DNA of 64,000 nt, from NCBI GenBank assembly GCA_025558095.1, contig JAIVFI010000025.1, positions 558,001 through 622,000 of the forward strand. The letters are read 5' to 3'. The notes below the pieces were generated by a model. That model was not told the origin of the DNA. It saw only the letters and a list, made by a program, of their open reading frames with translations, and did not search any database. The translations under genes and the position numbers were made by a program. Of the stretch, positions 1-64,000 are shown in pieces (position 1 is the first letter of the stretch; every line of letters starts with the position of its first letter). Origin of the DNA: Hyaloraphidium curvatum SAG 235-1. Lineage: Eukaryota; Fungi; Monoblepharomycota.

Positions 1-141
1 GCGCTCGTTGGTGAGGGAGTTGGCGATCAGGAGGTCTGCCCGATTCTGCTCCGCCGAAGAAGGGCTGCCAGCAGGTCCCGAAGCGCGTGGGGTTGCAGGT
101 GGTGCTTTCTGGGCCCGGAGGATACCTTCCGAGGCGAGGTT

Positions 142-262
142 GTGCAGTCGCCGCTCGTCCGCGTACGCTGGAACAGCGCACCCTAAGGCGAAGGAGGCCG
201 CGCCATTAAGCAGGCGCAGGCCTCGGGCAACGCGCCCGATAGGAGGTCCGCAAACTCCCACG
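142..262 (+). repeat. ~120-bp hairpin-rich dispersed repeat, copy 1
   Basis: GTGCAGTCGCCGCTCGTCCGCG...GGAGGTCCGCAAACTCCCACG is the reverse complement of 3106-3219, apart from a 7-nt indel and about 1 substitution. Confidence 0.95.
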
Positions 263-308
263 AGGTTGGGCTCGAGCTTGGCGTGGCGCCTACCACGTAA
301 CCTCTGGA

Positions 309-1919
309 ATGGACCCGCTGCTGGAGCTGTCGCCGCCGCGAAGCCCACCCGTCGCAGGCAGCGACTTTTCGCCCGAGGAGTGGCTCGCGCTGCTGCCGTC
401 CGCGCCTCCGGACCTGGGACCACTGCGGCTCGCGCCGGGAACGGAGCCGACCGAGGATCCCCGCGCCGCCGCCCTGCGCAAGGAACGGCCGCTGACGCGC
501 TCGGCGCTGCTGTCGGGGCTGGCCGCCCTGTCACCGCCGCTGCGAACGCTGGCGCAGCTGCAGTTTGCCGCGCAGCCTTTCGGCAGGCGCTTCCCCGCCG
601 CCATCGTCTTCGACTTAGTGCTCATCGCTGCACTGCTCCCGTTCGTCTGGCTCGCTGGCGTATTCGGGACGATTCAATTCGCCGTGGGAACTGCGGCTCT
701 CTTCGGGCTGCTGCTGGCCTTCTTTGTGTCGGCCATCTGGTCCACCAGCTTCCGCAGCCGGTTCACCAACGCCGTGGGGAGGACGGCCTTGTTGGCGGGC
801 GCGTCCGCGGGCAGCGCCGAACCCGAAGTCAGCAACCACGCGCTCGCCGCTTTTGTGCGATACCAAGAGCTCAAGGAGTCGCGCGCGTCGCCAAAGGGTG
901 CCTTCTCCCAAAGTGCGCCGCGTCCTGCCGAATACCCCCACAAGAACGGCTATGTGCTCCTCGAGCACGACTCTGGCGACCCCATGTGCCCCTGTGACCT
1001 CCCTTCCTGCGCCGGGAAGCTGCCTCGTCAGGCCGTCTACTGGCGGCTGGCCTGGGTGGTCACTCTCGCCTCCCTCAACTACGCCCTCTTCCTCTTCTTC
1101 GCGTACACCCCGTTTGTCACTCTCCGCGCTACTTTTTGGAACACAGCCTGGTGCGCGGCGGCCGCGGCCATCTACTGCGCGTTCAATCTCGTCTTCTACG
1201 GCATCATGGCCAACGCGAGGTTTTCGGCCAACGTGTCCGCGCTCTCTCTCGGCTCGCGGCTCTCGCACCGTGCCATCGCCGCGTCTCTGCGTTCCCTCCT
1301 CTCTCGCCTCCATACCGCTCTGGAGGCCGGCCGTACTGCCGACGTTACATCTGCCCTGGCATCATCCGAAGAGTCGGACGAGCTTTACGTGCGTCTCCAC
1401 ACGATGCTCGTTCGAGCCTGGCGATCGCGCATTACCACATTATCATCGGGAGGCGGCTCTTTCCTCGTACTGTATTTCGGCACCAGCGTCGTCTGCGCGG
1501 TCGCCAACATCGCCGCAGGCAACTGCATCCCCGGCTACGGCGTCGTCATCTTTTCCCTGGGCATTTTCAACGTCCTCTGGGACATAATCCACTTTGCCGT
1601 GTCCAACTCAGGCGTCGATGGCGCCAGGAGACTGTACCTCGCGGCGCGGACCGACCTGCGCAAGGTGCTCGCGAGGCTGCCGGTCCCGCTGGACCCGGCG
1701 CGCGCCGAGTGGGCGGCCAAAGTCGAGCACCACGAGAGGCTGCTGTCGGCGTTTGCAGAAGTGGACGACTGCAGGTCGAGGTTCCTCGGCTTCGCGGTGA
1801 CCTACGGCACCGCGAGGACGCTCGTCGTGACGGGGCTGACGGTGTTCGTCGGGCTCTATTCGATCCTGCGGGGTGTCGGGGTCAGGGTCGTGGGCGATTT
1901 TGCGTGCCCGCCATTATGA
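309..1919 (+). CDS. 7-TM membrane protein of a lineage-expanded family; candidate gustatory-receptor-like / DUF3537-like (7TMIC) protein
   Basis: Intronless 536-aa ORF with about 7 hydrophobic segments; C-terminus RFLGFAVTYGTARTLVVTGLTVFVGLYSILR; two paralogs in the window. Confidence 0.8.
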   Translation: MDPLLELSPPRSPPVAGSDFSPEEWLALLPSAPPDLGPLRLAPGTEPTEDPRAAALRKERPLTRSALLSGLAALSPPLRTLAQLQFAAQPFGRRFPAAIVFDLVLIAALLPFVWLAGVFGTIQFAVGTAALFGLLLAFFVSAIWSTSFRSRFTNAVGRTALLAGASAGSAEPEVSNHALAAFVRYQELKESRASPKGAFSQSAPRPAEYPHKNGYVLLEHDSGDPMCPCDLPSCAGKLPRQAVYWRLAWVVTLASLNYALFLFFAYTPFVTLRATFWNTAWCAAAAAIYCAFNLVFYGIMANARFSANVSALSLGSRLSHRAIAASLRSLLSRLHTALEAGRTADVTSALASSEESDELYVRLHTMLVRAWRSRITTLSSGGGSFLVLYFGTSVVCAVANIAAGNCIPGYGVVIFSLGIFNVLWDIIHFAVSNSGVDGARRLYLAARTDLRKVLARLPVPLDPARAEWAAKVEHHERLLSAFAEVDDCRSRFLGFAVTYGTARTLVVTGLTVFVGLYSILRGVGVRVVGDFACPPL

Positions 1920-3105
1920 CCAACGTCGGTGGCATTAGGGTGTAATGTGATTTGAGCTCTGGATGACGATCAACTGCGGGATGGCTGCGATTCCTTGAAT
2001 CAGCGACCGGCGTCGCCCCGCACGGAAGGCAGAATAAATCCGCAGTTGATACAGAAGTAGATAAGCATTCCTGTCCCATTAAAGTGCCGCGTATTGTCGC
2101 ATTGGATCGAACTACTTGGCCGGGGCTTGCCGCGACCACCAGCCACTACACTCAGCTCAGCAGCTCGACACGGAAAGGCCCACCGAAATTCCCCCTCGCC
2201 GAAAGCATATCCTTTATAAGTCTCCGCAGCCCTTCTCCCCTCATCGCATCCGACGCGGTCTCGGTTACCACCCAACGAGGCAAGGGCCCGTGCTCGGGAG
2301 CCGCACCTCCGGGGGGGGAGCGCCGACGGCGGGGGCACGGGCGGGATGGGGGACGGCCGCCATCCACGCAACAAGGGGCCGGACCGGGTACCCTCCCGGT
2401 TAGAGAATGGAAAAGGGCGCGGAAGCCTGATCCCGCGAACTGAAACAGGCGGTGTCCGCGCACGCTTCGCGTGCCTTCTCCGGCGGGCTCCTTAACTGGA
2501 TACTCCGAGCTGCTTCCCTTGATGCGATACCTTTTGGCATCCAGCATTTGGATGCAATCGCTCTGCTGGTCGGGTTCGTGGGGTGGACGGTGCGCCGTGC
2601 AATTGGCATCGCGGTGACGGCAGAGATGGTTTGCCCGGCGCTTACGTGAGGCCGGCGCGGCGGTGCGGGCGAAAGACCTGAACCCAATTGCATTTTCGGA
2701 TTGTTGCCTCCTGTGTTGGAGTTCTAGAGCTTGTGTTTGAACGGCATCAAGTCCATTGCTTGCAGATCGCTTTCTTGCTCCTTCCAGCATTCTGCCTCGC
2801 CCTCACTCAGAAAAATGCAGTAGCCGATGACAATCGTCGCTTCACCCTGTTCTTCCTGTCCTTGTGATAAAGTCCTCGCAAGCTTGGCACGATCGCCAAA
2901 GTTAAGGGACACGCCGTACAGGCTAGGGATTCCGGCGTAACGGCGTGGCACCGTCTGCTGTTGGGGCGGACTGTTTCAGCCCGCGCAGATCGGTTGGCGC
3001 ACTGCACGATTCCCCGATGGCAATCAGGTTAGTGTGTGTTTGGGTTGCCTGAGCGCCGCCGCCGCCGAGAGACCAGCAACCGCGTCTGCCGACGCGACGA
3101 CGGTA

Positions 3106-3219
3106 CGTGGGAGTTTGCGGACCTCCTATCGGGCGCGTTGCCCGAGGCCTGCGCCTGCTTAATGGCGCGGCCTCGTTCGCCTTAGGGTGCGCTGTTACGC
3201 GGACGAGCGGCGACTGCAC
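3106..3219 (-). repeat. ~114-bp hairpin-rich dispersed repeat, copy 2 (inverted relative to 142-262)
   Basis: Direct sequence comparison with 142-262. Confidence 0.95.
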
Positions 3220-3266
3220 GATGACATAACGAGTCCGCGTCAGAAAACGAGGACACACCGACAAAC

Positions 3267-4148
3267 ATGCGTTCCGCCCTCTTCAGCGCCGTCGCAGCCC
3301 TTGCCGTCGTTGTGGCACTCTTGGGCGTGTGCGCCGCAGCGCCGGCCCAGCCGGCGGAGGCCCCCCTTACCCCGCGGGCCCCCGCCGTCCTCTTCGAGTC
3401 ATCCTGCGCGGGCTGCCCCCCGGATGCCTTCTGCGAGTTTGGGCGCGAAGGCACGCCTCCCGGTCATGTGGCCTGCGTCGATTACGGAGAGGACAGTGTG
3501 CACAACAGGCGCTCCCTGTACCGCCGCTACGAGGCTGACACCCCCGCCGCCGCCGTCGTGTCCACGGCCCAGGACCCCGAGTACCCGTACCAAGTTACGG
3601 GTTCGACCTGGATGGCCAGCGGCTTCAAGACTCCCGCCTCCGGCAAGCTCAAGCTCATCAAAATTGTCACCAAGCAGAGCGTGCTGTCGGGCTCTTCAGG
3701 AGGCCCTGTGACCCTGAAACTCGTCGGACACAATCCCACGGACGAGGTCCCCGACGTGTCGCAGCAGTTTTCCTCGGTGGCAGGTCAGACCGTCACCGCC
3801 CAGGATCCAAACTACCAGACCGTCGAGTACGACTTTGCGACGCCGGTGCAGCTATCTGCGTCAACCAACTACTGTAAGTTCCTTGCGCTGCCCCCTTTTC
3901 CCCAGCTTAATCGGAGTGCAGGGTTCGTTCTCCAAGACGCCGGATCCGGGGCGAACGTCGGCTTCATCGGCGCCACCCAGGACCCACCCTACGGGCCGCC
4001 CGCCACGTCGCACGGCTACGAGTTCACTGACACGGCCACGACCGACAACGCCGGGAGCTCCTGGACCAGGGGATGGTACCCGGACGCCGGAATCCCCGGC
4101 GGCGGCAACATGGGCTACCACGTGCAGGAGATTTGGGCGGACGAGTGA
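3267..4148 (+). CDS. Secreted protein with Cys-rich N-terminus and beta-sandwich (choice-of-anchor-R/DUF4082-like) domain
   Basis: Signal peptide MRSALFSAVAALAVVVALLGVCAA; in-frame 48-nt intron GTAAGT..GCAG at 3874-3921, whose removal gives FATPVQLSASTNYWFVL. Confidence 0.7.
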   Translation: MRSALFSAVAALAVVVALLGVCAAAPAQPAEAPLTPRAPAVLFESSCAGCPPDAFCEFGREGTPPGHVACVDYGEDSVHNRRSLYRRYEADTPAAAVVSTAQDPEYPYQVTGSTWMASGFKTPASGKLKLIKIVTKQSVLSGSSGGPVTLKLVGHNPTDEVPDVSQQFSSVAGQTVTAQDPNYQTVEYDFATPVQLSASTNYCKFLALPPFPQLNRSAGFVLQDAGSGANVGFIGATQDPPYGPPATSHGYEFTDTATTDNAGSSWTRGWYPDAGIPGGGNMGYHVQEIWADE

Positions 4149-4772
4149 TGGGCGGCTCGGTCCCGGCGGCAACGTGGGGCCTGGGCCTATGCTGCCAGGA
4201 AAGAATGTATAGATGCATCTAGCTTGAAGCAAGACTGGCCCGATCCCAAGCCTGTTGTGCTACCTCTTGCCAGAACTGCCTTTCGCCGGTTGGATCGTCC
4301 TCCGGAAAATCGAAGCCATACCGCGGCCATTACACCTCCACCAACCACAGCTTGTCGAGCTTCTTGAGGGCCGTCCCGATCTCTTCGCGATCGGGCCGTC
4401 CAAACAGGGGATTCCGCGGCCTGACGAGGTGGAGCTCCTCGATCGTGGGAGGAAGCATCGTGAGCAACCAGCTGGCAAACCAATTCAAGTACACATGAAG
4501 ATCGCTTGTTAGAGATTGTACATTGCTAGAGTAAGGGAAAGAATCCTCGTCTCTTCGTCAAGTCGGAGGCGGAAAGATGGTTTTGATCAGCCGCGCCATC
4601 TCCCCTCCAGGCTTCTCTGCTGCGACCACCAGCTCCCTCAGATTCACGCCGAGTTCCCTCGGGATCTTCCCCGGCACCTCGCTCCTGTAGTCATCCGGGG
4701 ATGCTCTGGTTTCCTCTGGCGCCAGCGGCTTCCGGTAGCGCGGGAGGACGAGCGCCAAGAGCGCGGCCCGAT

Positions 4773-5213
4773 CTAGTTCAGCCCCCTGGGCGAACCGTCC
4801 TTGAGCATCAAAGGCGGAAGAAACCCATGAGGCTCTGTGGGGTGTACTAGCCGTTTGGTGCCCAGCGCCGCTTTGTAGGGCCGCAGTGCCTCAAGCGCGG
4901 CGGCGCGGTAAAAGATGCCCGTGACGCAGAAGGGAGCAAAGGAAAGCAAAAGGACTTGGGACGTGTCGCCGTCGGGGTGAAACTCAACGACAGGCGGTAC
5001 TGCAATGGTGGCGACGAGCAGAGCGTCCAGGCGGGCGACCAGGGTCTGGTTGCCAGGGTTCTGGGGCGCATTGCTGATGCACGCTTCGACGCGCGCCACG
5101 CGCTGCTTCAGGGGTCCGGGCCCGGAGTGGCCGAAAAGGCATGTCTCAAGAGCCGAGACGATGCCATAGAGGGTGGCGGCGGAAGGCTGGCCGGGGGTTT
5201 GGTAGTTCGACAT
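4773..5213 (-). CDS. Hypothetical protein (may continue as broken frames toward ~4250)
   Basis: Protein-like ORF MSNYQTPG...; no recognisable motif. Confidence 0.3.
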   Translation of the reverse strand: MSNYQTPGQPSAATLYGIVSALETCLFGHSGPGPLKQRVARVEACISNAPQNPGNQTLVARLDALLVATIAVPPVVEFHPDGDTSQVLLLSFAPFCVTGIFYRAAALEALRPYKAALGTKRLVHPTEPHGFLPPLMLKDGSPRGLN

Positions 5214-5346
5214 TTTGACAGGTGAGGGAGCGAGCACCGTGAGCCCGGACAACGGCGCCGCGACGCGCGCGACCCGCAATCACGCTCAGCTCTGTAGAAT
5301 CAAAGGGATACGCGTGACAACACCGTGTAAGATCATGAATTTCACG

Positions 5347-6423
5347 ATGGCGCTGCCCCGAAGACCTCCGCGGCTGTGGTCTGCGGGATGCCGCGGCACG
5401 CTGCCGAACGTGCTGATCGCCGCGCACCATCGCCGCGCTCTCTCCGCGTCGCCGGAGAGACGCGCCATCGGGATTGGTCTCCTCGGCTGCGGCACCGTCG
5501 GCAGCGCGGTTGCCGCGCTCCTCTCGCGCCCGTCGAACCTCGCGCGCCGTCTCCCGGCCGACACGCCCCTCCGCATCGTCCTCGCCGCCCGCCGGAACCC
5601 CGCGCCGCTGGTTTCCCTCCCGCACGTGGAAGTCATCTCGGACCCGATCGCCGTAGCACGCGACCCCGAGGTCGACGTGGTCGTGGAGGTCATGGGCTCG
5701 CCCCGAGAAGCGGGACGCGCCGTCGAGGAAGCGCTGGAGCTGGGCAAGCCGGTCGTGACGGCCAACAAGTCCCTGCTCGCGTCGAGGCCGGATCTGTTTG
5801 ACCTCGCGCGGAGAAAAGGGGTGCCGCTGCTGTTCGAGGCCGCCGTCGCTGGAGGCATCCCCATCGTGTCGTTCCTGCGGACACACCTTGCCTGCTCGGA
5901 CGTGAGCGCAATCACCGCCGTGCTCAACGGGAGCACCAATTTCATCTTCGAGGCCGTCAACGCGGGCTCCCCGATCGACAAGGCAATGGATGAGGCGCGG
6001 AAACTGGGCTTCCTCGAAGCGGACCCGCGTGAGGACGTCGAGGGAATCGACGCGGGGAACAAGATCCGTTTGCTGCATCGACTGGCGTTCCCGGACTCGA
6101 AATCTGCCTTTTCGGCGACAGGAATCCTGGGCCTGCCCGCCCCACCTGAGGGCCGGAAGTGGCGTCTTCTGTGCCGCGCGACCGAGCGCGAAGCCACCGT
6201 CGCGCCGGCGCTCGTCGGGCCCGAGTCACCCTTCTGGGCCCTGCCCGGGGCGACCAACGCCGTTCTGATCGAGACCGACGTGGGGAACTACTTCCTCTCT
6301 GGGCCCGGAGCGGGCGGCATGCCGACGGCGGGGAGCGTCGTGGGGGACGTGGTGCGCTGCGTCGATTTCCTGGCCGCGAAGAGGAGGCCTGGGAAGTGGC
6401 TCGACAACTGGCCATCTGCATGA
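5347..6423 (+). CDS. hom: Homoserine dehydrogenase, bacterial type, no ACT domain, with Arg-rich N-terminal extension
   Basis: GLLGCGTVG, VVTANK, FEAAVAGGIP, LNGSTNFI, GFLEADP..DVEG.DA..K, GPGAGG.PTA; intronless. Confidence 0.93.
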   Translation: MALPRRPPRLWSAGCRGTLPNVLIAAHHRRALSASPERRAIGIGLLGCGTVGSAVAALLSRPSNLARRLPADTPLRIVLAARRNPAPLVSLPHVEVISDPIAVARDPEVDVVVEVMGSPREAGRAVEEALELGKPVVTANKSLLASRPDLFDLARRKGVPLLFEAAVAGGIPIVSFLRTHLACSDVSAITAVLNGSTNFIFEAVNAGSPIDKAMDEARKLGFLEADPREDVEGIDAGNKIRLLHRLAFPDSKSAFSATGILGLPAPPEGRKWRLLCRATEREATVAPALVGPESPFWALPGATNAVLIETDVGNYFLSGPGAGGMPTAGSVVGDVVRCVDFLAAKRRPGKWLDNWPSA

Positions 6424-6539
6424 ACATGGGGATTCCTTCTGCACGAAATCGGATCCAGCATTAGCCAAAACAGCCTGAAATAGGTACATTGACGACAATC
6501 AAATCCTTGCGCGAGCACATCCGGCCCTGTTCTCCTCGA

Positions 6540-8229
6540 TCACGAACCCCACAGGTGCGAGAACAGGTTCTTGAGCTTCTTGATCTCCCCCTGCGCCTGA
6601 CCGGGCGCCGGCGGCTTCCTGTACCCGTCCGACGTGGTCCTCGACACGGGCGCCGGCGCCGACTCCCGTCTCTGCCTCCCGGGCGGGTCCGGTACCGCCG
6701 GCGCGGGCCGCACGAAGCCCACCGACGCCTTGCGCGCGGCAGCCGCCGACGGCGCGCCCGTCGGGCCGGTTTCAGGTGGGTGGTGATTGCCCTCCGCGTC
6801 CGAATCGCTCTCGCTCTCCGACATGGAGCGCACCGGTCCCGGATCGACTCCGTTCTGCGGCCGCAGCGGCGGGCTCATGGGCGCGTCCGAGTCCAGAGAC
6901 CACTCGCTCGGCGATCCCGGCGCGCCCTCTGGAGCCGCCGCCGGCGAGAGTGTGGGTGACTCGGTGAGGCTCCAGCCCTCGGATATGAGGCGGCGCATGG
7001 TTCGAGAGGTGATGTTGTCCTGGTTGGCCCGGCCCTCGTGGCCTTCGGGGTCCGTGGAGGAGAAATGGGGCTTGGGGAACATGCCCGGGTCGGCCTCGTG
7101 GTTGAAGGTCTTGAGGAGGAGCTGGAAAGGGAGATCAGTAACCCCGTCGGCGCAGAAAGAGATCCAGGTTGAGAAATCTCACCCTATAGCCTTCGGAGAC
7201 GTTGATGCAGAACCACTCGTGGCTCAATGCCTCCTCCGCCGTCGGCCTCTTGGCCGGATCGGCCTCCAGCACCATGCGTAGGAAGGATTTGGCCACTTCC
7301 GAGACAGTGTACTCCCGCTCGGCATTCTTGTGCCCAGACTTTTCGGGCAGCTGGAAATCGACGTTCAGTATCCGCTTCTTGAGCGTTTCCATGTCGCGCG
7401 CCGATTCGAACGGCGTCTCGCCGTAGATAAGCGTGTAGGCCACCACGCCCAGGCTCCAAATGTCCGTCTTTTCGCCGTACGCCTCTCCCTTGACCATCTC
7501 CGGGCTGAGGTAGTACGGCGTGCCCGCCATCCTCCTCATCTCGCCCTCGCTCACGAAAAAGGCCGAGCCAAAGTCCATGAGCACCAGCGGCGACGACGTC
7601 GTGCGGTCCCGCAGGAGCAGGTTCGCCGGCTTCACGTCGCGGTGGACGATCCCGTGGCGGTGCACGAAGAGGAGGGCGTTGAGGATGGTCGCAACGGTCG
7701 ATGCCGCGGCCTTTTCGCTGAAGTGGCCGATCCGGTCGATGAGGGCGAGGAGGTCGCCCCCGGAACAGTACTCCATGACGAGAAAGTAGGAAGTCGCGGT
7801 CTCGAAGACGTCGACAATGTGGCAGAGGTTCTCCTGGGGTCGGACGTGTCAGCCGGTGCCGATCCCGCCGGGATCACGGCCTCCCACATGATTATTGACC
7901 GTCTGCAGCGCCCGCACTTCGTTGAAGAACGCCGCCTCCTTATCGCGTGGGGGTTGCCCATCGGAGCCCTTGCGTCCGGCGTCGTCCCCGTCCAACCGCT
8001 TCTTCAGCACCTCCTTCACGGCCACCAGGTCCCTTGTCCCGCGCACCCGGCACAGCCGCACGACGCCCGACGTGCCGTGGCCGAGCTCCTTGACGGTCTT
8101 GTAGTGTCCGAGCCTTCTCTTCCCCTCCTCGAACGAGGAGAACCTGGGCGTGCCCGACGGCGCCGGCGACTGCCCGTGGCCGCTGCCGGCCGATCCTAAC
8201 GAGCGCTGGCTGTCGGACCGCGGGCGCAT
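6540..8229 (-). CDS. Ser/Thr protein kinase, CAMK group (multi-exon)
   Basis: LGHGTSG, VAVK, HRDVKPANLL, DFG, GTPYYLSPE, DIWSLGV; intron ~7834-7887 and a second near 7120-7185; start codon uncertain. Confidence 0.9.
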
Positions 8230-8783
8230 CGCGGCGCTGCCGCGGGGGAGCGCCGAGAGCGCGTGGGGGACGCCTGGCTGTCGCGTGCCGTGTGCGCGGC
8301 CGGGGCACACCCGCCTAGCCGACGCCGACAAAAGGATGATGCCATTCCGTTGGAGCTTGATGCTCTCGGACATACTCTCAGAAAACGATGAAGGATGACA
8401 ATGAATGTCGAAAGTACCAGGATTGGGACACTCGATTGCCGAAGTCATCGTCCGAGCAACAGCATCCGTTGCGGTCTCGTTCGGTTGTTCAAGGGAGAGC
8501 GAGCCAGAGAGCTGTAACTTATGTATCACATCTATGAAGTAGACGACGTTGCTAACTCCTCGATCCGAAGTAGGAGGAAGATCGAAAAGTGTCGGTTGAC
8601 TGAATCTGCGACGGTCCAGCATCCGTTGGGCAACTTCCGCGATGCCGAAGATCATGATGACCATGGGTCCTTTAAGAGGTCTGTAGCGATTAAATCTTCA
8701 CCACGATGCGGGGCTGGACGGAGATTGGACGTAATGTGCCAGCTGGTTAGATTGCTTCGCACAAAAGCCAATGACATCACGCG

Positions 8784-9369
8784 CTACGACGCAACGGGAC
8801 ACACATTGTCCGCCACGACAGCCAGCCCCGCTCCCCTCAGCAAGCTCCACAGTCCCAGCGCGATGGTCGCGACGTGCTTCAACAGCACACTGTCTGGCTC
8901 GGCTTTGCACAGCTGTTGCCAGCGCACCAGGCCCGCTATTGCGTGGCCGGCGTAGTCGTCGGCCTTTCTTCCTGCCGCGGCCCCCCCGCCGAAAGCGTCG
9001 AGGCGTTGCACGAGAAACGTGATGGCGGCGAGGGCGCCGATGGCGACGCCGGTCTGCTGGCGGAGGAAGACGTGGCCCGCGAACTCGGCCGGCACGAAGG
9101 CGTAGAGTTTCGGTCGGCGCCAGCGGCACGAGCGCCGGCAAGCCCGTCCAGACGACCAAAGTGCGCCACGGCGCGTAGACTCTCAGGGCGATCGGGAAGA
9201 ACCGCACGGACGCCCGGAGCGGCGCGCTGGGGAGCGCTTCGAGGACCTCGGCGAGCGGCAGGGCGCGTCCCCCATCGTCCTCCCCGGGCCCAGCCAGGGC
9301 TGCGTCCTTCGGCGGTGGCAGCGACGGGAACAATGCCGCCCATTCGCGTGCGGTAAATGGTGGCGCCAT
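8784..9369 (-). pseudogene. Internally deleted, frameshifted paralog of the 309-1919 7-TM family
   Basis: FTAREWAALFPS matches FSPEEWLALLPS; GHAIAGLVRWQQL..VLLKH matches NHALAAFVRYQEL..VLLEH and is joined directly to the C-terminal TIALGLWSLLRGAGLAVVADNVCP. Confidence 0.8.
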
Positions 9370-9499
9370 AGTGGACGCGAACAGTTTTGGCTCGTCGTAC
9401 GACCAAGAATCGCCTGTGCGGATCTGCGGCCACGCGCGGTCCGCGACTCAGGCCGCGACCGCGGTCCCGGAACTCACCTTTTCTCGACTCAGGCCGCGC

Positions 9500-11719
9500 A
9501 TGTCCTCTCTTGGCCCCATGGACCGCGCAAAACGAAGCCGCGACGATGGATACGCGACTACGGACGTTCATTCGTGTCCTTCGTCACTCGTGGACCTCCC
9601 AGACGAGCTGCTCCTCGCCATCCTCGCCCTTCTTCCCCTCGCGGACATCTTCGAGCTCCGATACTTATGTCGACGCGTCTTGCCGTCGGCCAAGGTGGCT
9701 TTCATATCCTGCGCTCGTTCCATTTCGGTGCACGACGGCGATTTCCGGCTCTTTTGCTCCGAGATGACCCAGGTCAACAGTCGACGTGAGGTTCCCGGCG
9801 AGCGGCTCAAGCCGTTCGATCTGGGACGCATCGCTCGCACCGCCGGTGTTGCCGGAGATAGCGCCATGGTGCGCGGCATCTCGAAGTTGTACTTCTGGGC
9901 GCTGGGCGAACTGGCCGACTTCCTCCGTGGTTTCCGGCCCTCTGTGCGGGACCTGGCCGTGCTCCTGGAATCGAAAGAGGTCCTGGAATCCAAGCCCGCG
10001 GCGGAACAGCGCGAGTTCCTGCGGAAGTTGAATCTTTCGGCCCCCGAGCTGCGCAGTTTGATGCCCGCTCTTTTCACTGTTGTTGACCCCGGCGTGCGGT
10101 GGGGCTTCCTGGCAGCGGCGGAGACCTGGGCAAATGAAAATCAAGCTGCTGTAAATGATGACGGCCGTCTGGCCAGTTTCCTTGCCGCGGAGGTTGAGTT
10201 ATGCCGGCGCAGACGCGGGGACGCCGCTTCCGTCATTGGCCAAGGTGCACAAGACCTCTCGGCTTTCCTGAAGGCAAGCGTTCTCATGTGCTGTCCCATC
10301 TCGTGGACCGAGAAGGGAGCCATCTTGTCTAGGTGGGCTCGTCATCGTAGCACGGGCTCGGCGTTGGGGATTGCGAACGACTCATTCGTTGGCTTGAATT
10401 GTGCGAGGGCGGCTGTTTCGGCCCTCGCGAGTCCGAGTTGCTCCTCGGCGGACTGTATGCTGCCGACTTTCAGCGGGAGCTGGCCGGCGAAATCATCGTC
10501 ACGATGTTCGACACCCAACTGCACCCGGACAGTCGCCGGATTCAGGTCTGGGACCTCGACCTGCGTGCAACACTGGGGGTAGAGCCGTCGTCAGGGCCAT
10601 CAGCCGCGTCAGCGAGGTGATTGAGGTCGACCGCGCTCGCCTTCAAAAGTACCTAGAGCTGCGCGGCGCCTTCACCGAGGAGGAACTCGAGGCCGGATTG
10701 GTCCCAGGGACGGGCTTCAATCGCCCTCCTCTCCCAAAGTGTCGCTTACTGCTGTCGTTCCACCAGCCCCTGAGCCGGGTCGCCTTTGCCTCAGTCGCAG
10801 TCTCGTTCCTCTTTGAGAAGGGCTGTCGCCCCATGGATTACCTCGCCGCGGGACGATTCGCCTGGCAGCCTTGCGCTCCCGACTCGAGATCCCTGGAAGA
10901 CCTCGGCAAGATCGTGGCATGCGCCTACGATACCTCGCCGGCCCTTCTTTTGCATCCTATGGCGTGAACGCGCTGGCCGCGACCAAGATGCTGGGCGCCG
11001 CGTTCCTAGAACGCGAGTATCAGAGGCGGACCGTTGACGGAAGGGAAGTCTCGCGGGCGGACATGGCCGCGGAGTTTGCTGAGGGCCTCGCGTTCGGCCT
11101 GCAGGCCGCGGCATCGTTCATTGACCCCGCTCCAGCGCTCCTGGGACATCTCCTGCACGATCGATCGCGGGCGTGGTTCCCGCCAAGCTCCTTCCCCGCG
11201 CTGCTCTCCCGCCCCAACGTTTCGTCCCTCTTTGTCACCTTGCGAGATGTCATGCTGTTCATCGTCCACCACGCATTCGAGGACGAACCACTCGACCACC
11301 CCCGGCTGGAAGTGGAAAGGCCGTCGGACCTGAAATGGCAAATGGACTGGCGCGGCACGGACCTCGATGCGCCGCTCGCCCCCGCGCAGAAGGCCGCGCT
11401 GCTGGGGGAGCACTTGCTGGACTTGGTCCCCACGGGGTCCAGGGAGATGCACCCGGCGTGCTACTCGGCCGTGCTGCGGCTGAGGCCGCTGCGGGCGTGC
11501 AACGGCCGGATGGGGCATGCGTGGGCGCCCGGGAATCCGGCGGATGGGGACGAGGAGGACGAGGAGGACGAGGACGAGGACGCGGACGAGGATGACGACG
11601 AGGGGAGCGGAAGCGAGGAGGACGGCTGGGACGAAGACGGCCTGGAGGGAGGCGGGAGTGGGAACGAGGAGGAGGACGGCTTGGATTCCGACCGGTCCGA
11701 CTCCGACGAGGACGACTAG
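9500..11719 (+). pseudogene. F-box protein split over three frames, with acidic D/E tail
   Basis: F-box LVDLPDELLLAILALLPLADIFELRYLCRR; frame changes near 10450 and 10960 (frameshifts, assembly errors or unseen introns). Confidence 0.7.
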
Positions 11720-12435
11720 CCGCCCGTCGCTAGATGCTATTTCAGGGCTTCTTGTACTTCTAGCGAGTGAGAAAGAGAGTAAGGATCCAGGTCGTCGACG
11801 GCGACAACGCGTGATTCAAACCCGGGCGCGGAAACTTCGACGGCGGCATTGTTGGCCGGTTCCCCCGTATTCACGGCATTTGAGCGAGTCTCCATCCGGA
11901 GCAATGTTCTCCTTTTCAAGCTGCCGGGGGCCGTGCTGAGCTCGTGATCCATGGCAATGCTGGGGGTTTTGGAGCGATGTGATGGGTGTCCCTCTCGGGC
12001 GGCATTGACCCCTCCTTGACGTTTTTCCGACGGCCGGTCAGGATATTGAACGAGCAGAACCAGCAGAGCGACACCACCCGTTGGCCACCACGGAGGCTGA
12101 TGATGAGGCTGCGCACGTCATTTTCGCTTACGGAGCGCGGAAGGACTCGAGTTGCCGAGAAGCCTCTCGGACCGACCTCACCAGCCTTGGTCCGACGGCG
12201 AACTGCCAACGCAGTTTGCCGAGGTTGGGGTGCATCAAGTGAGTTGGCCTCCAGCTGACAAGGTTCTACTTGTGGATTGATGCCTGACATATGCCATCGG
12301 ACGCCCGTGTACCCGTGGGACCGAGTGAGATTTCCCAAGGGTGCCGGCCGGTTGCTTGGCCACCCGTCCTGCCACAAAAGCCCGCACCTGCAGGCAAATC
12401 GCATCGTTTTGCCGACGGCAGCGAACCAGCGAGAC

Positions 12436-13146
12436 ATGGAGCTCTCTCCCGCCGCGCTCCTGGCCCCTCCGCCGTCGTCCCCCGCGGCGCGGCATTCTGC
12501 GCCGGCGGCGCCCTCGCCGCGCGACTCGCCGCGGGACGCGCTGCGCCGCGACGCCGCCTTTGTGCGGTCCCTCATCGGCGACGGCTCGCCGCGCTCGCAG
12601 TGCTCTCCGTGTTCCGTGGCGTCGGACGCCACGCTCGTCGAGGGGGGCTGCGCGGCGTGCCGCCCGGAACTCGGCCCCCCTTGCTGGATTTGCAACCTCC
12701 GGGCCGCGGAGCCGGAACTCTTCTCGCACGAGGCACACGAGGCCACCCCGGACATGGCGGCTTTTTTCCCTCCCCTCGCGGGCCGCTCCGGAGGGGACCC
12801 GGTCGCCTTCGACCCCGGAGCCGATATTCCGCACCCGTGGACCCTCGCCGGCCCCGCCTCCGATTCCCGTGAGGCCCGCCGAACGCAGAGCCTGCCGATG
12901 CCTTCCAAATTGCCGGCCCGGGCCGCGGGCAAGCCCAAGGTCAGGTTCAACCGTGAGGTGGAGCGCGTGGAGACCTGGGGCAGGGAGGAGTACGAGCGCG
13001 GGCCCGTTGGGGCGTCTGTCGAGGTGCAGGAGCACGGGCGTGCGGACATTATGCGTTCATTTTTCGACCACGGCGCGCTCGGGGCGTGCAGCGGCGACGG
13101 GGCGCTGCCGGACTTGAAGGCTTACTGGAAGACTTGGAAGAGCTAG
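12436..13146 (+). CDS. Disordered protein with PP1-docking RVxF-phiphi-R motif (family copy 1)
   Basis: LRRDAAFVRSLI; CxxC..CWIC; KVRFNREVERVETWGREEYERG; LPDLKAYW. Confidence 0.75.
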   Translation: MELSPAALLAPPPSSPAARHSAPAAPSPRDSPRDALRRDAAFVRSLIGDGSPRSQCSPCSVASDATLVEGGCAACRPELGPPCWICNLRAAEPELFSHEAHEATPDMAAFFPPLAGRSGGDPVAFDPGADIPHPWTLAGPASDSREARRTQSLPMPSKLPARAAGKPKVRFNREVERVETWGREEYERGPVGASVEVQEHGRADIMRSFFDHGALGACSGDGALPDLKAYWKTWKS

Positions 13147-13441
13147 AATCCGCTACGTCGGCAAAGATGTACTGCGCGACCAATCAACGACAACGATCAC
13201 GATGCATGCAACGAGGGTGTTCGATACATAGCCTGGTATTCGGTATTGCGCGCGGTATCCCAGCAAGCGGGATGGAAGGGCTGGTGACGGTGAGAGCGGG
13301 GAGACATTGCAAGCGCCGCGCGCCATCGCAGCGTCGATAACGCCGGCAGCTCGCTGCGACACTCTGCCGCGTAGTACGCAGTACGTGCCCGGTGCGCCAC
13401 GACTCCGGCCGAAATCGGACCGCCTGTATCTATTGTTTCCG

Positions 13442-15479
13442 CTAGAGCTTGGTCCCCCCGCTGTTGGCCCTCGGCGCCGGCGCGCCGGTGAACGACGGCA
13501 TTTCGTAATCCGGGAAATGCTTGGCCAGCCACTTTCTCGCGTTGTCCATGCTCTTCTCCATGATCTGCATCGCTCGTCAGCACGCCAACCGACATTGCAC
13601 ACGCACCAACCCACCGCCGGCTCGTCCTTCGGGAACCAATCCTCGGCGTAAACGTCTCCCGCCTGCTCCCACCCCCCTTCCAGCTCCCGCATCACCCCCT
13701 CAGGATTCCACAGCGTCCCCTTGTGCTTCCCCTCGTTCCCCGGCTCCGGCAGCGCCACCGCGAACCCCGGGCTGACCCGCCACCCGAACGGCGTCCCGTT
13801 GAACACCGCCGCTTCCCTCCCCCTGAAACCGGGTACGAGGGTGGCGGCGGCGACGGGGAGGCACGCGGCGGGGCGGACGCCCTCGGTGTGTGAGTCGACC
13901 TGCGCGAGAGGGTGCAGGAAGAGGGAGGAGCCGGAGATGTCGACGGAGAAGGAGGCGGATTCGATGGAGAGGACCTGGAGGAGGCCCTGGATGCCGAAGG
14001 CGACTGCGACCGTCGGCGGTCAATGACAGTCCACACAAATGCTTTTGCGAACTGCGGGCTCACCAGAGTTCCACTCGGGTCCCACGACGCCCGGCGCCTC
14101 GTTGCCCAGGTCTACCCTGACAAAGGCCACGAAGCGGCCGTACCCCACCTTGCGCATGTGCGGGTAGATAAGCCTGCAGGCGCGGAAGGTGGTGCGGAGG
14201 AAGCGGTCGTGCAGGGCGGCAAAGTCGCGCTTGGCGGCGTCCAGCGCGGGGTCGGGGTCCGCGGTGGTTGGCCAGGGGTAAGTGCTCGCGAGTGGTGCCT
14301 CTGTCGGACAACACCGAAGCCAAAGGTCAGCGAAGAACCCGCGACGATCGCCCGGCGAGACCGACCGCTCCAATCGAACATGCACAGGTCCACCCCACCC
14401 AGTCCCCCCACCACCTTCTCCAGTGCCTCCTCCGAGAACCCGTCCACCTCCACCCTCCCCACTTTCGCCCCGCCCGACTCGAGGCGCCCGCAAAGCTCGC
14501 TCATGCTCTTCCCCGGGATCCCTACCACCACCACCCTCCGCTCCCTGAACGCCTGCCGCGCGTTGGCGGCGTAGATCCGCGGCACGTCCACCCGCGGCTC
14601 CAGCTCCAGCCGCGCAAACCATCCGAAGCCGCCGTACCACGGGCTACCGTTCTGCGCGGCCCCCTTCTTGCCGGCCAGCATTGCGACCACCGGCGACACG
14701 AGGTCGGGGTGCCCGAACTCGGGGGCGGGGCCGGAACCGAGCACCGTGCCGCCCATGCGGGTGGCGGCGCCGGGGAGGAGGGCCGAGGCGGAGATGTCGC
14801 CGGGGAGGGCGGCGAGCTGGGAGGAGAGGGAGAGGAGGAGGCCGATGAGGGAGTACTTGCAAGTTCCGTCTGCCACGGCTTGGGTCAGAAAGAGAGAGTT
14901 TGGCGAGGGAGAGCGACGTACAGTTGGAGCCGCCGAAGGAGCCCCAGACGCCGCTCGAGGAGGAGGTGAAGATGACGCGGCCGTAGCCCTGGCGGACAAA
15001 GTGCGGCACCGCGGCGCGGGCGGCCGAGTAGGCGCCCATCATGTTGATCTGCCACATGAGGTCGAAGTTGACGTCGGACATCCGTTCCAGGCGCGCAGAA
15101 CTGGGAGCCATAGCCGAGAGACGCGGAAGACGGGAGACAGTCAGGAACACAGGGCAACCTCGACAAGAGAAATGTCCCACCGCAGAATCCCGGCGTTCAG
15201 GACCAGCACATCGATCCTCCCGAACCGCTGCACCGCCTCCTCGACCAGCTTGTCTCCATCGACCGCGCTGCGCGTCGACCACGCGGCCTTGCCCCCGTGC
15301 CTGATGATTTCCTCGGCGACCGTCCTCGCGACCTCTTCTTCCTCGCCATCGCCGCGCAGGCCTTTGCCGGTGTCGTTCACGAGCACTTTGGCGCCCAGGG
15401 CGCCCAGGAGGAGCGCGTGGGAGCGGCCGAGACCGCGGCCGGCGCCCGAAACGAGGGCGACGAGCCCATCGAGCCGCAT
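13442..15479 (-). CDS. Peroxisomal FOX2/MFE-2-like tandem short-chain dehydrogenase (multi-exon)
   Basis: VALVSGAGRGLGRSHALLL, VLVND, DVLVLNAGILR, YGRVIFTSSSSG; second degenerate SDR (MRKVGYGRFV); last exon ends ...NSGGTKL-stop (PTS1-like). Confidence 0.75.
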
Positions 15480-15639
15480 TATTGCGGTACGCGGTGTAAA
15501 CAAACGTCCTTTGAGCAGATCAAGGAGTTGTCCCGGGCCTTCCAGGTGCGCAACGAGGGCGGACGGAACCGAGTTTGCCGACGCGCGCCCTTGCCACAAG
15601 CCTCCACCGGACGCGAGCCCGAACAACCCCCGGAACGCG

Positions 15640-16700
15640 ATGCCGAGCTCGACGCCCGTCTCCGGCTCCTCGCGGCCGAGCACGGTGCCCGAGCAGGCGC
15701 GGCCCAAGGTCGTCCGCGAGGGCGCGAAGGCCCCCGGCGCCCCCAGCGAGGACGACCTGGTCCGCGTGTGGGAGCTGCGCAAGAAGGGCCGCCTCGGACC
15801 CGAGTGGACCGTGCACGAGCTGTCGATGGAGAATGCGAACGAGCTGCTGGACGAGCTGCTGGCGAGGCACCCGGGTTGGGCGATTTACCAGCATGGGAGC
15901 GCGGACGAGGTCAAGAACGTGACGCTCGCGCCTGCAACGACGCCGGCGTACCGGGCCAAGGCAAAGGAGATGCTGGAGATGATCAAGAACCTCAAGTGCG
16001 ACACAGGGGCTAAGCAGGTGCTTTTTCCGGTCGGGGCTTGCCGGGGGTTGGCTCACCCGGCTGACCCCGGGCCTTTCGCCAGGTCTTCTATCACCGCAAC
16101 GTCGCCAACATGCTCGGCTCCTTCGACATCCAGGACGGCGTCGTGACGACCATCTCCGAGGACCTCCTCCTGGAATCCCTGGCCATGGGCGCCGCCTGCG
16201 GGGGCGTCGTCATCGTGCGGCTCTTCCTCGACAAGAAACCCGCCGTGCTCGTCGCTCTCCCGGCTTCCGAGGCCGCAAAGGGCCACACGTGCTGCTCGTC
16301 GGGGTGCCGCAAGCCCGCGACCGTCGAGTGTCCCGTGTGCACCGAGCTGGGCGTGCAGCAGAGGTACTTCTGCTCGCAAAAGTGCTACGACAAGGGGTGG
16401 AAGATCCATTCGCGCAAGCGCCACGGCGAGTACCAGTGCGGCATGTGCGACGAATGGCATTCGCGGGACAACCGGGTGCAGGTGGGGCGCGCGCGATTCC
16501 GCAGCCCGTTTCCGGAGCCGACGCACGGCCCGCAGGTCAGGGCGTTCCGGTTCGTCGGCGACGATGCGGAGCTGCGCCGCGCCACGCCGGACAAGTGCCA
16601 AGAGCTGTGGAAGATCGCGATCGGGCTGTCGGCCAGGGAGAAAGGCAAGGAGATCTCGCCCGTCGACCACGAGCCCAACAGCTGGGTCCAGTTCCTCTGA
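15640..16700 (+). CDS. Protein with MYND-like zf-C6H2 zinc finger
   Basis: CCSSGCRKPATVECPVCTELG..YFCSQKCYDKGWKIH; intron ~16018-16082. Confidence 0.75.
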
Positions 16701-16852
16701 GGCGGCAGAAGCGCTGCCTCGGGGTACGCGGCGAGGTGGAGGGAGCTGAGGATGGAGGCGAATACGGGCTTTGTCTTGCTTTTCGAGGTGGACTCTCACG
16801 TGGTGTTGCTCGGCCGTGCTATCGCATTTCTGCAATGGATCGACATCCCTCC

Positions 16853-18895
16853 CTATCTCCACCCCGGCACGCTCGTCCTGCTTCCCGCCGAGCTCGCCAG
16901 CGACCCCGGCACGCTCACCACGCTGCTCCCCGTCGGGCTCCGATCCACCGGCTGCTGCGCCCCCCTCACCAACCCGTCCCAACTGAACCTCGCCCCCTCC
17001 CCGCCCGCATCCTCCTCCATCTCCTCGATCTCCCCCGTGTTCGCCGAAATCTCCGCGACCCCCGCCGCGTGCAGGGAGGAGAGGAAGGCGTCGGCGACCC
17101 GCCGCGCGCCGAGGCCGTACGACGCGCCGAGGAGGTCCAGCGCGCGGGCAAACGTGCGCGCGCCGAGGCGGAGGTCGGCGGGGGATGCTTCGCGGTCCGC
17201 GTGGGGTTGTTCGGGGGAGGGAAAGCCGCCGGATGCGGAGAAGGCGGGGGCGGGGTTCAGGGCGTCGAGGAGGACGGTGCCCATGGTCGCGCAGGCGCCG
17301 ACGACGGCAAAGGTGCCGCCCTCGAAGGCCGGGTCGCGGGAGAGCAGGCAGCGGAGGAGGGAGGCGGCGCGGAGGGAGCGAGCGCGCGCGGCGCGGAGGA
17401 AGCCCAGGAGGAGGAGCGATTCGACCGAGAAGAACTCGGCAAAGAGGAACATCTGCACCAGGGACGACGAGTAGCGCGGGTGCGGGAGGAACATGGTTTC
17501 CCATGCATCCAGGAAGGGCGCGGCGTTGCCCTGGGCAAAGGGGATGCGGATCTCGTGGGGCAGCATCGAGGCGGCGACCTCGGGGATCGAGGCCACGACG
17601 ATGCCGACGTCCCTGCTCGGCGGGAGGTCGTCCAGCGCTGCATCGCGGCGCATGCGGAGCAGGTGGTGCCGCGAGTAGTTGGCGAGCTGGATGATGTGCA
17701 GCGCCGAGGCGCCGCTGAAGGCCAGGTCGGCCATGTCCCGGGCGAGCCGTGTGGCGCCGGGGGCGAAATCGTCCTCGTTGGTGGAGGGGAAGGAGATGCG
17801 CGGCTCGTGGCCGTCGCGGAGCTTGCGGAGGATGGCGAACCCGGCCTCGGGGTCGGGGTGGTCGAAGGCGTTCTCGGGTGCCGCCACGGGTTCGTTGGTG
17901 TGGGGGGCGAAGTAGCGGCCAAAAGTCTGCCTTGCCGAATAGTGCGCTGCGCCCAAGTCGAAGCCGCACACGACGATGCGGGCACGGAGCACGTGCTCCC
18001 TGTAGATCCATTCGCCCGCGGTTATGGGGGCCTCAAGGGGAAGGCGCAAGAAGAGCTTCTCCGCCGCAACCGCGGAGAGCTTCAGCAGGGGCAGGGTCTT
18101 TCCTGGCAACCCAGCGATCGCCAACAACTTGCACATGAGGGTGGCGGTCAGAACGGCCTCGAGGTCCCCTTGCGGCGCGACGGCAGCCAGCAGGTCCCGC
18201 GCGCGGAGGCTGCACCACCGCGCCACGGCGAGCCGCTCGCGGTGGGTCAGGTCCGTCACATGGCGGATGCCGGAAGCGGCGATGGCGTAGAGCAGAGCGA
18301 GTGGCCTGCGCCTGGGGAAGCTTTGGCAGGGGCTGCCCTTGATTGCCCGTTCGAACGCGCCGCGGTGGACGAAGGGGAGTACGCGGTGCGTGTGCGACCA
18401 GAAGCGGCGCACGGCGATGAAGAGGAGGTCCTGCGGAGTGGGTGCGCCCGGGCCGAGGTCGGGGAACGGCAGGGCGGGGCCCAGGGAAGGGGGCGGGGAG
18501 GCGGGCACGACGACGCCGGCGAGCGGGACCCCGCGGTTGAGCAGCCAGTCGAGCGGCGTCTCGGGCAGGCTCTGCCAGCCGAGCACGCTCTCAGACGGCG
18601 CCCGCGAGGCGGCCGACGGCGACCGCACGACCGCCCGAGCCTCCGCGGCGGGCGGGTTCGGCTCGCGGTCGAAGTCCAGCGACACGCCCGAGTCCTTGCG
18701 CTCGGCGGGATCCGGGTCATCGCCGCCGTCGTCGTCGCCGTCCGCGGGGCCCTGCTGCCGGCGCCGCTCGGCCTCCGCCGCGAGGAGCTCCCACGACGGC
18801 GCGGCCTCGTCGGCGGCGGCGCCCGGCCGCTCCCCCACCACGCCGCCCACCGGTGCGTTAAAGACGGAGTTCGCCAATAATGTCGCGCCCGACAT
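16853..18895 (-). CDS. Fungal-specific transcription factor (Fungal_trans / middle homology region) protein
   Basis: FWSHTHRVLPFVHRGAF, LLYAIAASG, DLEAVLTATL, REHVLRARIVVCGFD; no Zn2Cys6 cluster seen in the ORF. Confidence 0.75.
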   Translation of the reverse strand: MSGATLLANSVFNAPVGGVVGERPGAAADEAAPSWELLAAEAERRRQQGPADGDDDGGDDPDPAERKDSGVSLDFDREPNPPAAEARAVVRSPSAASRAPSESVLGWQSLPETPLDWLLNRGVPLAGVVVPASPPPSLGPALPFPDLGPGAPTPQDLLFIAVRRFWSHTHRVLPFVHRGAFERAIKGSPCQSFPRRRPLALLYAIAASGIRHVTDLTHRERLAVARWCSLRARDLLAAVAPQGDLEAVLTATLMCKLLAIAGLPGKTLPLLKLSAVAAEKLFLRLPLEAPITAGEWIYREHVLRARIVVCGFDLGAAHYSARQTFGRYFAPHTNEPVAAPENAFDHPDPEAGFAILRKLRDGHEPRISFPSTNEDDFAPGATRLARDMADLAFSGASALHIIQLANYSRHHLLRMRRDAALDDLPPSRDVGIVVASIPEVAASMLPHEIRIPFAQGNAAPFLDAWETMFLPHPRYSSSLVQMFLFAEFFSVESLLLLGFLRAARARSLRAASLLRCLLSRDPAFEGGTFAVVGACATMGTVLLDALNPAPAFSASGGFPSPEQPHADREASPADLRLGARTFARALDLLGASYGLGARRVADAFLSSLHAAGVAEISANTGEIEEMEEDAGGEGARFSWDGLVRGAQQPVDRSPTGSSVVSVPGSLASSAGSRTSVPGWR

Positions 18896-19273
18896 TGGCG
18901 TCCGGGCGGCACGCAACTGGCAGCATAGGGGATAGTGCGTCGAGGGGGTCAAGACCCTGCGACGAAAGCCGCCGACGTCATAGGGGTCAGTTTCCGGATG
19001 CCGGTCAAAAGTGTTGACCAACCCGGCGGACCAAGAGGGAGAAACTCCTATCCTGCTCTGCAGGTGGGCTTTACTGTCCCCGGAGCCGTGGTAGCGTTTG
19101 GACATGGAGGGGATCGGAACTGTCGGGCCGTCCCCTGCCGCAGATCCTTCCATGCGGCGAACCCATGTGCAACCGTCCACCGTCACCGTGCGAAAGACTC
19201 TTCCGCACCGGGATCATCCGGAGACCCCTAGCGATGTGCGCCTCTCGGAAAGTGACTTTTTCCCAACTGCAAG

Positions 19274-19999
19274 CTACACATGCCGCTTGAGCACCTTCAA
19301 CCAGAATACGCTTTCGAACGATCCCTCGCTCCCTTCCTCCGCCCGCATCTCGCCCCAACCGCTTCCCTTGGGCACGCTTCCCGATCCACGCCTGACCACG
19401 ATGCTTGCCTCCGCCGGCCTCACTCCGAGATCCTCCAATCCCTCGGCAAACGCGCCCGCGGCCTCCATGGGGTCCGCGCCGCGGGCGTACTCGTGCCGGT
19501 CCCAGGTTTCGTACACTTCGACGGCGAGCAGGAAACGCACTCGCTTGGCCACCTTGCGCGGGGGCTCGGCGGCGGCGGCGGCGGGCGGTGCGCACCGCGT
19601 GGGGAGCGAATGGAAGCGCGGCGGCGGCGCGGGCCACGCGAGGGGCAGGGAGTGGTGGCGCCACGGGGAGGAGGAGTAGCCGGGGCACGCCCGCTCGCCG
19701 CAGTCCCCGTCGTCGGCGGCGGTGCTCAGCGAGTCGCAGGTGCCCGTTCCCGACTGCGCGTCGCTGTCAACGGCGGCGTCGGCCTTGTCCGCCCGCAGCC
19801 ACTCGTCGTCGCCGAGATCGACGAACGTCTCGCTGGAGCCCCATCGCGGAACGCCCGGCACTTCCGTCGCCGGGAGGCACCGCTGCGCTCCCCCGACCGC
19901 GCCGTCCGCCGACGCCCACCGCGGCACCAGCGACCGCACGAAACTCGCGTCGCGGACCCACGCCTGCAGCGGGCACGGATCGGACGCGCGGCGGGCCAT
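19274..19999 (-). CDS. PP1-docking motif family, copy 2
   Basis: WVRDASFVRSLV; SSETFVD; KRVRFLLAVEVYETWDRHEYARG. Confidence 0.75.
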   Translation of the reverse strand: MARRASDPCPLQAWVRDASFVRSLVPRWASADGAVGGAQRCLPATEVPGVPRWGSSETFVDLGDDEWLRADKADAAVDSDAQSGTGTCDSLSTAADDGDCGERACPGYSSSPWRHHSLPLAWPAPPPRFHSLPTRCAPPAAAAAEPPRKVAKRVRFLLAVEVYETWDRHEYARGADPMEAAGAFAEGLEDLGVRPAEASIVVRRGSGSVPKGSGWGEMRAEEGSEGSFESVFWLKVLKRHV

Positions 20000-20355
20000 C
20001 TTCCGGTGTTCTTTGTCACCGTCGACGGGCGGGTTTTGGAGATGTGGAGCCTGGATGAGCCCTTGCGTCCTGTGCGGCGTGGCGCGTGCGTCCTGGATCC
20101 CCCAGCCGCCGCGGGATGCATCGTTCGCACGCAGACACGGCAGAAAACTGGTAGCGGACGTGCAGGTCGGTGCACACATGTTCGCCGACGCCGATTTAAC
20201 GGTCCCGGATTGCTCCAGATGCGAGATTGAGCCCATCGTTCATGGCACGGTGCGACTAACGTCATCCGCCCGCAGAACTGCACGGGATTTTTGAGTTCGA
20301 GGACGTACATCCTGCACAGCATCCAACCCGATCGACCCTTCCCCACCGGGGTCAT

Positions 20356-20860
20356 CTACAATGCTGCGTTGGGGAGCACCTCCAGCTCCCCCGACGCCTC
20401 GCGGCGGAAAAACACCTCTTTCCCAGACGCCCGCCTCCCGTGCCCTCCCGCGCGCAGCCGCGGGTGCGCCAGCGCGCCCAACGCGGAAGGGTGCCCGGAG
20501 GGCTCGGCGCGGAGGAGGTGCGCGACGAAATCGCCGGCAAGCAAGGAGACGTCCGGCAAGCCGTCGGGGAGGGAAAAGTCCGCCAGCGCGATGCGCGGGA
20601 ACAGCTCGGTCATGGAAAGCGCCGAGGCGAAGGGCGGGGCGGAGTTCAGGAGCAATGCAGCCGGCGGACCAGACGTCCACGGCGGTCAAGTCCGGCTCGA
20701 TGGCCATTCAGGACGGCAGACTCCTTCGTCCATGCTCTTCCCCGAAGTCCTCCAGAAACACTCCCAGCTCCCCTTACGCCTCCCCTGCGATCCGTCGACC
20801 TGTTCTGCCATTACCCGGTTGGCAAGTCTGGATGCTGGTGCTGCAGGTTCCAGCGAGCAC
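20356..20860 (-). pseudogene. Decayed CAMK-like kinase
   Basis: Fragments in shifting frames: FLEDFG, DVWSAGCI, LLNSAPPF..ELFPRI...VSLLAGDFVAHLL.AEPSGHPSALGALAHP (kinase subdomains VII-XI). Confidence 0.65.
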
Positions 20861-21127
20861 GACGCGGGCCACCGCGGCTTACAACAGGGCATGAGCTTTC
20901 CCGCTAGCTCCCCGCGCGAGCTCTTCCGCATACCAAGCAGGATCGATGATTTCGCCCATGCTCGCTGCCCAGGCACATCACGTATCGACGGGCGGCGTGC
21001 CTATGGGCGGCGTGCGGTCCCCGATCAAATCGATCGCGTCAGGAATGTTCGACGAGGACTCACTTTCTCTGTCTCCCGTAGCTCAGTACCTTGCCGACCA
21101 CCGGCACCTTCTGATCTGCGTCGACAT

Positions 21128-22192
21128 ATGGACGACGGGCCGGACAACGGCGGCGGGACCGCGCCGCCGCCGCCGCTGTGTTTCAGCCCGGCCGAGTGGG
21201 CCGCAATTTTCCCCTTCCCCGACACCGCGGGCCCGACGCTATCGCCGCTTCCGCGCGCCGACGATCCCGGTGCCGCGGTGCGCGCGGCGGACGCGCTTAC
21301 GCCGGCGGCAATTTTCGACGGCCTGCGCGGCGCAGGCCTCCTGCGCGCGCTGGTGCGCGCCCAGTTCTGGCTGGCGCCGTGGGCGGCAAACGGCCTGCTG
21401 CGCTACTCGCTGCAGGCTTTCCCGCAGCTGGCACTGCTGGGTACCGATTGGTACCTCAATGGGCTCGCCGGGAGCCCGTTCGGGCGGCCGCAGATGGCGG
21501 CCGGAACGGCTGCCCTGGTCTGGGCGATCATGGGAAGCGGGTTCCTGCCCAATCTGGCCGCCACTGCCATCATTTCCCACACGTCCCCGGACGAATCGGG
21601 CAGGATGACGGGGCCGGCGGACCACGCCCTTCGTGGAGGTACGGGCTGGCCCACATGTCCGACGGCAAGGCCTTCGTGGCCGCGGCCATTGCCGTCGAAA
21701 TTGTCGCCATGTGCATGACCGCGGTTGGTCACCCTGTTGGTCAAAGCACGGTGTTTGGTAGGCTCACATTGGTGCCCAGTTCTCGAGTTCTTGCGTCACC
21801 GCGACGCCGGTCTTCATGATTGCCTGCTCTACTTCTTCCTCGACATGAGCATCCTGGCCTCCGCCAACGCCTGCATCTCGTCCGTCCTGGACCTCTACCG
21901 CGAGGCCCGCACCGCGATCCGCGACATTGTCCTCCGCGCCGTAGCCACGCACCCCGCCCCTCTGGACGCCAACATCCGCCACGCTCTGGACCTCCTGGAC
22001 CGGCACGACTGGCTGCTCTCCTCTCTGGCCGAGGCCGGTGCGGACCGAGCGAGGCTCCTGGGCGTGCCGATCGACTACGCCGTGCTGAGGACGCTGGCCC
22101 TCACGCTGTTCACCCTTGGGGTCGGACTGTGGAGCGTGCTCAGGGGTGGGGTGGGCTTCACATTCGACAACTTCTGCCCCTACAGGCCGTGA
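21128..22192 (+). pseudogene. Shortened, frameshifted paralog of the 309-1919 7-TM family
   Basis: FSPAEWAAIFPF at the N-terminus; RARLLGVPIDYAVLRTLALTLFTLGVGLWSVLRGG..CP at the C-terminus; central part missing or broken. Confidence 0.75.
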
Positions 22193-22350
22193 ACTGGGAT
22201 AGGTGGAAAGACGTGCTCGACATCGCGTGCCTTTGATGGTCTCCATTGTTGGCCGGAGCGGCCGCGGAATCTGATTTGATGACTCGAAACAGATATTACT
22301 CGCGGTTGTCCATTCAACGAGCCCGCGGTAGGCAAAGGAGCGATTCGCTC

Positions 22351-23816
22351 ATGGCTGGCGACGCGAGCGTAAACACCGTCAAGTCTTCCGGGATCGCAAT
22401 AGACATGCCACAACCGGCCGCCCCACCGCGACAGCGCATCAACGATTTGCCGCACGATGTCTTGCTCAAGATCTTTTCGTGCCTGAGGCTGCGGCTGGAG
22501 GACCTGTACGAGCTCCGCGGCGTCTGCAGCACGGTCGGGTCCGCCGCGTCCGAGGCCTTCCTGGAGCGCGTCAGACGCGTCCTCGTCGTGGAAAAGGACG
22601 TCAGGACTTTCCTGCGTTTCCTCGAAAAGCACCACAACTTCGACCTTTATATCAGCATGGAAGACGCCCGGGGGCACAACAGGTTTCCGCGTCGCGATTG
22701 CCTTCTCCGTCCCGAGGTCGTGGGCGGAATGATGCGCTTCGCCGGTGTTCCGGTGGACTCGATGGTGGCATCTACCGTCATGCGCCGGTTCATGGGGGAC
22801 ACCCGCGGCTTTGATATCCGGGACGTGGGCGACATCCTCGCCGAGATGCGCGCTTCACCCAGCGAACTGGCGCTAGCAATTGTCCACCTCGGCTTCTTGG
22901 ATTCAAATCGCGACCCCAAGGCTCCGTACCTTCACTGCTGGCGACTGGGAAGGCTGCTAAAGGCGGCGAAGTGCACAGGCGACGGGTTCGAGGAGGTCCT
23001 GCGCAGGCTGGACCTGCCCTTCGTTTACCGCTGGATCGCCGTGGCGGTGAACGAAAACTGGGAGGCCATGGAATGGGACAGCACCCTGACGCCCGATGCC
23101 CTCCTGTCGTTCGCGGAACGGATGGTGCAGCGCGTCCTGCCCACCGCTGGCAGATTCAGGGCGCCGTTGCCCCAGCTGCGGGGCAGCGATGGCGTGGTGG
23201 ACTTTGCGACCCTGCTCTGGGCCCTTTCCGACGGACGGATCATCGGCGCCGTACTGGACTGGATGGCGGGGTCGGCTTAGAAGCCTGACGAAGGGGCGCA
23301 GTCTGCGTCGGCGATCGCGGCGGCGATGATTTCCACCATGATAGGTTTCGCCGTCGAGCAGAAAGTCCCCGAGAGGATGTACACTATCCTCCGCTGCTTC
23401 ATGCGCAGGGATCCCGGGGAGGACGGGGCGGGCGCGGAGGCGGTGTCCCCCACGTTTCGAGGGTCTTCTGGCACCACCTGCACCGCGCGGAATACCTGGC
23501 CAACATGCTCGGCTCGATGGTGCGCAACAACGTCTGGCCGTTGCACGTGGATCCGGCACGGCCGGCTCTCGACCTGCCGATCGCCAGCGACTGGGTCTTC
23601 ACCGAGGATTTTGTGGATGCATTCACGGCCGAGCCGCTTTTCCCAGAGAACGACGAAGAGGGCCTGCGCACCAGGATGGGTGCCTTTGTGGCCGCCAACG
23701 GCCTGCGTGGAAATCGGCTGTGGATCGCCACCGCGCGCGCTTTCCACCGCGGAACGCCGGAGGCCAGGAGGGCTCTCGAGGACTTCCTCGTGGCTCTCGA
23801 AATCGATGACGGCTAG
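22351..23816 (+). pseudogene. F-box protein, paralog of 9500-11719, with in-frame stop and frameshift
   Basis: INDLPHDVLLKIFSCL..LEDLYELRGVCS; TAG at 23278-23280 with the same frame continuing; frame change near 23460. Confidence 0.7.
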
Positions 23817-24051
23817 CTTTAGAGGCGTCACTGCATCATCATCACGCTTTCCTCGCTGTGGCCCTTGCACCCCGGTGGCTCCATGCCCTCCGTCTCGTGC
23901 GGCTCGTGCCGACCCCGAGACGCGAAGCCGAACAGCAGACCCAATCGGTCGCTTCCTCATCCCGGGCATCTACCCTCGTGGTATCCCTCTTCTCTCCACA
24001 TGATTACGTCTAGCTCTTTTTCCGGCCCCTCTACTTGCGGGCCGTTCCCGT

Positions 24052-24963
24052 CTACCTTCCCGCCGGATCCCTCGGCCGCCTCGCGGACGCCGACGCCGGC
24101 CAGAAGGCCTTGAGGTCCGGCAGCGGTCTGTCGTCCGGTCCCGGTGCGGGGTCCAGGACCGAGATCCCGGAGCTCCCCGTCCGCTGCGGCACCAGCGGCG
24201 GTGCGCCGGGCCCCTCCAGCTCCGCATCGTCATCCGCACCGGGCTCCCCATCCTCCGCCGCATCATCCCCCTCCGTGTGCTCCTGCACGACCCCGCAGTC
24301 CCCCTCCGCCTCTTTCACGGTCTCCAAGCACCAGTCCATGCCCCGCGAATAGTCCTCCTTGCTGTAGGTCGGCCGCACGGCCACCTCGGCGCGGAAGGTG
24401 ACCGCCCTGCGCACCCGCCGCGGCCCGCCATCCCGCTCCGACGCCGCGAGGGGGAACGACGACGAGCGCGGGAGGAACGGCGGCGGATGGGGGCGGGGCA
24501 GGTCGGCGGAGGCGGCGGTTGCCGCCGGGGGCAGGTCCGCGGAGGCAAAGGGGGAGAAGTAGCCCTGCAGGGCGCGGAACGAGGGCGACGGGGTGCCGGG
24601 GCACCATCCCGCGTCGAGCGTGGCGACGGAGCCGGCGGGGGAGAGCGGCGAGGCGGGGCCGGCGAAGGCGGCCCATGCCGGCGAGAGGGAGGGATCCTCG
24701 ACCAGCGTGGCGAGCGGGTCGACCGCCGCCGCCGGACCGCGGGCAAAGGCCAGGTTCAGGTGCTTCGAGTGCCCCGCGGGCGGCAGGCCGCCCGGCGACG
24801 CCGGCTTGGGCGCCGCCGCCCACGGCCCCCACGGCGGCTCCGCGCCGACCAACGTCGAGTCGCCGTCCGCCGCCGGCCGCCCCGCCGAGACCGCCGCGCC
24901 GCAGATCAGCCCGCGGACAAACGCCGAGTCCTTGCGCAGCGCCGGCCGCCCGCCCGTGTCCAT
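24052..24963 (-). CDS. PP1-docking motif family, copy 3
   Basis: LRKDSAFVRGLI; GDSTLVG; RRAVTFRAEVAVRPTYSKEDYSRG; LPDLKAFW. Confidence 0.75.
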   Translation of the reverse strand: MDTGGRPALRKDSAFVRGLICGAAVSAGRPAADGDSTLVGAEPPWGPWAAAPKPASPGGLPPAGHSKHLNLAFARGPAAAVDPLATLVEDPSLSPAWAAFAGPASPLSPAGSVATLDAGWCPGTPSPSFRALQGYFSPFASADLPPAATAASADLPRPHPPPFLPRSSSFPLAASERDGGPRRVRRAVTFRAEVAVRPTYSKEDYSRGMDWCLETVKEAEGDCGVVQEHTEGDDAAEDGEPGADDDAELEGPGAPPLVPQRTGSSGISVLDPAPGPDDRPLPDLKAFWPASASARRPRDPAGR

Positions 24964-25141
24964 CGTGCTTGGTCCCCCGCGGTGCTGACGGGCGTCCCGT
25001 TCGGCCCCGAGGCGGACGGCTGGGGAATGACGGCATCTCCAAATCCGTCCAAACCCCGCGAGGGGGCGCCGCCCGCCGCTCGGTCGCAGGCCGCGGCATC
25101 CACCAATACCATCAAGCTGGCGGCCGGGGTGGCGGCCGCCG

Positions 25142-25888
25142 TCATGCGCGCGAGTGGTCGCGGAGGTCGGCCCCAACTTCCGCCTTCCCGCCCGCATGCC
25201 GCAGCCGGCCGTCCGCCGCCCCCGCGGCCTGAGCCTGCCCTCCGCCTCCGATCCGCGTCGGTGTCGATTCCGCGTCGTCGTCGACGCCGTCCGAGGCCTT
25301 TTGCGGCGCTCCGGCCCCCCTCCGAAGTGCCCGCATCGCCGCCCCCGGTCCTTGCTTTGCCACACGACCCCGCCCGTTCGCCGCCTCCGGGCCGACCGGC
25401 TTCGAGGCCCCAGGGAAGGAAGCACCCATCAGGTCGCCGAAGGAGAGGTTGAGTGGCAGCGTCGCGTGTCCCAGGAGCTGCATCGAGCTCGCGGCCGTGG
25501 GCGGCATCCCTCGCGAGCCGTCGAAACGGGGCAGGCGGGGCGAGAGCGATGCCGAGCTGTCCGCGTCCGTCGCCCCGTCGTCCGAGTTACAGTCGCCGCC
25601 GCCCTCGGGCAACCAGGGCAGATCTCCCGCCCCCTTCCGCCCCCCGCCCCCGTCCCCGTCCGGCGCCCCCCCGGAGCCCCGCGAAGACGCCTTGACCGCC
25701 TCCCTGAGCGCCGCATACATCCCCGCCCACCCCGGCATCCCCTCCCCGTCTGCGGCCCCCTCCACGCTCCCCACCGCCGTCCCCACCGTCCCGCCGCTCC
25801 CCTCCCTCGCGGGCTCCCCCGGCCGCGCGACGAGCGCCCTGACAAACTCGACGGTGCCCCACTCGCGCTCCCTCCCCGCGGCGCGCAT
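25142..25888 (-). pseudogene. Probable truncated member of the PP1-motif family (N-terminal motif only)
   Basis: WGTVEFVRALV..SGGTVG resembles the family N-terminus; no RVxF module follows. Confidence 0.4.
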
Positions 25889-26401
25889 CCCTCCCCGCGG
25901 CGAGCGTCTCCCGGCCGGGAGCTGGTGCAGCCCAGACCGTCGCCACCCGATCTCCCGCCGCCCAAGAGGGGGGCGATCGGCCGCGCGCAGCGCCGCACTT
26001 TGCACGCCCCGAAGGCGGGGGGGCCCGGTTGGTTACCTCCACCGCCCGCCCCGCTCTCCATTGGCGGCATCGGGAGGGCGGATGCATGCCCGCCCGCGCG
26101 AATCGACCTCGGGCAGGCGACGGGTGCGGGGAGGTGCGGATCCCCGGCGGGACCGGGAGTTCCTTTTCTCCCGGCAACCGGATCTCGCATCGCCGTGGCG
26201 CGCGGGGCGCATCCGACCCGGAGAGAGCGCACGGCGCGTCCCGGTCGTTTGCCGGCGGGGACCGGGGCGGCCGCGGTGCGCGGGGAAGCGTTCCGGGCGG
26301 GTTGCCCCCCTTTCCCTGGCCGGACGGCCGCCCCCCGGGCCGCGAACGCATGACCTCATCACCCGGCTCTATCCGCGTTCTATACCCCCCAAAACATCCC
26401 T

Positions 26402-28198
26402 TCATAGCTTCGCGTCCCTGCTCTTTGCCGGCCCCAGCCTGTCGTACACGCTCGCCGACATCCAGTCCTCCGGGATCGGGCCCACGTGCGTCTCGAGGCT
26501 CTTGGTGATCACCATCCGCTCGTTCAGTTGGGACAGCTTCGTGGCTCCGAGGAGCCGCATGGCCATCTCCATCTCGTCCTTGAGCAGCTGGATCGCGCGG
26601 ATCACCCCGTCGTCGCCGTAGGACGACATGGCGTACAGGAAGGGGCGGCCGATGCCGACGGCCGTCGCGCCGAGGCAGACGGCCTTGAGGATGTCGGTCC
26701 CGCGGCGCACGCCGCCGTCGACGAACAGCTCGAAGGGCTTGCGCGCCGAGTTGACGAACTTGGGGCCGCCCGCCGGGCCCGCGAAGCCGGCGGCGCGGAG
26801 GTCGCGCACGGCTTCGGGGAGGACCTCGATGCCGGAGCGGGCGAAATCGAGCTGGCGGCCGCCTGGCGTGGGGTGGGGGGTGAGCGGGGCAAGGGTTGGG
26901 AATAGGGAGGGCCCACCGTGGTTGGAGAGGACGACGCCGTCGAGGCCGTACTCGGCGGCCTGCACCGTGTCCTCGCCGCACTGCACGCCCTTGAGGCTGT
27001 TAACGGGATCAGCATCCCCAAAGCCATCCCGCCCCGCCGTCCACCCACATGAGCGGCAAGTTGGTGATGCTCCTGAACCACGCGATGTCGTCCCAGCACA
27101 GCCCCGGGTCTATGAAGCTCGATATCGCCCTCGCGGCGCCCTGGCTCCTGTCCACCCCGGCGTCCCCCTTCTGCACGTCCGCGTCGTCCTTGAACTTCAT
27201 CCGCATGTCCTTCTCCCTCCTCCCCAGCTGCGGCGCGTCCACGGTGATGAAGATGGCCTTGCACCCCCTCCGCCCGGCCTGCTCCACCAGCCGGCGGGTG
27301 ATGTCGCGGTCCTTGTTCACGTACAGCTGGAAGAACTGCGTCTGCCCCGGCGCCGCGGCCGCCGTGATCTCGTCGAGGGAGTAGCTGGCCAGGGTGGGGA
27401 CCATCTGGATGACGCCCTGCGCGTGGGCCGCGCGGGTGAGCACGATTTCGCCGTCGGGGTGGCCGAGCTTGCCCAGGGCCGTGGCGGTGATGTAGAAGGG
27501 GACGGAGGAGGGGTAGCCGAGGATTTTGGTGGAGAAGTCGACCTCGCGCACGTTGACGAGGATGCGGGGGCGGAAGAAGATGCGGTGGAAGGAGGAGTGG
27601 TTTTCCCTGAGCGGGGCGGGGGAACGCGGTCAACGGTCAGGAAAAGGACGAGGTTGGCAAGAGCCGGGGCCACCCACCTCAAAGTGATCTCGTCGTCCGC
27701 CCCGCTCGAGTAGTAAGCCCACGCCTCCCTCGTCATGACCCTCTTCGCCACGGCCTCAAAGTCGAGCAGGTTCAGCATCTCCCCCAGGGCCGGCTTGTTC
27801 TTCTCCGCCTCCCTCCTCGCGACCTCGTGCTCGTCCAGCGCCTCCTCCCCGCCCGCGCCGCCCGCCAGCGCCGGGTCCGCCAGCCCGACGAGCGCCTCGG
27901 GGGGCAGCAGCTTCTCCATGATGTCCCTCGGGTGGATGGGGTCGAACGCCTTGGTGCCGTCCTTGCCGGCGTACTTGAGGATGATGCTGGCGCCGCCGGG
28001 GTGGTCCGGCAGGAAGGCCGTCAGGTCGTACACCTTGCCGTGGAGCACGACCCAGAGGTCCTCCTTTGGGCGGGGCGGGGACCGCGGGTTGGGGGGGGCG
28101 CGCGCGGTCAGCCCCGTGCGGGCGGGAATCCCGGGCGCGCGCACCTTCGTGACGTGCTTCTCGAGCTCATCCTTCGCGATCGTGCGGAGCGGGGCCAT
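26402..28198 (-). CDS. CYB2: Flavocytochrome b2 / FMN-dependent alpha-hydroxy acid dehydrogenase with cytochrome b5 domain (multi-exon)
   Basis: VYDLTAFLPDHPGG, YYSSGADDE, PFYITATALGKLGHP, QLYVN, TVDAP, SNHGGRQLD, DGGVRRGTD; C-terminal AKL. Confidence 0.93.
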
Positions 28199-29454
28199 GG
28201 CGAAGGGGAGGCCGGGGGCGCCTAGAGGTGTTTTGGCGTGGCGGTGCGCGGCGCAGGGCAGCGGAAATCTGATCAGGAAGATCGGCGGCAAACGGATGGC
28301 AAACGCGGGAGGAAGATGAAGATGAATCGGGAGCGATGGCGAATGACATTCTTCTTTTCTGAATTCGGCGTCACAACTTCCGTTGGCCTCCTTCCTCGGA
28401 TCGGCACGTCCGACTGCCACGTCGACACCTGCAATCTGCCTAGGACCCAGCCCCGTCCCTCCTGTTCCGTCCTGGGCGCCGCCTCGGAAGGTACTCCTTC
28501 CACCAGGCCTCTTCGTCCCCGTTTGGCCCGGGGCCCGGTATCTGAGCGGCAGGGCCAGCCGCGGCGCGCGGCGTCCCGGGTGCTTCGCGCCCTGCCTGGG
28601 CGACCTTTCCGGCGACGCGGAGCGAGCCGACCCGTTTTCTAGGGGCGCGGAGGAGGGACATTGCCCTCGCGAGCGTCTCTTCCGGATCGGCGTCTTCGTG
28701 GCCGGGCGGTCCGCGGGCGAGCGTGGCCGGCCGCTCGCGGCCCGGCACGGGCTCCTCTTCCCGGAGATCGACGGCAGCAGGACCGGTTTCAATGCCGGTG
28801 TCGCCCATCGCGAATTTCGATTCAGTACAAAGCTGCAAGATGCGGCCTTCCGTCACATCTCTCCCCTTTATTTGTGGGCGGGAGCAAGAGTGGAAGATTC
28901 CTGCACAGCGCGGCTGGGCGCTCAGCCTCGCCCTTCGCCCGCCAACGAATCATCCGCCGGACGCGGGACCCGTGGTGGGAAAACCGCAAACACCATCCCG
29001 AAGGAAAGTCATCGAATGGGGAGATTTTGGTGTGCCTTCTGACTTCTGGTCCGGGCCTGGGACGGGATGGTAAGGGCGGAGCCGAAGGGGACCCCTCGAT
29101 CCCGGGCGAATTGCCGGCCGCGCTCTTCCTGGCCCTGAACAGCAAAGTACGCGCTTCGTCCCAATGATATCCGATTTCCAGATTCTTTGTCCGCCGCGGT
29201 TGAACGTCGCCAGAGATGAGATGGTCCCCTGCTTGGAAAGCCGCCCGTCACCTTCGACAGCTCCGTGCAAGCGCCCGTCCCAACCATGCACCCATCCACC
29301 TGCCGTGCTTCTGCCGCTCCACGCTACCAGAAGCTGCTCTTCCGCCGGCGAAATCCACAAGGTGGTTGTCGGCCAGGAAAGGCTCCCCAGCCACCGCACC
29401 GGCCCCACCAACCGGATCGATCGGTGTCCCAACCCGGTGGCGGCGCCGGCGGCG

Positions 29455-31734
29455 ATGGGGGCCCCCGCCGCGCCACCGGGGGCCGATTCCGGCGCGGAGC
29501 TGCCGCGGGCCGTGTCGGACGGGCTGCTGGCCGAGTTCTTCCGTGCGGTGCCGCGCGGGGCGACGTCGCTCCACCGTGAGACTTTCTGGGAGGTGCGCAA
29601 CGCCTCGGCGGAGGCGCCCTTTGCCGGGGACGCGCGATGGATCGATTTGTATGCCGCGGAGGTTCTGGTCGCGACGCTCGAGTGGTTTGGGGCCGTGACG
29701 CTGGAGAGGGACGTGTCGACGGGGACGCGCGACGCCCCCGAATGGCTCGGACAAAGGACACCGGGGCAACTCGCCGCGGACGCCGAAGCGCGGTGCCAGG
29801 CGCTGCTGGCGGAGGAGATCCGCGCGTTCCACGCCGCCGCCGCCGGCCGCTCCGCCCTGCCGATGACGGTGCGGACGCTCGCGCTGCTGCAGGCCCTCGG
29901 GCTGGCCGCCGCCGCGATGAGCCTGGTCTCGGCCGGCTCCGCCGCGATGCGCACGCTGCTCGAGAACACCGCCGCCGTGCTGCACCACTCGGCCGCGTTC
30001 CCCGGCGCGCTCGTCGGCAACCCGCCCGATGCCCTGCTGGAGGACTGGCTGCTCTCGCAGTACCTCGTCGATGCCGTGCACACGTCCATGCTGTATACGT
30101 CGTTCCACGCCCTCGCCACGGGCGAGGCCGCCGCCTGCGACTTTGCGCGCGCCTTCCCGGACCTGCGCCTGCGCGTGTCGCTGCAGCTGCTCACCTCGGT
30201 CGCGCCGGCGTCGCAGCGGGTTCCCGGCACCCCGACTCCCGCCGCGTACGCCGCCATCTTCTCCGACGTATCGGTGGGGGACGCCTACGGGTGGATAGAC
30301 CCCGAGTGGGACCCGCCCGCGTATCCGGCGAGGACCGAAGCCGTGCTGGCGTCCACCATGAGCGGCCTCCTCACCTCGGGCTACGGGTCGCTGACCCAGA
30401 TGGCCTTCTTCTTCGAGTACCACGCCTCGCGGTTCGCATCGTGGCTGGCGGACCGCGGGCTGCGGGTGGTTGACCTCGCCCTCGCGGACGGCCCGCCGGC
30501 GCCCGCCTTCGACGGGCAGGAAGCCGTGCTGGAGCACATGCGCGGGGTGCTCGCGCACCCGGACCTGCCCGAGGCCCTGCGTCGGCGGGACCACCTCCGC
30601 GGCGCGATCGCAGAGGTCGAGGCGCACCTGCCCGTGCTGCTCGGGCAGCCGCCGGACGCGCGCCCCTCGCGGATCCCGGACGCGGTGAAGAACCTGCCCC
30701 GGGACTATCTCATCCCGCTCGGCATGATCGGCGTCCTCCAGTACGTCGCGCTGCAGCTCATCTCCCCCGACCCCTTCGCCGAGTTCCGGCAGGGCGCCCC
30801 GCGCGACCCCGGGATCCCCGCCGAGCTCAACGAGCACCTCCTCACGGCATGGCTCGCCTCCCCCGCCTTTGCCGAGACCTGCTCCCGCGCCCTCGCCGTG
30901 GCCGAGCTGGCCCGCACCGCCGTCGGCAGCTTCCCCGCCGAGAGCGTGGTCGGCAACGTCTTTCTGAAGCCCCTGGACCGCGCGGCGGTGCAGGCCGCGG
31001 GGCACTGCGTCCTCGTGCTCCGCCGCCTGACCACCGCGTTTGCCCACGCGACGGAGCACGAGTACGCCCGCGCCGCCGCCCTCCACACCGCGCTGCTCTC
31101 GGACGCCCGCGCCTGCCTGGACTTCATGGCGCTCGCACGGCGGTCGGAGCTCGAGCCCGTGCGGCTGGTGATCGAGGGCCTGCTCGCCGGCGACGACATC
31201 CGGCTTTCCAGGAGGGACGCGCAGATGCTCGCGCTGGCGGCCAAGGCGGTCTCGCGGTGCCCGCACGGCGAAGGCGGGGCGAGCGGTGGGTCGTGCTGGA
31301 TATGCGCCTCCAGGGACTCGTCGGAGAGGCGGGCGTCGCGGGACGCGGGGCAGGGCGACGAGGATGGGGAGGGGGCGGGGCACGAGGCGCTGGCCGCCGT
31401 GCCCAGCTTCGCGTTGGTGGCCCTGGCCGGGGCCTCCTCGGAGCTGTCGTCGGCGCGGACCTCGTCGCGGGTCTCTCCGGCCGGGGCGGGCGGCAGCAAG
31501 GCCCCGATGACGCGCAGGGTGCGGTTCAACCAGCTCGTCGAGGTCTACCAGACCTACTCCCCCGAGGACTACCCGGCAAGGTCGAACGCCGCGGACGGAC
31601 CCGACGAAGAGGGGCAGGGATGGGACAGCGCGGTGCCGGCGCCCGTGCCGGCTGCGCGGTCGGATTTTACCCTCTCGGCGCTGCTGCAGCAGAGGGGCGA
31701 CATGCCGGATCTGAAGCGGTACTGGGCTAGATGA
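29455..31734 (+). CDS. Helical Fungal_trans-like protein fused to the C-terminal PP1-docking module (family copy 4)
   Basis: EFFRAV...LHRETFW N-terminal motif; C-terminal SCWIC, RRVRFNQLVEVYQTYSPEDYPAR, MPDLKRYW. Confidence 0.7.
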   Translation: MGAPAAPPGADSGAELPRAVSDGLLAEFFRAVPRGATSLHRETFWEVRNASAEAPFAGDARWIDLYAAEVLVATLEWFGAVTLERDVSTGTRDAPEWLGQRTPGQLAADAEARCQALLAEEIRAFHAAAAGRSALPMTVRTLALLQALGLAAAAMSLVSAGSAAMRTLLENTAAVLHHSAAFPGALVGNPPDALLEDWLLSQYLVDAVHTSMLYTSFHALATGEAAACDFARAFPDLRLRVSLQLLTSVAPASQRVPGTPTPAAYAAIFSDVSVGDAYGWIDPEWDPPAYPARTEAVLASTMSGLLTSGYGSLTQMAFFFEYHASRFASWLADRGLRVVDLALADGPPAPAFDGQEAVLEHMRGVLAHPDLPEALRRRDHLRGAIAEVEAHLPVLLGQPPDARPSRIPDAVKNLPRDYLIPLGMIGVLQYVALQLISPDPFAEFRQGAPRDPGIPAELNEHLLTAWLASPAFAETCSRALAVAELARTAVGSFPAESVVGNVFLKPLDRAAVQAAGHCVLVLRRLTTAFAHATEHEYARAAALHTALLSDARACLDFMALARRSELEPVRLVIEGLLAGDDIRLSRRDAQMLALAAKAVSRCPHGEGGASGGSCWICASRDSSERRASRDAGQGDEDGEGAGHEALAAVPSFALVALAGASSELSSARTSSRVSPAGAGGSKAPMTRRVRFNQLVEVYQTYSPEDYPARSNAADGPDEEGQGWDSAVPAPVPAARSDFTLSALLQQRGDMPDLKRYWAR

Positions 31735-31826
31735 GCGCTGCTTGTACTCGGAGCTTCAATAATCCGACGACATTCAAAGGCACATTTGGCCGTTCTAGCT
31801 TTTCCAAACGCTCGGCTGTCGGCATT

Positions 31827-33047
31827 CTAGAGGCTTCCCCCTGGGTGCCTCTTCCTCACGCCGCCTCGCTCGTTCCCCGCACCGCCCTTCGCACCGCCGC
31901 CCGTCTTCATCACGTCGACGAGGGTGTCGACCAACTCCCTCCCTCCGACGACCACCCGATCCCACCACTTGGGGTCGTCCGGCGTGAAGAAGGACTTGCA
32001 GTACAGCCGCCACGCGTCCTCCGGGTCGATCGCGAGCTGCTTCTCCCTGGTCGTCAGCGACGGCACCGAGTAGTGGTAGTGCCGGTTCTCCAGCGACATG
32101 ACCTCCATGTTGCGCAGCCCGCTGTAGGTGCCAAAGTCCTGGTGGATCCCCGTGAGCTTGGCCCTGCCGCCCTTCTTCTCAAGGAGGCCGGCGACGTATG
32201 CGTGCACCGAGTTTTTGAACAGCGCCGGGTTGAGCGTGCGCAGGTTCCTGAAGATGGGGTAGGCCTTCCTGAGCGCCTTGATCCTCGCGGCGCCCTCCTC
32301 CGACTCGTCGCGCAGGCACATGGTCTGCGACCCGCCCCACTCGTCCCCGATCCCCGTGTGGATGTCGACGATGGCCACGTGCTCGAGGGTGTCGGCCGAA
32401 AGGAGGCCGTCGAGGTACCTGCCCACGCTGGAAATGACGCCCTCGACGCCGTGGCCGCCGAAAAAGACGCCCTCGGGGTTGACGTACTGCGGGAAGCCGA
32501 CGGCGGTCGAGAGGGCCTTCATGCCCATTGTGCAGGCGCAGACCACGGTGCTGGCCTTGAACCGGAGCGAGGACAGGTACGCGGTCGGGGGCGCGGGCAC
32601 GTTGAGCAGGCCCTTGTCGACGAAGGGGGTGAACGTCTTGGGCGCGCCCTTGAGGCTGCCCGGGTCCGCAGTCCAGTTGCTCATGAGGTTGACGTTGCTT
32701 TCGTTGGCCCACCGGTTGTTGTGCGTGCCCCAAGGGTTGAGCAGGTGCACGAAGGCGGCGGCAAAGTCGCCGTCGGGGTCGCGGAACGCGTCGGGCAGGC
32801 TCCGAAGCAGGTCGATCTGGATCGCGGAGCCCGGCAGCGCCTCCACGCCGTGCGTGCCGGCGATGTGGATCAGCAGGTACTTGGGCCGCCGCGACCCGAC
32901 CAGCGCGACCTGCGTGTCGAGGTCCACGCCGTCGCGCGGGTCGCGCAGCGTATGCACCGTCGTGAGCTCGCGCGCGTGGGCGCGGGCGGCGGCGGTGAAC
33001 GCGTCCTTGGCCTCCACGTAGTTGCGGAGGACGCGGGTGCCCGACAT
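31827..33047 (-). CDS. DUF2817 / M14 zinc carboxypeptidase-like protein
   Basis: GTHGVEALPGSAIQ, HLLNPWG..RWANESNVNL, VDIHTGIG; intronless. Confidence 0.85.
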   Translation of the reverse strand: MSGTRVLRNYVEAKDAFTAAARAHARELTTVHTLRDPRDGVDLDTQVALVGSRRPKYLLIHIAGTHGVEALPGSAIQIDLLRSLPDAFRDPDGDFAAAFVHLLNPWGTHNNRWANESNVNLMSNWTADPGSLKGAPKTFTPFVDKGLLNVPAPPTAYLSSLRFKASTVVCACTMGMKALSTAVGFPQYVNPEGVFFGGHGVEGVISSVGRYLDGLLSADTLEHVAIVDIHTGIGDEWGGSQTMCLRDESEEGAARIKALRKAYPIFRNLRTLNPALFKNSVHAYVAGLLEKKGGRAKLTGIHQDFGTYSGLRNMEVMSLENRHYHYSVPSLTTREKQLAIDPEDAWRLYCKSFFTPDDPKWWDRVVVGGRELVDTLVDVMKTGGGAKGGAGNERGGVRKRHPGGSL

Positions 33048-34713
33048 GGTGGTTGTTCCGCGGCCGCCGGACGCGTCCTCGGCCTCCCGCTGGTTGCAGA
33101 GGACACTGCTGCCGGATGTAGTGGTTGATTCGCGGCCGCCGGAGTCCGGGAAGTGTCAGCAGAAATAGTCGGCGGAGCGGGCGGACCCTGGCGCGGCGAA
33201 TTCAGCCGCGGGTCAACCACTTCCCCCGCCACCGCGCCAAGCAGGAAAAAACAACCGGGCCCGATTGCCGACAGAGTGCAGAGAGAAGCAACGATAGACT
33301 CGAGCTCGGCTCCTCTCGGTGCAGCCGCATTCGCGTTCCGCGTCGCTCGGGCAGCGCACCGCGGCTCACTGTCTCGAGGCGAGAACAATGATGGTGATGT
33401 ATGATACCGGGCAACTGGGAACATGATCTTGAAGATTCTGCGGGACCTGAGTTCGTTGGGATTGATTGGCGTCGGAGACCGGGATGGAGTGTACTGAGGC
33501 GGGTCCTGTGAGGGGCCGATGTCGCCCAGCTTGTCCACCGTGGACCGGCAGCTCCGCTTTCGCCTCCCTCTAGGGCACCGGGACCGGACGCTAAGCCGCA
33601 TGCAGACCCGAAGGCCTTCTGGGAAACGTCGGCGTCGGCGAGGATGCCGAGGGAGCGGGCAGACAGGTAGACAGGAACGGCCCGCGAGGTAGAGCGGCCG
33701 GAAAAAGAGCCAGACGTAATGATCGAGATGAAGATGAGGAATACCACGAGGCCAGATGGTCTGGAGTCGACCTGTCCGAGCTCGTTCTGTCCACGGAGCT
33801 CGGGAGTCCGCGCCGCACGCCAGCAACACCAGTCGTCGAGTCCGACTCCTCATGCCCGCCCGGCGCCCCGTTCGCGCCGCCGCCGTCTTCTCTCCCTTTC
33901 CCGCTCAACTCCACCCTTCTCGTCGCGCACAGCGCCGGAGCGCACGTCGGGGAAGCGGCCGGCGGAGCGCCACGTCATCCGAGCTTTGACTTCGATGCTG
34001 GTACCGGCGCCGCCCTCGGGAGGTGCTGGAGCCGGAACGGGGCCCAAGCAGGGGCCGTATCTCGGCGGAAACCGTCGTGGGAACGGGGGCGAGCTGGACG
34101 GACCGGGCGCAAGACAGGGACGGGCTTCCGGCGCGGGGCGCCGTTCTCCCGGACGACGCCTCCCGTACCGGAGCCGGCACTGGTGCCGACAATCCGATGG
34201 TCCCCGCGCCCCACGAGCAGCTGCAAGACGTGTGCGGCGGCGGGCTGCGACCCAAGGGCCGGGAAGTCGAGGGCCAGCGCCACGTCATCACCGCTTCTGC
34301 CCCGCGTTTGCTCCGGCGCCGCCTTGCGGGGGTGCCGGTTCGGGCGCGGGGTTGAAGCAGGGGCGTGGAATCGGCGGAGGGGAGAAACGGGGGAGCCGGA
34401 CGGGGGCGAACGGCGGATGGCGGACGGCGGACGGCGGTGGGCTTCCAGCCCGGGGCGGGCTGCACTGGCGGACGGCACTTTTGGCACTTTTCAAGTGCTG
34501 TCTACCCAACAGTGTCCTTTCTTCGGGCCGGTCGGGCCGTTGATCTATCCCTGGGGACTGCGCACATTGCGTAATCCGTGGGAACAGACGTAGGGTCTCG
34601 CCAGAAGCGGGCGGGGCGGCGGCCGGAGGGCGGCTGGGGATCGTGCTTGGAACCTTCTGTCGAGAACGTCGAAGATTCCCCGCCCGTCGGTCTCCACCGC
34701 GACGACCGCCGCC

Positions 34714-35764
34714 ATGTCCGCCAAGCTCCCCACTGCAACACCCGCCATGCCCGATGACACCCTCCCGCCGTGGGTCCGCGCCCTCCTCGCCCCCGCCCCC
34801 GGCGCCACGCTCCTCGACATCGACCTCTCCTCGGCGGCCGGCGCGGGCCGCTACACCGCCGCCTGCCGCGGCGCACCCCTCTTCTCGCGGCACATCTCAC
34901 GCGCCGTCAATGCGAACGTCGACGCCGCGGTGCTCTGCGGCGAAGAGACGTCGGGCGGCAAGGCCGCCGGGACGGGCGAGATGTCGCTGCAGGGCGCGGC
35001 GTCAATGGCCGTGCTGGCAGAGACCATGCGTGATTTGGTCGGCGGCAAACGTTTGGCAAGGATCGAGATTGCGTACAAGGCCGGCGTGCCGGTGCCGGCG
35101 TGGGTCAGGTGCACCGGGCGCGTCACCGCGCTGCGCGGAGCCGAGATCGACACCGAGGCCGCGATCGTCGACCCCGCCACCTGGACCCCGTTGGTTACGG
35201 CCAAAGCAACGTGGGACTCGCAGCGGACGCGTGGAATCAGGGAATCGGTTCCGGAACACATTGCAGCCGTCGTTTCTCGTGGCCACAAATCGCCAGCGCT
35301 GATCGAAGCGGTTGGCCGCCTGGTCGCGCAGCCCACCTTCGGCGGCAATGGCATGGATAACATGCGGCACTGGAAGCATACCGTGTTTGCCGGGCCTTGC
35401 GACGTGTACTGCGAGGTGGACCGGGAGACGCTGCCGATCGCGCTCTACTTGATGGCCGAGTGGGTTTCTTCCTGCAGCTACGACATGATTAACGAGTGTG
35501 ACCCGTTGCCCGCTTCCCGCCTCCAGCACCTCGGCGTGCTTCAACGGCTGGGCCGACGCACAGCACCACATGGTGTTCACCGGCACCCTCTCCTTCGAGT
35601 TCGAGCCCGTCGTCATCTCCTCGGGCTGGGTGCACTTCGTCTCCCGACGGATCAAGGACGAGTCGAGAAAGATGGCGGTTGAATTCGAGGCGGAGACGGG
35701 CTGCGGCGTGCGGCTCGGGCGCGGGCAGGGGGTGATGGTCAAGGTCGGCAGGCTGAAGCTCTGA
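34714..35764 (+). CDS. Probable double HotDog-fold thioesterase-like protein
   Basis: LQGAASMAVLAET..IEIAYKAGVP and, after an intron ~35460-35527, FTGTLSFEF...RKMAVEFE; fold call is pattern-based. Confidence 0.55.
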
Positions 35765-36567
35765 TGGATCTGGACTGTGATGGACAGGATCGCAAACAAG
35801 GATTAGATGATAGTGGGCGCAATGTGGTAGTTTCTTCCGCGGATTGCTGGATCTGTTGACTTCGTTTGAACTGGGGCGAAGTGATAACTCGTGCGAGCGC
35901 CTTTCCACACTGTCACCTTACCGCCGCCCAATTCGCGTCCTGTGAGCACTGCTGCGCTTCACCCTTCACAGCTCGTGTTCTCTCGTCACGCTAGTCTGCT
36001 CGGGCGCCCCGCGACGGGGAACTCGGCGCCCACGAGTTGGGGAGACTTCGAGCGCCACGTCACCACCCCGGCTGCGATCCTGGGCAGTTCCGGCGCCGCC
36101 TTTCTGGTAGTGCCGGCGCGAGCACAGGGTTGGAGCCGCAGCGGACGGAAGCAGGAGCGTGGCTGGAACGAGGGAGCCGGACGGGGCCCGGATGAGGACA
36201 GACGCGGGCTTGACTTCCGCCGCGGGGGCGCTACTCTGGGGGACAGCTCACTTTCATCCGCGAGCCGTCGTTGTCGAAATGGTCGTCCCCGCGGCGATGG
36301 CTTGAAGACGGAGCGGCATGCTAACCGGGCGGTTGCGAGACCGGCCGTGCCTCTGTTAGGAAGCTTGCCGCATCGGCCGTGACTCGGTGGCCGTTGGGCG
36401 TGGACCAGTGTCGCATCCAGCGAGACCCTGGGCGCCGCGGGACTGGCTGGTCGGCATCCATATAGGGGCATCCTCGTGCATGTCCCGGATTGGTTGATCG
36501 GTCGGGGACGCTTCACGCATCCAGTGGATTCTTCGGCGGAGGCGGACCTGGACGCTGATGACTCCTT

Positions 36568-38315
36568 GGCGGGGCCGGCGATCTCGCTTCGCGGATCGCG
36601 CGCCCGCCGCGCGATTCCAGAAGTCGGTATAGCCAGCTCCGCCCGACAGCCAGCACAATTTGGTTTGCGGATTGGTGAACGGCAGAGGGCGGGGAGCGCG
36701 GGCCGTGCCGGTGGACCGCGCCATGTGCGGTCCGCGTGAAGTGAAGCGATACTCCCCGCCCATGCAGCCTTCGCCGGGACTTCCATCGTCGACCGGAAAG
36801 CTCCCGATCCCCTCGACGGGGCCTTTCTGGATGGACTGTGGGCAGGGCGGATGACCGGGCAGATCGGACCGCGTTGCGAGCGCGATCCTTTTCCTCTCGG
36901 TAGGCCAGCCCTGCCTCGCCTTCATGCGCATGGGCAATTTCTCATTGGAACACCATTCGTCGACGCTCTCTTGCGGGACTGGTTCGGGACGGACGCGGAC
37001 GCGGAGGGCTGGGCGGGGCTGGCGATCGTGCTTGGGATCGCGCACCCCGTGATCCGAAAAAAGGAGCGCGTGCCGAGGTCCCGCCCTACTTGGCCGAGCA
37101 ACTCGGGTTACGGAGCTCTGCGCACCATGGACGGGAGTTGGCCGCCGGGCGGGGAGCGCTTTGGCGGCGACGAACCAAGCTGCGGCATGGTCCGCATTGT
37201 CCAGCTCCCTGCCCCGTGCTTGCTACGAGCCCGAGAGCGGTCGCACTTCTGCGATTTGAACCGTTTGTGCAGAGCGGACGGCTGGAACGGACGGTGGGCA
37301 GGGCGGGCGACTGGGCTGATCGGACCGCGCCGCGAGGGCGATCCTTTTCTCCAGCGGTGCCCTGCCCTCGCACGCACAAGCTATCCGATTCCACCCTCTG
37401 CTCGACAGCGCTCTCTTTGGGGACCTGTCCGGGACGGACACGCACGGCTGTGGAGGGCAGGGCGGGGCCGCGATCTGGCTCTGTGGACTGTGCACCGCGC
37501 GATCCGTATGTGTAGAACGTGGACCCGCCCAATTTGGCATAACGACTTGGTTCTGCGGACGGTGTGAACGAGGACTGGCGGTGGCCACCGGGCGGGGAGC
37601 GCGACCACCGCGATGGACCAATCTGTGGCGTGGTCCGTGATCAGATGCTAGGGTCTCCCCGCCCCTTGCTCACCACAAGCCCGAAGGGCCCCGATGGACT
37701 TTCGAACCATGGACGCACTGTGGCGCAAGTATGGCGCAATGCGACCGGAACGGACGATGGGCAGGGCCGGACGATCGTGGCTGCTTCTCGGATCGCGCCG
37801 CCGGTGCGATCGGAAGCTGGATGTCGAGACGGCCCTGCCTTCTCCTCGCAAGCACGAGCATCCCGACGCTACCTTTTACTCGGACACTCGGCTCCTTGGG
37901 GCTTTGGGAGGACGGACGCCAACGCGGATCAAGAGGGCGGGGGCGGCGATCGGGCTCCTTGCTCGGATCGCATCGCATGCGTTCCGTGCGGAGTATGACC
38001 GTCCCCGCCTCGCATGAGGCCACATCGGATTCGGCTTGGAATGGATCGGGCATCCGGACCCGACGGGAACGGGAGATCGGATTGGGCGGGGCCGCAAGCT
38101 GGCACCCGTGGACCGCGCGGGACGTGCGGTCAGCGGGCACCTGTATACGGCCTCGCCCTTCGCGCTGTTCATTCGTCGACAGTTGACTGTCGGGAAGAGG
38201 AAATCGGAGGTCTGCTTGAGGGACGGCGGTGACGGGACGTGGGAGCTTCTTCGAAAGGATCAGGTTTGCAGTCCAATGTAATCCGTTCGCGCCGGGTATA
38301 GTCCGCACCGCCGTC
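36568..38315 (+). ncRNA. Array of 11-12 hairpins (~70-80 nt each) at ~150-nt spacing; putative polycistronic structured-RNA locus
   Basis: Closing stems at 36568/36643, 36687/36761, 36841/36915, 37011/37086, 37147/37214, 37296/37367, 37460/37530, 37590/37664, 37760/37839, 37936/38009, 38084/38158 and a divergent 38222/38315; compensatory changes; G-U wobbles on the + strand. Confidence 0.65.
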
Positions 38316-38345
38316 TTCCCCTCCTACTTCTTTCCCCACTGTCCC

Positions 38346-39242
38346 TCACAGTTTCAGCTTTATCCGGGTAAAGTCCCGCTTCGCCTCGAGCACGACCGTC
38401 CGTCCAGCGGCAAACGGTTCCAGGAGGGCCGTCAGCACGGCCGTCGGCGCGCCCAGCGTCCGGGGATCCGTCTCGAGGGGGTCCGAGGGGGCAGATTCGG
38501 CGGCGCGGGCGAGGAGTTGCCGGAGTTCTCTGTTGTCGAGGATCAGCCCCAAGGATCACGGTCGTGCCGAGCCGTCAGCCCACCTGTGAGTCCATCCCCT
38601 CCCCGAAGGATAGTCCCTCCCCCCGCCCAGCTCCTCCCACCACACCGCCCACCTCCCCCCGTCCTCGTTCTCGTCCCAGTTGGGCAGCACGTCGTCGTTC
38701 AGCTCGCCCCCCCTGGCGACCATGTCCCCCACGCTCCGGGTCATCAGCGCGTCCCTGTGCACCGTCTCTGTCGGCACGGAGCCGTAGCATAGCACGGGGA
38801 AGGGTAGCTTCAGGTCGTTCGGGGTGACCAGCACTCGGGGGGGGGAAGGGGGTTCGCCGGGCTCTGCGGTGGTCCGCATCCCGCGCGTCACGGCGTCCCC
38901 GTGCAGCCCGGCCAGCTGGTTCCTCAGATCGGGGCGGTACGGCAGGATGCACGCGGTGCCGCCCGCCCGCAGCACGCCCATCAGCGCGACGGCCATCTCG
39001 GTCAGCCGCCACGCGTCGCCCGGGTTCCCTTCGAGGTGCGCCGACGGGACGACGATGCCGACGACGTCGCCCTTGCGGAACGGCCACCAGTTGGCGAGCA
39101 CGTCTCTCAGAGACCGCGCGAACCGCTGCGAGGCCACGCGGAGGCCGCGGTACGTGAGCTGCGCAGGGCCGGCGCGCAGGGCGATGCGGTCGTCGCGGTC
39201 CGGGTCGGGCGAGGGGGCAAACACGGCGCCGTACGCGGACAT
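38346..39242 (-). CDS. Truncated AMP-binding (ANL / 4-coumarate-CoA-ligase-like) N-terminal domain protein
   Basis: DRIAL..QLTYRGLR..RFARSL..FRKGDVVGI..ALMGVLRAGG; no SSGTTG adenylation core; probable intron near 38555-38610. Confidence 0.55.
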
Positions 39243-39412
39243 CGCGTTGAGCCGTCTTCAGGGGGGGTGAGCGTGGGGGAATGAGGACGGGTTGGAGGTG
39301 GTTTCGGATCGGCTAATCGCGCGGCAGGCCGCGACGAGGGGCCGCCTCATGCCCAGCAGATGTATATGTATAATGAGGAGCTAGCAATCCCACCGTACAC
39401 TTAGAAATCCCC

Positions 39413-40186
39413 CTACGCCCCAAGAATCAGCTCCTCATCTACATTCAAACCAAATGCGACCGGCGCAGGGGCCGGAGCGTTGACAGCGGCGGCTTCGGTG
39501 CACAGCTGAAGCCAGTGTTGGAGTTGGGCCGCGACGCCAAGAGCCCAGGCCACCGCGATCCGTTCGCGGAAGCGCCGCACAAAACGAGAGTAAAGGCCAT
39601 CGAGGTCCACGGGCTGCCCATCGCGGCCGACGATCCCGGGATACTGGATGCGCCCCATCTCCGAGGAGAAGCGCGAGAAAGTGGCAGAGACAGCGCTGTA
39701 CGAATCAAAAGCAAGCACGATCAGAGGGTAGAAGTTGGCGTTGAAGACGAAACGGGAGTAGTCCTTCCTGGCGGCCTCGACCCGCCGTTCGACTGCGTGG
39801 CCCGGGACCGAGAAGACCAGGCCCGTGTGCAAATGGGCCATAGAGGTGAGGGTCTTGATCTCGAGCAACCACCGTTTCCGGGTTTCGCGGTGCGTGATGA
39901 GAACGTCGCCAAGGCGGCCAGCATCCGCAGGCGTGGGCGGGGTGACAGTCTCGTAGCCATGCACAAGGAGGTTTGGCGGCATGGGGTGCACGCGGAGGAG
40001 CGGGATGGAGCGAAGCGCCGCGCGGATGGCCGCGCAAATGTCGTCGTGACCAGGACTGAAGAGATCCCGGCCATAGCAGCCCGAGAACGCGTGCTCCCCC
40101 GTCAGCGACATGGCCGATCGCTTGCAGCCCCGCCGGCAGGGAAGGAAAGACCAGGGTAGTCGGCCTCGTGCAGGAGCGGGAGGCAA
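39413..40186 (-). CDS. Retrotransposon C-terminal CCHC knuckle plus restriction-like endonuclease (out of frame with RT)
   Basis: CRRGC...GEHAFSGC, GHDDI, LGDVLI, LLEIK. Confidence 0.8.
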   Translation of the reverse strand: MPPAPARGRLPWSFLPCRRGCKRSAMSLTGEHAFSGCYGRDLFSPGHDDICAAIRAALRSIPLLRVHPMPPNLLVHGYETVTPPTPADAGRLGDVLITHRETRKRWLLEIKTLTSMAHLHTGLVFSVPGHAVERRVEAARKDYSRFVFNANFYPLIVLAFDSYSAVSATFSRFSSEMGRIQYPGIVGRDGQPVDLDGLYSRFVRRFRERIAVAWALGVAAQLQHWLQLCTEAAAVNAPAPAPVAFGLNVDEELILGA

Positions 40187-43089
40187 AGCCGGAAGCGTAC
40201 AAGTAAGCGGAAAAAGTTGTTGAGAATGTGGTTGGCAAGCAGCGCGGGAGAGGCAGTCAGGAAAGCCGACAGGCCGTCCTGCGCCTGGACGAGCCGCTTG
40301 CGGCGCTCCAGACCAGCGGAAGTGTCGGGTTGCAAGGCAATCAGAGCCGCGAGGCGGCGCTGGTCCTCGAGACGCGTAAGGTCGCTCTGCAGGCCGTGCC
40401 AGACCGGCTGAGCGAAGAAACTGGCGTCCGCAGGGAGCGTACGGCGGGCGGGCGCGGCGCCCACCGGTTGCCCAGCACGCGCAGCCTCGGCGTACGCTGC
40501 GGCCGTGTCATCCTCGACACGCTCAAAGGCGGGGCGGAGGGCCTCGATGACGGGAACCAGTTCCCGCACGTGCTCCACGCCCACACCCCGGGCCGAGGTT
40601 CGAAGACCAAGCATGGCGTCCAAAAAAAACGAGAAGAGCTGGGTCACACAGAGACGGAGGAGGGAGTACAGGCCCTGGAGGGAGGGGATGTCGGCCGGCA
40701 TGGCGTAGCCGAGCGCAGCGCGCTCGATTTCATCGAGAAGAGCGGCAATGGAGTCGATCTTGGCCGCGAGGAACGACTCCACATAGGCAGGGGTGCCGAC
40801 CGGGGCACCTACCACCTTGAGGCCGCACGAGCAAGCGAAGTCAGGCGAGCCCGGGGCCGACGCCGTGGCATGCACCTCGGGGTCGGCCTCGTGAGGCGGG
40901 AAGCCAGCGACGCGGATGTTGTGGGCCGCACCGGCCGCACGCACCCGCTCCAGCACGGCCGGGTTCGTCGAGAGCGAAAGCAGGTAGCTCTTGTCCGGGC
41001 GGTGGGTCATGCCGAGGGAAGCAAGGCCGTCACGCACCTCTCCCAGGACGGCCATGACCGAGTCCAGCGGCCCGACCACGGTGAGGTCGTCGAGGTACCC
41101 AAGGATGAGGCAGTCGGGGTGCCCAGAGCGGATGGGCCGCAGCATGCGGCTCATGGCGCAGGAGAAGATGGCAGACGACAGCGGGTCGCCCTGGATGTTG
41201 CCCTCGTACATGGTGATCCGGAAAAGGAGCTCCGCCGAGCGCCGGTCGCGGAAGTAGGCGTGGGAAGGGCGCGAGTAAACGAGGTTGTAGTACGGGATAA
41301 GCTGAGGCACCTGGCGGACCACCTCGCGCGCGAAGAGGCGGCGCAGCGTATTGAAGGCGTTCCTAGAGTCGACCTTCATGACGACGTGGTCGGGGAAGGC
41401 CGCCAGCCACGCGTTCACCGCGTGGGCGGTCGCCTCCGCGCCCCCGTCCACCCCGTGACCCAGGTCCTCCTGCTGTTGGAGCTTCCTCAGAAGAGCCTTG
41501 TGCCGCACGGCCAGGTACGAGCCCGCGAGCCGCGTGATGCCCTCCATAATGCCAATCGGCCGGAGCCCCCCCTCCGGCTTGAGCAGAGGGACGAGGATTT
41601 GATCCGTGAGGAGCGGCCGGAGCATGGGGGTGTCGAGTCGGCCAGTGCACACGCCGTGCACCATGGCCGCCAGCGGGCGGAGCTTCCGCCGCGTCGCGTC
41701 GTTCTCGCAGTTGTGCACGATGAAAAGTTTGGCCATGCTGAAACCCGACATGCCGGCCCCCACGCCGTCCTTCTTCCGGCGCAACCGGGCCCAGATGTCC
41801 TCCAGGAAAGCCGCGTCCGTGTAGGCAGGGCAGGGCACGGGCGCGTTGGGGGGCAGAGACAGCCGACACAGCGGCTCTCCCTCCCGCGGCCCCGGGTACA
41901 GCTCCTCCAGTTCCGCCTGCAGCGTGGGCGTGAAGCCAGCCGGAACGGCCTCCCCCGAGAGGGCCGCGGACGCAGCACCAGGAGCGCCCTTCAAGGCGGC
42001 AAGCACGATGGCCTTGAAGAGCTGGTAGTTGAGCGGCCGCAGCCCGTCCCGCCGCGCGCCCCGGTTGACCTGACGGGCGGCGAAGTAGTTCTGCTCGTAC
42101 ATGTAGTCCCCCGACATGACGTAGCCGCCAAACGCAAGGTAGGCGGTGAGAGTGCGGTGCAGGTCGGTTTCCGGTGCCGCCGGGTCCTCGTAGGCCCGTT
42201 GGAAAGACTCGCTGGCCCGGAAGGCGAGCGTGCTCCAGGTGGTGGTCCGGTAGCGGTGCTTCAGCGGCTCCGGCGGCGGCGCCCCCGCGCCCCCGCCCGG
42301 CGGCGGATCAGGCCCGGGACCCCCGGGTGGACCACCGTCGCCCGGGTCGCCCGGATCACCGCCGTGGCCGTGCCCGCCAGCCGCGGCGTTGCCGCCCGGC
42401 GCGCCGTCGCCGCCTGGGGGATCACCGCCGTCCTGGGCGGCACGCGCCGCTGCCGCCGCCGCCGCCAGCGCCGCCAGCGCCGCCCGTTGCGCCTGGCCGT
42501 CCTGCGGGGCGTCGGCCGCAACCCGGGCGGCCGCAAGGGCCGCCATCAGCGCGGGCGCGGGTGGCGAAGCACGGGGAGATGCCGACGATGCCGCCGGTGA
42601 CGCCGGTCCCTCCGCGCGTCCCGTGGCAGCCGCCCGCTCGGCACGCACGCGGTCGAGGAACTCGACGAGATCGGGTGGAAGCGAAGCTAAAGAGACGCCG
42701 AGTGGCGGGTTAGCTGCGTCCGGGTTGCACGAGGTGTGCTGTCCAGAAACACCGGCACCAGAGGCGTTTGCGGCGTAGGGACGCCGGCAACCCCCGCACC
42801 GCGCTAGCCCCATGGCACGCAACGCATCGGCAGACAGGCGCTGCATCGCCAACCAGTGCTCCGGGCTCCGTGTGACCCGAAGATGACCGTCCCGTTTGTT
42901 TTTGTTTGGAGTTGGCTGGAAGCGGCAACCATCAACCGGGCACGCATGGAGGCCGGGTTCAGCAGGCGCCTCCGCCATCGGCACATCGCCGTCGATGCAA
43001 GATTGGTGATGATGAGATAGAGCTCCGATGGTGGCAAAAGCTGCCGCGCAGCGGTGGCAGCTGTAAGGCAGGAGTGGCGTGCGGCTCAT
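40102..43089 (-). CDS. Retrotransposon ORF: three zinc-finger motifs plus reverse transcriptase
   Basis: CHRC..H..C; CPVDGC..H..H; CGGC..H..C; LKPEGGLRPIGIMEGITRL, GGAE, DSRNAFN, QGDPLS, YLDD, VVGAPVG. Confidence 0.92.
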   Translation of the reverse strand: MSRTPLLPYSCHRCAAAFATIGALSHHHQSCIDGDVPMAEAPAEPGLHACPVDGCRFQPTPNKNKRDGHLRVTRSPEHWLAMQRLSADALRAMGLARCGGCRRPYAANASGAGVSGQHTSCNPDAANPPLGVSLASLPPDLVEFLDRVRAERAAATGRAEGPASPAASSASPRASPPAPALMAALAAARVAADAPQDGQAQRAALAALAAAAAAARAAQDGGDPPGGDGAPGGNAAAGGHGHGGDPGDPGDGGPPGGPGPDPPPGGGAGAPPPEPLKHRYRTTTWSTLAFRASESFQRAYEDPAAPETDLHRTLTAYLAFGGYVMSGDYMYEQNYFAARQVNRGARRDGLRPLNYQLFKAIVLAALKGAPGAASAALSGEAVPAGFTPTLQAELEELYPGPREGEPLCRLSLPPNAPVPCPAYTDAAFLEDIWARLRRKKDGVGAGMSGFSMAKLFIVHNCENDATRRKLRPLAAMVHGVCTGRLDTPMLRPLLTDQILVPLLKPEGGLRPIGIMEGITRLAGSYLAVRHKALLRKLQQQEDLGHGVDGGAEATAHAVNAWLAAFPDHVVMKVDSRNAFNTLRRLFAREVVRQVPQLIPYYNLVYSRPSHAYFRDRRSAELLFRITMYEGNIQGDPLSSAIFSCAMSRMLRPIRSGHPDCLILGYLDDLTVVGPLDSVMAVLGEVRDGLASLGMTHRPDKSYLLSLSTNPAVLERVRAAGAAHNIRVAGFPPHEADPEVHATASAPGSPDFACSCGLKVVGAPVGTPAYVESFLAAKIDSIAALLDEIERAALGYAMPADIPSLQGLYSLLRLCVTQLFSFFLDAMLGLRTSARGVGVEHVRELVPVIEALRPAFERVEDDTAAAYAEAARAGQPVGAAPARRTLPADASFFAQPVWHGLQSDLTRLEDQRRLAALIALQPDTSAGLERRKRLVQAQDGLSAFLTASPALLANHILNNFFRLLVRFRLCLPLLHEADYPGLSFPAGGAASDRPCR

Positions 43090-43468
43090 GGCGAATACGG
43101 TGGCGGCGGCGATGCCGGTGTCCCGCCGCCAGGATCAGCTACCGCGGACGGTGCCTTGTCCGACGAGATCTCCCAATCGTCGAGCGCATGTGTCCGCATC
43201 CAAACCTCCTGTGACTCGGTCAGGTCGCCCCCCGCCCTGTGCCAGGCCGCAAGCGCCGACCACGCGTCACCGATAGCATCACGGCCGCCGTCATCGAGGA
43301 GCTCGGAAGATGGCCCGATCTAAGCAACAGAGGGGCCAGGCATCGCAATCAGGCAAACTGGAACCATTTTCATCTATCCGCTATGACGGGACGCCACGAA
43401 CCCAACAACTGTCCCGAGTCCGACCCCCACAATACACTGCCAAGGTCGTTCGCGCACCTGACCACATG

Positions 43469-45130
43469 CTAGATGGGAGGCTGATCGACCACGACGGCCA
43501 GATCTGCCTCCCCAATCACGACGTACGGGTTCGTATCCCACTTGAAAGTGTCCGAAGGGCTCGGATCCCAGTTGCGGGCGACGCCGGTGGCGGTCACATG
43601 CGCCCCGACCAGGTTCTCCTTTGCCGACAGCCCGAGCCGCGCCAGGGTCGCCGCGAACGCCGCGTCGCTCTCGAACAGGATGATGCTCTGGGTCATGTTG
43701 AGCTGCACCAGCCCGGCGGCGAGGACCGCGGCCTGTACCGTGCCCTCGACCGACACGAGCTGGTTCTCCCAGTTGGCCAGGATCGCGTCGTTGGGGTCCC
43801 CGAGCGAGGCAGCGACGGGCGGCGGCGGGCGCACGAATGCAGGCACCGAGAAGGCGGCGAACGAGTCCAGGTAGACGCGGTAGAAGAAGACGCACGAGGG
43901 GGAGCAGACGGATTGCTGGTCAACCAGACCGGCAAAGGTGATAGAATACCCGCCCAGCCCGATCTTCAGGAAGCTCGGGAGATCGAGGCCCCAGACCAGC
44001 CGCAGCTTGTTCCACGTCGATGTGTCCGGGATCACCGCATAGAGGTGCCCGTTCGCATCGGGCCATTCCATCTCGAAGACGCCGTCGGGGATGTAGTCCC
44101 TCACCGAGCCGGAAAAGCTGATCCGCTGCCCCACCCGTGACCATACCGACGACGGGTCCTGGATGTCCACAGGAACGGGGGTGGAGGTCGCCGTCGTCGC
44201 CGTGCGGCTTCTCGTGCTGCTGGTTTGCGAGCAAGAGGTGGTGACCGCGGTCGCCGTGCGGGATCTGGTGCTGCTGGTCCGCGAGAGCGAGGTCGTGGTG
44301 GCGGTGGTTGCCGTCAGCGATGCCGTCGCGCTGGTCTGCGGCTCGCGGTGCGTGAGGGGCTCCGCGGTGCTGGTTTGCGGCTTCGCGGTGCTGGTTTGCG
44401 GCTCGGCGGTGCGAGAGGCCGTGCTGCTGGCCGCTTGGGGCGGGGAGCTTGATGCAGGGGGCGGGCTTCCCGGGGCGACCGCGGTGAAGAACATGCCCGT
44501 CGGCGTCGCTCTGTACCACACTTGGTACCTCCGTCCAACGACGAATGTCCTTGCAAAGGTGACGGTCCAAACCGCGCCAGCTTTCGATCCACCCCGCCAC
44601 GCGGGTCCCGCGCGCCCGGCAGCGTCCCTGAGCGCAATGTCCGACACCGGGCGCGTGCTCGATCGAGAAAGGGCGAGCCTGAGCGTGCCATTGGCCGGCA
44701 GGTAGGCGACCGACCTGATGTGATCCGTGAAAATGTCGTTGCCCAGCGACGATGTCGGCGCGACGTTGGAGTAGCGAGGCAGCAGCGGGCTCCGCACGCT
44801 TAGCTTGAAGCGAACGGCGCTACTCTTCGCGGAAACCGTGCGGTCGTCGAAATCCGCGCCCCTGACGAACGTGTCGAGGTCCGACAGAACATAGAAACCG
44901 CTCGATCCCCGTGCCGCTCGGATGAGGTTGCGGTATGCGGCGCCGCCGGTGTTGCGGAGCGAGACGAGGCGGGTCTGGGGGTAGAATCTCGGGTTGCTGC
45001 CGCCGATGTAGAGTCCGTGGGGCTCGGCGGACGCGGCGGCGAACGCGGCGGCGAGCAAAATCAGCGGGAGCAGAAGGGTAGCCCCGGCCAGCCGCGCGGG
45101 AGCCGCTCGGGGCACCGCACAGCCCAGCAT
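43469..45130 (-). CDS. Secreted modular protein with Ser/Thr-rich repetitive linker and two OB-fold-like C-terminal repeats
   Basis: Signal peptide; TA(E/K)PQTS 21-bp tandem repeats; TSSTRSRTAT x2; RVGQRISFSGSV and WENQLVSVEGTV repeats. Confidence 0.65.
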   Translation of the reverse strand: MLGCAVPRAAPARLAGATLLLPLILLAAAFAAASAEPHGLYIGGSNPRFYPQTRLVSLRNTGGAAYRNLIRAARGSSGFYVLSDLDTFVRGADFDDRTVSAKSSAVRFKLSVRSPLLPRYSNVAPTSSLGNDIFTDHIRSVAYLPANGTLRLALSRSSTRPVSDIALRDAAGRAGPAWRGGSKAGAVWTVTFARTFVVGRRYQVWYRATPTGMFFTAVAPGSPPPASSSPPQAASSTASRTAEPQTSTAKPQTSTAEPLTHREPQTSATASLTATTATTTSLSRTSSTRSRTATAVTTSCSQTSSTRSRTATTATSTPVPVDIQDPSSVWSRVGQRISFSGSVRDYIPDGVFEMEWPDANGHLYAVIPDTSTWNKLRLVWGLDLPSFLKIGLGGYSITFAGLVDQQSVCSPSCVFFYRVYLDSFAAFSVPAFVRPPPPVAASLGDPNDAILANWENQLVSVEGTVQAAVLAAGLVQLNMTQSIILFESDAAFAATLARLGLSAKENLVGAHVTATGVARNWDPSPSDTFKWDTNPYVVIGEADLAVVVDQPPI

Positions 45131-45802
45131 TCCCGGGAACGGTCAAGGGAGAGGTCTCTTGGGCCCCCGCGGACCGTGTCCTGCGCCCGCAGACATGGGG
45201 TTGGTGTCGTGGGAGATTCCCGCCCCGGCGTGCTGTCGTCGCCGGCCAAGTGCCGTGGGAAAATGCCGAGGATAATCGAAGGATGGTGGGAAATCCGTGG
45301 GTCCGGCAGGATTATCCGAGCGGCAGCACCCCCCGAGGCCAACCGAACGACCCATTCTTAGATTAACCGAAAAGCGCGGAAGCATGGATTTGGGCCGGAT
45401 TGGAAAGACAGCGTGGAGCTCTAGCCCGTGCGGACTTGCGGGCATCGCCGTTCAATCCCCCGAATAGATGCACGTCCCCACAGCTGGAGCGTGTGACACC
45501 CCAACGGAAGCACCAAACGGAAGAGAAATCTGCGATGTATCCTATCTTCATCTACAGCAATCAATCACCATCCATCGAGATGGCGGCATGGGCTCTTTTT
45601 CCCGGCCGGCTCGCGACCAGCCGACGTCGACGTGGCGGTCGCGGTGCTTCGAATCCGGAGATCCGACGCAAAGCGCCATCGGACGTCATGCCGCAAAGAT
45701 CATTTTCCTCTCTCAAATGGCCTGAAGTCCCCAGCGATTGCCATTCTGTCCCAAAGTCAGCGGACCCCCTCGGAGGCTTCTCATGGTGTCCCTGCGGCCC
45801 GC

Positions 45803-46186
45803 CTAGCCGCACGCAGCTCCAGTCCCCGTTCCCTCCAGCAACCTCAGCAGCCCCCGCAGCGCGTTGGCCTCCTCCAGCTCGCGTGCCGCGGGGGCCTGGC
45901 CGAGGAACTCGAGCGCCCCCACGAACGCCCCCATCCGCGCGTGCACGCTCTCTCGAAGGTCGGGCCGGAGCACCGTCAGCGCGAGACCGAGCAGCGCGAA
46001 GATGGTCCCGAGATCGTTGCCGTAGTGGGCGGCGAGGATTCCGAGTGCGCGGGCGGCAGCTTCCTCGTCGTCCGGCATCTCGTTCCCTTCCGCGGACTCG
46101 TCGTCGTCCGCGGGCTCGTCCTCGTCGTCCGCGGGCTCTCCCGCGGGCAGTTCGTCCGGAAAGGGGTCGTCCGCGTGTTCCGGCAT
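45803..46186 (-). CDS. Small acidic helical hypothetical protein
   Basis: MPEHADDPF..EPADDE repeats followed by amphipathic helices. Confidence 0.45.
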   Translation of the reverse strand: MPEHADDPFPDELPAGEPADDEDEPADDDESAEGNEMPDDEEAAARALGILAAHYGNDLGTIFALLGLALTVLRPDLRESVHARMGAFVGALEFLGQAPAARELEEANALRGLLRLLEGTGTGAACG

Positions 46187-46597
46187 GGTGATGACGTGCG
46201 CTTGGAAGTTTCTGGCAGCGCGGATAAAGATGTGATGGCGGGAAGCGCGACCTTCGCGGAAACGAAGACTCGACATGACCGCGCAAAACCGGAACCCGTA
46301 CCCGGCGATCTCGCGCCGCAAAGGCCATCGGGCAGAATATCATATCGTTCGCTCACCCTTGGAGACGGATCCATAGCTGTGTCCTGGGCCGCCGGACCGG
46401 ACCGTGCGGTGCCAAATCCCGTGGGAGGAATACTTGCAGGAGCCATTTCTTGCCCAAGCCGTCCTCTTTTTGGTCCGTGCTGGCTTCTGAGCCTTACATA
46501 CAGGTGCCGTCGTCTCGCCTCCGCCGTCCTTCCTGCAAGGGTCGTCAAGCCCCATCCATCCCCGCCCGGCGGCGCAAACCACCCACCTCCCGGCCCA

Positions 46598-46905
46598 TCA
46601 CTGCTTCGCCTTGAGCTTGGCCACCAGCTCCACGTACTCCTTGGCCGCGTCCTCCTTGCTCACCCCCTTCTTCGCGTTCCACGCGTCCCACTTGGCCTTC
46701 CCCTTGAAGTCCGTGAACCCCGGCCGCGTGGTGTTGCAGTCGCCCTCGGTGGCCTGCTTGAACAGGGCGTAGAGGGCGAGCAGCTCGTCGTTGGAGAGGC
46801 CCTGCGGGTTCCGTCGGCGTGAGCGCGGCGCGCGCGGGGTGGGGGAGGGGGGCACACCGTCAGGCTCTTGGACTCCGCGGCGGCCTTTTCAAAGTCGGTC
46901 GACAT
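46598..46905 (-). CDS. ACB1: Acyl-CoA-binding protein
   Basis: MSTDFEKAA | [19 protein letters not shown]....[13 protein letters not shown]; one intron. Confidence 0.95.
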
Positions 46906-47188
46906 GGCGCCGGCGTTTGTTCCTCTTCGGGACGGCGGGGAGACGTTCGACGTGTGTTCGGTCCTTCGCGCACGGGACCCTGATCGCGGACCCCACACTC
47001 TACATTCCCGGCGAACCATCCGATCGCGGACCGGACAGACGGCCTTCCCAAACTTCTTATTGGCGCAGGGTAGCCCGCACAGCATCCCTCGGACCGCGAC
47101 CCGGCTATAACCCCCGCCCTTCCTTCCCTCGACCCATTTCCTCCCCTCCCTCGGGCCCCCCCGATCCGGGGCCCCATCCGGGCCCAGA

Positions 47189-49055
47189 TCAGGCCCAGAT
47201 CCCGATCACCGCCATGATCGACACAGCCGCCCACAGGGCGAGGAACGAGAGCGCCTTGCGCTGCCACGACAGGCGCATGAAGACGGACGAGTTGGTCATG
47301 TTGGCCGCCAGGAGGTTGACGCAGGCGTCGTAAATGAGGATGCCGGCGGCGATCGAGTCTGGCGTGCGGAGCGGCGGTCAGCGGATGGATGCGGAGCAAG
47401 GCGGGATGGGAGGGGACGCACCGATGATGCCGAGGGTCAGCAGGGTGGTCTCGGAGTTGGGGACAAAGGTCGAGTGGATGCCGATGCCGGTGGCGATGCC
47501 CAGGGGCGTGGTCAGGGTGTAGAAGACGACCATGAAGATGGGCTGGACTGTGATCGGAAGAAGCGTTAGCATGATGGCGGTGGGGAAGGCACGGGGAAGA
47601 CGCACAGTTGGTCTTGAAGCCGGCGTCGAGGACCGTGGCGGAGAGGGCCATGCCTTCAAAGAACTGCCCGGACGAAATCAGCCACTGCAGAAAACATCGC
47701 ACCAACGCACAGAAAACCCACCTGGTGGAACGCCAGCGCGATCATGAGCGCCGTCAGCTCAGACCCCGACGACACGCCGGCCGCCAGGCCGATGATGAAC
47801 GAGTGCGTGGCGATCCCGACCTCGAGCACGTACACCGTGATCTGGCGCCTCTGCCTGTGCGCCAGCAGCAGGTGGTGCGTGTGCTCGGCCTCGTCCAGTT
47901 CCGCGAGGTCGCCCGCCGAGTGGCCGTGGTCGTGCGCGTGCCCGGCGATGGTGGCGTGCGAGGTGAGGTCCTTCTCGGCGTCGGTGCGGGTGTCGAGGAT
48001 CACACTGCCGCTGTCCTCGGCGGCGGCCTTGTCGGGAAGGATGGACATTTCGGGCGCAATTACGGCTGCGGCGGCGGGGGCGTGCGTGTGGGTCGGGTCG
48101 AAGGCCTTTAGGTACGAGACCGCCATGGTCTGGATGAACTGGGTGAAGAGGACGGCGATCATGGCAAAGGCGCCCGCCCAGGAGGAGTACTCGAGCCAGA
48201 AGTCGGAGAGGCAGACGTTGGTGAGGTTGGAGAAGGCGGGCGCGAACATGTGGATAAAACTGGGGGCGGGCCGGGCCAATTCCGGGAAAAACAAGGAGAT
48301 CACGAAGGAGAGATGCAGGACGGTTAGCTCCAATGAAATCCGGCGGCCCGTTTGCCACCCACCCAGTCGCCAGGATGATACCCGCGCCGAAGTGCTTGAA
48401 GATTGAAAACACGAAGTCCGACGCCCGGAGAGCCTTGAACCGCTTCGCCAGGATCGGGATAAGGCATCCGATCAGAGAGACACCGATCTTTGGGGCGGAT
48501 GAGGGCGATGCGGGAGGGGAATGGAAGGGGAGGGACCATGAGTGAGCGTTGCGCAACGGGGCGAACAAGACCGGGAGACGCCCAGGACGACCCCTCCCGC
48601 CATCAGAATATTCAAATTACCTGAATGAAGACGCCGGCGATGTGCAGGTTAAGGTTGTAGTCGTCCTCGCTCGTCTCGGAGCAGTGAGCGGCGAGTGCGG
48701 CGGTGTCCTCCTCGCAGTGCTCCGTGCCGTCGTCCTCGATCTCGCACTTGATGAAGCCGGGCCTGAGCTCGCCGCCGGCGCCGTGGGCGTGCACGCCGGG
48801 CAGGGCGCACAGGGCGCAGGCGGCCACGCCGAGGCAGAGGCACACGGCGAGCAGCGTCTTGTTGACGGGCGCCCTTCGGGGCCTGCCGGCCGCCCTGGCG
48901 ACATCCTTGTGCTCCTTGTGGCCGGCGTGCGGCGTGCGCCCCGCCCGGTGCCGCGGCGGCTCCTCCGGGGCGCAGCGCGGGTCGTCGCAGCAAATGGTGT
49001 CCTCGCAGCAGGCGTCGGCGCAGACCGCCCGGCGGCGGGTCGCGGTGCGCGGCAT
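47189..49055 (-). CDS. ZIP-family zinc/iron transporter (Zrt1-like, multi-exon)
   Basis: YNLNLHIAGVF, KHFGAGIILAT, His-rich loop, LEVGIATHSFIIG, FHQ.FEG.AL, ends AVIGIWA-stop. Confidence 0.92.
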
Positions 49056-49989
49056 CGCTGTCTCCTTAATGTGGTGAAGCGGGATGGCGGGCGGCGGCGG
49101 GCGCGGGCGTGGGCGCGGGGCCGGGGCGGGCGTGGCCGGCAAAGTGGGATTGCGGCGGGGCGCCCCCGGCCGGTGCCGAACAACCCAAACGCAAAGGCAG
49201 AAGGCCCGGCATCGATGCGCGCGCAGATCGCGGCATCCGATCCCGCAGACAGCCGCATCACATCGACGTAGATCACTTTGGATGTGCCGAGGCGGCGGGG
49301 TGGCTCCCGGGCACCTGGGCGTGCGTGGCCGGCCGACGCCGATACGCCGATCCCACGGGTCTTGGACCCGCGAACTCAATAGCGGGTCCACCGAATCCGC
49401 CGCGCCGCCGGGCCGCCGGCCAACCTCGTTCTCTCCTATTACTTCCGTGGACGAGAATAGTATCTCGGAGGGAATCGGACCCGTGCCAAGGGGTCACGCC
49501 CTTCGTGCCGATGCCGCGCAAGCGGCATCCCACCCGGCCACCTGATCGGCCGCGGTTCCTCGCCCTGCCGAGCACTTCCTGGACCTCTCGGAGGCATTTC
49601 TAGAACATCACTGCATCGGCTATTCACCGCGGACTCGGGACCTCGGCCGCAAGCCTCCGCGGTGTTGCGCCGCGCGGCCGCCCTGCGCACGGCCGGAGCG
49701 GAAGGCACTCCGCGAAGGCCTGAAATAGGCAGCACCGCGGCGCAACGGGCGCGATTTGATGGCATATAGAGTTCATTCGATTCGTTTTTTGTGTACTATG
49801 GGGCCCGGAGAGCCGGGCAAGCCCACCTTCTCGGCGAGCCAATGGCGTCCCAGGAGCGTCCGTCCTCTCCTCCGAAATCTCACGCAGCAGCATTCCGTAG
49901 ACCGACACTGGACGCCGGCACTGTCGGAAAGATCCGGAGGGTTCGAGTAGCGACCTTCTCCAAACCTGCCGCAGTCACCGGCGTCCCGC

Positions 49990-51240
49990 CCGCTTTCCGT
50001 CCGCATCTGTCCTCATCCACTGTCCCGTCCGAGATCTCGATGCTGGGCTAGACAGCGGAGGTTGGAATCTGCGAGGGAGCCATCCCGCGCCGGGCTCCGC
50101 CGAGCAGACCGGCATTCAACGCCGCGGAAGGGATCACCATTCAGCGGGATGCCGGCCGAGAAGAGTTCCCGGGCGGCGCGAGCAAAATCTTCCTGCGCCG
50201 CCATGCTCGCGAGGCCGGCATCCGCGTACGGTGGTCCGTCCGTTCGAACAAAAGCTCGGAAGCGGGACTTCACTGGGCTGTCAGCAGGTTGCCGCGGAAT
50301 CCGGCCTCGGCGGCAAGCCTGATACCCTCCGATCCCGCATCCGCGCGGTCCCGCGAACGACCCCGTGCAGAACAAGCACGTATGCCGGCACGTGCGGGTC
50401 TGCAATACGTCGCGCTTGCCAGCAGATTGCCGCTGGCGGGCACCGCAGGGCGCCCGCGCAGAAGTCCTGTGGAGTGGTGTCCCGTCCCATCGGCAGCCTC
50501 CTTGAGACCACGTTGTCCGTGTGCGCCGTCAAAGAAAAGGTGCAGGGCTCCTACCAGCTCCATTTGCGCCGACCACGAATATATCGGCGCCGCGAAACCC
50601 GAAGTCCAGCATCCGAAGGAGGCTTCTGCCTGTTTGCCACCAGGGTGCCCGGTCCGCCCTGATGCCGAACTTTCGCGTCGCAGAAGCGTCGGGCAGGATT
50701 CCGGCGCTGGGCGACGCAGACCAAGATCGGCATCCGGGTCCGTCCGAGTTGTGCGCTAGGGAATGGTGCGGATGCGCTACCGGAGAACTGTTCTGACGAA
50801 GGGCTCCCCACGCGTCAGAAGACACCCGTTGTTACCGCATCCGCGCGATCCAAAGAGTCCGATCCAGATTCTCGTGCGCGGGAAGTCCGCTTGGAGCCAC
50901 GCGACGCCGGTGCCAAAAGGGACGAGCCTGTGTGGGCACCGCACAGGCGCCCGCGCCTATCTCCATGCACCGGCGTCCCGTTCGATCGGCCGTGCCCTCG
51001 AGTACACAACCGGACCAATGTACAGTATCACCTCAGGTGCCAAACAGATTGGTGCACACCATTCAGATGAGTTTCGGAGAGCTGGAGAGAGATCGAGATC
51101 CGCCCTGATGCCGATCCTCCTGCGGATGAGCAGCGACTGGCACCATTCCCGGCGCCGGTCATCGCACCCCGAGATAGGCACCTGGTCAGTCCGAACTGCC
51201 GGCGCGTGCAGGAACTTCTGATGCGGATCTATGCGCGCCA
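49990..51240 (+). pseudogene. Diverged tandem duplication, probably a decayed leucine-rich-repeat gene
   Basis: 50652-50790 aligns with 51098-51240 (about 446-bp offset); scattered VPSEISML, PIGSL, PSELCA and SIGRAL fragments resemble IPxxIGxL LRR cores. Confidence 0.4.
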
Positions 51241-51791
51241 CCTGCCCTGCGATTGAGTCCCGCGGCGGAGCCAAAGCACGGTACGACCCGCATGCGCTTG
51301 AATGCCGGCGCGCGTAGACTCCATCCACACATGGACAGCACTGCCATCCACGGGGCGCAGCAGATGCGCGCGGAGCGGAACCTCCTCGATAGAAGAAAGC
51401 CATCGTCCGCGGCTGTCTCCAAGTTGTCCGCGAACTTCCTTGACTCCTTTTCCGCTTCCAACCAGCACGAGCAGCACCATCCGTGATTCGGTGGCGCTTT
51501 CCGTGCCGGCGAGCAGCGGGAAGCGGGTTGACGTGGCGGTCCGTCGGGGGCGTCGTCCATGTCCGGTGGCTGTCGGCACTCCCCGCTCTTGGAAATCAGC
51601 GTGTTCCAGTCGGCCAGTAGGAAAGCGAGCATGTGCTGGCGCAAAGTGCGCGTCCTTCCCGGGTGAGTGAGCGGAGACCGGCCTTCGCTTTGCCTCCGCC
51701 CTCGTTCTCGGCGCCGTCGCCACACCCGTTCTCCGCACCACCGTCTCCCACCCTCGGAAATCAGACCTCTACCGCAGGCGCCGAGCAAATC

Positions 51792-52859
51792 ATGTCCGTC
51801 CTGCGCATGATCAACAAATCCACCGGCCTCGGCCGCGTGTCGCTCATCACCGGCGGCGCGTCGCCCGTCGGAATCGGCGCGGCCACGGCGCGAGTGTTCG
51901 CGCGCGAGGGGGCCAAGGTCATCATCTCGGATTTGGCGGACCGCGAGCAGGACGCGAAGAAGGTCGTCGCCGAGTGCAATGCTATCCGACCAAACTCGGC
52001 CGTGTTCATCCCGCTGGACGTCACGGACGAGCGCGACTGGGTGCGGGCGATGGAGGAGGTCGAGGCCAAGGTCGGAGTGCTCGATGTGCTCTTCAACAAG
52101 TCAGGCTCTCTTTTGCCTTGCCGATTTGAGGCTGAATGCTGTTTGCAGCGCCGGGATCAGCGGCGAGATCAACCAGCTACCCAACGAGACGATGGACACG
52201 GCGGACATCTCCCATTACGAGAAGATCATGCGGATCAACTCGACGGGCGTGGTGCTGGGTCTCAAGTACGCGGCCAAGTCGATGAAGAAAAACAAAGTCG
52301 AGGAATGGAAGTCGATCGTCATGACTTCGAGCGTGGCCGGCCTCCAGGGCAGCCCGGCGGTGCCGCTCGGCTACACGGCAAGGTTCCCTTCTTTGCTCTG
52401 CTGCCTTCTGATTCGAGCTGACGATGTTGGATGGCATCTAGCAAATGGGCTGTTCGCGGGCTGGCGAAGCACGGTTGGTAGCCCCCACATTTCCGGTCGG
52501 CATGTCACCCATCCTTCCTCCATTCCGAAGCTGCCCAGCTCGGCGTTGCCGACAAGATCCGATGCAATTCCATACATCCAGGCGTTATCGTCTCCGACAT
52601 GACCGTCAACGCGGAATGGTAGGTCGGCGGGCCAACGAAGACCCTCGTCTGATCTCTCTTTCCGCTCCCTTCCAGGGTCGACCACTCGGGCAAGCACAAG
52701 CCCGGCGTCGGCGAGATGTTCCAGCAGCAGATCCCCTTCAAGCGCCCCGGCTGGCCCGACGAGGTGGCCGCCGCCGTGCTCTTCCTGGCCTCGCCCGAGT
52801 CGAGCTACATCTCGGGGCAGGCCACGGTCATCGACGGGGCCATCCACAACGGCAGCTAA
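51792..52859 (+). CDS. Short-chain dehydrogenase/reductase (multi-exon)
   Basis: LITGGASPVGIGAATARVFAREGAKV, DVLFN, TSSVAG, IPFKRPGWPDEVAAAVLFLAS..SSYISGQ..VIDG. Confidence 0.9.
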
Positions 52860-52999
52860 TCATCGAGTGCCCGCTCGCTGTAATGCGCAATTCGGATTTG
52901 GAGAACAGAGTTTGTTGGATCGACCACGCATGTTCACGACGTCGCACTCCGACCCAACAAAACCAGGGCAAGCTATTTCTCGCTCTCTCACACCCAGTC

Positions 53000-54785
53000 T
53001 CACTTCTCCCTCTCCTCCACGAATGCGGTGCAGTCCCTCGGCCTCTGCGTCGCCGGCTCCGCGAACGCGACCTCGGCCCCGACGGGCTTGGTGGCGCGGT
53101 CCGTCATCTCGGCGGCAAAGTCGGGATCGTCGGGCCGCACGTCGTCGCGGTAGGCGAGGTCCGTGGCGATCCGGAAGCGGAAGCGCCGGAGGAACGAGGC
53201 CATCAGCACGCGGTACTCCAGCAGGGCAAAGTCTTTGCCGATGCAGATTCGGGGCTTCGGGAAGAAATGAGCCAATCAACCAGTCAGATCGTGTCGACCG
53301 AGGACTCACGCCGTTGGAGAACGGGATGTAGGCAAAGAGGTGCTTGACGGGCGACTCGCCGAGCCATCGCTCGGGCTTGAACTCCTCGGCGTCGTCTCCC
53401 CAGAACCTCTTGCTCTTGTGGAGCGCCGTGTACCTGGAGGACGAAAACGTGAGCCGAGGACCTTTCGGATTGCTTTCGGGGGTACGAACGGGATGTAGAT
53501 GGGAGTGTCGCCCGTCAGCACCTTGCCGTCGATCGTCTCCCCGGCGGGTACTGTCCGCATCGCCCCCGGCGCGATCGGGTGCATCCTCAGGACTTCCTTA
53601 AACACTGCACCCAGGTACTCCATCTTGGCCTGTTCTTCGTAGCCGCAGGGGGAAGTCGGAGTGGGGAGGATCGAGTCGATTTCGGCGACGACCTTGGCGA
53701 GGGCTTCGGAGTGCTTGTTCAAGAGGAGGAGGGTGAAAGCGGACGTCGAGGCCGTGGTTTCGTGCCTTCGGCGGCGAAAGTTAATGAAGCGGCCAATGAC
53801 TGACAGACCCGCGGATGACGGCGTACCCGGCAACGAGGAAGGTCATGATTTCGTCAAGGAAATCCTCGTCCGACATGCGGTCCTCCGCGTTCGCGGACCC
53901 CATCTTCATGAGGAGGTCGAGGATGCTGTTACCGCCCTTCTCGTCGCCTGACTGCTCCCTCAGCCGCGCCTCCCGGACGATATCGAGGCCCAGCATCTTG
54001 AACTTGCCCAGCTCCTGGTAAAAGTTGTACGTCTCGCGCGGGTGTGTGATGTATCGCATCGGGTTCGTCAGGAGCTTGGCCGGCTCCGCGAGGCTGACAT
54101 AGACCATGTTCTTGATCGATGTCGTCCGCTCGTCGTCGGGCGAACTGGTCGTGAACCCGAACCGATACCCGAAACCGACCTCGCCGATGATGTCGAGGGT
54201 AACCTTGGAGAACCATTCGCCCATGTCGACCGGCTCCCCCGGATGGGCCGCGACCTGTCGCGAGATGGCGTCTGCGAACAAGGTGCCGTACGATGAGAAC
54301 GCCGGCACCATCTGCCGGAGAAAGTCGGGCTTGAAGCCGTGGTTCATGACGCGCCGCTTCCGGGACCAAACATCGCCCTCCGAAGTCAGGAGCCCGTTGC
54401 CCACGATCGGCCGGACCGAGTCGTAGTCGGTCTTTGGGTAGTTCTTCTTCAGCAGCACTTGGTGGACCACGTCGGGGTCGTAAGACACGAGCATCGTGTA
54501 GAAGAATCCCAAATAGAGCGGGAACGTCTCCGGCACGGCAGGATCCTGGGCCATCAGCTGGGTGACCGCGGTGAAGTGCATGTTGGAGCGCGCAAAGAGA
54601 TCCATATGGCCCTTCCACAGCGTGTAGCCCTCGGTTCTCGGCGGCACGAAGCCGGCGGCCTCCAGCACGCGGCGCCGGTGGAAGTTCTTCAGGAAGGTCT
54701 GGCCAACGACGAAGCCGGCGTACAAGAGCGCCGCAGCGACGAGCGTGCCGACGACCCACAGCATTGTGGCCGCGCTGAACGCCAT
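53000..54785 (-). CDS. Cytochrome P450 (multi-exon)
   Basis: N-terminal TM anchor, GLLTSEG, FLVAG/HETT, KEVLR, PER, PFSNG/RICIG heme motif. Confidence 0.95.
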
Positions 54786-55073
54786 CGCGGCCACGTTTGC
54801 GAGCGATGGGGTTGTTGGCGCGAAAGGGTCTCCCGCGCTCGCGCGCGGGCGTGGACCGGGCGTGGACCCCGAGGCGGCGAGACCCCGCAAACCTCCTACT
54901 CGAGGCAGAAAAGTGTCAGCGATAGATGATTGTAGCAAAATCTTTAAGATTCGAGATGCTGCGGAGGCGGTAGCTCGGGATGGCCGATCAAGATCGGGAT
55001 CATCGACGCGGATCGCCACCCTTTAGCGCCGTCGCCGCATCTCCGTCCCCCAATCTCCGTCGCGGTCAGCGCC

Positions 55074-57261
55074 ATGCCGGCTCCTCTCCGCGCGCCGGAG
55101 AGGACGAAAGCAGATGTTGCCGATGCGGCGAACCAGAATGGCGCCAACGCGTGGTGGAAGGAAGGAGGGGGCGATGCCTTCGAGTTCGACTGTAAGTAGT
55201 CGCCAACGCGAATGTCGCGGGTGCATCGCGGGCCGGGAACCGATGGAGTGGGGATTTCGGTTCTTTGGAGCCTCTTCAGACGCGCTTCGTCGCGAAAGGC
55301 CGCCCTGTGTTCCCGCGACGCGCTGGGTGACCGCGCCACATGTGGACCTCCCCTCGGCTTGCCACTCATACGGCCTGTTCTCCCAGACATCGTTGTTGGA
55401 TCGGGCTCTTCGGGATCGGCTCTCGCAGGGCGGCTCGCCGAGCATCTCCCGGACAGTTCGATCCTGCTTCTGGAGGCCGGGCCTTCCAATGACCACCCCA
55501 TGATCAAGTGCCCTTTCCGGATGTTCGACCTGCTGGGATCCGAATTCGATTGTCGGTTCATTGCCTCGTTCGTCTCGGAGCCCAGTCTCACCGCGTCGCT
55601 GATCTGCAGGGCAGTACAAGACGGAGCCCATGCCGCTGGCCAACAACCGGATCATGGACTGGCCCCGCGGTCGCGCTCTTGGAGGCTCGTCGTCGATCAA
55701 CGGCATTCTCTGGGTTCCGGGATCCCGCGTCGACTACGACGAGTGGGCCAAGATGGGCGCCACGGGCTGGGACTACGACTCGGTGAAGCACTACTTCGAA
55801 GCCATGGAGACCGTGCACGGCCTCGACAGGAAGGGCCGAGGCAAAAGTGGGCCCGTGGACGTGACGTCGTTCAAGAAGGAGCAAGTGAATCCCTGTGGGC
55901 GCGACAGATCCGTCCTCTGATCTTGGCCTGACGACGCCAAAGTCTCGCAGCTGTTTGTCGAGGCGTGCGCTGCCCTTCCGGATGCCCCGCCGCCGGCGTC
56001 GTTCCATATTCCCTTAACGGAAGACTACAACTCGGGCGAGAACCTCGGGGCGTCCCTTTCCCAGAACAACTGCTACAAGGGAGCCCGCTCGGACATCTAC
56101 AGCAGCTACATAAGGAAGCGCGGCCTCGACAAGGGACCGCCTGGGGCAGCCAAGGGGCTGACGGTTTTGACGCACGCCGAAGCCACGAAGCTGCACTTTA
56201 AGCCGGACATGTCGCTGGACGTCGTCGAGGTCCTGTACTCGCCGCCGAGCGGCGAAGCCCAGACCATTCGGTTCCGGGCGCGGGCGGAAACGGTCCTGTC
56301 TGCGGGCGCCATCAACACCCCGCTCCTCCTCCTCGCCTCCGGCGTCGGCCCCAAGGCCGACCTTGAGGCCGCGGGCATCCCCTGCATGCTCGACCTGCCC
56401 GTCGGGAAGGGCCTGCAGGACCACCTGTACGCGAGCCTGTACTTCCTGACCAAACCTGGCGGGCCGGACCGGGGCCCGATCACCAAGGACAGGATCGAGA
56501 GCGGGCTCAAGGAGTGGGACGACACCGACGGCGGCGGCGAGCTCAGCGTCGGACCGACGGAGGCGGTGGCATTCTTCAAGAGCGGTCTGGACGGCTTCTA
56601 CGGCTGCGATGCGGAGGTGCAGGTCGATGTGCCGCATTCCGAAACGTGACCTGACCACGGCCCATCCTGCTACCGCAGATCGAGTTCTCGCCCATCTTTT
56701 GGGACAAGCCGGAGGACGAGGCAATCTGCTTCATTACCGAGGTGGTGGGCTCCCTCTCGCGCGGCGAGATCAAGGTGGTGAAAGGAGCGGACGGGCAACC
56801 GCACTTCGAGATCCACGTGAGCGTGATCGCGTGTTCGGATGTTTTCCTGTTTTGACACCGTCGATCAGCCCGAGTACTTTACCGTCGACCGCGATCTCAA
56901 AGTGCTCGTCCGCGCCCTCCAGGCTTCGCGCCGGATCGCTGCGACGAATCCCCTGGCCGAGCGTGTTAAGGAGGAGTTCGTAGACCCGGAGATCGCCGCG
57001 CTACACGACCCGTTCAAGGAGGAGCAGAAGTACCTCGAGGAGTTCGCCAAGAAGTACTGTGTCACGGTCTATCACCCCGCGTGCACAACGGCCATCGGCA
57101 AGGTGGTTGACACCGAGCTCAAGGTCAAGGGGATCAAGGGGCTTCGGATCGCCGACGCCGGTGTGATGCCCCGGATCGTCGCAGGCAACACGAACGCGCC
57201 GTGCGTCATGATCGGAGAGAAGTGCGCGGCGATGCTGATTGCGGAGAGGCAGAAGCGTTAG
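55074..57261 (+). CDS. GMC oxidoreductase (choline/alcohol dehydrogenase-like, multi-exon)
   Basis: Splicing 55192-55386 gives EFDYIVVGSGSSG; RGRALGGSSSING; SAGAINTP; YHPACT; LRIADAGVMP..GNTNAP. Confidence 0.93.
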
Positions 57262-57721
57262 CCGTCATCCAGATATGCTGTGTAGCTCATGGAGGTTTTT
57301 GACTGTCAGCTGCGCCGAGCGCCTCGATCTTGCCAGCCATGTTTACACGAAAAGCGAAGCCCTGCCCCCCGAAATGTACCCTTCCATCTCGTAGAGCCAC
57401 TGAGCCGTGCCCTCCACCCGACGACTTACCTCACCGGCCGCCCTCCCAGCCGCCGTGGACTGGCAAGGATTGTGGACCTGAACGATTGGAACGCCGTGTT
57501 GCGAGAGTGAATCTGATCGTCAGGCCGCCAGGTCATCAGGAGGCGGCGCTGGCAACCGGCGGTGCGGCCCTGCGAGCGTTTGATGACAACAGTCCTTATA
57601 CGGCGCGGGATGGGAGTCCGCGACGGCCAGACGTGGAACTCGCGGTAGAACTGTCGGCTTCGCGCGGCGGTGCGGCCGGGCTCAGCACCATTTTCCTGTC
57701 TCCCGTTCACGCCCAAACACG

Positions 57722-58795
57722 ATGGACGCCGCCGTAGGACCGAAGCTCCTCGACCACATCTCCGACACATTGGCTCCTGCTGGAACGCGTTTGGCGATAG
57801 CCGGCGCGGATTTGCAGCCGGGAGCGGCGGCCGGACTGAAGAACGCGAACGTGGTGCTGGAGGCCCAACCGGAGCCCGCCGGGGGCCCGTTCCGAGTGCT
57901 CCTGCGCGTGTATGCCTTTCCCAGCGTCATAATCTCCGGTCGCACCGCGGCGGAGAACGAGGCCGCCGTGTTGGAGCTCCTCGGACGCGCGTCTCCCGGT
58001 CTCGCTCCGAAGCTCCTCCTCAAGCGCGCCTCTGGAGCGCCCGGAGCCGGCCCTGAGGAGGAGCAGGATTGGAACGTTATCGAGTATATCACGAATGAGG
58101 GCGGCCTGACCCCTCAGGAAGCTTTTGCCCGCGGATCCCAGGCCATGGCGCTCCTAGCTACAGTTCACGGGGTGGACCTCGCAAAGAACCCGAACTCTTT
58201 CGTATTGGACGTGCCGGCGGAAGAGCTCCGTCTTGTGCCGGATTCGGACGCTGTTGGACCGGGCTTCCTGGCGAGCTGCGGGGACGGCGAGTATGGAGCG
58301 AAGCTGGCTGCAACCTGGACCAAGGTTCAGCAGGTTTCCGACGTCCACGGCGACGTTTTCGCATCTCTGCCCCGCGAGGCCTTGATCCACGGCGATTCGC
58401 ACGCCGGAAACTTCCTCAAGACCGGGGATGGATTGCGCCTCATCGATTTCGAAGGCGCCCGCGTCGGATGCGAGCTGGAAGACCTGGGATCCTTCTTCGT
58501 CGTGGTCTTTCCTCCACTGTCTGGTGAACAAGAAGCTGCCCTGCTCTCGGACTACCGCCACCATGCCGGATCGCGGACCTGCGACATGCTTGACAAACTG
58601 CAAGGCCAAGACGGGGACCTGCAGCGGGCTTTGAGCCTCTTCAAGATCCGCAAGCTGTGCCGGATGATTTCCTTCTTCAACGACGCCGTGGACAAGATGG
58701 GACCGGAGGCGGCGTCGAGCCCGGCTGCCAACGCATTGGCTGGCGGAGCCAGGTTCTTCTTGGGCCTGCTCGACAACATCCTCCAGAGCCTGTAG
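57722..58795 (+). CDS. Aminoglycoside phosphotransferase / choline-kinase-like small-molecule kinase
   Basis: LIHGDSHAGNFL and LIDFE motifs; intronless. Confidence 0.85.
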   Translation: MDAAVGPKLLDHISDTLAPAGTRLAIAGADLQPGAAAGLKNANVVLEAQPEPAGGPFRVLLRVYAFPSVIISGRTAAENEAAVLELLGRASPGLAPKLLLKRASGAPGAGPEEEQDWNVIEYITNEGGLTPQEAFARGSQAMALLATVHGVDLAKNPNSFVLDVPAEELRLVPDSDAVGPGFLASCGDGEYGAKLAATWTKVQQVSDVHGDVFASLPREALIHGDSHAGNFLKTGDGLRLIDFEGARVGCELEDLGSFFVVVFPPLSGEQEAALLSDYRHHAGSRTCDMLDKLQGQDGDLQRALSLFKIRKLCRMISFFNDAVDKMGPEAASSPAANALAGGARFFLGLLDNILQSL

Positions 58796-59109
58796 GTTAC
58801 GTATGTACTCGGAAGCCATTCGCTACAATGCCCAAGAAGTGCCTGATCCTGATCCTAGCGTCCGATCGGGATCAATCGACGGCGTCATCCGTTCCGCGGC
58901 GTTGCGCCCGCCGCCCGCCCGCGCGGGGACCGACTTTTCTCGCAACACAGTCATCCGTCGAAAGCGCTCCTTGGCCCCGGACGAACACGCAGCTTCAGCG
59001 GAAAACTTGCTCCAGTACCGCGACTGGCAGCAGATCCTCGCCGCGCCGGGATTTGAGGGCGGGGAGGGTGTGGGGCACTGGACTTTCTCGGACCGCGGAA
59101 CTCCCCGCC

Positions 59110-59940
59110 ATGTCGGCCCGCCATGTCGCCGGCGAGGTCTTTGCCGCGCTCTGCGTGGTCTGCTGGGCACTGGTACCGGCGCCGCAGGTCTGGAAGAACT
59201 GGCGCAGCAAGACCACTGAGGGCCTTTCTCCGTTCTTGGCACTCATCTGGATCTTCAATTCGATGTTGATAGGCGCTTTCACAATCGTCGAGGGCCTTTC
59301 GGCGGGCTTGATAGCGCAGCCCTTCATCAGCGCCTTCATGCTCCTCGTCGTGACCTGGCAAATCATGTACTACGCCCCGGCGAACAAGCGGGACTGGCGG
59401 CGGCCGACGCTCTACACCTTCGGGCTCACGGGCTTCTTCGGCGGCGTGCTCGTCGGGCTGGTCTTCGGGCTGCGCGCCGCCGACCGCGCAGGCGTTTCCT
59501 TGGACTGGTTCGCCTACATCACCACCGTGGTGGGAGTAGGTGGAATGGTGCCCCAGTACTACGAGACGTGGAAGTTCCAGCGCGTTCTCGGACTCTCGCT
59601 GGGCCTCTGCCTTCTGGACATGTGCGGTTCTCTCTTTGGAGCAACGTCCGTTGCTCTCGCGACCGACCCACTCAATGTGCCCGCCTTCGTGCTGTACATC
59701 GTATACGCGCCTTTTGTAGGAGGCATGATTCCCCTGCACTACGCGCTGGAGACGAGGTGGAGGCGTCTGCACCCGGAGGAGGCGGCCCGGGACGTGGAAA
59801 AGGCGGAAGGGGCCGAGGTGAAGGAGGACGTCGACAAAGACGGGAAAACCGAGGATGCGGAGGCTGAACCGGACTCTGGCACGGTCGAGGTGATGGAGGG
59901 CGATTATGTGGCACCGCAGGCACCTCGTAGTGCCCAATAG
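59110..59940 (+). CDS. PQ-loop repeat membrane transporter
   Basis: PAPQVWKNWRSKTTEGLS and VPQYYETWKFQRVLGLS; about 7 TM segments. Confidence 0.9.
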   Translation: MSARHVAGEVFAALCVVCWALVPAPQVWKNWRSKTTEGLSPFLALIWIFNSMLIGAFTIVEGLSAGLIAQPFISAFMLLVVTWQIMYYAPANKRDWRRPTLYTFGLTGFFGGVLVGLVFGLRAADRAGVSLDWFAYITTVVGVGGMVPQYYETWKFQRVLGLSLGLCLLDMCGSLFGATSVALATDPLNVPAFVLYIVYAPFVGGMIPLHYALETRWRRLHPEEAARDVEKAEGAEVKEDVDKDGKTEDAEAEPDSGTVEVMEGDYVAPQAPRSAQ

Positions 59941-60037
59941 GTGTGTCACCCCAACTCTTCTCTTGCCGGCCTGGCTGACTTGCTTTCGTCAGATCTTTCT
60001 CTATCACAATGAGCATTCTTTTCCGTTCTCTGTTTGT

Positions 60038-62537
60038 CTAGTTCACCGATCCGCCCTGCGATCCGTCGCCGACAAGCCAGCCGTCGATCTCCACCCTCCC
60101 CATACCCTCCGCCCAGAACACCCAGTCTCCCTCGGCCTCACTGGCGCTCGCAAAGGGCGGCAGCTCGGCCACGATGGTGCGGGTGGCCCCTTCGGCGTCG
60201 TCATGCACGAGCAGAGCCTCGGATGGCGACCCCGCCCCCCCCTGGTCGAACCCGCTCGATTCGAGCGACGCCTGCGAGGCCTGGACGTCCTCGTCCGGCG
60301 CGCCGGCGTAGCTCTCCTGCACCTTGCGCAGCAGGCTCGCGCGGTACGCCGCCGCCGGGTTGTCGGCGGGCGCGGCCTGCCTGCCAACCCTGACCAGCGA
60401 CGAGAAGGCGCCGAAGATGCCGCGGCGAATGCTGCCGCCCTGCTGCTCGACCTCGTCGGCGGCGGGGGCGACGGCGCTCCAGTCGTGCGCGAAGACCATC
60501 CTCCACCCTTCCTCCTCCTTCCCCGCCCTGCCCTGGGCGACCTCCTTCAGCACCGCCAGGGCATCCACCTCCTTCCCCCCCTTCCCGACCCTCTTTGCCC
60601 ACACCTTCACCTCCCCGCCAACCCTTCCCTCCTCGTCAGTCTCGGCCGTCAGCGCGACCTGCCAGCCCGACGGCACAGCCCCCCTCTGCACCCTCGCCCA
60701 CCCGAGCCCCGCGCCCTGCCCGGGCACTGGCGCGTAAGCGATTCGCAGGCTCTCCACGGGCCACTTCCACGCCTCCGCCACCCGGCCCTCCCGCCGCATC
60801 TCGAAGGAGGCGACGTACCGGGGGGGAACCTGCCCGTTGGCGCAGGCGAGGGGGCGCCGCCCGCCCCCGCGGAAGCGCGCCTCGATACGGGCGATGCGGC
60901 CGGGGGCGTGCTGTTCGGGGACCGAGAGGTCGTTGCGCAGGGCGACGTGGCCGTCGCCCTGCAGCAGGTCGTCGAGGCTGGCCGTGGGGTCCGAGGGGTG
61001 CAGCGAGTATTCGACCAGGCGGACGTGGCCGTTGCGGATGCGGGCGACGCGCACGTCCGAGACGGTGCAGGAAAAGTCGCCGCCCGCCGAGTGCCAGTGC
61101 GTGAACACGAAGGGGCGGGCGGGGATGCCGTGCATGGCGCGGAGGAGGTGCGCGAGGTGGGCGTCTGCGGAGCCGGAGCAGGGGAAGCTGAGGCGCACGT
61201 GCAAGTCGGGACCGAGGTTGGGGACCGAGGAGGCCGAGGCCGAGGCGGAGGCGCGGGAGAGGTGGGATTGCTTGCGCGAGGGGCGGGAGAAGGCGGTGAT
61301 GCTGGCGAAGCGGAGGACCGAGGCCGAAGGGGGTAGCGACGGCGGCGCAATGCCCTGGAGCTCGTCGGCCCCCGCGGACTCGATGGCCTGCCGCGAGGAC
61401 GCCTCGATGCGGCGGTCGGGCCTGCGGGGCGCGATGCCGGCGCCCATGCCGCCGATCATCGGGTCCATCAGCCACAACTGGACCTCCTGCACCTCGAGCA
61501 GCCGCTTCCAGCCGCCGTGAATGAGGTGGTCGAGCTTGGCGTTGATGTGGCGGATGTTGTGCTCGGCGCGCAGCGACATGGTGCTGACAAAGTCGGACTG
61601 GATGCGGTCGCGGGCGGCCTGGCGGTTCTGCGACATCATGATGATGGGGGCCTGGAAGGCTGGAAACGTGGGGGTGAGCTGCTGTCGGCGACGTTCACGA
61701 GGCTGCTCCTACCCGCGAGCATGCTGAGGAACAGGTTGAGCAGGATGAAAGGGAACGGATCCCAATGCAAGTTCTCGGGCAGAATGACGGTGTTGAGCAG
61801 GCACCAAATGATGAGCGCGCTCAGCAGGGAGAGCACGAATCTGAAGACGGGAGCCGTGAGGACGCAATTGTCGGAGCCGCGAAGCTTGACACCGACGCCC
61901 AGGATCCGCCCCGTGCCGCGACGCCGTCCGCCGCCCGCTGTCCAAGAGTCCTGTTCGTCTCGAACTTCTTTTGCCAACCCCCCTCCTTCTCCTCCCACTC
62001 CTCGAGGTTCTTCATCGCCGCGTCCCCGAGCTGCCCCGTGGCCCGCGCGTCCTCCTCCAGCAACGCGTGCAGCCTCGCTGACAGGATGCGGCGCAGGCAC
62101 GACGCGCAGGCGGCGTTGGGCTTGGGCGGCTGCGCGCCCAGGGGCACCTTGGTGGCTTTGCCCTGCGCCGGCTTGGATGCGCTGCCGACCAGCGCGAGCA
62201 CGGCAGGGGATAGAGCCCGCAGCGGGACCATGGCCTCCTCGAGCCGGCCGCAGACGGCGCACGCCTCGGGACGGGTGGGCTTGGTGGCTCCGGCACCGGC
62301 CCCCTTGTCGGGCTTCCCGGCTGGCACTCCAATCCGAGGCATTGTAGGCGCCTCGTATCCCTCCGCCGTCTGCGCCACGGAGGAATCGGGGCCGGCCGCG
62401 GTGCCGGGCGACGCGTCGGGGGTGCCGGCGCGGGGCGTGGCGGAGCCCTCGTCGGTGCCCGCCGAAGGAGGAGCGCCGTCCACGACGATGCTGTGCAGTG
62501 AGGCCGCGGGATGCAGGGCCGGCGGTGCGGGATCCAT
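60038..62537 (-). CDS. DUF1003 membrane protein with N-terminal CxxC..CxxC and long C-terminal extension (multi-exon)
   Basis: TLGQRAADGVAARGGSW, WDPFPFILLNLFLS, QAPIIMMSQNRQAARDR. Confidence 0.85.
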
Positions 62538-62983
62538 GGCTCGGATGGGCGGTGTGCAGGGGTCGGATCCGGAAAGCTTTTGGAAGGGCCGCGCGGTCCA
62601 AACACCGCGCTTGGGCCCGGGCGACGACCCCTGGCAGCGGAAATGGCAGCAAAGCCAAATCACGGTTGACCACGCTTCGTGGCCACTGCACTGCAACAGC
62701 AGACTTTTTCAGTCCTGGTCTCGCTGATGATTTCGAGAACGGGGGTGGTCGGCTTTACACTGTCGAGGATCCAGAGGACCAGCCGCTGGTGGTCGAGGGC
62801 GGCATCTCCAATCACCACAAAAGCTCGATATCCAGTATTCTCTATGTTGTGCTGCGACGATTTGCTGCGCTCCGGGCGAGCAAATCGCTCTTTCGGGCGA
62901 TGACGTGGGAAGGGACCGTGCGTCCCTAAAAGGGACGCGCTCCGCCCGCCCGGGAACGACCAGTCATCCAAACTCCACACACG

Positions 62984-64000
62984 ATGCCGCCCCCTCCCCG
63001 TCCCGCGGGAGGCAGACGGCAAAATGACCGCGCCCGGCTGCGATGGGACGCCGAGTGCGACACGGCGGCGGTGTCCCCGGGGACGTGCAGCGCCATCCTG
63101 GCCGCCCTGAAGCGCGCGTCGGCCGCCGTCGAAGCGGGGCTGGCGCTGCGGAGGCCGTTGACGATGAAGCTCTCGGCAACGGCGGGCGGCGCCGGGAGGG
63201 ACGTGCACGTGCTGGCGGCGGCGAGCGTGCCGGGGTGGTTCGACGGGGCGAGGGGGAGAGTGCCGCAGGCGCTGGCGAGGCAGGCGGAGGAGGAGCCGCC
63301 CGACGCCGGGCGGTGGGACGCAATGGTCACCGTGGCCATGCCGCCGGAGGGATTCTTCTTTGAGGGGGATCCGACCGTCGCCGGGGAATCAAGGCCCAAT
63401 TTCGGTGGGTGGATGGATCCTCCTGGTCGCACGGGGACGCTGACCGCTCCCGCCCGTGCAGACGCCGTGCTGCACCACGAACTGCTCCACGCCTTCGGGC
63501 TCGCCACCTCCCTTGCCCCCGCCTTTGGCACAGGCGCCCTCGCGACGGCGCCCGTCACCAACGGCACCCGCTTCGTCTCCTTCTCCCAACCGAACGCCTT
63601 TGACAACTTCCTCGTCGACAGCTCCACGGGAACTCCGCTGTCGCGGCTCTGGGCCGATGTGGCTTCTTTCCGGACCGAGGACGCCGACCACGCCACCGCA
63701 TTCCGGACGTCGCGGGCCTACGCGTCCGCTGCGGAGCTCTACGACCTCGCCACGACGCCTGAGCGGGTCGCCTTCCAATCCCCCACCGGCACCCGCATAA
63801 TCCTCGACACCTCCTCCAAGCCCTTCATCCCCGGCCGCTCCCTCTCCCACCTCTCCTCCACTAGCAACCCCTCGGAGCTTCTCCTCCTCCCCACCGCCCC
63901 GCGCGGCCCGCTCCCGGAATCCATGCTCGCAAACACCACCGCAGGCAGGGTGATCCGCCTGTCGCCGGCGGCCACGGCGATGCTCCGGGCGATCGGTTGG
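62984..64000 (+). CDS. Zincin-like metallopeptidase (3'-partial)
   Basis: Open frame from ATG 62984 to the window end, containing HELLHAFG and GRSLSHL; probable in-frame intron near 63405-63461. Confidence 0.65.
   Translation, partial: MPPPPRPAGGRRQNDRARLRWDAECDTAAVSPGTCSAILAALKRASAAVEAGLALRRPLTMKLSATAGGAGRDVHVLAAASVPGWFDGARGRVPQALARQAEEEPPDAGRWDAMVTVAMPPEGFFFEGDPTVAGESRPNFGGWMDPPGRTGTLTAPARADAVLHHELLHAFGLATSLAPAFGTGALATAPVTNGTRFVSFSQPNAFDNFLVDSSTGTPLSRLWADVASFRTEDADHATAFRTSRAYASAAELYDLATTPERVAFQSPTGTRIILDTSSKPFIPGRSLSHLSSTSNPSELLLLPTAPRGPLPESMLANTTAGRVIRLSPAATAMLRAIGW

Follow-up and report, generated by a model that had tools for sequence, protein, structure and literature searches.

What maintains a regular series of hairpins in gene-free DNA, and whether selection sees them as DNA or as RNA, are the questions raised by a 1.6-kb stretch (36567-38158) of the nuclear genome of Hyaloraphidium curvatum, an aquatic chytrid fungus, in which eleven hairpins follow one another on the plus strand. 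Coordinates refer to the window, i.e., the whole 64-kb stretch of DNA that was analyzed. An earlier sequence-only reading had counted 11-12 hairpins; the six arm pairs that it quoted were all found in place and eleven hairpins stand, whereas the proposed twelfth is weaker and has unrelated arms (Table 1). The units are 68-82 nt long, start 120-176 nt apart, and fall into three subtypes (A, B, and C) that cycle with a period of 443-494 nt, forming a higher-order repeat of ~455 nt in ~3.7 copies. The array lies 35-95 kb from the contig end, amid local duplications and a CRE-like retrotransposon.

Table 1. Hairpin units and neighboring elements in the window; R1 is a covariance model of the hairpin unit, against which bit scores are given.
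Feature	Position	Strand	Observations
Hairpin A1 (type A)	36567..36644	+	-47.6 kcal/mol; z -3.75; R1 52.7 bits
Hairpin B1 (type B)	36687..36761	+	P1 GGGCGGGGAG/CTCCCCGCCC; -48.7 kcal/mol; z -4.75; R1 65.4 bits
Hairpin C1 (type C)	36840..36916	+	P1 GGGCAGGGC/GCCCTGCCT; -43.0 kcal/mol; z -3.48; R1 65.8 bits
Hairpin A2	37011..37086	+	-44.7 kcal/mol; z -4.07; R1 57.8 bits
Hairpin B2	37147..37214	+	-38.3 kcal/mol; z -3.21; R1 51.1 bits
Hairpin C2	37296..37367	+	-41.1 kcal/mol; z -2.17; R1 62.8 bits
Hairpin A3	37460..37530	+	-37.9 kcal/mol; z -3.72; R1 59.0 bits
Hairpin B3	37590..37664	+	-40.2 kcal/mol; z -2.96; R1 66.1 bits
Hairpin C3	37759..37840	+	-52.1 kcal/mol; z -4.39; R1 58.8 bits
Hairpin A4	37935..38010	+	-49.9 kcal/mol; z -4.78; R1 60.6 bits
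Hairpin B4, closing stem A-like in sequence (GGGCGGGGCCG/CGGCCTCGCCC)	38084..38158	+	-55.0 kcal/mol; z -5.42; R1 51.2 bits
Decayed C4 position (array end), weak hairpin with unrelated arms (GACGGCGGTG/CACCGCCGTC)	38222..38315	.	z -1.7 on +, -2.7 on -; aligned with the C position of super-repeat 4
U0, outlier A-type unit	34609..34685	+	60 nt before the start codon of the orphan gene (ATG at 34747); strict P1 pattern match; z -1.9; R1 17.9 bits
Decayed unit beside U0	34530..34602	+	P2-like GGACTGCGCA..TGCGTAATCC left; z -1.0; R1 22.2 bits
Extra 79-nt hairpin with other arms (CCGCGGGGGCG/CGTCCCCGCGG)	36218..36296	+	270 nt upstream of A1; z -2.9
Conserved ~180-nt non-coding block (GCCACGTCA ... 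CCGGCGCCGCC)	36020..36220	+	four-way alignment; mean column identity 70%; invariant cores
Orphan gene, two exons (NCBI hypothetical protein DFJ74DRAFT_682047)	34747..35765	+	72% DNA identity to contig-end paralog

Hairpin anatomy and coding tests

Each of the eleven units folds as a single hairpin (-38 to -55 kcal/mol) and all are more stable than dinucleotide-shuffled controls, with z from -2.2 to -5.4 and the native energy reached by 0-3 of 200 shuffles. A 90-nt sliding fold of the whole 64-kb window detected strong structure at 34-35, 36-39, and 50-51 kb, with scattered single signals elsewhere. The basal helix, P1, follows the consensus GGGCRGGGnn/nnCCCYGCCC (~10 bp) and the apical helix, P2, the consensus GGAYCGCG/CGCGRTCC (7-9 bp), and they are separated by two unconserved segments of 11-21 nt. 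Both the closing and the apical stems described earlier are conserved, whereas reliable pairing of the stretch between them was not borne out: when those segments alone are shuffled, the mean z is -0.8, and paired middle segments were rejected on this basis as a shared feature of the units. Five units (A1, A2, A4, B4, and C3) are nearly fully paired, and the other six of the eleven have a large asymmetric internal loop in the middle, with pairing no better than that of shuffles. Conservation covers a pair of short helices and not one uninterrupted stem. Minimum free energies are lower on the plus strand than on the minus strand, both summed over the units (-497 versus -447 kcal/mol) and for the whole array (-945 versus -865 kcal/mol). 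In the global fold of the array, four of the eleven local hairpins give way to long-range pairing between interchangeable arms of different units. RNAalifold, run on the four super-repeats, likewise paired arms from different units and was uninformative.

By several sequence measures, the stretch that carries the array is non-coding. Between super-repeats, substitutions follow no codon phase, the mismatches falling evenly over the three phases; indels are of all lengths and not multiples of three; GC3 of the ORFs overlapping the array is flat (0.63-0.73, like GC1 and GC2) compared with 0.75-0.91 in real genes; and the nine array-overlapping ORFs yielded no Pfam match at E<=1. These results speak against a decayed repeat-protein gene and agree with the earlier remark that no overlapping ORF holds a repeated peptide.

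Constraint, compensation, and strand signal

Within-type identity is 0.83 in P1 and 0.71 in P2, compared with 0.43 in the internal loops (middle plus loop) and 0.52 in the spacers, the aligned-shuffle baseline being 0.42. Judged from these values, P1 and P2 are under purifying selection and drift in the loops and spacers has reached saturation; the suggestion that structure is conserved beyond sequence in a non-coding array is thus upheld, with loops at shuffle level. In addition to pairing, the sequence of both helices is conserved, a feature that a DNA-level motif would also produce. In a 12-sequence alignment with 17 consensus pairs, 93% of stem cells are paired versus 35-51% when the partner is slid, double-sided changes are seen in six pairs (17 cells), and none of 500 shuffles matched the observed covariation score. 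The covariation between arms noticed in the sequence-only reading is real and modest: because all of it comes from the paralogous units of a single array in one genome, it represents a small number of independent compensatory events (roughly 6-8), and exchange between unit types, as in B4 with its A-like closing stem, could account for some of them.

Substitutions in the stems carry a strand signal. The consensus stems contain 18 G·U/U·G pairs versus two A·C/C·A mismatches, spread across at least 14 unit/column combinations (binomial p = 9e-4, with the C/T:A/G ratio in the spacers, 267:218, as the expectation), an excess that favors RNA from the plus strand. Uncompensated changes in P1 number one in the 5' arms and eight in the 3' arms, seven of the latter being C-to-T. 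Moreover, the hairpin is kept at 11/12 positions within the array versus 2/5 related units outside it (Fisher one-sided p = 0.05). The super-repeats have pairwise identities of 0.49-0.64, and since copies are only 50-64% identical, there has been no concerted evolution of the kind found in live satellites.

Neighboring elements and genomic distribution

Elements related to the array occur on both sides of the orphan gene and at a paralogous locus at the contig end. U0 retains an intact P1 and has its P2 rewritten to GGAAcCTTC/GAAGaTTCC; GATCGTGCTTGG is common to U0 and A2. The contig-end paralog of the orphan gene is likewise preceded by hairpin units (Bx/Cx). The extra hairpin upstream of A1 has a 3' arm that is not kept at the paralogous locus. 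Further copies of the conserved non-coding block lie at 33930-34130 and 34240-34440 and at the paralogous locus, and nowhere else in the genome; at the paralogous locus, a CN-hydrolase gene follows the block at a distance of 460-670 nt and is oriented like it. By its position, the block next to the array is a candidate promoter. The orphan gene, which has the same orientation as the array, possibly encodes a thioesterase/hotdog-like protein (an Atlas feature match of 0.90 to a 4HBT thioesterase cluster, to be taken as a lead only). A role of this protein as a nucleic-acid-binding partner was rejected, as its Atlas features weakly favor a thioesterase/hotdog identity instead. Past the other end of the array, a minus-strand ORF ends near 38346. 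A link with the CRE-like retrotransposon (39360-43320) was also rejected, as its flanks contain no hairpin unit. A second cluster, of ~85-nt inverted repeats at 49655-50984, is unrelated to the array and lacks strand preference.

A search of the 31.9-Mb genome with R1, in which 150 of ~43,000 first-look candidates were scored, returned the eleven units and C25:653627-653705 only; this confinement to the contig of the array (C25) argues against a dispersed transposon. As far as those 150 of ~43,000 candidates show, the hairpin family is private to this contig, comprising the array, one outlier unit, and a partly decayed contig-end copy, and is confined to the array locus and one paralogous locus. 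Compensatory and G·U changes have preserved the pairing of the stems. The strict arm pattern had 30 genome matches, compared with 9 for the control; matches beyond C25 are due to chance or to an unrelated repeat. One such candidate, a 465-bp dispersed repeat (C7, C15, C23, C43, and C44; copies 95-99% identical) with a 77-nt hairpin and GGGCGGGG arms, was set aside as unrelated, scoring <23 bits with R1. P2-like mini-hairpins (GGAYCRYG..CRYGRTCC) number 43 in the genome versus 6 in the control and are singly scattered. In one metagenome scan, the P1-P2-P1' pattern gave single chance matches only, none >30 bits with R1.

The view that the array belongs to no known family has held up against Rfam and a tRNA scan. 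No Rfam 15 family matched anywhere in the window at gathering thresholds, and at E<=10 over 34400-38500 only 14-21-bit matches appeared, the model thresholds being 38-90. ARAGORN detected no tRNA or tmRNA gene in the window, and a bacterial promoter/terminator scan, irrelevant to the array, was empty. Like miniature inverted-repeat transposable elements (MITEs) and foldback elements, the array has a short unit, GC-rich inverted-repeat ends, and a hairpin fold; unlike them, its units stand in regular tandem and not at independent insertion sites, and no copy lies beyond C25 among the 150 of ~43,000 first-look candidates scored with R1. Clusters of snoRNAs are also tandem small structured units, and H/ACA hairpins likewise consist of a lower stem, a pocket, and an upper stem. 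However, no H (ANANNA) or ACA box lies 14-16 nt from the pocket, the pocket-to-end distance being 21-31 nt (3' loop segment plus P1), and direct reading revealed no ANA triplet at a fixed place after the 11 stems. Direct reading of the spacers for box C/D snoRNAs gave no C (RUGAUGA)/D (CUGA) pairs, with a single TGATGA at about 36556, and Rfam gave no snoRNA match.

Competing explanations and significance

Tentatively, and with somewhat less than even confidence, we propose from these comparisons that the array encodes, on the plus strand, a structured non-coding RNA specific to this lineage, a candidate multivalent scaffold or sponge. The array would represent an old ~455-nt repeat with three hairpin modules (A, B, and C) in each of its ~3.7 copies, every module having P1 and P2 held apart by a variable internal loop of unconserved segments. 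We infer that the selected molecule is RNA from the plus strand, possibly made from the block at 36020-36220. Conjecturally, a protein that reads two short helices with specific sequences and fixed spacing might dock at each of the eleven modules, in which case the RNA would be a multivalent scaffold or sponge rather than a precursor of ~21-nt small RNAs. Because the middle segments are unconserved and unreliably paired, such two-helix recognition is favored over the dicing of a long duplex. The Xist A-repeat, the NORAD repeat units, the roX stem-loops, and S. pombe meiRNA are structured-repeat RNAs that are transcribed and have known protein partners. The array, known here from its DNA, resembles them in its short structured modules and poorly conserved spacers, as well as in having module-confined conservation and about ten copies, which would suit multivalent binding (a functional analogy only); it differs in that its ~75-nt module, two GC-rich helices with a variable internal loop, is related to none of them in sequence or through Rfam.

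Two other explanations compete most directly with an RNA scaffold. One places the constraint in the DNA: the array would be a satellite-like higher-order repeat (~150-bp monomers, three-monomer unit) whose dyads are kept as cruciforms, or GGGCGGGG and GGAYCGCG would be protein-binding sites, with RNA being irrelevant. This is rather unlikely. In its favor, the head-to-tail organization with an inverted repeat in each monomer is that of higher-order satellite DNA, the helices are conserved in sequence beyond pairing, the setting is one of local duplications and a CRE-like retrotransposon 35-95 kb from the contig end, and the cluster at 49655-50984, lacking strand preference, implies that inverted repeats may form easily in the intergenic DNA of this genome. 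On the other hand, the two arms of a double-stranded binding site or cruciform should be constrained alike, with G·T and A·C mismatches equally frequent, whereas 18 versus 2 were observed, with 5' arms nearly invariant and 3' arms tolerant of C-to-T changes; separate binding motifs would need no compensatory changes in P1 and P2; and, unlike homogenized satellites, the 3.7 higher-order copies have diverged and occupy a single locus plus its paralog among the 150 of ~43,000 candidates scored. The other explanation, a polycistronic small-RNA precursor (a milRNA or hairpin-siRNA cluster) in which a long plus-strand transcript is cut by Dicer-like or other RNase III enzymes, seems unlikely. Its products would share a seed-like GGGCRGGG 5' end and differ in the remainder, much as paralogous hairpins of animal and plant miRNA clusters (mir-17~92) and fungal milRNA loci have a short sequence in common, and the one-strand hairpins of ~70-80 nt, 120-180 nt apart, resemble such clusters in size and spacing. 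The genome also has RNAi genes, with Argonaute/Piwi in at least three places and RNase III proteins, one of which carries a tandem pair of RNase III domains; A1, A2, A4, B4, and C3 are nearly fully paired; and the sub-threshold Rfam matches of note are solely miRNA precursor models. Those matches, however, score 20-21 bits versus gathering scores of 78-90, so that no miRNA model reaches its threshold on the array. Unlike miRNA clusters, the array conserves the base (8-10 nt) and the tip (8-9 nt) of each hairpin, with no conserved ~21-nt duplex and, in most units, no continuous Dicer-length stem, and in six units the middle pairs at shuffle level. The pre-miRNA-like version of the sequence-only reading consequently fits poorly, the hairpin middle (segments of 14-21 nt, identity 0.43) being neither conserved nor reliably paired. 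Its general idea of an array of structured non-coding RNA is plausible, and its alternative of a multivalent protein-binding scaffold fits the hairpin anatomy better. Fungal hairpin small-RNA annotations are themselves disputed, according to a review (PMC11413187, which refers to the re-analysis of Johnson et al., eLife 2022).

The hairpins might instead serve the neighboring genes in cis, as a long, structured 3' extension of the orphan gene or as a buffer or terminator between convergent genes, acting as RNase III entry sites or roadblocks rather than forming an RNA gene of their own. The array is indeed co-oriented with the upstream gene and lies between it and the converging minus-strand ORF, and each of the two paralogous genes has related units immediately before it, U0 in the window and Bx/Cx at the contig end. 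We nevertheless consider a cis-acting structure improbable: the array begins 800 nt past the stop codon with the conserved promoter-like block intervening, eleven kept copies exceed what a terminator needs, and the units that adjoin genes are the decaying ones. Least probable, and held to be very improbable, is neutral maintenance, in which one arm is rewritten from the other during replication, by intra-strand template switching or quasi-palindrome correction, so that compensation is imitated without function. Template switching is documented as creating and maintaining perfect stems (PMC8794818, PMC5453318), and further inverted repeats occur nearby; still, it leaves the G·U-over-A·C asymmetry unexplained and accounts neither for the same two arm sequences in all eleven units amid saturated segments nor for the decay of related units outside the array.

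A broader extension of the scaffold proposal is doubtful: the array could be the best-preserved member of a class, so far undescribed, of polycistronic non-coding RNA loci, with tandem ~75-85-nt two-helix hairpins and guide-like variable internal loops, of which the cluster at 49655-50984 would be another member, giving rise to processed hairpin RNAs or programmable scaffolds. To our knowledge, early-diverging fungi have hardly been explored for non-coding RNAs. The present locus offers a clean candidate, with eleven paralogous modules, stems that have outlasted the saturation around them, and the strand signature of RNA selection. If not transcribed, it would represent an unusual strand-asymmetric constraint on DNA inverted repeats. 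If transcribed, it would constitute a new family of structured RNAs whose paralogs already supply an alignment for structural study, and possibly a natural multivalent hairpin scaffold.

A tandem array of two-helix units

G-rich 5' arms with the pattern GGC[AG]GGG are each followed 58-72 nt downstream by their complement, defining eleven units of 68-82 nt on the plus strand with a spacing of 120-176 nt; the arm pairs quoted in a sequence-only reading, which had proposed a polycistronic non-coding RNA of 11-12 hairpins, were all located in the sequence at the coordinates claimed. Every unit folds into a single hairpin (-38 to -55 kcal/mol), and comparison with dinucleotide shuffles, the check that this reading had asked for, favours all 11 (z -2.2 to -5.4). 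In a 90-nt sliding fold of the entire window, strongly structured windows cluster at 34-35, 36-39 and 50-51 kb. Direct-repeat analysis and alignment reveal that three unit types cycle as A-B-C; the super-period is 443-494 nt and about 3.7 copies are present. Identity between super-repeats is only 49-64%, with differences falling evenly on all three codon phases and indels of every length, and ORFs overlapping the array have flat GC1-3 and no Pfam match; the stretch is therefore non-coding, as previously supposed, and old. The region has a GC content of about 66%, with GC3 of 0.75-0.91 in its real genes, and the window is C25:558001-622000 of a eukaryotic assembly of 55 contigs (31.9 Mb in total).

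An alignment of 12 sequences (the eleven array units and one from a second locus) delineates a basal helix, P1, of 10 bp (GGGCRGGGnn / nnCCCYGCCC) and an apical helix, P2, of 7-9 bp (GGAYCGCG / CGCGRTCC). Units of one type share identities of 0.83 (P1) and 0.71 (P2), compared with 0.43 for the inter-helix segments together with the apical loop and 0.52 for the spacers; since shuffled spacers aligned by the same procedure give a baseline of 0.42, everything except the two helices is at or near saturation. In most units, pairing within the middle segments (14-21 nt on the 5' side, 11-21 nt on the 3' side) does not exceed that of shuffles (mean z -0.8; p<0.03 only in A1, A4 and B4), so that the module consists of a pair of short helices separated by a variable internal loop and is not a long continuous stem. 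The earlier proposals that structure is kept while loops and spacers diverge, and that internal loops separate closing and apical stems, thus hold for P1 and P2.

Covariation and strand asymmetry

Standard pairs occupy 93% of cells in the consensus pairs, versus 35-51% when the 3' partner is slid by 1-3 columns. Double-sided changes occur in six of the 17 pairs (17 cells), and the observed covariation score was reached by none of 500 shuffles. Pair 5/81 changes from G-C to A-U in all C units, pairs 9-10/76-77 alternate between CC/GG and AG/CU in types A and B, and pair 37/49 alternates between G-C and A-U within type B; U0, an outlying A-type unit, keeps P1 and has P2 rewritten as GGAAcCTTC/GAAGaTTCC. 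Because the compensatory events are few and all come from paralogs of one array in one genome, the arm covariation reported from the sequence is suggestive of a conserved structure rather than decisive.

Strand asymmetry is the stronger argument for selection at the RNA level. Consensus stems contain 18 G·U/U·G cells versus 2 A·C/C·A cells, in at least 14 unit/column combinations (binomial p = 9e-4 against the C/T:A/G difference ratio of 267:218 in the same alignment). Eight uncompensated changes, of which seven are C-to-T, have accumulated in the 3' arms of P1, whereas the 5' arms are near-invariant. Equal constraint on both arms would be expected of a duplex binding site or a cruciform; a plus-strand RNA tolerates precisely these changes, which points to such an RNA. 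Summed over units, folding energy is -497 kcal/mol on the plus strand versus -447 on the minus strand; for 36450-38350 as one fold, the values are -945 and -865 kcal/mol. In this global fold, seven of the 11 local hairpins persist, and the other four give way to pairing of interchangeable arms from neighbouring units.

Distribution, neighbourhood and other hairpins

A genome search with R1, the covariance model built from the unit alignment, recovered the eleven units (51-66 bits) and one match at the second locus, at the very end of contig C25, with none elsewhere among the 150 first-look candidates scored; no relatives were found in metagenomes. The second locus holds an intact B unit (Bx), a decayed C unit (Cx) and an A-unit remnant, followed downstream by a paralog, 72% identical, of the orphan gene that precedes the array; U0 and a decayed unit lie upstream of the orphan gene in the window. 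Within the array, 11 of the 12 positions retain the hairpin, compared with two of the five related units found elsewhere (one-sided Fisher p 0.05), and the Bx-Cx pair, sharing 70% identity with B2-C2, is no less close to it than the super-repeats are to one another, which suggests constraint on the array itself. The contig end falls inside this second hairpin-repeat copy, and the assembly may break within a longer array.

The array is flanked by the orphan gene and by a minus-strand ORF with a weak AMP-binding N-terminal match. An NCBI hypothetical protein of Hyaloraphidium curvatum shares 99% identity with a protein encoded beside the array. The two-exon orphan-gene pair has no Pfam match and no homologue among 5.8 billion proteins, with a thioesterase/hotdog fold weakly indicated by ESM-Atlas features; as called here, the ORF begins 78 codons before its annotated start. 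A 995-aa reverse-transcriptase ORF belongs to a CRE-like retrotransposon, whose 3' end lies some 120 nt ahead of the ATG (39242) of the ORF with the weak AMP-binding match and whose flanks contain no hairpin units. A conserved non-coding block of about 180 nt, with invariant cores GCCACGTCA and CCGGCGCCGCC, occurs in four copies, all of them on C25; the rest of the genome has none. In the window, the orphan gene has two copies ahead of it and the array has one, while the copy at the paralogous locus shares the orientation of a carbon-nitrogen hydrolase gene (Pfam E 4e-58) and lies 460-670 nt upstream of it. Its place upstream of all three makes it a candidate shared promoter or enhancer and, from position only, we infer that it could promote plus-strand transcription of the array.

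Hairpin arrays may be recurrent in this genome. A second cluster, unique in the genome, comprises seven hairpins of about 83-100 nt with closing stems of 11-17 bp (z -2.2 to -5.2) and weak direct repeats at 446-512-nt spacing; its arms carry GGATGCCGG / GACGCCGG motifs and have no relation to the GGGCRGGG family, and folding energy shows no strand preference (-340 vs -344 kcal/mol). A lone hairpin of about 100 nt has a 13-bp closing stem (GAGCGGGGCGGGG/CCGCCCCGCTC; z -3.5) and a weak R1 match (25 bits). In addition, a young dispersed repeat of about 465-535 bp, with copies 95-99% identical on at least five contigs, contains an inverted repeat of 77 nt whose 13-bp arms are GGGCGGGGyGGGC/GCCCACCCCGCCC; the covariance model indicates that it is unrelated to the array.

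Coordinates of the array and associated features (window positions unless prefixed)
Feature	Position	Strand	Remarks
5' arm starts of array units	36568, 36688, 36841, 37012, 37148, 37297, 37461, 37591, 37760, 37936, 38085	plus	
U0	34609-34685		
Decayed unit	34530-34602		
R1 match, second locus	C25:653627-653705	minus	
Bx	second locus		z -4.1
Cx	second locus		
A-unit remnant	second locus		cut by ~44-nt deletion
Contig end in second repeat copy	G000:C25:653458-653716		
Orphan gene	34747-35765	plus	DFJ74DRAFT_682047; stop 35765
Orphan-gene paralog	L003 (paralogous locus):2290-3313	minus	
Conserved block	33930-34130, 34240-34440, 36020-36220		
Conserved block, paralogous locus	L003:1850-2060	minus	
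ORF with weak AMP-binding match	ends near 38346	minus	
Reverse-transcriptase ORF	40102-43089	minus	RVT_1, E 5e-10
CRE-like retrotransposon	39360-43320	minus	
Second cluster	49655-50984		
Second-cluster hairpins	49664-49746, 49910-49986, 50144-50226, 50208-50311, 50656-50739, 50763-50849, 50899-50981		
Lone hairpin	27609-27707		
Dispersed repeat (L136-L140)	G000 C7:210.3k, C15:232.9k, C23:654.7k, C43:252.0k, C44:138.5k		

Possible roles of the array

The array fits no definition of an Rfam family, tRNA, snoRNA box arrangement or transposon, in agreement with the sequence-only reading, which had recognised no known family. Its nearest analogy by layout is with miRNA clusters, and by conservation pattern with tandem-module lncRNAs. 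Dicing of the hairpins into small RNAs is the main RNA-level rival, and the genome carries genes for Argonaute/Piwi and for RNase III, in one case with the RNase III domain in tandem; however, the units contain no conserved duplex of about 21 nt, and six of them are open in the middle, forming an asymmetric loop. With short helices of constant sequence held at much the same distance, unconstrained internal loops and spacers, and some ten copies, the array fits repeated protein docking better, so that, of the two roles originally put forward, a multivalent protein-binding scaffold suits the anatomy better than a small-RNA precursor. It is also possible that the array is a DNA-level element, such as a relic higher-order satellite, cruciforms or binding motifs, or that template switching maintains the hairpins neutrally (PMC8794818, PMC5453318), but both leave the strand asymmetry unexplained.

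On the favoured reading, the locus would produce a structured plus-strand RNA in which the eleven two-helix modules are the units under selection; under the docking model, each would offer a docking site for a protein, and the whole would act as a multivalent scaffold or sponge. The array is a candidate lineage-specific structured RNA array, and as such of real but unproven interest.
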